A stretch of DNA of 10,631 bases from a virus. Taxonomy: Duplodnaviria; Heunggongvirae; Uroviricota; Caudoviricetes. The position numbers and the translations under genes were made by a program. Positions 1 through 10,631 of the stretch are shown in pieces. Positions within the stretch are counted from its first letter, which is position 1, and every line of letters begins with the position of its first letter. Below the pieces are notes generated by a model. That model was given only the letters and a program-made list of their open reading frames with translations. It was not told the DNA's origin and did not search any database. Location of the stretch: IMG/VR virus record IMGVR_UViG_2703718802_000006. One strand, 5' to 3'.

Positions 1-1
1 G

Positions 2-1375
2 CCCAATAACACCACGCACCGCCCCGCCACCCTTCAGCACTTGCGTATCAGTGCCGACCAGAGCGGGAAAATCACCGCTATCTCACATGAAAGCTGGTCT
101 GGAAACCTGCCCGGCGGCACGCCGGAAACGGCGGTACAGCAAAGCGAATTACTCTACGCCGGGGCGAATCGTCATACCGGCCTGCGGCTCGCCACGCTTG
201 ATTTGCCGGAAGGGAACGCCATGCGTGCGCCCGGCGAAGCCCCCGGTCTGATGGCGCTCGAAATCGCGATCGACGAACTGGCGGAAAAAGCGGGCATCGA
301 TCCCGTCGAGTTTCGCATCCTGAATGACACTCAGGTTGACCCCGCCGACCCGACGCGCTGCTTCTCTCGCCGTCAGCTTATCGAGTGCTTGCGCACCGGA
401 GCGGATAAATTTGGCTGGAAGCAGCGCAACGCCACACCCGGACAGGTGCGCGACGGGGAGTGGCTAGTCGGCCACGGTGTTGCGGCGGGCTTTCGCAATA
501 ATCTGCTGGAAAAATCGGGTGCTCGGGTTCACCTCGAACAAAACGGCACCGTTACCGTAGAAACGGACATGACCGACATTGGCACCGGCAGCTACACCAT
601 TCTGGCCCAGACGGCAGCGGAAATGCTTGGCGTACCGCTGGAGCAGGTTGCGGTTCACCTCGGCGATTCCAGTTTCCCGGTTTCTGCGGGTTCTGGTGGA
701 CAATGGGGCGCGAATACCTCCACCTCCGGCGTTTACGCCGCCTGTATGAAGCTTCGCGAAATGATTGCCTCGGCAGTCGGGTTTGATCCTGAGCAGTCGC
801 AGTTTGCCGACGGCAAGATTACCAACGGTACCCGAAGCGCCACGCTACATGAAGCCACCGCAGGCGGCAGACTGACAGCGGAAGAGAGCATTGAATTCGG
901 AACACTGAGCAAAGAGTACCAGCAGTCGACCTTTGCCGGGCATTTTGTGGAGGTCGGCGTGCATAGCGCGACGGGAGAAGTTCGGGTCCGGCGTATGCTC
1001 GCTGTGTGTGCTGCAGGACGCATCCTGAATCCGAAAACTGCGCGCAGCCAGGTCATTGGCGCAATGACTATGGGCATGGGCGCGGCACTGATGGAGGAGC
1101 TAGCGGTGGATGACCGTTTGGGCTACTTCGTTAATCACGATATGGCGGGGTATGAGGTGCCGGTTCATGCGGATATCCCAAAACAGGAGGTGATTTTCCT
1201 GGATGATACCGACCCCATATCCTCCCCGATGAAGGCCAAAGGTGTCGGTGAGCTGGGCCTGTGCGGCGTGAGCGCGGCTATCGCCAACGCGGTGTATAAC
1301 GCCACCGGTATTCGGGTACGGGATTATCCCATCACTCTGGATAAGCTGCTCGATAAGCTGCCGGATGTGGTTTAA
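2..1375 (+). CDS. paoC: Molybdopterin-binding large subunit of periplasmic aldehyde oxidoreductase (xanthine dehydrogenase family); C-terminal ~457 codons, 5' end outside the window
   Basis: The frame is open from position 2 to the TAA at 1373-1375, so the TTG at 41 in the ORF track is only the first start-like codon. I recognise the translation as the C-terminal half of E. coli YagR/PaoC. GC is high and the codon usage looks typical of an E. coli core gene. Confidence 0.9.
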   Translation, partial: PNNTTHRPATLQHLRISADQSGKITAISHESWSGNLPGGTPETAVQQSELLYAGANRHTGLRLATLDLPEGNAMRAPGEAPGLMALEIAIDELAEKAGIDPVEFRILNDTQVDPADPTRCFSRRQLIECLRTGADKFGWKQRNATPGQVRDGEWLVGHGVAAGFRNNLLEKSGARVHLEQNGTVTVETDMTDIGTGSYTILAQTAAEMLGVPLEQVAVHLGDSSFPVSAGSGGQWGANTSTSGVYAACMKLREMIASAVGFDPEQSQFADGKITNGTRSATLHEATAGGRLTAEESIEFGTLSKEYQQSTFAGHFVEVGVHSATGEVRVRRMLAVCAAGRILNPKTARSQVIGAMTMGMGAALMEELAVDDRLGYFVNHDMAGYEVPVHADIPKQEVIFLDDTDPISSPMKAKGVGELGLCGVSAAIANAVYNATGIRVRDYPITLDKLLDKLPDVV

Positions 1376-1384
1376 GGAGGAACA

Positions 1385-2341
1385 ATGTCATACCCGCTTT
1401 TTGACAAAGACGAACACTGGCATAAGCCAGAGCAGGCGTTTCTCACCGATGACCACCGGACCATTCTGCGCTTCGCCGTAGAGGCGCTAATGTCCGGTAA
1501 AGGAGCGGTGCTGGTGACGCTGGTGGAGATACGCGGCGGCGCGGCGCGCCCGCTCGGGGCGCAGAGGGTGGTGCGCGAAGATGGTCGTTACTGCGGTTTT
1601 GTCTCTGGCGGCTGCGTGGAGGCCGCTGCCGCTTTTGAAGCGCTGGAGATGATGGGCTCAGGCCGCGATCGCGAAATTCGCTATGGCGAAGGTTCGCCGT
1701 GGTTTGACATCGTTCTGCCCTGCGGCGGTGGGATCACGCTGACGCTCCATAAACTACGCTCGGCACAGCCTCTGCTCGCCGTGCTGAACCGCCTGGAACA
1801 GAGAAAACCGGTGGGGCTGCGCTACGATCCGCAAGCACAATCGCTGGTGTGCCTGCCCACGCAAACCCGGACGGGCTGGAATCTCAATGGCTTTGAGGTG
1901 GGGTTCAGGCCATGCGTCAGGCTGATGATTTACGGACGTTCTCTTGAGGCGCAGGCAACCGCGAGTCTTGCAGCAGCCACAGGCTATGACAGCCATATCT
2001 TCGATCTTTTTCCGGCCTCAGCCAGCGCTCAGATCGATACCGATACGGCGGTCATTTTGCTGTGCCATGATCTCAACCGGGAGCTGCCAGTGTTGCAGGC
2101 CGCGCGAGAAGCAAAACCCTTTTATCTCGGCGCATTGGGCAGCTATCGAACCCACACGTTACGTCTGCAAAAGCTCCACGAGCTGGGATGGTCCAGGGAG
2201 GAAACAACGCAAATCCGGGCACCCGTCGGGATATTCCCCAAAGCCCGGGATGCGCATACTCTGGCACTCTCCGTGCTGGCAGAAGTCGCCTCTGTACGTC
2301 TCCATCAGGAGGAGGATTCATGCCTGCCCCCGTCGTCCTGA
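1385..2341 (+). CDS. paoD: XdhC/CoxI-family molybdenum cofactor insertion chaperone, 318 aa
   Basis: AAGGAGG Shine-Dalgarno 5 nt upstream of the ATG at 1385, which is 9 nt after the paoC stop. The length and sequence (MSYPLFDKDEHWHKPEQAFL...) match my recollection of E. coli YagQ/PaoD. Confidence 0.9.
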   Translation: MSYPLFDKDEHWHKPEQAFLTDDHRTILRFAVEALMSGKGAVLVTLVEIRGGAARPLGAQRVVREDGRYCGFVSGGCVEAAAAFEALEMMGSGRDREIRYGEGSPWFDIVLPCGGGITLTLHKLRSAQPLLAVLNRLEQRKPVGLRYDPQAQSLVCLPTQTRTGWNLNGFEVGFRPCVRLMIYGRSLEAQATASLAAATGYDSHIFDLFPASASAQIDTDTAVILLCHDLNRELPVLQAAREAKPFYLGALGSYRTHTLRLQKLHELGWSREETTQIRAPVGIFPKARDAHTLALSVLAEVASVRLHQEEDSCLPPSS

Positions 2342-2730
2342 TCCTTGCGGCCGGGCGTGGAGAGCGCTTTCTCGCCTCCGGGGGAAATACCCATAAGTGT
2401 ATCGGCTGGCGTCAGTCCCCGGAGGTTGCGCCTTATCGCTGGCCATTTGAAGAAAACGGGAGAACTTTCGACCTTGCGATTGAACCGCAGATTACGACTA
2501 ATGATCTGCGTCTGATGTTGAGGCTGGCTCTTGCCGGCGGAGGAATAACAATTGCCACTCAGGAAACTTTCAGGCCATATATTGAAAGCGGTAAGCTTGT
2601 ATCGCTGCTTGATGACTTTCTTCCACAATTTCCGGGCTTCTATCTGTATTTCCCACAGCGTCGCAATATTGCACCAAAGCTCCGCGCCCTGATTGACTAC
2701 GTCAAAGAATGGCGGCAGCAATTGGCTTAA
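2320..2730 (+). pseudogene. yagP: Chimeric remnant: ~26 aa MocA-like nucleotidyltransferase N-terminus (MPAPVVLILAAGRGERF) fused to the C-terminal effector-domain fragment of a LysR-type regulator, 136 codons
   Basis: GAGGAGG precedes the ATG at 2320, which overlaps the paoD 3' end. The first ~26 residues carry the glycine-rich loop of MobA/MocA-type enzymes. The rest (…LRLALAGGGITIATQETFRPYIESGKLVSLLDDFLPQFPGFYLYFPQRRNIAPKLRALIDYV) is a LysR C-terminal substrate-binding fragment with no HTH. The position after paoD matches K-12 yagP, which is annotated as a LysR fragment. Confidence 0.7.
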
Positions 2731-2856
2731 ATGTCTGCACCTGCACTGCCTGATGTCAGAACAGTATTTTGATGAATTGCCAAGGTTACAATGGCACAAA
2801 TACGGCACAGGAGGAAACGTGGTGTATTTAAATATGGGGTAACTCTTTGATTTTAA

Positions 2857-2924
2857 TGGTGCCGATAATAGGAGTGTAACACGCGATAAATCTTGTGTTC
2901 GGGTCTTCTTCTACGACCTTCGCA
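2857..2924 (-). other. ptwF: Displaced tRNA-Thr (thrW-type) 3' fragment, i.e. element attachment-site remnant (ptwF-like), in two pieces
   Basis: 2857-2875 (tggtgccgataataggagt) is the reverse complement of ACTCCTATTATCGGCACCA, the T-arm/acceptor/CCA end of E. coli tRNA-Thr(CGU) as I recall it. 2911-2924 (ctacgaccttcgca) is the reverse complement of TGCGAAGGTCGTAG, the anticodon-stem/variable-loop/T-stem part of the same tRNA. The pieces are 35 nt apart here; the intact tRNA has 5 nt between them. Confidence 0.6.
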
Positions 2925-3014
2925 ACTACCTGATTTAACGATTTTTACGCACACTGATAATCTGGCATTCATCATGCACATGATAAACGCCCCTAAACTT
3001 TAACGGGGTGGAAA

Positions 3015-4229
3015 ATGAAATACAAGCCGGATCAATACATCATCTCTGATAGTTACGGAGTTTATTACGTCAGGATCTCAATTCCTATATGGCTTCGTAA
3101 TGCATTTGGTGGAAGAAAAACTCTCGTCCGTAGTCTGAACACTTCCGATCTTCGTGTGGCACGTAGGAAGCGTGATGTTATAGCAGACGAGTTTCACCAC
3201 ATCAGGCAAATTGCAGAGCCACCAAAACCGGACAGCCTGCAGGACACAATCAGCTATCTAAAGAGCGTTGCTAAGTACGCAAAAGCTGCCCCGAAAGCAT
3301 CAGCGCCAATTATCTCCCAATGCCCCTCTCTGAATAAGATGTTGGAGATTTACCTCACGCATAACGCTGATCGCCTGAAAATTGGAACATTAAGCAAGAC
3401 CAGGAAAGCCGTAGAACTGTTTCTGAATTACCTGCGAAAGAAGGATGTGGAACTAAACGATATCAACCGTACCACCGTTACAGGCTGGCTTGATCATCTC
3501 CGAGAAACAAAGGCAGTCCAAACAGTGGCTAACTATCTTTCTGCAATGGCAAACATTCTCGATCTTGCCTCTTCCCGATACCAGGACGCCCCACAGCTGG
3601 AAAGTAACGTATTCAGAGGGCATAAACTCAACACAGCGCAGAGCCGCCAGAGTTACGAGGCATTCACGGACGAAGAAATTACGAAGCTCATTAGCACGTT
3701 TAACAAGTTAGGAGAGGACGAATTAAGGGATTTAAGCGCCATAGCCGCTTATAGCGGAATGCGCATCAATGAAATAGCCAGTTTGAAATCTGACAATATC
3801 CGTGAAGTTGAGGGGGTGTTATGTTTCGATGTATTGGAAGGAAAGACAGCTAACGCTTCCAGGCTAATCCCATGCCATAGTGCGATTAAAACAATGGTCC
3901 TGGAACGCTGCCAGAAGCCGCACAACGGCTTTTTATTTTACCGTGCAAGTGTGACCAAGAGAGAGGACGGCAAGCGCTCCTCATGGCACGTAAACCGCTT
4001 TGGACGGCTTAAACGCGATATTCTCCCAGGGCAAGAAAACAAGGTGTTTCACTCGTACCGCCATGCCGTGATCAGTAAGCTAAACGCCGCCGGAGTGGAT
4101 GAATCTCGTATTGCCTTGCTCGCGGGCCACTCATTTGGAGAAACTGAATCTTTCAAGACGTATTCGAAATCCGTTCCTGAGCGAATAGTGAAGGAACTAA
4201 AAGAATATATCGAATTAATCAAATATTAA
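3015..4229 (+). CDS. int: Tyrosine recombinase / phage-type integrase, 404 aa
   Basis: GGTGG Shine-Dalgarno before the ATG at 3015. The C-terminal catalytic pattern is visible: AYSGMRINEI (Arg), HSYRHAV (His-x-x-Arg), LLAGHS (His) and KTYSK (Tyr nucleophile). It lies immediately next to the att fragment. Confidence 0.9.
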   Translation: MKYKPDQYIISDSYGVYYVRISIPIWLRNAFGGRKTLVRSLNTSDLRVARRKRDVIADEFHHIRQIAEPPKPDSLQDTISYLKSVAKYAKAAPKASAPIISQCPSLNKMLEIYLTHNADRLKIGTLSKTRKAVELFLNYLRKKDVELNDINRTTVTGWLDHLRETKAVQTVANYLSAMANILDLASSRYQDAPQLESNVFRGHKLNTAQSRQSYEAFTDEEITKLISTFNKLGEDELRDLSAIAAYSGMRINEIASLKSDNIREVEGVLCFDVLEGKTANASRLIPCHSAIKTMVLERCQKPHNGFLFYRASVTKREDGKRSSWHVNRFGRLKRDILPGQENKVFHSYRHAVISKLNAAGVDESRIALLAGHSFGETESFKTYSKSVPERIVKELKEYIELIKY

Positions 4230-4243
4230 AATACCTTAAATGT

Positions 4244-4260
4244 GAGGGGGAATCCCCCTC
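4244..4260. terminator. Bidirectional intrinsic terminator between the convergent int and 92-aa genes
   Basis: GAGGGGG-aat-CCCCCTC perfect 7-bp GC-rich stem. On the + strand it is followed by TATTTTATTT. On the - strand it sits 4 nt downstream of the 92-aa gene stop. Confidence 0.65.
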
Positions 4261-4264
4261 TATT

Positions 4265-4543
4265 TTATTTATACCATACACTTTGCATATATTGCGATGT
4301 TTCAGATGAAATATTATACCAATATGCATAATTATTTGTTGCATCTACAACTATCAATTTATCATCACTATCCATCGCTTTATGAACTATTTGCGCTGCC
4401 TGTTCAGAATTGTAATGTGAATTAACATACCAATTTGATTCTGTAACTTTGACTGCTACGCCCAATGATTTAATAGCTTCGTAAACTGCTGGATAGTTTT
4501 TAGTTTTGATCAAGTCATAGGTTACAAAAAGATTGTTAGCCAT
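4265..4543 (-). CDS. Hypothetical 92-aa protein; predicted beta-alpha-beta-beta-alpha-beta (ferredoxin-like, Cas2/VapD-reminiscent) pattern
   Basis: GGAGAG Shine-Dalgarno 8 nt before the ATG at 4543. The region is AT-rich. Alternating segments by eye are LFVTYDL (beta, ending in Asp), YPAVYEAIKSLG (helix), AVKVTESNWYVNS (beta hairpin), SEQAAQIVHKAM (helix) and KLIVVDAT (beta). The fold is inferred by eye only. Confidence 0.7.
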   Translation of the reverse strand: MANNLFVTYDLIKTKNYPAVYEAIKSLGVAVKVTESNWYVNSHYNSEQAAQIVHKAMDSDDKLIVVDATNNYAYWYNISSETSQYMQSVWYK

Positions 4544-4571
4544 TTTATTCTCTCCAGAGATTCAAAAGAAT

Positions 4572-4591
4572 AAGCGCCGCTATAGGCGCTT
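4572..4591 (-). terminator. Intergenic hairpin (possible attenuator, partial terminator or processing site) between the 42-aa and 92-aa genes
   Basis: On the minus strand: AAGCGCC-uauagc-GGCGCUU (7 bp) followed by AUUCUUUUG. It lies 10 nt after the 42-aa gene stop and ~28 nt before the 92-aa gene start. Confidence 0.35.
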
Positions 4592-4601
4592 TGAGATGTT
4601 T

Positions 4602-4730
4602 TTATTTCTTAGCTTTCTTGGTAGGGATTTTGATAGTTTCAGTTACCGTAGTGTCAGGATGTCTTTTAGCTTCAATGGGCTTAACAAACTGACCAGTTAT
4701 CGCAGAACGAACTACTGTTTTCTTAGCCAT
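4602..4730 (-). CDS. 42-aa lysine-rich basic peptide (MAKKTVVRSAITGQFVKPIEAKRHPDTTVTETIKIPTKKAKK)
   Basis: Internal ATG of the 76-aa track ORF, preceded by GAGGTG with 4-nt spacing. The upstream 34 codons of the long form have no RBS and overlap the candidate promoter. I recall short proteins with an RSAxTGxFV…HPxTTVxE pattern being widespread and poorly annotated, but I cannot name a family. Confidence 0.55.
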   Translation of the reverse strand: MAKKTVVRSAITGQFVKPIEAKRHPDTTVTETIKIPTKKAKK

Positions 4731-4776
4731 AAAACACCTCATCTTGGAGATAAAGAGTGAACTGCTTACCCTTTTA

Positions 4777-4805
4777 AGAATAAGGGACAAACGAAGCGGC
4801 GTCAA
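4777..4805 (-). promoter_or_regulatory. Candidate sigma70 promoter for the 42-aa/92-aa cargo module
   Basis: Minus strand: TTGACG (4805-4800), 17 nt, TATTCT (4782-4777). It is ~45 nt upstream of the ATG at 4730 and immediately downstream of the structural-operon terminator. Confidence 0.4.
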
Positions 4806-4807
4806 AG

Positions 4808-4857
4808 AAAAAACACCACATATACACATCATTTACAAAACAAGCGCAATATGTGGT
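4808..4857 (-). terminator. Terminator-like hairpin ending the structural operon
   Basis: Minus strand: ACCACAUAU (4857-4849) pairs with AUAUGUGGU (4823-4815) across a 25-nt loop. After one unpaired G this is followed by UUUUUU (4813-4808). It begins ~25 nt after the 623-aa gene stop. The large loop makes it atypical. Confidence 0.4.
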
Positions 4858-4881
4858 ATCTCCATGCGATTTACATCACAA

Positions 4882-6753
4882 TCACCCCCCTGTGCTGCTC
4901 TGACCGCTCAAGGCTGACAAGGTGAGCGACTGTGTAAAACTGGCTTGTGAGGCTCTCGCCTGGAAATCAATGTAATCGCTCAGCCTTGAGCTATCGCTGG
5001 CGATAGTTAGCGGAACAGACGCTTCAAGATTGAGATTGAATACAGGTGCAAGATTGTACGCTGGCGCACTATTGGTGCTGGTTAGGGATGATATAGCAGA
5101 ATCACGAAGCGCTCCCCCTTTCAGAGAATCACCATTCAGGCCGTATTGTTCTACCGCTGTCCCTGTAGGCTGATCATCTATCCCTAACCAACCTTTAACG
5201 GCATGACCTACACTACGGCTGTCCCACCCTGTCTTGTCCTGCACCCAATCGGCAGCACTGTTGGCACTTCCTGTAACAGCACCATCATACAAACTCTGTG
5301 CCGCTGGCTTATCGCTACCAGTGAACCATTGAGGGAAACGTTCTTTCAGCCCTGCATTGATATCACTCACAACACTGGAAATCTCACCCACAAACCCAGT
5401 GATTTCTTTCGAGAGATTGCCTAAGCCCTCTCCAAGCATTCCCGCCGCTTCGGTGATAATTTTGGTTTTCCTTACCAGATCGTCGCCCCCATCGGCAAAG
5501 CCTTTCATCCAGCCTGTAAACAACTGATTGTCTATTCCATTCATCAGATTACCCATAGCAACACTCAAATCGCCATACTCATAAACCTGCTTGATCATTT
5601 CGTCGTTCAGCGTCTGACCGGACTCAATGAGAGTTCTTAGCGTCTTGTTATACTCTGCACCGTTGTTCATGAACATATCGGTGTAGTGCATCAGGTCATC
5701 ACCTAAACTCTCAATCAGCGTACCAATCTGAGCCTGTGACATACCACGGCGTTGCCCTTCATTCACCGTAGCTTGAACAAAATCGAGTGGTGAATCTTGG
5801 AACTTGGAAATCTGATCCTTACTCCATCCAAATTTGTTCATTATCGACGTAATGCCACCATCCCCACCCTTCCATTCGCCATTCTTCATTTGAGCATCGT
5901 TAACAGTCATGGCGAGGCGTTCACGCACATCTTTCATGTTATCGACGGCTTTTGAGGTATTAGCTGAATCAACACCGTGTTGCTGTCCCCAGGCCACCAT
6001 CGTTTTTATGGCGTTTGGGTTGGTTTTCACACGTTCACTCATTCTCACCAGTTCGAGGTTATCATTCCCTTTGTCAATAATTCGCTGCCCCACTCCGAGG
6101 GAGCCAGCCGTTAACGCAAGGCTTCCTAATACCCCACCACCGACGATAGGAGCATTCCCGCCCTTCTGAGCCTTTAGCTTAGTGGCTGCTGCGGCATACT
6201 GGGTACGCTGTGCCTGTGTCACTTTGGCTTGCTGTGCGGCTTCTCTGCGTAACAGGGTTACACGCTCACGAATAGATGCGTTCATACGGGCACTGGTCAG
6301 ATTGCCTTTGGCAAATTCCTCTGTTTGCTGACGTATGAAACGTAACGCTTCATATTGAGATTTAAGATCAAGTCCGTATTTACCTTTAATTCCTGACACT
6401 TGTAGCCCTGCATGGCGAAGTTTAAGCTCGGCTGTCTCTTGGTGCTTCTGTAGCTGCTGCTTCGCTTTCAGATTGGCCTTTTCATCCCTGGCTTTCTGCT
6501 TCTCTGCCGCACGTTGGGCTTTCATTTCCTTCGTATCACGAGGTTTATCATTAAAACGTGCATCATCGGCTTGTTGACGAGCTTTCTGTCTGCGCTGCTT
6601 CTGAGCCTGGAAGCGAATCTTGGGATCGGCTATTTTCTGGAAGTGCTTTTGAAGGTTATCCGCTGCGGCTTTAGCCAGAGCAATGCTCTGCTTATCCACC
6701 ACGAATGTAACCGTATTGCGGATCTGACTGACCGAAATATCAAGCATCGCCAC
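4882..6753 (-). CDS. Large structural protein, tape-measure-like, 623 aa (Lys/Gln/Ala-rich coiled-coil N-terminus plus a glycine-rich hydrophobic segment)
   Basis: Long uninterrupted ORF. Residues ~50-190 are charged heptad-like repeats (KQRRQKARQQADD…EKQKARDEKANLKAKQQLQKHQE). APIVGGGVLGSLALTAGSLGVG is a Gly-zipper hydrophobic stretch, as seen in tape measure proteins. The start is ambiguous: GTG at 6753 or ATG at 6747. It overlaps the upstream 65-aa gene by 14 nt. Confidence 0.8.
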   Translation of the reverse strand: MAMLDISVSQIRNTVTFVVDKQSIALAKAAADNLQKHFQKIADPKIRFQAQKQRRQKARQQADDARFNDKPRDTKEMKAQRAAEKQKARDEKANLKAKQQLQKHQETAELKLRHAGLQVSGIKGKYGLDLKSQYEALRFIRQQTEEFAKGNLTSARMNASIRERVTLLRREAAQQAKVTQAQRTQYAAAATKLKAQKGGNAPIVGGGVLGSLALTAGSLGVGQRIIDKGNDNLELVRMSERVKTNPNAIKTMVAWGQQHGVDSANTSKAVDNMKDVRERLAMTVNDAQMKNGEWKGGDGGITSIMNKFGWSKDQISKFQDSPLDFVQATVNEGQRRGMSQAQIGTLIESLGDDLMHYTDMFMNNGAEYNKTLRTLIESGQTLNDEMIKQVYEYGDLSVAMGNLMNGIDNQLFTGWMKGFADGGDDLVRKTKIITEAAGMLGEGLGNLSKEITGFVGEISSVVSDINAGLKERFPQWFTGSDKPAAQSLYDGAVTGSANSAADWVQDKTGWDSRSVGHAVKGWLGIDDQPTGTAVEQYGLNGDSLKGGALRDSAISSLTSTNSAPAYNLAPVFNLNLEASVPLTIASDSSRLSDYIDFQARASQASFTQSLTLSALSGQSSTGG

Positions 6754-6937
6754 CGCCTTTCTTACTCACCAGATAATTAAGTGCATCTGATACACTACGC
6801 CCACGATGTAATAACTGACGTAGATGACCGTGATCTATTTCAAGCACACGACACACTCCCGCCAGATTTAATAACTCTTCTGCTGTTTCAGCATTTACGG
6901 CGAGGTGAAGCCCCGCGCTTTTTACAATCACTTGCAT
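6740..6937 (-). CDS. Hypothetical 65-aa protein
   Basis: AAGAGGAAAG Shine-Dalgarno before the ATG at 6937. Its 3' end overlaps the start of the 623-aa gene, suggesting translational coupling. I recognise no motif. Confidence 0.6.
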   Translation of the reverse strand: MQVIVKSAGLHLAVNAETAEELLNLAGVCRVLEIDHGHLRQLLHRGRSVSDALNYLVSKKGGGDA

Positions 6938-6962
6938 TTATCTTTCCTCTTATTCTGGAAAT

Positions 6963-7046
6963 AAAAAAGGGCGGGAACACTGGGGAGATGTTCCCAACGT
7001 TCACACGCCCTATTCAAAAGCCTGATTATTGCCTGCGGGTCAGGCT
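6963..7046 (-). terminator. Two tandem intrinsic-terminator-like hairpins downstream of the capsid gene
   Basis: Minus strand T1: AGCCUGA (7046-7040) pairs with UCAGGCU (7025-7019), followed by UUUG. Minus strand T2: GGGAACA-ucuccccag-UGUUCCC (6995-6973), closed by GGGC/GCCC (7010-7007 with 6972-6969) and followed by UUUUUUAU (6968-6961). Confidence 0.55.
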
Positions 7047-7058
7047 CCCGCTTGCTCA

Positions 7059-8090
7059 TTAAGCAGTGATGGTGATCTTCACTTGCATACCTAACGCATG
7101 GTTCACTGGTAATGCGCTGTTTTCGTGCATAACGTGGTAAGCATCGCCGCGCTCGCTCAGGTAGCCCCAAGAGTAGTATTCAGCAGGTGCAGCATCGATC
7201 AGCGCGAAGTTGCCAGAGGCAGCGCCGTAGATGTTCTGATAAGCATTTGTGCCTTTACTGAATACCGGAACCGCCACCATGTCAGCATCATCTGGCATCT
7301 GTGCAAGGATCAGCGGATCTGTCACTTTAACAATGTCGATAGGCGCACCAGGTAGGCTAAACGTACTAACACCAGGGAGAAGCTCGTGACGCTGGTAGAA
7401 TAGGTTACGGTCGTCATATGGCGCTACATACTGGAACGCCTTAGACATACTGTCAGAGAAGCGAATCTGGCTAAATGCAGCAGGTTTAGCGAATACGATC
7501 ACTCGTTCAATCTGTCCAGCCAATCCACCTGCGGCAGCCTGAACTTTGTCTAAGATGGCATCAAAATCCTGTGCCGCTGTCGCTGTGCTCACGCTGGCTG
7601 TCATTGGCACCACACCGAACAGTTCAGCATAAGAGATCAGTAGGTCATCAGTTGCAGGCGTATAAACTTCACCTTTGAACAGAGCACGGGCCAGGTAGGA
7701 TTCACGGGTACGAAGATAGGCAATCTTATGTTTCCCTGTGTACTCGGTGTACAGGTCGGTAACGGTTTGCTCGTAGTCCGTGCCTTGCACCCTTTTCCCT
7801 TGTACGTCTACTGGTTTGAAGGTGTCTTCCCTCGCAAACCAAGGGATCTCCACCAAATATTCTTTACCATTCTGACGCGCGGTAGTGTCGTGGCTTGATG
7901 AATAACGACTCTGCGGGGTGTTAAACAGGCTGTAGTTATCATCCAGAAGCTGTGTCACCACCACTTTCGGATTCTGAACACCTACCCCGTCGAAGAGGTC
8001 GAGAGCATTCATAAGATAGTTACGTTCCGGCAGAGCCTGGAAGATTGGCGCTAAATCGACCATCTCACGCCCAATTGCGATTTTACTCAT
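7059..8090 (-). CDS. Major capsid protein, lambda gpE-like family, 343 aa
   Basis: AAGGAAG Shine-Dalgarno before the ATG at 8090. The size is typical of E-family capsid proteins. The central segment ESYLARALFKGEVYTP resembles the lambda E segment EMQAVSAVLKGKYTM. It sits directly after a small decoration-like gene, as in the lambda D-E order. Family assignment is by eye. Confidence 0.75.
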   Translation of the reverse strand: MSKIAIGREMVDLAPIFQALPERNYLMNALDLFDGVGVQNPKVVVTQLLDDNYSLFNTPQSRYSSSHDTTARQNGKEYLVEIPWFAREDTFKPVDVQGKRVQGTDYEQTVTDLYTEYTGKHKIAYLRTRESYLARALFKGEVYTPATDDLLISYAELFGVVPMTASVSTATAAQDFDAILDKVQAAAGGLAGQIERVIVFAKPAAFSQIRFSDSMSKAFQYVAPYDDRNLFYQRHELLPGVSTFSLPGAPIDIVKVTDPLILAQMPDDADMVAVPVFSKGTNAYQNIYGAASGNFALIDAAPAEYYSWGYLSERGDAYHVMHENSALPVNHALGMQVKITITA

Positions 8091-8106
8091 TATTTATCTT
8101 CCTTGA

Positions 8107-8466
8107 TTAAGAGGTGAAGAATGGACGGCATACGAACCCTTTGGATTCGAGCGTGGTGATAGCTGCGGCGTGATTAGCTGCGTGCAGGTTGTCGGCTTTC
8201 AGTGCTACGAAGCTGCCAACATTAGGCGCACGTAGGACATTCACGGTTTTACCGTCGCCAGCACTCACGAAATCACTTACCACCACAAAGGCATCATCGC
8301 CGGAGGTGTATAGAGCGCCATCAGCGCCGATAACATCGCCGCATTCAATATCTGCTGGCAGGTCGAAAACACGGCCTTCTACGACTGCAAAAGAATCAGT
8401 GGCGTAGCTCACTACGTCAGTGAAACTCTTACGAATTGGGAAAAGTTCGGTTAGGTCTACAATCAT
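8107..8466 (-). CDS. Head decoration protein-like (lambda gpD-type position and size), 119 aa
   Basis: ATGA start/stop overlap with the upstream 71-aa gene. It is a small Gly/Ala/Val/Asp-rich beta-type protein immediately upstream of the capsid gene. Function is inferred mainly from synteny and composition. Confidence 0.6.
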   Translation of the reverse strand: MIVDLTELFPIRKSFTDVVSYATDSFAVVEGRVFDLPADIECGDVIGADGALYTSGDDAFVVVSDFVSAGDGKTVNVLRAPNVGSFVALKADNLHAANHAAAITTLESKGFVCRPFFTS

Positions 8467-8678
8467 TGTTGTTTGATTTCCTTGGATTTGATTGCGATCC
8501 GTTCCTGCATACTAAGTTGAGGTGTGTCCTCAGAAGGGAAATACTGGTCTACAGCTTTTTCTATTTCTTCAACGGTACATCCTGCCATTTCAGCCACTTT
8601 AGCTATTAACTCAGGATTAACTTGAATCACTTCGGATTTGTATTTTAGGATTCGGTCGCGATTGTTTATTAAGAACAT
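8463..8678 (-). CDS. Hypothetical 71-aa acidic helical protein, first gene of the capsid cluster
   Basis: AAGGAA Shine-Dalgarno 8 nt before the ATG at 8678. It is coupled to the next gene by an ATGA overlap. It occupies the position of a scaffold-type gene, but I see no recognisable similarity. Confidence 0.6.
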   Translation of the reverse strand: MFLINNRDRILKYKSEVIQVNPELIAKVAEMAGCTVEEIEKAVDQYFPSEDTPQLSMQERIAIKSKEIKQQ

Positions 8679-8749
8679 TGTGTTGTTCCTTCGCGTTATA
8701 ACTGCGTTTATCCTTCCATTAATAACGGAAGTGTTACATGCAGATTGTT

Positions 8750-8771
8750 AAAAAGGGGCGATTAAGCCCCT
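8750..8771 (-). terminator. Rho-independent terminator ending the leader/ncRNA transcript
   Basis: Minus strand: A-GGGGC-uuaauc-GCCCC-U followed by UUUUU (8754-8750). This is a canonical GC stem plus U tract, 72 nt upstream of the 71-aa gene start. Confidence 0.7.
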
Positions 8772-9296
8772 GGAGAATATGCCCTTGTTAGAAAGCATTC
8801 TGTTAAAATCATTTTCGTTTCGGAGGATTATGATGTTAAAGAAAGGTTTCTTGAAAAAATGAAGGGCGCAACTGTTACGAATAACAGAAGTAGGATCGCC
8901 CGTCATTGCTCCCACTTCAAAACAGAAGCCCTTCTGTCATGGCGAGAAGTGGGAATGGAATTTCTTATCACCCTGGAATAGTAATAAGAGATTGCCAGCC
9001 TGAACGTAACTACCACTGACGGCGTTTATTCAGTCTGACTGCTTATAATCCTAACGGGGTTATAAGGTTTAGAGCACGGAATATGCTCTCTGAAAGAGAA
9101 TGTGCGCGGTGATTGTTCGTTACCACCCGACACAAGTGGGAACGCCCGCGCCACCCTTTGGAACTAAACACAACAAAGGAAAACAACCAGCTTTCAGAGA
9201 GGATATTCAATGGGAGAGAGCGCCGCCTATGGGAAACGGCATTCTCAGGGAGTGCGTATTGTTATACGAGGGTGGAGTGATTCTAATACCTACCCT
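8750..9296 (-). ncRNA. Candidate ~550-nt structured non-coding transcript (or long late-operon leader), family unknown
   Basis: Bounded by a near-consensus promoter and a clean terminator on the same strand. There is no convincing ORF on either strand. It contains many hairpins: 9255-9268, 9216-9246, 9104-9151, 9071-9089, 9042-9066, 8910-8954 (nested) and 8872-8887. The last has a UUCG loop only in the minus-strand sense. Confidence 0.5.
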
Positions 9297-9303
9297 ATAA
9301 CTT

Positions 9304-9332
9304 ATTATGACACAAATAGCACAATATGTCAA
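9304..9332 (-). promoter_or_regulatory. Near-consensus sigma70 promoter
   Basis: Minus strand: TTGACA (9332-9327), 17-nt spacer, CATAAT (9309-9304). The predicted start is near A9296/G9295. Confidence 0.65.
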
Positions 9333-9347
9333 GATATTTCGTAATAT

Positions 9348-9686
9348 TTATGTTATAGCGCATTCTTCCGCGATCTGGATGGCAAGCTCTCCGAGTTCAA
9401 CGGTGATGTGTTCCATAGCGAGGGCAAGCTCCTCCATATCATTGGCAATGCGCCACGCCTGATCCACGGTGACGGTATCCCCGTTCATCTGCACCAGGTG
9501 CTCTACAGCAGCATTCCAGTGTTCAAGGGCGGTGATTGCCTGTTCAGTGTATTGCAGCGCTTCCAGGAGCGCGGAGGGCGTTCTCTCACACCACGCCCTA
9601 TTAACAAGCCACAGGGCTGGTAGATGCCAAATATCGTGGAAATAGTTAATTAGGGTGTTCATGGTGTCCATAGTTTTATTATTCAT
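9348..9686 (-). CDS. Hypothetical 112-aa helical protein
   Basis: I chose the ATG at 9686 because it overlaps the stop of the upstream 127-aa gene (AACAATGAATAA). The 161-aa long form would overlap that gene by 155 nt. The sequence is rich in Ala/Glu/Leu helices. The stop is 15 nt upstream of the -35 element of the RNA promoter. Confidence 0.6.
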   Translation of the reverse strand: MNNKTMDTMNTLINYFHDIWHLPALWLVNRAWCERTPSALLEALQYTEQAITALEHWNAAVEHLVQMNGDTVTVDQAWRIANDMEELALAMEHITVELGELAIQIAEECAIT

Positions 9687-10062
9687 TGTTGTTTTCCTTG
9701 TCGTCAAAGAGAATATCAAAATCTTGTATGTGGTGAGATAAGCCGTTAGTTTGGGAATACCCCACCCAGTCAACATAGTTTTCTGCGTATAGCTGCCACT
9801 TCTTAAGATTCGATGAATCAACACGGTATTCACGGCGGCGGCGTGGTTTATAGAAGACGTTATCCGAAGATGCTAAAACATCCTGCAATAGTTCAAACTC
9901 TGCCCCTACGGGCACCGTTGCAGGGTATTCTATTATTTCGGTGATCCATTCTCCTGGAATAGACTCTCGTGCGAGGTCTTGTAGAGAAGAGGTGTATTTA
10001 CGTTTGCTGGCGCGAGTGGCTTTTTCGATTCTAACAATGTTACTTCGTTCTTTTCGTCCCAT
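9679..10062 (-). CDS. Hypothetical 127-aa protein (basic N-terminus, acidic C-terminus)
   Basis: GAGGAA Shine-Dalgarno 3-5 nt before the ATG at 10062. It is translationally coupled to the downstream gene. I recognise no motif. Confidence 0.65.
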   Translation of the reverse strand: MGRKERSNIVRIEKATRASKRKYTSSLQDLARESIPGEWITEIIEYPATVPVGAEFELLQDVLASSDNVFYKPRRRREYRVDSSNLKKWQLYAENYVDWVGYSQTNGLSHHIQDFDILFDDKENNNE

Positions 10063-10075
10063 TCATTCCTCGTAG

Positions 10076-10162
10076 AGGGAAACTTCCGTGTTTTCTCGTT
10101 AATGTCCATACTGCGTAAAATGCAAATAACCAATACATAGCGATGATCATAAAAGTTTCCCT
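10076..10162. repeat. 10-bp perfect inverted repeat with a 67-nt spacer
   Basis: AGGGAAACTT (10076-10085) and AAGTTTCCCT (10153-10162). They flank the intergenic region between the 94-aa and 127-aa genes. This could be an operator pair or a long-range RNA stem. Confidence 0.5.
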
Positions 10163-10171
10163 ATTGTGTGT

Positions 10172-10456
10172 TTAGAAATTAGAGTAGATAAATTCTACAT
10201 TGTCTCGTTCGATGTGTTTCAGCGTGAATGATAGATAATGGCTTTCATCGTCGATATCGATCACACCAATGTTGCGCAGCGCACGAAGCCAGAATCTGAT
10301 CCCGTTATCACTTACACTGGATTTATCAGATAGCTCTCCGTAAGAAATTTTAGTTTTTCTGCCCTTCCAGAACCAGATAAGCGCATAATAAACGCCCTTC
10401 CCGCTATCGTTGATCTGTATCTGGTTTGTGTTGTTCAATTTTATGTATTGTATCAA
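10172..10456 (-). CDS. Winged-helix-like DNA-binding protein, 94 aa, TTG start
   Basis: AGGAGG (10467-10462) plus a 5-nt spacer before the TTG at 10456. The segment ISYGELSDKSSVSDNGIRFWLRALRNIGVIDID reads as helix-turn-helix followed by a beta wing. Confidence 0.65.
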   Translation of the reverse strand: MIQYIKLNNTNQIQINDSGKGVYYALIWFWKGRKTKISYGELSDKSSVSDNGIRFWLRALRNIGVIDIDDESHYLSFTLKHIERDNVEFIYSNF

Positions 10457-10469
10457 TTAGTCCTCCTGA

Positions 10470-10601
10470 TTAGTTCCAGTGGCGTTGTATTGTGGCGATC
10501 CCTTTCTTCATTAGTTCAGCCGTTTGTCTTTGGGTCAATCCTTTGGATTTGTGTTCCTGTACTTCTTTACGGGTGTTGTTACCTTTAACTTTCTTTCTCA
10601 C
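10470..10601 (-). CDS. Possible 43-aa HTH peptide (…GLTQRQTAELMKKGIATIQRHWN), GTG start, or the 3' end of a gene interrupted by an in-frame TAG
   Basis: The HTH-like motif resembles Hin/resolvase-type C-terminal HTH domains. An in-frame TAG at 10607-10605 lies two codons upstream of the GTG. The frame upstream of the TAG is open to the window edge. There is no clear Shine-Dalgarno. Confidence 0.35.
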   Translation of the reverse strand: MRKKVKGNNTRKEVQEHKSKGLTQRQTAELMKKGIATIQRHWN

Positions 10602-10631
10602 TTTCTAGACTGGCCCCCTGAATCTCCAGAC

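Follow-up and report, generated by a model that had tools for sequence, protein, structure and literature searches.

A tRNA-integrated element of Escherichia coli encoding coat, decoration and tape-measure proteins: a candidate satellite of virulent Stephanstirmvirinae phages

Results and discussion

What kind of mobile element carries an integrase and a few phage structural genes in 7.75 kb, and on which phage would it depend? The first-pass annotation of the window (the whole 10,631-nucleotide stretch of DNA analyzed here) proposed a possible new type of phage satellite. We found that the window matches the chromosome of E. coli RM10410 at 100%, and that it holds the integrase-proximal 7.75 kb of a mobile element integrated at thrW, about 13.5 kb long when intact. 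The most likely role of the element is that of a satellite of virulent Stephanstirmvirinae myoviruses; the copy in the window is cut by IS2.

Extent of the element

The integration junction lies at positions 2843-2886, where the 3' end of the tRNA-Thr gene thrW is duplicated (core 2856-2880, with an extra 14-nucleotide match at 2911-2924), in agreement with the start proposed in the first-pass annotation. Element-free genomes match the sequence up to 2899-2920, and the match to the element begins at 2839. Strain XYEH3934 carries an intact 13.5-kb copy that extends from the yagP' junction to thrW, with direct repeats of the thrW end at both ends; the junction core matches the thrW 3' end at the opposite end of this intact element at 23 of 25 positions, 13,528 bp away. 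Beyond the genes of the window, this copy holds a Rep of the SF2-helicase type, together with a small recombinase and with thrW.

At the right of the window, similarity to the intact copy stops at 10605, an IS2 terminal inverted repeat occupies 10606-10631, and an IS2 transposase is annotated directly beyond it, marking the truncation point of the element in the RM10410 genome. The Rep, the origin, the small recombinase and the thrW-side att end were removed with the truncation, and the RM10410 copy is probably an immobile remnant that retains intact structural genes and can no longer be mobilized. The lack of replication genes reported at first is thus only apparent and due to IS2, as the intact copy encodes a 494-aa SF2 helicase-like Rep. 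The other reported absences were borne out: profile searches of the window and of intact copies found no terminase, portal, protease, connector, lysis or tail genes apart from the tape-measure homolog, and in XYEH3934 genes for terminase, portal, protease and tail are likewise missing from the remainder of the element, up to its other att end.

The tyrosine integrase (404 aa; 3015-4229, plus strand) was correctly recognized at the outset; it has DUF6538, SAM-like and catalytic domains and matches PF00589 (4.6e-11), PF20172 (6.9e-11) and phrog_1 (5.4e-34). Family members encode integrases that are 32-100% identical, are paired with different att sites and have a median dN/dS of 0.10. A bidirectional terminator hairpin at 4244-4260 (seven pairs, six of them GC, from a terminator scan) separates the integrase gene from p92 (4265-4543, minus strand), an accessory gene in a variable slot between the tape-measure and integrase genes. 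p92, which matches phrog_1090 (8e-22) and, weakly, a Cas2-like family (2.8e-4), is found in some family members only, others having a 155-aa or a Dit-like gene in that slot. The same slot holds p42 (4602-4730, minus strand), a small RefSeq-annotated ORF with no match in family searches, kept at 70-98% in some members.

A conserved family already proposed in 2023

The gene order is common to about 50 loci of Enterobacteriaceae in at least nine genera (hosts are E. coli, Klebsiella, Enterobacter, Citrobacter, Kluyvera, Buttiauxella, Scandinavium, Pseudenterobacter and Pantoea), with protein identities of 30-99%. Sister elements are bounded by tRNA-end repeats of 27-52 nucleotides lying 13,407-13,939 bp apart (13.4-13.9 kb), and across the family integration is at tRNA-Thr, tRNA-Gly, tRNA-Leu or lysR, with integrase and att modules exchanged between members. 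Of 5426 complete E. coli genomes, 285 carry the family at 80% coverage or more. The contigs of 12-14 kb end in att repeats or host flanks, and none of the contigs found was episomal or confined to viromes.

Several features would suit ordinary prophage debris, that is, a decayed temperate-phage remnant in which a few structural genes survive by chance: the RM10410 copy is damaged by IS2, its flanks are rich in IS elements and pseudogenes, the element adjoins a truly degraded prophage in some genomes, and the order decoration-capsid ... small gene-tape measure is that of a phage late operon minus its middle. However, this reduced set of genes is found again and again, in one order and at one size, in the roughly 50 loci, combined with differing integrases and att sites, and none of the att-bounded elements contains a terminase, portal or tail gene. 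Nearly every ORF is full length and the core genes have median dN/dS values of 0.10-0.26. Given this purifying selection together with the recurring order and size, the family is not prophage debris; that explanation is already largely refuted at the family level and is very improbable here.

The satellite proposal itself stands in part. This satellite candidate is compact and integrative, and the only structural proteins it provides are the coat, the decoration protein and a single large tail protein; it is not a new type of satellite, as the family was already proposed in 2023. Barth, Dunham and Seed (PMC10055350 / PMC10448857) listed 224 'putative E. coli phage satellites' of this family by the same reasoning and assigned them to large E. 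coli phages of the phi92/phAPEC8 type, and the junction sequence in the window is the att_WT string of their Table S6. The literature searched offers no experiment that shows excision, replication, packaging or small capsids for the family.

The capsid operon and its control region

All genes of the capsid operon are on the minus strand. The first, p71 (8463-8678), has no family match in profile searches, is kept in 40 loci and has a dN/dS of 0.26. It is followed by a 119-aa head decoration protein (8107-8466; dN/dS 0.18), for which sequence searches gave no match. An AF2 model (pLDDT 83.5, pTM 0.75) revealed a gpD/SHP-like fold, as the first-pass label of decoration-like gene implied: decoration chains of the PhiTE, Bas63 and Sf14 capsids account for the top seven Foldseek matches (E 6e-4 to 1e-2), and SHP and lambda gpD rank next. 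When an HMM of this protein was run against the phage, the decoration gene ranked best of 1348 ORFs at a non-significant E of 1.6.

The major capsid protein (343 aa; 7059-8090) belongs to the lambda-E / HK97-fold family, confirming the E-like assignment; its PF03864 match (1e-13) covers positions 2-328 of the 329-position profile. The family profile matches phi92 gp124 over its full length (2e-18) and also the PhiTE, Bas63 and Sf14 capsid proteins, and the capsid HMM, run against every Schickermooser ORF, matches the phage capsid gene alone (1.3e-15). The gene is full length in 51 of 53 loci (dN/dS 0.11). Downstream, a terminator scan identified a terminator-like hairpin at 6972-6996 (minus strand), between the capsid gene and p65/tape measure, with a nine-pair stem and a T tract. 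Phage Schickermooser also has an annotated terminator directly after its capsid gene.

The small gene p65 (6740-6937), which overlaps the start of the tape-measure gene, is kept in 43 loci with a median dN/dS of 0.11. It has no significant match among Pfam and PHROGs profiles and does not resemble the small gene that precedes the tape-measure gene in the phage; possibly it encodes a chaperone or regulator. The tape-measure homolog (621-623 aa; 4882-6753; median dN/dS 0.18) bears out its first description, with matches to phrog_16051 (1.4e-96) and phi92 gp134 (2.6e-69). Phapecoctavirus tape-measure proteins align with residues 230-623 at about 40% identity, and that of Klebsiella phage 05F01 aligns at 33% with residues 106-622, which make up 83% of the protein. 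The phage homolog occupies the tape-measure position, downstream of sheath, tube and chaperone. In one subfamily a Kiwa defense system (KwaA/KwaB) stands in place of this gene, which the element can therefore do without.

Upstream of p71, a control region (8750-9332, minus strand) comprises a sigma-70 promoter, a conserved leader RNA of about 550 nucleotides, an internal hairpin and a terminator. The promoter (-35 at 9332-9327, -10 at 9309-9304; 11/12 match with an extended TG) is the best promoter match in the element. The leader has a structured core at 8993-9248 and a terminator-like hairpin at about 8855-8905, and an intrinsic terminator (8770-8750) stands directly before p71. Across 15 divergent members the leader shows conserved blocks and compensatory changes: in the 56-pair core structure, 93.1% of cells are paired versus 35-44% when slid, and 22 pairs have double changes versus 4-10 when slid (0/500 shuffles). 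A short subfamily has the same promoter-leader-terminator layout. The Rfam search returned no family for the leader, nor a C4/CI RNA match. The CI RNA of P4 exerts leader-RNA/termination-based control, and by analogy a P4-like control of this kind is conceivable in the element.

The replication end

The region at 9348-10631, first read as a cargo module, instead consists of core genes p112, p127 and p94, the 3' end of Rep and the IS2 end, all genes being on the minus strand. The conserved core gene p112 (9348-9686; dN/dS 0.22), without a family match, is kept in 37 loci at 24-100% identity. Its neighbor p127 (9679-10062; dN/dS 0.23) is full length in 45 of 46 loci and has 167 homolog clusters, all from Enterobacteriaceae and none of them named; its AF2 model (pLDDT 54) was unusable. 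A small winged-helix-like protein, p94 (10172-10456; dN/dS 0.18), adjoins the replication gene, is kept in 32 loci and has weak HTH_72/HTH_11 matches only. The small regulators initially reported were not recovered, as no small ORF has a significant family match.

The Rep fragment (10470-10605) comprises the last ~45 codons, with a C-terminal HTH, and is cut by IS2; it is identical to the C-terminus of the DEAD/ResIII-like Rep of the intact copy, of which RM10410 retains 7%. Other family members have a RepA_N/wHTH-type initiator, with iterons in RepA_N-type members.

The candidate helper

Among the window proteins, phage matches are limited to the capsid and tape-measure proteins and point to Stephanstirmvirinae, the phi92/phAPEC8-like virulent myoviruses of about 150 kb. 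Sister elements extend this link. The Dit-like (baseplate) gene of one is 58-61% identical to the Justusliebigvirus gene directly after the tape measure, and a wHTH-nuclease protein of Phapecoctavirus Mt1B1_P17 and BI-EHEC shares 78-82% identity with the N-terminus of a sister Rep (40% for the muut counterpart and 28% for the inny counterpart). For the window's Rep type, no Odn-like counterpart was found in phages.

The helpers envisaged by the first-pass annotation were lambdoid. A satellite of lambdoid or other temperate phages, mobilized on induction of a resident prophage and using a remodeled lambdoid capsid, would accord with a capsid protein in the lambda-E Pfam family and a decoration protein of gpD/SHP fold, and the promoter-leader-terminator arrangement before a late operon presumably resembles the PR'-tR' logic of lambda late control. 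Against this, a tblastn search of the capsid in 50,697 phage records gave no lambdoid match, the nearest solved capsids belong to large myoviruses, and the tape-measure, Dit and Rep-domain homologies all indicate Stephanstirmvirinae. With every phage link leading to these virulent myoviruses, we regard a temperate helper as the least probable of the explanations considered.

The relationship to the proposed helper is nevertheless remote at the head: neither the capsid nor the decoration protein has BLASTP similarity to its proteins, and a fit with the helper portal and scaffold is therefore unproven. We found no packaging signal common to element and phage, no phage match to the element's two non-coding gaps, and no DNA sharing above chance with one complete Phapecoctavirus genome outside the tape-measure gene. 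The true helper could be a closer phage not yet sampled.

A possible life cycle

As a satellite, the element would be excised by its own integrase upon helper infection and would replicate from its own origin by its own initiator, SF2 helicase-like here and RepA_N/wHTH with iterons in others. The operon p71-decoration-capsid-p65-tape measure, guarded by the strong promoter, the structured leader and the terminators, would then be expressed, with terminator read-through as the putative helper-dependent switch. Satellite coat and decoration proteins may form small heads fitting one 13.5-kb genome, which would borrow the helper portal, protease/scaffold, terminase and connectors. Tails made by the helper would take up the satellite tape measure, joined in some relatives by a tube-initiator/baseplate protein, and this could serve satellite particles, sabotage helper tails, or both.

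Sabotage might also be the main function. If the element were an anti-phage interference island, its capsid, decoration and tape-measure (as well as Dit) homologs would poison phi92-like assembly as dominant-negative or decoy subunits; packaging of the element would not be required, although such activity is compatible with satellite behavior. The structural genes are homologous but divergent versions of precisely the phage components on which assembly nucleates (coat, tape measure and tube initiator), Kiwa in the tape-measure slot suggests a defense hotspot, and Stephanstirmvirinae encode nucleases with the DNA-binding domain of the elements' Reps, implying that the elements harm them. Interference with tail assembly is a known PICI defense theme (PMC11364771). 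However, the conserved size of 13.4-13.9 kb and the element's own replicon more easily fit a need for replication and a capsid, the complete coat and decoration pair is under strong purifying selection, and PADLOC gave no match for the structural genes. The intergeneric spread of near-identical modules (the capsid gene is 99% identical in Pseudenterobacter) also better fits a satellite. We therefore consider interference alone unlikely, if less so than debris or a temperate helper.

Comparison with known systems

Like the element, P4, the satellite of P2, has a length of about 11-13 kb, a tRNA integration site and a gene for a capsid decoration protein (Psu). P4 differs in that Sid redirects the P2 coat and that it has no coat or tape measure of its own; profile searches of the element found no P4 alpha primase-helicase, delta or Psu. 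The PLE of Vibrio cholerae, a satellite of ICP1, shares a virulent helper (the element's likely helper is also virulent) and a modular Rep/ori countered by a phage Odn-like nuclease with a matching DNA-binding domain. PLE makes small capsids from the ICP1 coat protein via the external scaffold TcaP (PMC10945586); unlike the element, it encodes neither a coat nor a tape-measure protein, and we found no sequence relationship between the two.

cfPICIs are also satellite-sized and integrative, with their own HK97-fold coat rather than helper capsid remodeling. They differ in that their head and packaging module is complete (portal, protease, head-tail connectors and TerS), that they also have alpA and pri-rep, and that they take only tails from the helper, whereas the head genes of the element are coat and decoration only, accompanied by a tail tape-measure gene. 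None of the cfPICI hallmarks was found in profile searches of the window and intact copy. In the late module of Stephanstirmvirinae (phi92, phAPEC8 and Schickermooser), as in the elements, a decoration gene precedes an E-family capsid gene and a terminator, and further on a small gene is followed by the tape-measure and tube-initiator genes. The phage genes are interspersed with and flanked by others, for terminase, portal, protease, scaffold, neck, sheath, tube, chaperone and baseplate, all of which the element lacks.

The closest counterparts are the satellites of Barth 2023 (NAR Genom Bioinform 5:lqad076; Fig. 8, Table S6), although the window's genome is not among the Table S6 accessions looked for. 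Like the element, they are about 13 kb and att-flanked, with a tyrosine integrase beside a tRNA (thrW) att, capsid, decoration and tape-measure genes and modular replication, and without terminase, protease, alpA, adaptor or Pri-Rep. By comparison, the variant in the window is truncated by IS2, lacks the baseplate (Dit-like) gene, and has an SF2 helicase-like Rep in place of the RepA_N initiator.

An IS2-truncated copy and its intact counterpart

The window is identical to nucleotides 296535-307164 of the Escherichia coli RM10410 chromosome (NZ_CP042350.1). Positions 1-2840 are core chromosome carrying paoC, paoD and the LysR pseudogene yagP'; most E. coli genomes resemble the window only as far as 2899-2920, other copies of the element resemble it from 2839 onward, and G+C content falls from about 0.6 to about 0.45 at the junction. 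A repeat of the 3' end of the tRNA-Thr gene thrW occupies 2856-2880, a real att remnant where the first-pass annotation had begun its element (2857). The adjoining yagP' (2391-2730) is a LysR-family pseudogene without its N-terminus; a sister subfamily, represented by E. coli locus L006, integrates into and splits a different LysR-family gene, beside the methylmalonyl-CoA mutase operon (L006 2787-3119 and 15375-16019).

At its other end the window closes with an IS2 inverted repeat (10606-10631) lying inside a replication helicase gene, of which the last ~45 codons are left (10470-10605). To the right of the window RM10410 has IS2 (28605-29924 in L001, the RM10410 locus) and then unrelated, IS-ridden DNA, and the distal 5.8 kb of the element, with Rep, ori region, small recombinase and thrW end, is found nowhere in its genome. 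The window copy is an IS2-truncated remnant.

E. coli XYEH3934 carries the same element intact, at 99.5% identity. There it spans the 13.5 kb between the yagP' junction and thrW, with the thrW-end repeat marking its bounds; among 5426 complete E. coli genomes it is the only one with this distal part at a coverage of at least 80%. Beyond the window this copy has a 1.4-kb non-coding stretch and encodes a 494-aa DEAD/ResIII-type SF2 helicase-like protein with a C-terminal HTH (phrog_2467), a ribbon-helix-helix protein, a 193-aa tyrosine recombinase and a few accessory proteins, including a YecR lipoprotein. The first-pass annotation had set against its own satellite reading the possibility of an ordinary prophage continuing to the right. 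No such prophage was found: the intact copy is devoid of terminase, portal, protease, connector, tail and lysis genes, which favours the satellite reading. Two parts of that annotation have to be given up. The reported absence of replication genes is an artefact of truncation, since the replication gene is cut by the IS2 repeat and is present as the helicase-like Rep in the intact copy, and the supposed cargo module at the right end consists of the conserved core genes p112, p127 and p94 (named by protein length in aa), the end of the replication gene and the IS2 repeat.

At their far end, intact elements keep a second tyrosine recombinase, a small one of 186-205 aa consisting of the catalytic domain only, next to a gene of ~66 aa. 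It lies at 28592-29173 in L003, the XYEH3934 locus, and at the equivalent position in most family loci, and 1.4-1.8 kb of non-coding DNA separate it from the replication genes. Multimer resolution or an inversion switch are possible roles. In E. coli AR_0128 and about eight similar genomes, an 89%-identical element (L002 1192-15004) lies apart from yagP', with a degraded prophage in between; in this prophage, terminase, sheath, tube and tail fibre genes survive as fragments together with an integrase of its own, and the whole forms a composite island at thrW.

Integrase and structural genes

The integrase, E-like capsid, decoration-like and tape-measure-like genes of the first-pass annotation are all real, as judged by profile matches and, for the decoration gene, by a structure model. 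The integrase (3015-4229) is a tyrosine recombinase with a DUF6538 N-terminus. The capsid protein (7059-8090, minus strand) matches Pfam Phage_cap_E from end to end (1e-13), and its family profile has phi92 gp124 as a full-length PDB match. PDB entry 9zbi, the best capsid match, is a distant relative only, outside the family of the element. The tape-measure protein (4882-6753, minus strand) matches PHROG 16051, 'tail length tape measure protein' (1.4e-96), and phi92 gp134 in the PDB (2.6e-69), and its C-terminal 400 residues are ~40% identical to the product of a gene in about 140 phages of 145-153 kb. Given that this phage gene is located after sheath, tube and tail chaperone, the element gene is a genuine tape-measure homologue; the proteins are 609-623 aa long in elements and 635-662 aa in phages. 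The decoration protein (119 aa, encoded upstream of the capsid gene) has no sequence match. An AlphaFold model built from 19 homologues (pLDDT 83.5) had as its best seven Foldseek matches in the PDB the capsid decoration chains of PhiTE, Bas63 and Sf14, followed by phage 21 SHP and lambda gpD, and the capsid profile also matches the capsid proteins of these same PhiTE, Bas63 and Sf14 entries.

A terminator-like hairpin lies between the capsid gene and p65/tape measure (6972-6996, minus strand), where phage Schickermooser likewise has an annotated terminator downstream of its capsid gene; this suggests that coat is expressed at a high level and tape measure at a lower one, as in the phage. PADLOC and NCBIfam scans gave nothing useful; the helicase had a weak HamB-like match. 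Accessory gene p92 (4265-4543, minus strand; phrog_1090) has a weak Cas2-like PADLOC match (E 2.8e-4), with no CRISPR or cas context. The p127 family (9679-10062, minus strand) comprises 167 sequence clusters, against 52 for the capsid family in the same database, all restricted to Enterobacteriaceae and none of them named; p127 may also occur in related elements without a capsid gene. Its AF2 model was unusable (pLDDT 54).

A conserved family of elements

Capsid homologues at 40-99% identity were found in Klebsiella, Enterobacter, Citrobacter, Cronobacter, Kluyvera, Buttiauxella, Scandinavium, Pseudenterobacter, Pantoea and other E. coli lineages. Every locus examined has the same order: small recombinase, non-coding region, small ORFs, a replication gene of variable type, p94, p127 and p112, then a non-coding gap, p71, decoration, capsid, p65, tape measure, one or two accessory genes and integrase. 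The distance from integrase start to capsid start is 5.1-5.5 kb in most loci and 6.6 kb in two. Each element lies between direct repeats of 27-52 nt that copy a tRNA 3' end and stand 13,407-13,939 bp apart. Their integrases are of several types, 32-100% identical, with different targets: tRNA-Thr, tRNA-Gly(ccc), tRNA-Leu(caa), or a lysR-family gene split by the element. The lysR-integrated L006 has the same order as the window, with identities of 52% for integrase, 30% for tape measure, 53% for capsid, 56% for decoration and 38-43% for p71, p112, p127 and p94. A related subfamily is present at a coverage of at least 80% in 285 of the 5426 complete E. coli genomes.

The survey of gene content and dN/dS among homologues that the first-pass annotation had proposed bears directly on whether such loci are prophage debris. 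Median pairwise dN/dS is low throughout (0.10-0.26): 0.10 for the integrase, 0.11 for capsid and p65, 0.18 for tape measure, decoration and p94, 0.22 for p112, 0.23 for p127 and 0.26 for p71. A full-length capsid ORF was found in 51 of the 53 loci. Neither the intact copy nor about 50 relatives have terminase, portal, tail or lysis genes inside the att-bounded element, and the spacing is too tight to accommodate them. The recurrent order and size, the att repeats, the low dN/dS and the full-length capsid ORFs led us to reject plain prophage debris; conservation and selection of this kind are incompatible with random prophage decay and fit a mobile element under size constraint. No episomal or virion-derived contigs were found among the family contigs, and candidate circular or episomal contigs of 12-14 kb were rejected, having no terminal overlap and carrying att repeats or host sequence at their ends.

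The Pseudenterobacter timonensis element illustrates mosaicism within the family. Its capsid is 99% identical to that of the window, and its capsid, decoration and p71 proteins together 98-100%, against 62% for the tape measure and 49% for the integrase, pointing to recent intergeneric transfer combined with module exchange. A metagenomic subfamily (capsid 44% identical) has the Kiwa genes KwaB and KwaA in place of the tape-measure gene (L008 9566-11108, L009 9541-11083) and keeps the remaining architecture and a 13.47-kb att-to-att size, so the element can do without the gene in this slot, which may be a hotspot of conflict. The family member of Pantoea sp. JKS000250 (L017 7827-8306 and 15448-21062) has an extra PhiTE-type head-tail adaptor gene (PF26075). 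Its neighbours are a further integrase, a defence-like gene of the SIR2/NTPase kind and the P4-like genes Psu and Ogr/Delta, which together make up a tandem array of satellite-like elements.

Replication modules

The replication gene differs between subfamilies. Members of the RepA_N/wHTH type have arrays of four to five direct repeats (iterons) of 20-32 nt in the long non-coding region (L007 2402-2535; L013 5548-5639; L010 5138-5403), which are likely replication origins. No convincing iterons were found in the origin region of the helicase type (L003 27200-28620). The Rep of the window variant is SF2 helicase-like, and its phage matches are weak (23%) and to unrelated phages. The RepA_N-type initiator that matches a phage Odn-like nuclease is absent from the window variant and present in the syntenic sister L006.

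A structured leader upstream of the capsid operon

Every member has a long non-coding gap between p112 and p71, which measures 640-760 nt in one group of members and 330-355 nt in a second. In the window, the region directly upstream of the capsid operon (8750-9332, minus strand) consists of a promoter, a conserved leader of ~550 nt and terminators. The promoter (9332-9304, minus strand; TTGACA, 17 nt, TG-CATAAT) is the best sigma-70 promoter in the element. An intrinsic terminator with a GC hairpin and T-tract lies at 8770-8750, ~70 nt before the p71 start, and a second terminator-like hairpin lies within the leader. The short group has the same layout of promoter, leader and terminator, and this shorter version is found in the lysR-integrated subfamily.

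The core of the leader (8993-9248, minus strand) folds into seven helices supported by compensatory changes in 14 divergent members. Cells of the alignment are paired in 93.1% of cases, compared with 35-44% when partners are slid, and changes on both sides occur in 22 of 56 pairs, compared with 4-10; none of 500 shuffles reached the observed values. Many of the conserved pairs are G-U, which ties the structure to the transcribed strand. Rfam gave no match for the leader at gathering or permissive thresholds, and as far as our literature search showed it is previously unreported. We infer that it acts as a termination-controlled switch of the capsid operon, possibly the point at which the helper is sensed, and it may represent a new class of cis-acting riboregulator. 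By analogy with P4 CI, the leader could also be processed into an immunity RNA.

Links to large virulent phages

Among the 1348 ORFs of the complete Phapecoctavirus Schickermooser, family HMMs of the core proteins gave significant matches only for capsid (1.3e-15) and tape measure (5.8e-123). The decoration profile ranked the phage decoration gene first, below significance, and the p92, p65, p71, p112, p127, p94, RHH, p57 and helicase HMMs found nothing significant in the same ORFs. BLASTP of element capsid, decoration and p65 against their positional counterparts in phAPEC8-like phages detected no similarity; capsid and decoration are tied to these phages by profile or structure methods only.

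The lysR-integrated E. coli subfamily provides further links. After its tape-measure gene it has a gene for a Dit-like tube initiator, 58-61% identical to the gene in that place in Justusliebigvirus (phi92-like). The N-terminal 118-134 residues of its 217-aa Rep have a counterpart in a phage protein, with identities of 78-82% for phages Mt1B1_P17 and BI-EHEC, 40% for muut and 28% for inny. Two of these phages, the Phapecoctavirus Mt1B1_P17 and the Justusliebigvirus muut, belong to the Stephanstirmvirinae. In the matching phage proteins, winged-helix domains are joined to a MUG113 (GIY-YIG/T5orf172-like) nuclease domain.

The first-pass annotation had looked to lambdoid phages as helpers. No lambdoid phage appeared in the phage searches with capsid, tape measure, Dit or Rep, and we reject that reading, the homologies lying elsewhere. 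Taken together, the tape-measure, capsid, decoration and Dit homologies lead to the Stephanstirmvirinae as the helper group, independently of the published description of the family discussed below. As for shared pac or cos sites or other DNA motifs, the two non-coding gaps of the element had no match in 50,697 phage records, and comparison of the whole element with a whole Phapecoctavirus genome returned the tape-measure gene and one chance-level terminator hairpin, with no packaging signal.

Proposed mode of action

From its parts, ends, conservation and phage homologies, we propose that the element lives as a satellite of Stephanstirmvirinae. Excision would rely on its integrase and replication on its own initiator, and the coat and decoration proteins that it encodes would form heads sized for a 13.5-kb genome. 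In P4 and SaPI, genomes of 11-15 kb go with T=4 heads; a head of the size made by a 150-kb helper would take about 11 copies of the element. Portal, maturation, packaging and nearly all tail functions would come from the helper. The private tape measure may equip satellite particles, or divert or poison helper tail assembly; with or without the tube initiator, it is a putative means of reprogramming or sabotaging the tails of a 150-kb virulent myovirus. The promoter of the leader is strong and looks constitutive; the leader could hold the structural genes silent until a helper-phage (or satellite) factor permits read-through. This more novel reading, with the leader as a riboregulator of a new class or a P4-CI-like immunity RNA and the satellite tape measure reprogramming or sabotaging tails, we regard as rather unlikely.

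If these are true satellites, large virulent phages of the phi92/phAPEC8 group face a common parasite in E. coli and related bacteria; a family member is present in at least 5% of complete E. coli genomes. They would affect phage host range, efficacy and gene transfer, and would offer a tractable E. coli counterpart of the Vibrio PLE-ICP1 arms race. Their strategy would be unlike those of P4, PICI, cfPICI and PLE, because they bring their own coat, decoration and tape measure and steal all else.

Comparison with known satellites

The family is already known as a bioinformatic prediction: Barth, Dunham and Seed described it in 2023 ('Nuclease genes occupy boundaries of genetic exchange between bacteriophages'; bioRxiv, PMC10055350; NAR Genom Bioinform, PMC10448857), the only description we found in the literature, with no experimental follow-up. 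The first-pass proposal of a new type of satellite was thus right in kind, but its headline claim had been published. The att-flanked elements of that study are ~13 kb long and occupy a tRNA or lysR site; they encode major capsid, decoration and tape-measure proteins and a baseplate component, lack terminase, prohead protease, alpA, adaptors and Pri-Rep, and can swap Rep domains or modules (PMC10448857). Their att_WT string in Table S6, 'ACTCTTTGATTTTAATGGTGC(C)GATAATAGGAGT...' (PMC10448857), equals window positions 2843-2886, and the 18-nt att core occurs 136 times in that table. RM10410 and three other genomes checked are not in Table S6 (PMC10448857), which fits a RepA_N-seeded search, the window variant having no RepA_N. 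The present analysis adds a survey of more taxa, estimates of selection, a structure model in support of the decoration protein, evidence on the helper obtained independently, and a leader RNA not reported before; the family is common and mechanistically unusual, and the leader is a fresh lead.

Like the satellites of Barth et al., the intact copy is a ~13-kb att-bounded element (13.5 kb) with a tyrosine integrase beside a tRNA att and with capsid and decoration genes. Of the tape measure and baseplate component described for those satellites, this variant has the tape measure, and the baseplate/Dit-like gene is absent from it but present in the sister subfamily. In Pfam, PHROGs and NCBIfam searches of all ORFs of the window and the intact copy, no terminase, prohead protease, alpA, head-tail adaptor or Pri-Rep was detected. 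Unlike them, the window variant has an SF2 helicase-like Rep in place of RepA_N. On its sequence features the window element is a further member of the family, distinct by its helicase-type replicon and lack of a baseplate gene. It differs from cfPICIs, whose own portal, protease, head-tail connectors, small terminase, alpA and pri-rep were not detected; among relatives, a single Pantoea member has an adaptor, of PhiTE type. It differs from P4-like satellites in that Sid, Psu, Delta/Ogr and the alpha primase-helicase have no Pfam or PHROG match here. Classical Gram-negative PICIs, with an int-alpA-pri/rep core and redirection of packaging by Rpp/TerS, are coat-less, whereas this element carries a coat gene and has no alpA, pri-rep or TerS match.

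What the first reader, a model, noticed from the sequence alone, without database searches (positions are those of the whole stretch)
4230..4881. Insulated AT-rich two-gene cargo module next to the integrase (42-aa basic peptide + 92-aa Cas2/VapD-like-fold protein)
This is the most AT-rich segment of the window. It is bracketed by terminators (4808-4857 upstream, 4244-4260 downstream) and has its own candidate promoter (TTGACG-17-TATTCT). That is classic moron architecture.

The two small genes are separated by a hairpin plus a U-rich tract (4572-4591), which could set unequal expression as in toxin-antitoxin or abortive-infection pairs.

The 92-aa protein reads as a ferredoxin-like beta-alpha-beta-beta-alpha-beta unit, with an Asp at the end of strand 1 (LFVTYDL), as in Cas2/VapD nucleases. 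No CRISPR or cas context is present.

Variable slots next to integrases in P2/P4-type elements are established hotspots for anti-phage systems. A tiny, unannotated defence or exclusion module is therefore plausible.
Basis: partly seen in the sequence, partly recalled or inferred. Interest (0 to 1): 0.6.

Follow-up and report, generated by a model that had tools for sequence, protein, structure and literature searches.

The report
Portable prophage cargo: solo Cas2-like gene
Next to the integrase of a small E. coli island sits a self-contained two-gene cargo cassette whose main gene is a stand-alone relative of the CRISPR protein Cas2; this large protein family also rides in P2-like and lambdoid prophages, and its function has never been tested.

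Summary
Window 4230-4881 (- strand) is the most AT-rich stretch. It carries a promoter-like site, a 42-aa basic ORF, a terminator-like hairpin, a 92-aa ORF and a terminator hairpin shared with the convergent integrase.

Both ORFs are real genes (dN/dS about 0.1). The 92-aa protein models confidently (pLDDT 94.6) as a ferredoxin-like fold. Its best structural matches are Cas2, BPSL1038 and VapD. It belongs to an unnamed family (2,426 clusters, no Pfam, phrog_1090) whose members repeatedly hit Cas2 profiles.

The cassette is mobile cargo:
- Close relatives of the element carry an EAL-domain gene or nothing in this slot.
- The Cas2-like gene, with the same upstream hairpin, sits in the P2 Z/fun moron slot, in a lambdoid prophage and beside three unrelated integrases.
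- Its upstream partner varies (42-aa peptide, DUF3606, DUF2188, or none).

That variation argues against an obligate toxin-antitoxin pair. No CRISPR context exists here, although two distant loci place a member inside a type I-E cas operon.

Function is untested. My best guess is a lysogen-expressed, attenuator-throttled dimeric nuclease or nucleic-acid binder used in conflicts between mobile elements. I rate it a new variant of a known kind, of moderate interest.

The parts
4809..4863 (-). Long stem-loop followed by a U run. Probable intrinsic terminator of the upstream 623-aa tape-measure-like gene, insulating the cassette.
   Evidence: RNA fold of 4770-4885(-): -30.3 kcal/mol, z = -3.15. 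The core stem is conserved in E. coli and Klebsiella relatives.
4777..4805 (-). Sigma-70-like promoter candidate: TTGACG, 17-nt spacer, TATTCT.
   Evidence: Consensus scan, 9/12 matches. The -35 is invariant, and the -10 keeps TAnnnT in AR_0128 and Klebsiella. No expression data.
4602..4730 (-). 42-aa basic miniprotein gene (MAKKTVVRSAITGQFVKPIEAKRHPDTTVTETIKIPTKKAKK). One unit of a repeat family, R-[SD]-A-x-T-G-x-F-V...P-x-T-T-V-x-E.
   Evidence: - Annotated as WP_257394210.1.
- dN/dS is 0.11-0.15.
- 783 relatives at E <= 0.01, none with a Pfam domain.
- The repeat is duplicated in 64-80-aa homologs.
- AlphaFold2 gives a beta-alpha-beta model, pLDDT 85.9.
- pI is about 10.5.
- A 1-nt indel upstream of this ATG in Klebsiella rules out the longer 76-aa ORF.
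4563..4591 (-). GC hairpin (AAGCGCC-TATAGC-GGCGCTT) plus U tract. It starts about 10 nt after the peptide's stop codon and ends about 20 nt before the Shine-Dalgarno sequence of the 92-aa gene. Terminator or attenuator.
   Evidence: - Terminator-like hit.
- The same hairpin, with an invariant GGCGCT 3' arm and a T run, precedes the Cas2-like gene whichever small ORF lies upstream.
- Changes in AR_0128 and L018 keep pairing through G-U on this strand only.
- No promoter-like site lies between the hairpin and the ATG.
4265..4543 (-). 92-aa stand-alone Cas2-superfamily protein gene, preceded by a GGAGAG Shine-Dalgarno sequence.
   Evidence: - Sequence families: phrog_1090, E = 8e-22; PADLOC Cas2_II, E = 2.8e-4.
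- Model: pLDDT 94.6, b1-a1-b2-b3-a2-b4-b5-a3.
- Foldseek: top hits are Cas2, BPSL1038 and VapD.
- Family size: 2,426 clusters.
- Of 101 diverse members, 16, 14 and 12 hit the three commonest Cas2 models (best E = 1.6e-8), and 6 hit PF09827.
- dN/dS is about 0.09.
4244..4260 (.). Palindromic GC hairpin (GAGGGGGAATCCCCCTC) between the convergent 92-aa gene and the integrase. Probable bidirectional terminator.
   Evidence: Terminator-like hit on the + strand. A G5...C5 hairpin with a different loop sequence is kept at the same place in AR_0128 and Klebsiella.
3015..4229 (+). Context: tyrosine integrase (DUF6538 + Phage_integrase), convergent with the cassette, at the island's end.
   Evidence: Pfam and PHROG hits. 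The Cas2-like gene lies beside three integrase lineages that are 34% identical or less to each other.
4882..6753 (-). Context: 623-aa tape-measure-like gene upstream of the cassette.
   Evidence: phrog_16051, E = 1e-96. A relative (L094) has a Dit-like tail gene directly after its homolog.

Best explanation
SHOWN:
- Window 4230-4881 (- strand) is a self-contained, horizontally mobile cargo cassette (a moron) at the integrase end of a small capsid-encoding island.
- It consists, in order, of: a promoter-like site; a 42-aa basic beta-alpha-beta miniprotein gene; a terminator-like hairpin starting about 10 nt after that gene's stop codon; the ribosome-binding site and gene of a 92-aa stand-alone Cas2-superfamily protein; and a terminator hairpin shared with the convergent integrase.
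- The Cas2-like gene travels with its upstream hairpin between unrelated backbones. It is an old, purifying-selected family that is not tied to cas1 or CRISPR arrays.

INFERRED:
- The cassette is expressed in the lysogenic or resident state.
- No promoter fits between the hairpin and the start codon. The Cas2-like gene is therefore transcribed only by read-through of the hairpin, so the cell makes much peptide and little Cas2-like protein. A ribosome terminating on the leader ORF may modulate read-through.
- The Cas2-like protein works as a homodimer. It has a conserved acidic cluster (D10, D58, D61) plus S36 at one end of the sheet.
- It most likely acts as a metal-dependent nuclease or nucleic-acid binder acting in trans in conflicts between mobile elements. 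That could mean excluding superinfecting phage or protecting the resident element. It is less likely to serve the island's own integration, replication or packaging.
- The 42-aa peptide is a separable companion, not an obligate antitoxin.
For: Anatomy.

Real genes: dN/dS is about 0.09 for the 92-aa gene and 0.11-0.15 for the 42-aa gene. RefSeq annotates both.

Cas2 superfamily:
- The AlphaFold2 model has pLDDT 94.6.
- Foldseek top hits are almost all Cas2, BPSL1038 or VapD.
- PADLOC Cas2_II scores E = 2.8e-4 for the window protein.
- Among 101 diverse members, essentially the only recurrent hits are Cas2 models (best E = 1.6e-8) and PF09827 (best E = 8.6e-7).

Conserved residues: D10 is acidic in 83 of 101 members, S/T36 is kept in 86, and D61 in 100.

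Dimer: natural tandem two-domain fusions exist.

Mobile cargo:
- The slot holds an EAL-domain gene or nothing in relatives with an 87%-identical integrase.
- The 92-aa allele is only 57-71% identical at the DNA level inside flanks that are about 97% identical. Its dS is 2.4, against 0.07 and 0.2 for the neighbouring genes.
- The same gene plus hairpin occurs in the P2 Z/fun slot, a lambdoid prophage and other integrase islands.
- The R18C paper calls the P2 copies morons of unknown function (PMC6823313).

Lysogenic orientation: in Enterococcus, Staphylococcus and Clostridium temperate phages, the homolog lies antisense within the early lytic region, pointing the same way as int and cI.

Hairpin belongs to the Cas2-like cassette. 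No promoter-like site follows it.

Not an obligate pair.
Against: - There are no expression, toxicity or phage-challenge data.
- No PADLOC defence model matches other than Cas2.
- The same slot carries an EAL-domain gene in relatives, so the position alone does not imply defence.
- Across 55 diverse loci, neighbours are heterogeneous and include housekeeping genes. Many family members may therefore not be on mobile elements at all.
- The family is mildly acidic (median pI 5.7), which does not favour unspecific nucleic-acid binding.
- D10 is not universal: 70 members have D and 13 have E, out of 101.
- A tandem pair of these domains is embedded in a 1,507-aa baseplate-J-like protein. That hints at a binding or structural role rather than catalysis.
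Confidence: 0.4

Rival explanations
1. Toxin-antitoxin or abortive-infection pair. The Cas2/VapD-like protein is a nuclease toxin, the upstream small protein is its antitoxin, and the hairpin sets an antitoxin-rich ratio.
For: - VapD toxins share the fold. C. jejuni VapD-VapW appears among the Foldseek hits.
- In all roughly 30 enterobacterial loci examined, a small ORF plus hairpin precedes the gene.
- Charges are complementary: the peptide has pI 10.5 and the 92-aa protein pI 5.5.
- A terminator between the two components is used in type III ToxIN systems (my own knowledge).
Against: - The upstream ORF belongs to at least three unrelated families (the 42-aa peptide, DUF3606, DUF2188), yet the Cas2-like proteins they precede are 65-70% identical.
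- Many distant members have no upstream ORF at all.
- The peptide family occurs without any Cas2-like partner.
- Between two E. coli elements the peptide is 98% identical while the Cas2-like protein is 66% identical. There is no co-variation.
- No conserved partner appears in 55 loci.
Confidence: 0.15
2. Counter-defence: an orphan cas homolog on mobile elements that acts as a decoy Cas2. It would poison host Cas1-Cas2 and block spacer acquisition against the resident element.
For: - Orphan viral cas genes can be anti-CRISPRs. A survey found 358 such loci, and several were validated (bioRxiv 10.1101/2023.06.24.545427).
- The gene has a lysogen-side orientation in temperate phages of hosts that commonly carry CRISPR.
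- The family is acidic, as many anti-CRISPRs are.
- The family is homologous to Cas2.
Against: - Identity to E. coli Cas2 in structural alignments is only 6-11%, so mixed dimers are unlikely.
- Two loci carry a member inside a complete type I-E operon, between cas3 and cse1, beside a canonical cas1-cas2. That is an odd place for an inhibitor.
- Many members lie in genomes and contexts with no visible mobile element or CRISPR link.
- The selective value of blocking adaptation is debated (PMC13131331).
Confidence: 0.1
3. Accessory factor of the adjacent tyrosine integrase (directionality or architectural subunit). This would echo the Cas1-Cas2 pairing and the 'Cas2 homolog plus recombinase' modules noted by Makarova et al. 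2012.
For: - The gene is convergent with, and 27-60 bp from, an integrase in three different island backbones (the Klebsiella version of the window's backbone carries a swapped integrase). The integrases fall into three lineages that are 34% identical or less to each other.
- Solo Cas2 homologs beside resolvases or relaxases have been noted before (PMC3506569).
Against: - The same cassette sits in the P2 Z/fun slot and in a lambdoid early region, far from any integrase.
- Relatives with the same integrase (87% identity) lack it.
- Most of the 55 diverse loci have no recombinase neighbour.
- An IS element separates the gene from the integrase in some loci without loss of either.
Confidence: 0.05
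4. A host-physiology or regulatory function not concerned with conflict between elements. Examples: a GhoS-like sequence-specific RNase, or a small ligand- or protein-binding ferredoxin-like domain. The upstream small basic proteins would be independent stacked morons.
For: - Genomic contexts are heterogeneous and often look like housekeeping regions.
- An EAL-domain (c-di-GMP) gene occupies the same slot in relatives.
- The domain is embedded in a baseplate-J-like protein.
- The upstream ORFs (DUF3606, DUF2188, the 42-aa repeat peptide) are each widespread on their own.
Against: - Profile hits point to Cas2 only, not to ACT or other ferredoxin-like families.
- The acidic residues typical of Cas2 are conserved.
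- In Enterobacterales and Gram-positive bacteria the gene is strongly concentrated in prophage moron positions.
Confidence: 0.2

Closest known systems
CRISPR-associated Cas2 (Pfam PF09827; E. coli Cas2, PDB 4qdl/5dlj)
   Different: - There is no cas1 and no CRISPR array nearby.
- The window protein does not reach any Pfam Cas2 hit.
- It has an extra beta5-alpha3 at the C terminus with an invariant Trp.
- Where a member lies in a type I-E operon, it is additional to the canonical Cas2.
BPSL1038 of Burkholderia pseudomallei (PDB 7vxr; PMC10491678)
   Same: A stand-alone Cas2-like protein in a genome context without CRISPR. [quoted passage not shown] Its conserved Asp and a downstream Ser are proposed as the active site.
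   Different: The profile match is not significant (E = 0.59). BPSL1038's D11(X20)SST motif is not present here: the window protein has D10, then 25 residues, then S36 within TES. The genomic setting is different, and the in vitro DNase activity was shown only for BPSL1038.
VapD toxins (VapXD, VapD-VapW)
   Same: Cas2-like fold, small size, located on mobile elements, and preceded by a small upstream gene.
   Different: The upstream gene here is variable, unrelated to VapX or VapW, and often absent. There is no evidence of toxicity. The structural match is weaker than to Cas2.
GhoS, the type V antitoxin RNase
   Same: A stand-alone Cas2-like ferredoxin fold that acts on RNA outside CRISPR.
Morons of P2-like phages at the Z/fun site (fun(Z); the R18C and P2-EC53 Z-region ORFs)
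   Same: A homolog 68.5% identical to the 92-aa protein, with the same upstream hairpin, occupies exactly this slot. It is AT-rich, lies antisense to the late genes, and is non-essential cargo (PMC6823313).
   Different: In the window the cassette lies beside an integrase in a non-P2 island. It is preceded by the 42-aa peptide instead of DUF3606.
Solo Cas2 homologs next to resolvases or relaxases on mobile elements (Makarova, Anantharaman, Aravind and Koonin 2012, PMC3506569)
   Same: A Cas2 homolog without an antitoxin, next to a DNA recombinase on a selfish element. An addiction or toxin-like role was proposed.
   Different: This is a different subfamily, and its partner is a tyrosine integrase. 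The adjacency here looks positional (the end of the element), because the cassette also occurs far from any recombinase.

Membership tests
Cas2 (CRISPR adaptation protein) | [quoted passage not shown] | tested here: met
Cas2 (CRISPR adaptation protein) | Sequence match to Cas2 profiles at the curated threshold | tested here: not met
   The window protein has no PF09827 hit at E <= 0.1 and no NCBIfam hit. It has only PADLOC Cas2_II at E = 2.8e-4. At family level the homology is detectable: 6 of 101 members hit PF09827 (best E = 8.6e-7), and 12-16 of 101 hit each of the commonest PADLOC Cas2 models.
Cas2 (CRISPR adaptation protein) | Conserved acidic residue at the C-terminal end of strand 1 | tested here: met
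   D10 is invariant in 47 enterobacterial members. It is D or E in 83 of 101 diverse members.
Cas2 (CRISPR adaptation protein) | Encoded next to cas1 and a CRISPR array | tested here: not met
   There are no cas genes in the window or in the 30-kb RM10410 region. Only 2 of 55 diverse loci lie in a cas operon, and there the member is extra to the canonical cas1-cas2.
Cas2 (CRISPR adaptation protein) | Homodimer that bridges two Cas1 dimers | not testable with these tools
   No multimer prediction was available. Natural tandem two-domain fusions suggest dimerisation.
VapD-type toxin-antitoxin system | Cognate antitoxin gene (VapX or VapW) conserved next to the toxin gene | tested here: not met
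   The upstream ORF is the 42-aa peptide, DUF3606, DUF2188, something else or nothing. The peptide family occurs alone.
VapD-type toxin-antitoxin system | Toxicity of the Cas2-fold protein, neutralised by its partner | not testable with these tools
   This needs expression experiments.
BPSL1038 subfamily | D11(X20)SST active-site motif and significant sequence similarity | tested here: not met
   The motif here is D10, then 25 residues, then S36 (TES). The profile search against PDB gives E = 0.59. The structural match is good.
Moron (autonomous extra gene unit in a prophage or island) | Own promoter and terminator, insulated from neighbouring operons | tested here: inconclusive
   Terminator-like hairpins lie on both sides and exceed chance (5 found, 0.8 expected). 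There is a promoter-like site with a conserved -35. Promoter-like hits are not above chance, and no transcription data exist.
Moron (autonomous extra gene unit in a prophage or island) | Base composition different from the flanks | tested here: met
   GC is 0.31-0.35, against 0.45-0.51 in the flanks.
Moron (autonomous extra gene unit in a prophage or island) | Present or absent among closely related elements, and found in unrelated backbones | tested here: met
   It is absent from relatives with an 87%-identical integrase, where the slot holds an EAL-domain gene or no cargo. It is present in P2-like prophages, a lambdoid prophage and three island backbones.
Known anti-phage defence systems (PADLOC-DB v2) | Match to a model of a described or candidate defence protein | tested here: not met
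   The 92-aa protein has only weak Cas2 hits, and the 42-aa peptide has none.
P2/P4-type element | P2 or P4 core genes around the slot | tested here: not met
   The window's element has a DUF6538 integrase, a lambda-E-type capsid gene and a tape-measure-like gene. It has no P2 or P4 core genes.

The most novel reading that the evidence does not exclude
The 92-aa protein may represent a large, unnamed family of Cas2-derived proteins carried by mobile elements that interfere with host CRISPR adaptation. It would do so as a decoy Cas2 that caps or poisons Cas1, protecting resident prophages and islands from acquisition of self-targeting spacers. A leader-ORF/terminator attenuator would tie its dose to the cell's translation state. 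This would be the first natural Cas2-derived anti-CRISPR. It would also be a living counterpart of the 'Cas2 homolog on a selfish element' stage proposed for the origin of CRISPR adaptation.
Probability: 0.1. Interest if true: 0.8.

Novelty: new variant of a known kind. Interest (0 to 1): 0.5.

Why it matters
Solo Cas2/VapD-fold genes on mobile elements have been noted since 2012, but almost none has a tested role. This cassette defines a distinct, large subfamily: 2,426 clusters at 50% identity, with no Pfam entry.

The subfamily has a recognisable and portable regulatory layout of small leader ORF, terminator hairpin, then gene. It sits in classic lysogen-expressed cargo slots of E. coli and Klebsiella prophages and islands, including the P2 Z/fun site.

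The cassette is 650 bp and occurs in lab-tractable hosts. One cloning experiment could therefore show whether stand-alone Cas2 relatives are defence effectors, counter-defence factors or addiction toxins. That result bears on how Cas2 was recruited into CRISPR systems.

Tried and rejected
Searches that gave nothing:
- Pfam and NCBIfam have no family for either protein.
- A profile of the family against all PDB sequences gave nothing significant; the best hit was E = 0.16 and BPSL1038 scored E = 0.59.
- Foldseek against viral predicted structures (BFVD) gave no hit at E <= 0.001.
- The AlphaFold-database Foldseek library was unavailable.
- Rfam and tRNA scans of the window found nothing relevant.
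- Literature searches found no functional study of this family. Search terms included Cas2-like prophage, DUF3606, P2 hotspots, viral cas genes and solo/orphan Cas2.

Partner search: I clustered the neighbours of 55 diverse loci and scanned 126 neighbour proteins against Pfam and PADLOC. No recurrent partner emerged.

Readings rejected:
- The longer 76-aa reading of the small ORF. The promoter-like site lies inside it, and a 1-nt indel upstream of the ATG at 4730 breaks the frame in Klebsiella.
- 'Spurious ORFs'. dN/dS is about 0.1 and both families are broad.
- Rapid positive selection as the cause of the divergent 92-aa allele. dS is saturated (2.4) and dN/dS is 0.09, so the allele was swapped in by recombination.
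- A separate promoter between the hairpin and the 92-aa start. No consensus match exists there and no conserved hexamers occur across cassettes.
Full report
**Where the window comes from.** It is identical to the chromosome of E. coli RM10410. The order is paoABCD, a truncated LysR-type gene, and then an island. The island starts with a tyrosine integrase (3015-4229, +; DUF6538 plus Phage_integrase). It continues on the minus strand with the two small genes of the finding, a 623-aa tape-measure-like gene, a 65-aa gene and a lambda-E-type major capsid gene. RefSeq annotates both small ORFs as hypothetical proteins.

**Checking the observation.**
- The segment is the most AT-rich in the window: GC is 0.31 at 4201-4500, against 0.45-0.51 in the flanks.
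- The scan also finds the hairpin plus U tract at 4572-4591(-) and the palindromic hairpin at 4244-4260.
- Terminator-like sites exceed chance (5 found, 0.8 expected). Promoter-like sites do not (2 found, 2.8 expected).
- The upstream structure folds as a long stem (4809-4863) followed by a U run (z = -3.15).
- In an alignment with E. coli AR_0128 and three Klebsiella loci, the -35 hexamer is invariant and the -10 keeps TAnnnT. Both hairpins are retained. The hairpin after the 92-aa gene keeps G5...C5 arms around a different loop sequence.
- A 1-nt indel upstream of the ATG at 4730 shows that the 42-aa reading is the real gene, not the 76-aa ORF.

**Are the ORFs genes?** Yes. Against AR_0128 and Klebsiella, dN/dS is about 0.09 for the 92-aa gene and 0.11-0.15 for the 42-aa gene.
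- The 92-aa protein has 107 close relatives in Enterobacterales. A profile search finds 2,426 clusters at E <= 0.001.
- The 42-aa peptide has 783 relatives at E <= 0.01.

**The 92-aa protein.**
- It has no Pfam or NCBIfam family. It matches phrog_1090 (unknown function, E = 8e-22) and weakly matches PADLOC Cas2_II (E = 2.8e-4).
- With an alignment of 47 homologs, AlphaFold2 gives a confident model (pLDDT 94.6) with topology beta1-alpha1-beta2-beta3-alpha2-beta4-beta5-alpha3.
- Foldseek against the PDB is dominated by BPSL1038, Cas2 chains and C. jejuni VapD.
- Homology, not just fold, is supported at family level. Among 101 diverse members, essentially the only recurrent hits are Cas2 models: 16 to Cas2_II, 14 and 12 to two other Cas2 models (best E = 1.6e-8), and 6 to Pfam PF09827 (best E = 8.6e-7).
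- Conserved positions are N4, Y9, D10 (acidic in 83 of 101), I24, G28, S/T36, D58, D61 (100 of 101) and W90.
- Natural proteins with two tandem copies of the domain exist. One pair is embedded in a 1,507-aa baseplate-J-like protein. This fits a dimeric working unit.

**The 42-aa peptide.** It is strongly basic (pI 10.5). It models as a small beta-alpha-beta unit (pLDDT 85.9). It is one copy of a roughly 30-residue motif (R-[SD]-A-x-T-G-x-F-V ... P-x-T-T-V-x-E) that is duplicated in 64-80-aa homologs. Three distant members that I looked up lie in other mobile-element contexts with no Cas2-like neighbour.

**Is it cargo?** Yes.
- IMG/VR relatives with an 87%-identical integrase and a homologous tape-measure gene lack both genes. 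In some, the slot holds a 223-aa EAL-domain gene. In others, a Dit-like tail gene abuts the integrase.
- Between the window and AR_0128, flanks are about 97% identical, but the 92-aa gene is 57-71% identical at the DNA level. Its dS is 2.4, against 0.07 for the peptide gene and 0.2 for the integrase. An old allele was swapped in by recombination.
- Klebsiella elements keep the order capsid, tape-measure gene, 42-aa gene, 92-aa gene, but their integrase is only 34% identical.
- The Cas2-like gene also occurs in these places:
  - beside another DUF6538 integrase, preceded by DUF3606;
  - beside a third integrase lineage in Hafnia, preceded by a 41-aa peptide homolog;
  - in the Z/fun moron slot of P2-like prophages and phage R18C, preceded by DUF3606;
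  - in a lambdoid prophage.
- The R18C authors describe the P2 copies as morons of unknown function (PMC6823313).
- Only 115 of 5,426 complete E. coli genomes carry any detectable copy, and 13 carry the 42-aa version.
- In Enterococcus, Staphylococcus and Clostridium temperate phages, remote homologs lie antisense in the early lytic region, pointing the same way as int and cI. This suggests expression in the lysogen.

**The hairpin.**
- Whatever small ORF lies upstream (42-aa peptide, DUF3606 or DUF2188), a GC hairpin with an invariant GGCGCT 3' arm and a T run begins 5-15 nt after its stop codon. It ends about 20-25 nt before the Shine-Dalgarno sequence of the Cas2-like gene.
- Sequence similarity between cassettes starts at the hairpin, so the hairpin belongs to the Cas2-like unit.
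- Substitutions in AR_0128 and L018 keep pairing through G-U, which works only for RNA of this strand.
- There is no promoter-like site downstream of it. I infer that the Cas2-like gene is transcribed by read-through of a leaky terminator and is kept at a low dose.
- The short distance from the stop codon means a terminating ribosome could hinder hairpin formation. That is a testable attenuation idea, not a result.

**What it is not.**
- It is not a canonical Cas2. The window has no cas1 or CRISPR array.
- In the two distant loci where a member sits in a complete type I-E operon (between cas3 and cse1), a normal cas1-cas2 pair is also present.
- It is not a BPSL1038-type protein by sequence or motif.
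- It is not an obligate toxin-antitoxin pair. The upstream partner varies, is often absent in distant members, and does not co-vary.
- No recurrent neighbour appears among 55 diverse loci. Their neighbours range from defence-like genes (a multiubiquitin/E1/DUF6527 operon, capH, mad3) to housekeeping genes.
- The element is not P2/P4-type.

**Most likely mechanism.**
- Shown: an insulated, mobile, purifying-selected cassette encoding a stand-alone Cas2-superfamily protein behind a leader ORF and terminator.
- Inferred: resident-state expression, low read-through dose, a homodimer with an acidic site (D10, D58, D61, S36), and action on nucleic acid in trans in conflicts between mobile elements. 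I give this about 0.4.
- Rivals:
  - a regulatory or binding role unrelated to conflict (0.2);
  - a VapD-like toxin-antitoxin or abortive-infection pair (0.15);
  - a decoy Cas2 that blocks CRISPR adaptation (0.1; orphan viral cas genes can be anti-CRISPRs);
  - an accessory of the neighbouring integrase (0.05; compare the Cas2-plus-recombinase modules noted in PMC3506569).

**Novelty and interest.** Solo Cas2 homologs on selfish elements are a known kind, and the P2 copies have been seen before. New here are three things: the delineation of a large unnamed subfamily, its conserved leader-ORF/terminator layout, and its movement between prophage moron slots and integrase-proximal island slots. 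I rate it a new variant of a known kind, with interest 0.5. It is easy to test, and it bears on what Cas2-fold proteins do outside CRISPR.

Noticed in passing
window 4882-10600 (and L013-L017, L002): The island is compact (about 13-14 kb in AR_0128). It encodes a lambda-E-type capsid protein (7059-8090), a 119-aa gene just upstream of it and a tape-measure-like 623-aa protein. No terminase, portal or tail-tube gene is visible. The gene order is conserved in Klebsiella despite a 34%-identical integrase, so this may be a satellite-like element rather than a decayed prophage.
   Followed up: partly
window 4882-6050: The 3' half of the tape-measure-like gene is mosaic. It is 50-80% identical to AR_0128 at the DNA level, while neighbouring stretches are 97-100% identical. 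This is a second recombination or diversification patch beside the 92-aa gene.
   Followed up: no
L026 6872-7279 and 11998-12843; L070: A complete type I-E cas operon carries a member of the 92-aa family between cas3 and cse1. It also carries an unexpected 281-aa ORF between cas6e and cas1, in addition to a canonical cas1-cas2. The records are titled Flavobacterium sp. and Bacterioplanoides sp.
   Followed up: partly
P0132 (1,507 aa), residues 365-549: A baseplate-J-like protein with a CBM_5_12 domain contains two tandem copies of the Cas2-like domain (E = 4e-21 and 7e-16). This is an unexplained fusion that hints at a non-catalytic binding role.
   Followed up: partly
L004 (phage R18C) 3768-3947: The R18C record annotates gp23 on the opposite strand. 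The conserved DUF3606 ORF lies on the same strand as the Cas2-like gp22, so the GenBank annotation of this moron is probably on the wrong strand.
   Followed up: yes
L081-L084, L086, L003: A 198- to 230-aa ORF with no Pfam family often travels with the DUF3606 + Cas2-like pair, divergently oriented. It is the 'putative lysogenic conversion protein' ORF1 of P2-EC53. It accompanies the pair in both P2-like and lambdoid prophages, so the mobile unit may have three genes.
   Followed up: partly
L096 4545-5216; L097 1545-2216: Relatives of the island carry a 223-aa EAL-domain (c-di-GMP phosphodiesterase-like) gene in the integrase-proximal slot, on the opposite strand to the window's cassette.
   Followed up: partly
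A6 alignment (relatives of the 42-aa peptide): The 42-aa peptide is a single unit of a motif of about 30 residues that is duplicated in 64-80-aa proteins from diverse bacteria, including Nocardia. It is a widespread small-protein family with no Pfam entry.
   Followed up: partly
window 2188-2850: A truncated LysR-type gene remnant and a GC drop from about 0.58 to 0.42 mark the left junction of the island next to paoD. No tRNA gene lies in the window.
   Followed up: no
L102 (Staphylococcus phage SN8) 5424-6243: A TIR-domain gene plus a DUF4231 gene sit beside the lysogeny module of the phages that also carry the remote Cas2-like homolog.
   Followed up: no

Follow-up and report, generated by a model that had tools for sequence, protein, structure and literature searches.

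The DNA analysed here, which we call the window, is a stretch of 10,631 nucleotides whose minus strand carries, in this order, a promoter, a structured RNA, terminators and capsid genes. Together these appear to form one conserved transcription unit, flanked by the early genes (replication/regulation) and by the capsid module of an integrative, satellite-like element of Enterobacterales, which is ~12 kb long and encodes a capsid. The family of this element has been little studied, and in the literature searched we found no published description of it. Two co-directional upstream genes (9348-10062) encode proteins of 127 aa (9679-10062) and 112 aa (9348-9686), and the genes behind the terminators (7059-8678) encode proteins of 71 aa (8463-8678) and 119 aa (8107-8466), followed by the major capsid protein (7059-8090), which matches Pfam Phage_cap_E (E = 1e-13) and phrog_29, major head protein. 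The only other recognisable structural protein in the window is tape-measure-like, and the only phage-like DNA of the element is similar to tape-measure genes from lytic myoviruses of ~150 kb (phAPEC8-like), not from lambdoid phages. In an intact relative, none of the remaining genes matched a structural protein in Pfam, and no terminal overlaps of the kind that mark circular stand-alone contigs were found. The copy in the window is decayed, an IS2 lying immediately outside its early side, and relatives that are still intact, such as that in E. coli AR_0128, are therefore better experimental systems.

The unit opens with a σ70 promoter (9304-9332), which is the top promoter-like site of the whole window. 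It matches the consensus in 11 of 12 positions and consists of a −35 box TTGACA (9332-9327), a 17-nt spacer with an extended TG (9312-9311) and a −10 box CATAAT (9309-9304). Among 68 non-identical homologous intergenic regions, which served as our comparison set, 60 have a promoter of at least 10/12 matches located 15-37 nt past the upstream stop codon; the near-consensus promoter of the original prediction is borne out. The promoter spacers of the relatives belong to at least eight unrelated cassettes, and several of them contain inverted repeats (TAACA-4-TGTTA, CATAAC-6-GTTATG) that, judged by their sequence, could be operators. Across the 68 unique relatives, promoter and terminator keep their positions while their sequences differ. 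The layout of promoter, RNA and terminator in front of the capsid genes is real and conserved, and has been kept across the family while the capsid proteins diverged to about 42% identity.

Directly after the promoter, three −10-like hexamers had been proposed as pause-inducing elements. They are present at the predicted positions, TAGGGT at 9297-9292, TATTAG at 9288-9283 and TAGAAT at 9285-9280, but they are not conserved: TATTAG and TAGAAT occur in one of the 68 unique leaders, most relatives having TATTCG/TCGAAT instead, and TAGGGT, which in the window occupies roughly +1 to +6, occurs in 29. TAGGGT is contained in a 5'-terminal hairpin with an AGGGU/ACCCU stem (9269-9296), whose loop is kept in relatives as AGUAUUCGAAUCAC. 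This hairpin covaries (GGGU/ACCC versus GGAA/UUCC), with the GGG of TAGGGT pairing to the downstream CCC, and the conservation of the hexamer is thus due to RNA structure or to the start site itself.

From a start placed by promoter geometry at about 9298-9296, the transcript would extend over about 549 nt to the T-tract of the last terminator (8750-9298). This leader, which is 230-650 nt long in the family, including a short class of ~230 nt, is not just a leader but a structured non-coding RNA with strong covariation, a property that the original prediction had missed, as it had the boxA/nut-like motif described below. The window RNA folds with an MFE z-score of −5.45. In 36 relatives, the structure comprises 158 pairs in 27 helices and is 81.7% paired, compared to 43-47% in slid controls; 52 pairs are altered on both sides, and none of 500 shuffles was as good. 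In thermodynamic terms, the opposite strand folds just as well (z = −6.6); the strand, which folding energy thus could not assign, was settled by the counts of G.U and A.C cells (108 versus 18; 92% versus 80% paired). The covariation was recovered in three ways, from a MAFFT alignment, from a curated alignment of the central domain and from a covariance-model alignment that included non-seed sequences. RNAalifold, run on the unedited MAFFT alignment of 965 columns, yielded only 22 pairs owing to misaligned indel-rich modules, and was replaced by a per-sequence MFE consensus, curated sub-alignments and the covariance model. Divergent leaders that are no longer alignable are also unusually stable, with z-scores of −5.85, −7.26 and −2.96.

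The central domain of the RNA (9078-9212) is formed by a long-range helix, GAAUAU..CUCUCUGAAAG / CUUUCAGAGAG..AUAUUC, which encloses a U-rich loop, a GCGCGG/CCGCGC helix and a variable hairpin. It is 93.3% paired, with 18 of 39 pairs changed on both sides, and matches our covariance model R1 with 113.5 bits (E 2e-24). R1 detects one copy in each long-class locus and none in unrelated viral loci, for which we used IMG/VR loci obtained from chance 14-mer matches; an exact 14-mer scan of IMG/VR for the invariant CAACGCGAAGGAAC had returned chance matches only. Conserved unpaired loops of the RNA are AGUAUUCGAAUCAC, AAUCAC and a CCUCC loop. A cmscan of the whole window against Rfam 15 (E ≤ 1) gave nothing in 8679-9332, no tRNA, tmRNA or tandem repeats were found, and blastn searches (word size 11, E ≤ 0.01) detected no similarity to leader or promoter in 50,697 phage genomes. 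There is also no conserved ORF in the leader across relatives. The candidate coding segment GCAATGACGGGCG is conserved and has an ATG, but in other variants its frame stops early, and about a quarter have AAG in place of the ATG, so we rejected it.

About 225 nt past the predicted start, and upstream of all terminators, the RNA contains a boxA-like motif, UGCUCUAAA (9068-9076), which agrees in 7 of 9 positions with rrn boxA. The reference sequences are UGCUCUUUA for rrn and CGCUCUUA for lambda (PMC2724277). At the aligned site, relatives have CGCUCUUUA or UGCUCUUUA (also CGCTCTTTA or TGCTCTTTA), and a perfect GCTCTTTA is found at this one site in 18 of 43 long leaders, compared to 2.4% of shuffles, a match that was noticed post hoc. 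Leaders of the L018 type read CGCUCUUUA-CUCAUUCAUUCC, which may be compared to cgcucuua-cacauucca in lambda nutR. Immediately after the motif follows a hairpin (9042-9067) with a conserved tip, CCGUUAGG, which is a possible boxB analogue. Its stem (helix 11) covaries (455:471, CG 14 / AU 13; 458:468, CG 14 / UA 9), and it occurs once per element, always together with the boxA-like motif, while its GUUA tetraloop is unlike known boxB loops. At the sequence level, motif and hairpin together look like a nut site. The boxA-like motif is absent from the short-class leaders and from the L008 leader, and none was seen by eye in L010 and L014; all of these keep the promoter-RNA-terminator layout despite lacking it.

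Several terminator-like structures separate the RNA from the capsid genes. An internal hairpin (8911-8953), CCCACUUC..GAAGUGGG, encloses CAGAAGGGCUUCUG and UUUU (8936-8919) and is conserved in only part of the family. A second upstream element (8854-8901) is a compound hairpin, GGGCG..CGCCC, followed by UUCAUUUUUU, whose stem is swapped for CCCCCG/CGGGGG in other variants; a 38-50-nt hairpin with a T-rich tract located 159-193 nt before the ATG is found in most of the 43 long leaders and is rare in shuffles. The last structure is an intrinsic terminator, AGGGGC-UUAAUC-GCCCCU plus UUUU (8750-8771), with a 6-nt loop and a TTTTT tract. Of the 68 unique relatives, 67 have a functionally equivalent hairpin whose T-tract ends 52-81 nt upstream of the ATG, compared to 5% of shuffles; at least six unrelated stems are used. 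The terminator predicted at this site as strong is there, but with a 5-6 bp stem, U5 and a dG of −9.3 kcal/mol it is a moderate one. As also predicted, terminator-like sites recur further down the operon, for example a hairpin past the capsid gene (6972-6996), of which relatives have two unrelated stem types and which, together with a T-tract, is detected in 35 of 92 unique relatives.

Between position 8750 and the ATG at 8678 (~71 nt), the absence of a promoter-like site was confirmed; the sole −10-like hexamer, TATAAC, is not conserved in relatives. This 5' UTR contains a stem-loop (8702-8743), formed by CUGC (8743-8740) and GCAG (8705-8702) with an inner CUUCC/GGAAG, which is 94.3% paired among relatives (helix 26; pair 891:931, CG 14 / UA 13 / UG 3). 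Selection at the RNA level acts downstream of the terminator, and since this stem covaries, transcripts either cross the terminator or start at it. The stem-loop is followed by AACGCGAAGGAA (8697-8686), which includes the Shine-Dalgarno sequence; the 71-aa gene then opens with its ATG at 8678-8676. In the 36 aligned leaders this block hardly changes (GAGGAAA replaces GAAGGAA in a single one), and its flanks vary.

Of the two proteins encoded upstream, the 127-aa protein has a conserved basic N-terminal helix with an Arg/Lys-rich N-terminus, MGRKERSNIVRIEKATRASKRK, and a poor structure model (pLDDT 56), and the 112-aa protein, encoded next to the promoter, is confidently predicted as a plain three-helix bundle. 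Our fold search covered the 112-aa model, for which Foldseek against the PDB gave a best E-value of 0.4 and no match to Q; the 127-aa protein was analysed by sequence searches, which detected no similarity to N proteins or to any characterised family. Profile searches with both proteins found no Q and no relative in the PDB, and neither protein has a Pfam family. A comparison of the N-terminus of the 127-aa protein with the hairpin tip for co-variation yielded no clear pattern.

The explanation that we tentatively favour, and consider quite possible, is that the transcript is a stable non-coding RNA, that its terminators control access to the capsid genes, and that read-through is of the Nus/N type rather than of the Q type. 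We infer the following mechanism. The promoter would give rise to a highly structured non-coding RNA of ~550 nt, which would open with the 5' hairpin, normally stop at one of two or three intrinsic terminators arranged in tandem, of which that at 8771-8750 is the last, and be a functional product in its own right. The capsid genes, apparently without a conserved promoter of their own, would be reached only by polymerases that pass the terminators, for which processive antitermination nucleated on the RNA seems the most likely route. The nut-like boxA and hairpin would recruit NusB/NusE, other Nus factors and possibly an arginine-rich protein; candidates for the latter are the 127-aa protein of the element, whose gene lies two genes upstream, and a protein of the helper. 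The presence of the second upstream terminator-like hairpin in most long leaders argues for such a gate; against it, the final terminator is only moderate, so that passive leakage could be enough. Complexes of the rrn boxA type, moreover, are known mainly to act against Rho and not against intrinsic terminators, and the boxA here may thus only protect the long untranslated RNA.

A precedent for a functional RNA of this kind is StxS, reportedly a short (~74-nt), Hfq-dependent sRNA, from which the RNA described here differs in its length of ~550 nt and its multiple domains, and to which it is not homologous. StxS derives from the PR'-tR' transcript of Stx phages, is functional and is made in the lysogen (PMC7547250); by this precedent, "leader" and "free-standing ncRNA" are not alternatives. 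The perfect boxA sequences of relatives, the AUU-containing spacer and the conserved hairpin recall lambda N/nut and rrn boxA (PMC2724277), as do the location of the site between a strong promoter and a series of terminators and the small basic protein encoded just upstream. In contrast to these systems, the window boxA matches only 7/9, the GUUA loop does not resemble boxB, ~225 nt of a large structured RNA precede the site, sequence searches detected no N homologue and short-class relatives do without the motif. Upstream of CRISPR arrays, boxA allows Nus factors to prevent premature Rho termination in a long untranslated transcript (PMC7665894). In both cases boxA is located early in such a transcript, but the product there is processed crRNA, whereas here intrinsic terminators and protein-coding genes come after a structured RNA.

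HK022 put consists of two ~35-nt stem-loops, which make polymerase resistant to terminators without a phage protein. The RNA described here, also a cis-acting structured RNA just past a strong promoter, resembles put by description only, and constitutive antitermination of this type would render the conserved terminators pointless, unless the promoter were repressed. In P4 immunity (PLE leader / CI RNA) and P1 c4, a regulatory RNA derived from the leader controls termination or translation of the same operon. These are likewise satellite or phage leader transcripts yielding a regulatory RNA, but the RNA described here is much larger, does not match Rfam C4, and no repeats of the seqA/seqC type were found in it. 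Capsid-forming satellites of the cf-PICI type have a full head module, consisting of capsid, portal, protease, connectors and small terminase, which is not recognised in the window, where we find capsid and tape-measure-like proteins only.

A gate formed by promoter, leader and terminator is the classic means of timing lambdoid late genes, and the same logic here would show how capsid genes are kept off until needed, in elements that have no recognisable portal, terminase or tail genes and show affinity to no phages other than large lytic myoviruses. Among large bacterial RNAs that Rfam does not cover, the leader is one of few for which covariation is clear. Should the boxA/nut-like site prove functional, antitermination of the N/Nus type would extend to a new class of mobile elements, and to an RNA that also serves as a stable product.

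Rather unlikely, in our view, is that the RNA is a self-contained ncRNA gene, acting as an antisense/anti-Shine-Dalgarno regulator of early genes or helper transcripts, or as a protein sponge, with the capsid genes switched on separately from an activator- or helper-polymerase-dependent promoter invisible to consensus scans. The locus has typical ncRNA gene anatomy, with strong covariation and conserved unpaired loops, and the invariant block before the ATG would also fit. Further, a 12-nt stretch of the leader (9187-9176) is complementary to the RBS of the 112-aa gene (9699-9688), and the RBS of the 127-aa gene is matched by 9-13 nt in many relatives (34 of 63 with at least 9 nt; mean match 8.5 versus 6.8 in shuffles). 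However, this complementarity is modest and pyrimidine-rich, and its position in the leader differs by lineage. Among the RNA duplexes predicted for the leader with translation-initiation regions, only that with the 112-aa gene reached significance (z = −3.2). There is also no conserved −10-like element in the 52-81 nt after the terminator, where the covarying stem begins only about 7 nt past the T-tract and so leaves no room for a promoter.

An extended form of the reading we favour, which we regard as unlikely, takes the RNA as a new class of large structured ncRNA, specific to this hitherto undescribed family of elements, that would serve as a control hub, with a nut-like antitermination site. 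An RNA-binding protein, encoded by the element or by the helper, would flip it from a stable RNA to the leader of capsid mRNA, so that capsid production would be coupled to infection by a lytic helper. The RNA would in that case be made continuously in the lysogen, and it might also engage in anti-Shine-Dalgarno pairing with early or helper transcripts.

A passive attenuator, operating without any antiterminator, strikes us as unlikely. Here, a single promoter would supply both products, partial terminators would fix the ratio of abundant RNA to scarce capsid mRNA, and any on/off control would act at the promoter via an operator. Type III toxin-antitoxin loci and the terminators after abundant phage structural genes share this wiring. 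The moderate final terminator and the operator-like inverted repeats in the promoter spacers of several variants are compatible with it, as is the selection on the UTR past the terminator, which shows that read-through RNA matters. Yet two or three conserved tandem terminator-like structures exceed what simple ratio-setting needs, the boxA-like motif is conserved, and constitutive capsid synthesis in the lysogen would presumably be costly.

In lambdoid phages, PR' fires constitutively and its transcripts stop at tR'; Q, loaded at a σ70-dependent pause, makes polymerase terminator-resistant. The original prediction had tentatively transferred this system to the element, with a PR'-like constitutive promoter at which the Q of a lambdoid helper would be loaded, allowing polymerase to pass the terminators. 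The wiring is indeed lambdoid-like: as in PR'-6S leader-tR', a strong promoter directly follows the last early gene, a long untranslated transcript ends at an intrinsic terminator, no recognisable σ70 promoter lies past it, and structural genes and further terminators are located behind. TAGGGT close to the start, in the window and in part of the relatives, and the variability of the spacer cassettes, expected if these held different factor-binding sites, would also agree with Q. We nevertheless consider a helper-supplied, Q-type antiterminator very unlikely. The leader has no conserved σ70 pause element, the conserved GGG being accounted for by the RNA stem, and is under strong structural selection; Q offers no reason for 550 nt of conserved RNA structure. 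There is no recognisable Q gene, the fold of the 112-aa protein being unlike Q and the 127-aa protein negative in sequence searches. The phage affinity of the element is not lambdoid, and the comparison of promoter and leader with phage PR'-tR' regions that had been proposed gave no match by blastn among the 50,697 phage records.

Finally, we consider it extremely unlikely that the 670-bp gap is a DNA-level packaging site (cos/pac) or replication origin in which RNA structure is incidental. Its location in front of the head genes recalls that of lambda cos, and the opposite strand forms an equally stable fold. However, the compensatory changes are strand-specific, and a promoter on one side and a terminator on the other enclose the region in a single orientation. 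The search of phage genomes found nothing resembling a cos or pac region, and origin-type iterons are located elsewhere in intact relatives (12773-12854 in L002).

The window, which matches E. coli RM10410 with 100% identity, contains paoC/paoD and a LysR pseudogene (1-2800) and, from 3015 onwards, an integrated element with a tyrosine integrase on the plus strand (3015-4229). On the minus strand lie a 127-aa gene (9679-10062), a 112-aa gene (9348-9686), an unannotated gap of 670 nt (8679-9347), the 71- and 119-aa genes, a major capsid protein of the lambda gpE type (7059-8090; Pfam Phage_cap_E, E = 1e-13), a 65-aa gene, a 623-aa TolA/tape-measure-like gene (4882-6753) and a 92-aa gene. The element has no recognisable portal, terminase or tail genes, which suggests that it is satellite-like. 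Intact elements, in relatives such as E. coli AR_0128, are about 12-13 kb long, with a tRNA gene at one end and the integrase at the other, and additionally carry a small second recombinase, a non-coding iteron stretch of about 1.5 kb and two winged-helix proteins. They have early genes immediately upstream of the 127-aa gene, where RM10410 has an IS2 just outside the window; the early side of this copy is therefore truncated. The family is rare and confined to Enterobacterales. Of 5,426 complete E. coli genomes, 14 contain it, and a set of 5.8 billion proteins yields 52 clusters of its capsid protein. The E. coli copies are decaying (NZ_CP020835.1, strain CFSAN051542, 3778563-3780006; L001 11476-12704), as seen from the IS2 in RM10410 and from an IS1B that splits the leader between gap promoter and terminator in CFSAN051542.

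We gathered about 125 related loci via the capsid protein. Both flanking genes are present in 81 of these, whose homologous gaps comprise 68 different sequences; by length they divide into long (560-751 nt) and short (330-352 nt) classes, apart from a single intermediate. The original prediction, of a promoter, leader and terminator that keep the capsid genes silent until a helper phage supplies a Q-type antiterminator, was largely right in its layout, but its mechanism is not supported. In the window, the near-consensus promoter TTGACA-17-TGtCATAAT (11/12) lies at 9332-9304 and the terminator, a hairpin of AGGGGC/GCCCCU with a U-tract, at 8771-8750, both on the minus strand; the 71 nt ahead of the ATG at 8678 hold no promoter-like site, and terminator-like sites are also present downstream, for example at 6996-6972. 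A promoter of at least 10/12 stands at the gap start, 15-37 nt past the upstream stop codon, in 60 of the 68 gaps, and a hairpin with T-tract ends 52-81 nt ahead of the ATG in 67 (5% of shuffles). Since the promoters comprise at least eight unrelated spacer/-10 cassettes and the terminators at least six unrelated stems, all at kept positions, they are conserved by function and not merely by descent, and this family-wide conservation shows the layout to be biologically meaningful. In most long leaders, an extra compound hairpin with a T-rich tract precedes the final terminator by about 100 nt (8901-8854 in the window).

The leader (8750 to a predicted start at about 9298) is a structured RNA. 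The window's 549-nt leader has a folding z of −5.45, and leaders beyond alignable divergence are still unusually stable (z = −5.85, −7.26, −2.96). When 36 long leaders are aligned with MAFFT, the consensus of their individual folds comprises 158 pairs in 27 helices; the paired share of cells is 81.7%, compared to 43-47% with slid partners, 52 pairs changed on both sides, and none of 500 shuffles matched the observed covariation. The central domain (9212-9078) is 92-93% paired, with compensatory changes in 12-18 of 39 pairs (CUG/CAG vs CGU/ACG; GCGCGG/CCGCGC vs GCACGG/CCGUGC). Its covariance model hits every long-class locus exactly once, in each case on the strand of the capsid genes, and has no match in the short class or among about 70 unrelated viral loci. 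Folding energy fails to separate the two strands; the excess of G.U over A.C (108 to 18) assigns the RNA to the capsid-gene strand. The leader RNA matches no Rfam family, is not a tRNA, has neither tandem repeats nor a conserved ORF, and is without counterpart in 50,697 phage genomes.

Past the terminator there is a further co-varying stem (CUGC 8743-8740 / GCAG 8705-8702 in the window), one pair of which is CG in 14 and UA in 13 sequences. Selection on RNA structure thus sets in only about 7 nt past the T-tract, which argues that functional transcripts cross the terminator. After the stem and directly ahead of the first capsid-cluster gene, AACGCGAAGGAA (8686-8697), which includes the Shine-Dalgarno sequence, is all but invariant across the 36 aligned leaders (a single one reads GAGGAAA for GAAGGAA) while all flanking sequence varies, a conservation that exceeds the need of a Shine-Dalgarno sequence alone. 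An independent ncRNA combined with a cryptic helper-dependent promoter is an unlikely alternative: the 52-81 nt after the terminator contain no conserved -10, and the window's TATAAC reads CACAAC, ACCAAC, TGCAAC or TAAAAC in relatives. The upstream early genes are co-directional with the capsid genes and no terminator intervenes, so that polymerases coming from them meet the same gate.

In relatives, CGCUCUUUA, CGCUCUUUG or UGCUCUUUA stands at a single aligned site that appears to be unpaired. These motifs match the boxA of rrn (UGCUCUUUA) and of lambda (CGCUCUUA), and the flank CGCUCUUUA-CUCAUUCAUUCC of L018-type leaders resembles the boxA-spacer cgcucuua-cacauucca of lambda nutR (PMC2724277). 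A perfect GCTCTTTA is found in 18 of 43 long leaders and 2.4% of shuffles; the window's UGCUCUAAA (9076-9068) is imperfect, and short-class leaders lack the motif. Immediately after the motif comes a hairpin that is conserved and co-varies, its tip reading CCGUUAGG (9067-9042 in the window). Motif and hairpin occur once per element, about 225 nt past the start and upstream of every terminator, and judged by sequence are arranged like a nut site. The N-terminal helix of the 127-aa protein, whose gene lies two genes upstream, is conserved and rich in Arg/Lys; the remainder is poorly modelled. The protein is reminiscent of N proteins, by resemblance only.

We tentatively favor a dual-purpose unit: a stable structured ncRNA would be made, its tandem terminators would gate the capsid genes, and read-through would be of the Nus/N type, nucleated on the RNA itself. 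StxS, which Stx phages produce as an sRNA from their PR'-tR' transcript, provides a precedent for such a dual role (PMC7547250). A passive leaky attenuator, with control exerted at the promoter, seems rather improbable. Complexes on rrn-type boxA act chiefly against Rho. The boxA here may do no more than shield a long untranslated RNA, a role shown for CRISPR arrays (PMC7665894).

Hijacking of a helper's Q protein is very unlikely. The predicted -10-like hexamers TAGGGT, TATTAG and TAGAAT are present at 9297-9280, but they are not conserved pause elements: TATTAG/TAGAAT occur only in the window's variant and TAGGGT in 29 of the 68 gaps, its GGG being one side of a co-varying 5' hairpin whose other side is a CCC downstream. 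Comparison of the leader with the phage genomes revealed no homology to PR'-tR' regions, and the 112-aa protein in the 'Q position' is confidently modelled as a three-helix bundle (pLDDT 87) that resembles nothing in the PDB significantly. The sole phage-like DNA of the element, about 400 nt of the 623-aa gene (about 5587-6021), shares 66-69% identity with the tape-measure genes of phAPEC8-like lytic myoviruses of ~150 kb (Phapecoctavirus, Justusliebigvirus, Klebsiella phi1_175008) and thus does not indicate a lambdoid helper; the 'TolA-like' gene matches phrog_16051 (E = 1e-96). The similarity may hint at the helper's identity or at a role in tail interference. That the gap acts as a DNA-level site is scarcely credible for a region with such RNA covariation.

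The loop of the 5' hairpin (9269-9296) is near-invariant in long-class relatives, AGUAUUCGAAUCAC with a self-complementary UUCGAA, which reads UUAGAA in the window; the motif AAUCAC is found again in the central domain (CAAUCACCGCGC). Several promoter cassettes of relatives (e.g. loci L023, L008, L017) have inverted repeats within the spacer (TAACA-4-TGTTA, CATAAC-6-GTTATG) or just upstream (AGTGAATA-2-TATTCACT); by their sequence, these look like operator sites. A related GTTATTAAY core lies in the stem-loop after the terminator (8726-8718 in the window). Twelve nucleotides of the RNA's U-rich internal loop (GUUGUUUUCCUU, 9176-9187, minus strand) form a perfect complement to the 112-aa gene's ribosome-binding region (AAGGAAAACAAC, 9688-9699, minus strand), and in many relatives the complement of another leader segment is found in the start region of the 127-aa gene (CAUUCAUUCC, or in the short class UUAUUUUUCCUUU). 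This could reflect antisense feedback on early genes or chance among pyrimidine-rich sequences.

Family members are often stand-alone assembly contigs of 10-14 kb, about the size of the element; six that were checked have no terminal overlaps signalling circular molecules. In the Pantoea-type locus L014 (9469-11011), the Kiwa defence pair KwaA/KwaB replaces the 620-aa tape-measure-like gene, whose position thus acts as an accessory/defence slot, and in L012, a short-class E. coli locus, this gene is followed by a Dit-like protein. The small recombinase is of the tyrosine type (186-205 aa) in L002, L010 and L014 and a serine resolvase (179 aa) in L012. In L002, an intact relative, it adjoins an unannotated stretch of about 1.5 kb (12016-13581) with three 18-nt iterons TACNCATCAAATTGATGT at 32-nt spacing (12773-12854) and a perfect 14-nt inverted repeat (12740-12753 / 13117-13130), which is likely a replication origin and possibly an invertible segment.

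Follow-up and report, generated by a model that had tools for sequence, protein, structure and literature searches.

What does the 669-bp interval without a credible gene, lying ahead of the capsid operon of a small integrated element, encode, and what might it do for that operon? The window (the whole stretch of DNA analyzed, 10,631 nt) comprises a part of the E. coli chromosome (paoC, paoD, and a truncated LysR gene) followed by this element, in which the integrase gene lies on the plus strand and all remaining genes lie on the minus strand:

3015-4229, plus strand: integrase gene
integrase side, minus strand: two small genes, a gene for a 623-aa tape-measure-like protein (phrog_16051), and a 65-aa gene
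next, minus strand: capsid gene, lambda-E-like (PF03864)
next, minus strand: 119-aa gene, a putative decoration gene assigned by position and size, without a Pfam or PHROG match
next, minus strand, ATG at 8678: 71-aa gene, the first gene of the capsid operon
next, minus strand: the 669-bp gap, then genes of 112, 127, and 94 aa

The 71-aa gene, the putative decoration gene, the capsid gene, and the TMP-like gene constitute the morphogenetic operon. The identical element sequence is present in E. coli RM10410, and a more complete version, 87% identical, occurs in MS6192 and AR_0128, where it adjoins thrW/proA. Literature searches found no published description of the capsid-encoding element, which is apparently an undescribed, small satellite-like island of enterobacteria.

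The earlier note, made from the letters of this DNA, had proposed that the gap is transcribed on the minus strand from a promoter reading TTGACA-17-CATAAT (9332-9304) to a terminator reading GGGGC-UUAAUC-GCCCC plus five U residues. Both signals were recovered: the promoter scored 11/12 matches and additionally carried TG before its -10 element, and the terminator (t2) was present in the sequence and folded at -11.5 kcal/mol. Together with a further terminator-like hairpin (t1), they would delimit the following unit:

9304-9332, minus strand: sigma-70 promoter, TTGACA-17-(TG)CATAAT, with a TG-extended -10
near 9296, minus strand: predicted transcription start
8750-9296, minus strand: predicted non-coding RNA, about 547 nt, or about 440 nt with t1 as its end
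8851-8907, minus strand: P11, the terminator-like t1, GGGCG...CGCCC around CUGUUA-UUCG-UAACAG, then UUCAUUUUUU; -17.1 kcal/mol
8790-8851, minus strand: P12, an A/U-rich extended hairpin between t1 and t2
8750-8771, minus strand: intrinsic terminator t2, AGGGGC-UUAAUC-GCCCCU plus a U-run
8676-8743, minus strand: post-terminator 5'UTR with a conserved hairpin (8743-8702), the RBS GAAGGA, and the start codon (ATG, 8678) of the 71-aa gene

The stop codon of the 112-aa gene lies about 16 nt ahead of the promoter -35, the upstream genes being co-oriented with the unit, and the first structural gene begins about 70 nt beyond the two tandem terminators. A promoter scan detected no promoter-like site on the minus strand from t2 down to 8400. 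The pattern scanner missed t2, apparently because its extra A-U pair eats into the U-run.

Homologous loci were collected by three routes. The capsid protein was searched in species genomes; an exact 23-27-nt P10 pattern was searched in viral and metagenome contigs, so that the set obtained by this second route is biased to an invariant P10; and a third route, free of this bias, proceeded from the capsid family through its encoding contigs to a profile scan of viral contigs. The capsid family comprised 52 protein clusters (40-98% identity), and its named members were all from Enterobacterales. About 30 distinct versions of the gap were window-like (class I), being 60-90% identical to the window. 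In homologs, the t2 stem takes the forms GGGCUAC..GUAGCCC, GGCGAC..GUCGCC, and GGGGCG..AGCCCC, with the U-rich tail kept in those aligned, and the GGGCG/CGCCC stem of t1 is replaced by ACCCCCG/CGGGGGU plus a U-run in L023, L043, L036, and L050.

These homologs bear on whether the gap hides a small protein gene, either in the sense direction (8915-8748, 55 aa) or in the antisense direction (8859-8981, 40 aa, MKGATVTNN...). An antisense ORF of 27-75 aa does persist in most class I homologs, but this persistence is confined to the near-invariant P10-P11 block, the start and C-terminus of the ORF shift by frameshift, L007 and L023 either lack the ORF or have it in a different frame, and no Shine-Dalgarno sequence lies ahead of it. 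Indels of 1 and 4 nt interrupt the sense ORF, and the ORF at 8906-8748, which the earlier note had singled out for a check, displayed no codon-like conservation, such indels breaking its frame in L004 and others. No ORF on either strand kept its start, frame, and stop across the homologs, in line with the initial view that the gap contains no convincing ORF, and we give a hidden gene almost no credence.

Searches with Rfam 15 at the gathering score returned no match in the window or in ten related loci (L002 and nine others), which agrees with the earlier note, where the RNA was not recognized as a tRNA, tmRNA, 6S RNA, or RNase P RNA. When the search was extended to E = 10, the matches in the gap were at chance level only (E > 1). 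There was no covariance-model match to GOLLD, ROOL, other Rfam large RNAs, phi29 pRNA, 6S, tmRNA, RNase P, or riboswitches. By these searches, the predicted RNA is a new family outside any defined family.

The minimum free energy (MFE) of the 547-nt RNA was -174.9 kcal/mol, as compared with -139.3 +/- 5.9 for dinucleotide shuffles (z = -6.08), and 0/100 shuffles were equally stable. The opposite strand was likewise stable (z = -5.27); since both strands fold well, energy by itself cannot choose the strand. About 13 helices were predicted, among them every hairpin that the earlier note had picked out, each in its place; P1, the long-range P4, P5, P8, P9, P12, and the upstream terminator t1 came in addition. 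The helices upstream of t1 are as follows:

9269-9296, minus strand: P1, the 5' hairpin; loop UAUU(A/C)GAAUCA (UCGAAUCA) conserved, stem variable
9255-9268, minus strand: P2, CGUAU-AACA-AUACG, an optional module, cleanly missing in L009, L011, L013, L046, and L047
9216-9246, minus strand: P3, GAGA.UGCCGUUU / AGGCGGCG.UCUC; 98% of cells paired
9075-9212, minus strand: P4, a long-range helix (9212-9191 with 9096-9075) closing a 140-nt domain that encloses P5 (9180-9154) and P6 (9151-9104); domain -51.7 kcal/mol
9071-9089, minus strand: local hairpin AGAGCA/UGCUCU, overlapping the P4 3' arm
9042-9066, minus strand: P7; stem covarying (CUUAUAA, CAUUCAU, AAGCCC, CAACCC), apex CC-GUUA-GG nearly invariant
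8994-9039, minus strand: P8, GUCAG.CUGAAU... / ...GUUCAG.CUGGC; exact deletion in L025
8963-8989, minus strand: P9, UCUUAUUACU / GGUGAUAAGA; an extra inserted hairpin in L035-type homologs
8909-8955, minus strand: P10, a two-tier hairpin with a GGGC apex; -20.4 kcal/mol

The impression of a GC-rich core held within the gap, where 9050-9300 had 48-52% GC against 33-47% elsewhere, but it did not hold against the neighboring upstream gene, which reached 57-59%.

Independent MFE folds of eight, and then ten, divergent versions gave the same helix order. In the first pairwise comparison, CUUAUAA/UUAUAAG was replaced by CAUUCAU/AUGAAUG, and CGUUCCCAC/GUGGUAACG by GAUGUAAUA/UAUUGCAUC, the latter with a U.G pair that is valid on the minus strand only. 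The outer stem of P10, UCCCACUUC/GAAGUGGGA, became CCUCAUUU/AAAUGAGG in L035/L046 and AUCUGUUAC/GUAGCAGAU in L036/L050, fully compensated in both cases. Double changes were seen in 6/9 pairs of P7 and in 5/20 pairs of P4, where GAAUAU/AUAUUC became GAAUGC/GCAUUC and CUGAAAG/CUUUCAG became CGUAAAG/CUUUACG. The local hairpin AGAGCA/UGCUCU, which competes with the long-range P4 in the MFE fold, appears in homologs as AGGGC/GCUCU and AAAGCA/UGCUUU; judged by eye from the alignments, both pairings seem to covary, suggesting that the two are possible alternative pairings. Nearly invariant apical loops are carried on variable stems in P1, P7 (CC-GUUA-GG), and P10 (GGGC), and modules appear to come and go among homologs, P2 and P8 being cleanly absent in some and hairpins being added in others.

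Slid and shuffled controls were then applied to the alignments. In the sequence-only alignment of the 5' half, 84.8% of cells were paired as compared with 42-53% in slid controls, a percentage that, like the two below, is inflated by the use of the window's own minus-strand fold as the tested structure, and 21 pairs were changed on both sides as compared with 4-14 in slid controls, the homologs here and below forming a recombinant mosaic in which the cells of a pair count are not independent events. The sequence-only alignment of the 3' half gave 93.4% paired cells (slid controls, 38-52%) and 14 pairs changed on both sides (slid controls, 3-9). Four of the five measures were matched by 0/500 shuffles in each half; the fifth, further pair types, was not above shuffles in these alignments (494/500 for the 5' half and 15/500 for the 3' half). 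For P7-P10, in a covariance-model alignment of 29 versions, 86.1% of cells were paired (slid controls, 40-45%), 20 of the 51 pairs were changed on both sides (slid controls, 4-13), and all five measures gave 0/500 shuffles. G.U cells outnumbered A.C cells by 297 to 58, which favors the minus strand, in a test biased by the derivation of the structure from the minus-strand fold. These results support a fold that would be maintained by compensatory mutation in the homologous versions, as the structured-RNA reading had anticipated, and the minus-strand unit producing a structured non-coding RNA is very probably real.

Inverted repeats could alternatively be read as DNA, in which case the gap would be a replication origin, a pac/cos site, or an operator array. 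They are indeed abundant, and each strand forms a stable fold (z = -6.1 and -5.3). Against this, the more complete element has a second ORF-free gap, of 1.6 kb, with four tandem 32-bp iterons, ACATCAATTTGATGT... (L002 12865-12992), and it is this other gap that likely contains the origin. A DNA similarity search revealed no resemblance of either ORF-free gap, or of the promoter region, to any phage or plasmid DNA. The excess of G.U over A.C cells, with the bias stated above, also speaks against a DNA-level element, and helices whose arms are separated by as much as about 95 nt, flanked by a promoter and terminators, suit an RNA rather than protein-binding palindromes. We consider a DNA-level element very improbable.

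We then asked how the unit is disposed across the capsid family. Every capsid relative inspected (42-99% identity, Enterobacterales) had a common layout, namely the last early gene, a near-consensus extended -10 promoter, a 200-700-nt ORF-free structured stretch, one or more terminators, a small gene, the putative decoration gene, and the capsid gene. Nine distant relatives with capsids 42-77% identical (L030, L032, L034-L039, and L062) all had an ORF-free gap of 340-800 bp, with a gene of approximately 110 aa on one side and, on the other, the small gene, the putative decoration gene, and the capsid gene. A promoter with at least 9/12 matches was found in 8/9 of these gaps, with spacings of 17-18 bp (L030, TTGACA-17-TAAGAT; L032, TTGACA-17-TAATAT; L034, TTGCAA-17-TATAAT; L035, TTGACA-17-TACTAT) and with the extended -10 TG in 4/4 of those scanned by the tool. 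Downstream of these promoters was a start region with (A)GGG, and terminators, one or two per gap and each a hairpin with a U-run, were read or called in the L030, L032, L034, L037, and L062 gaps. An equivalent near-consensus extended -10 promoter was present in the homologs and in the other RNA classes. The RNA bodies fell into several classes that blastn, nhmmer, and the covariance model R1 did not link, R1 and nhmmer retrieving class I only; L030 shared with class I short motifs alone (GUUCC..AGG and CGUUAGGA). Among 5426 complete E. coli genomes, class I RNA was present in 14 and class II RNA (about 210-250 nt) in 307 (about 6%). Conservation of the layout without conservation of the sequence speaks for a function in cis that is linked to the operon.

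The reading that we prefer, at a probability of roughly 45%, is a terminated leader RNA that would insulate the morphogenetic operon and be read through on antitermination only. The sigma-70 unit would make a multi-hairpin non-coding RNA of about 440-550 nt that doubles as the leader of the operon, and t1 and t2 would stop RNA polymerase whether it started at the leader promoter or came from the early genes, which lie upstream in the same orientation, so that the capsid genes would be expressed only once termination is overridden. Such a gate would work in the manner of lambda PR'-6S RNA-tR' with Q, or of the P4 PLE leader with its premature termination. The likely trigger would be an antitermination factor, encoded by a helper phage or by the element, that targets the promoter or the nascent leader RNA. 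A promoter about 16 nt past the early-gene stop codon, tandem terminators, the lack of a later promoter-like site on that strand, and a layout independent of RNA class together point to a cis transcriptional barrier. We infer RNA synthesis, terminator efficiency, regulated read-through, and its agent from these signals in the DNA.

A search for such a factor identified no antiterminator in the element. The 112-aa product, encoded at the "Q position," had no Pfam or PHROG match; its AlphaFold2 (AF2) model was a confident three-helix bundle (pLDDT 87.5) without a PDB match at E < 0.001, and we rejected it as a Q-like antiterminator because the bundle is generic. The protein of 127 aa, whose gene lies two genes upstream, begins with an Arg/Lys-rich segment that recalls arginine-rich motifs of the N type; its AF2 model was of low confidence (pLDDT 55.7). 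Candidate nucleic acid signals were also considered. TAGGGT at +1 was rejected as a sigma-dependent pause element because TAnnnT is not conserved after the start, the boxes in homologs reading TAGGGT, TAAGGG, TATGGG, and TTGGGT, and the promoter region had no similarity to phage PR'/qut regions. An RfaH/ops leader was rejected since the ops element GGCGGTAGnnTG is not conserved; some variants have only a partial ops-like GCGGTAG, at the apex of P8, and it changes as hairpin arms do. A boxA-like string before P7, reading CGCUCUUUA in some variants, UGCUCUAAA in the window, and UGCUUUUUA in L016, is not conserved either and forms the 3' arm of a local hairpin, apparently covarying. A Csr-type GGA sponge was dismissed by eye, there being too few GGA motifs.

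The proposed arrangement can be set beside known systems. In P4, the immunity region comprises the PLE promoter and a leader with seqA, CI-seqB, and seqC, which is subject to premature termination; PMC7567579 also mentions P4 immunity. The present unit resembles it in belonging to a satellite-like element and in its constitutive-looking promoter and structured leader; its termination signals may gate an operon, and its leader may yield a regulatory RNA. It differs in that the gate here precedes morphogenetic genes, whereas that of P4 precedes replication genes. Unlike the immunity RNAs of P4/P1 type (CI and C4), the RNA had no Rfam match even at E up to 10, a comparison that assumes the presence of a CI/C4 immunity model in the Rfam library, and no complementarity between it and the rest of the element is conserved. 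Among the roles listed in the earlier note, a regulatory or immunity leader of the P4 type comes closest, those in packaging, assembly, or anti-phage action being speculative. The HK022 put RNA and the lambda nut sites are cis-acting antitermination RNAs; hairpins of the nascent leader near the promoter, such as P7 with its nearly invariant apex, could similarly modify RNA polymerase, but the boxA-like string here is not conserved and no N-like protein is established.

In lambdoid phages, PR' fires at all times, and in lysogens its transcription ends at a terminator a short way downstream; in Stx phages, the small PR'-tR' product functions as an sRNA (PMC7547250). The lambda PR'-6S-tR'/Q system is like the present unit in having a strong, constitutive-looking promoter directly after the last early gene, an intrinsic terminator just before the late genes, and a short non-coding terminated transcript that is itself potentially functional (PMC7547250). 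In contrast, the leader here is 2-3 times longer, far more structured, and followed by two tandem terminators, and the element has no Q-like gene, no recognizable qut/pause element, and no sequence similarity to PR'. The most abundant transcript of PLE, another satellite, is a non-coding RNA, and its helper phage ICP1 also has abundant non-coding RNAs of unknown role (PMC7567579). GOLLD and ROOL, large ornate RNAs of phages and prophages, and the ICP1/PLE RNAs share with the present RNA a length of several hundred nucleotides, multiple helices, and phage-related carriers (PMC7567579), but here there is no Rfam match, a single Enterobacterales element family is involved, and the position before the operon is fixed.

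A stable, abundant RNA that acts in trans, independently of the downstream operon, with terminators that merely set its 3' end, is the main rival, though less likely than the terminated leader. Such an RNA might confer immunity to, or interfere with, the helper or competing elements, titrate a protein as a sponge, or assist assembly or packaging as a cofactor. It would account for the large, ornate, covariation-supported architecture with its long-range helix, for the strong, constitutive-looking promoter, and for near-invariant loops (P1, CC-GUUA-GG, and GGGC) that resemble recognition sites, and the Stx-phage PR'-tR' sRNA (PMC7547250) and the leading PLE transcript (PMC7567579) provide precedents. 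However, several unrelated RNA classes fill the same slot across the capsid family, a pattern one would not expect of an RNA dedicated to a ribonucleoprotein, and a trans-acting RNA would have no need to lie strictly next to the operon and in its orientation. A search for antisense targets within the element gave none: the longest complement spans 12 nt where the RBS of the 112-aa gene lies, a length expected more or less by chance, and homologs sharing that RBS have lost it, making an antisense role inside the element unlikely. A promoter and a terminator would suffice for a bare barrier, yet about a dozen helices and near-invariant loops are kept, so that a second function, in trans or as a ribonucleoprotein, is a serious rival, one that is compatible with gating and does not exclude it. 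One form of this, which we consider improbable, is a new class of large ornate RNA serving the satellite life cycle as a cofactor in capsid assembly or filling or as a helper decoy; the near-invariant loops would then be protein-recognition sites, and the position of the RNA would couple its production to that of the capsid.

Alternatively, the stretch may be an ordinary long 5'UTR whose structure only stabilizes or processes the operon mRNA, by shielding it from Rho and RNases or by providing RNase III sites, and whose leaky hairpins set the expression level with no regulated antitermination involved. The leader is untranslated and pyrimidine-rich in places, an additional conserved hairpin lies between t2 and the RBS, and hairpins behave as dispensable modules, all of which would suit such a role. 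The t2 hairpin, however, is a canonical GC-rich stem with a U-run, a terminator is kept in the classes checked, and tandem terminators are hard to square with a constitutively read-through mRNA; we regard an ordinary 5'UTR as quite improbable.

Returning to the terminated leader, the RNA most likely belongs in kind to the phage and satellite theme of terminated leaders and regulatory RNAs. If confirmed, this covariation-supported RNA family of about 550 nt, absent from Rfam, would join the few large bacterial non-coding RNAs and would show where small integrative elements of a capsid-encoding family control their capsid genes. The cassette of promoter, leader, and terminator, with its interchangeable RNA bodies and its retention in every member inspected, offers a testable handle that bears on how such elements may sense a helper and time the production of capsids.

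The element hosting the RNA (window 3015-10631; 3355-13700 in L002, a more complete version; distant capsid relatives L030-L039) looks like an undescribed, satellite-like integrative element of ~10 kb. Genes for a portal, a terminase or a protease were not detected in it. It encodes a DUF6538-type integrase, a lambda-E-like capsid protein, a tape-measure-like protein of ~615 aa and wHTH proteins (HTH_36 and DUF6945), and some members carry Dit-like or PhiTE-adaptor-like genes. From position and size alone, a gene of ~119 aa was designated the putative decoration gene. A close relative of the element capsid was not found among 50,697 phage records.

In strain RM10410, whose sequence is that of the window, an IS2 lies ~0.6 kb past the last annotated element gene (L001 14018-15246, the RM10410 locus), and the HTH genes present in strain MS6192 have no annotated counterparts there; the RM10410 element is probably a truncated, defective one. 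In strain CFSAN051542 (NZ_CP020835.1 3778564-3780011, H2), the RNA region was matched in two pieces with an IS1 annotation beneath, suggesting that IS1 inserted there. The L002 version contains a tandem array within an ORF-free gap of 1.6 kb:

L002 12865-12992: 32-bp iterons (ACATCAATTTGATGT...), repeated four times in tandem; every copy contains an inverted repeat.

The element's replication origin probably lies here.

Three features lie to either side of the RNA:

Window 9679-10062, minus strand: gene for the 127-aa protein.
Window 9348-9686, minus strand: gene for the 112-aa protein, directly upstream of the RNA promoter.
Window 8702-8743, minus strand: a conserved hairpin, with CUGC...GCAG outside CUUCC/GGAAG, that separates terminator t2 from the 71-aa gene's RBS.

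The 127-aa protein, conserved throughout the element family, is rich in Arg and Lys at its N-terminus (MGRKERSNIVRIEKATRASKRKY) and contains a KPRRRRE motif. It may bind RNA or be an N-like factor; its AF2 model was of too low quality for checking this idea. The acidic 112-aa protein, with an invariant WHLP motif, was confidently predicted to fold into an antiparallel three-helix bundle, for which a structural relative of known function was not found. RNA positions 110-121 (window 9187-9176; GUUGUUUUCCUU) are perfectly complementary over 12 nt to the RBS of the 112-aa gene (window 9688-9699); since this complementarity is lost in homologs in which that RBS is identical, the pairing is probably due to chance. 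Downstream of t2, the predicted fold allows the SD region of the 71-aa gene to pair alternatively with codons 2-4.

The same ORF-free slot, between the ~110-aa gene and the small, putative decoration and capsid genes, is filled in a sister element (L032 6091-6350) by a second RNA class of ~210-250 nt, unrelated to the window RNA and without a match in Rfam. It comprises a CU-rich tract (CUUCUCCUCCUCCUUAAG), an 11-bp hairpin and a terminator, and the sister element carrying it was found in 307 E. coli genomes, ~6% of the complete ones.
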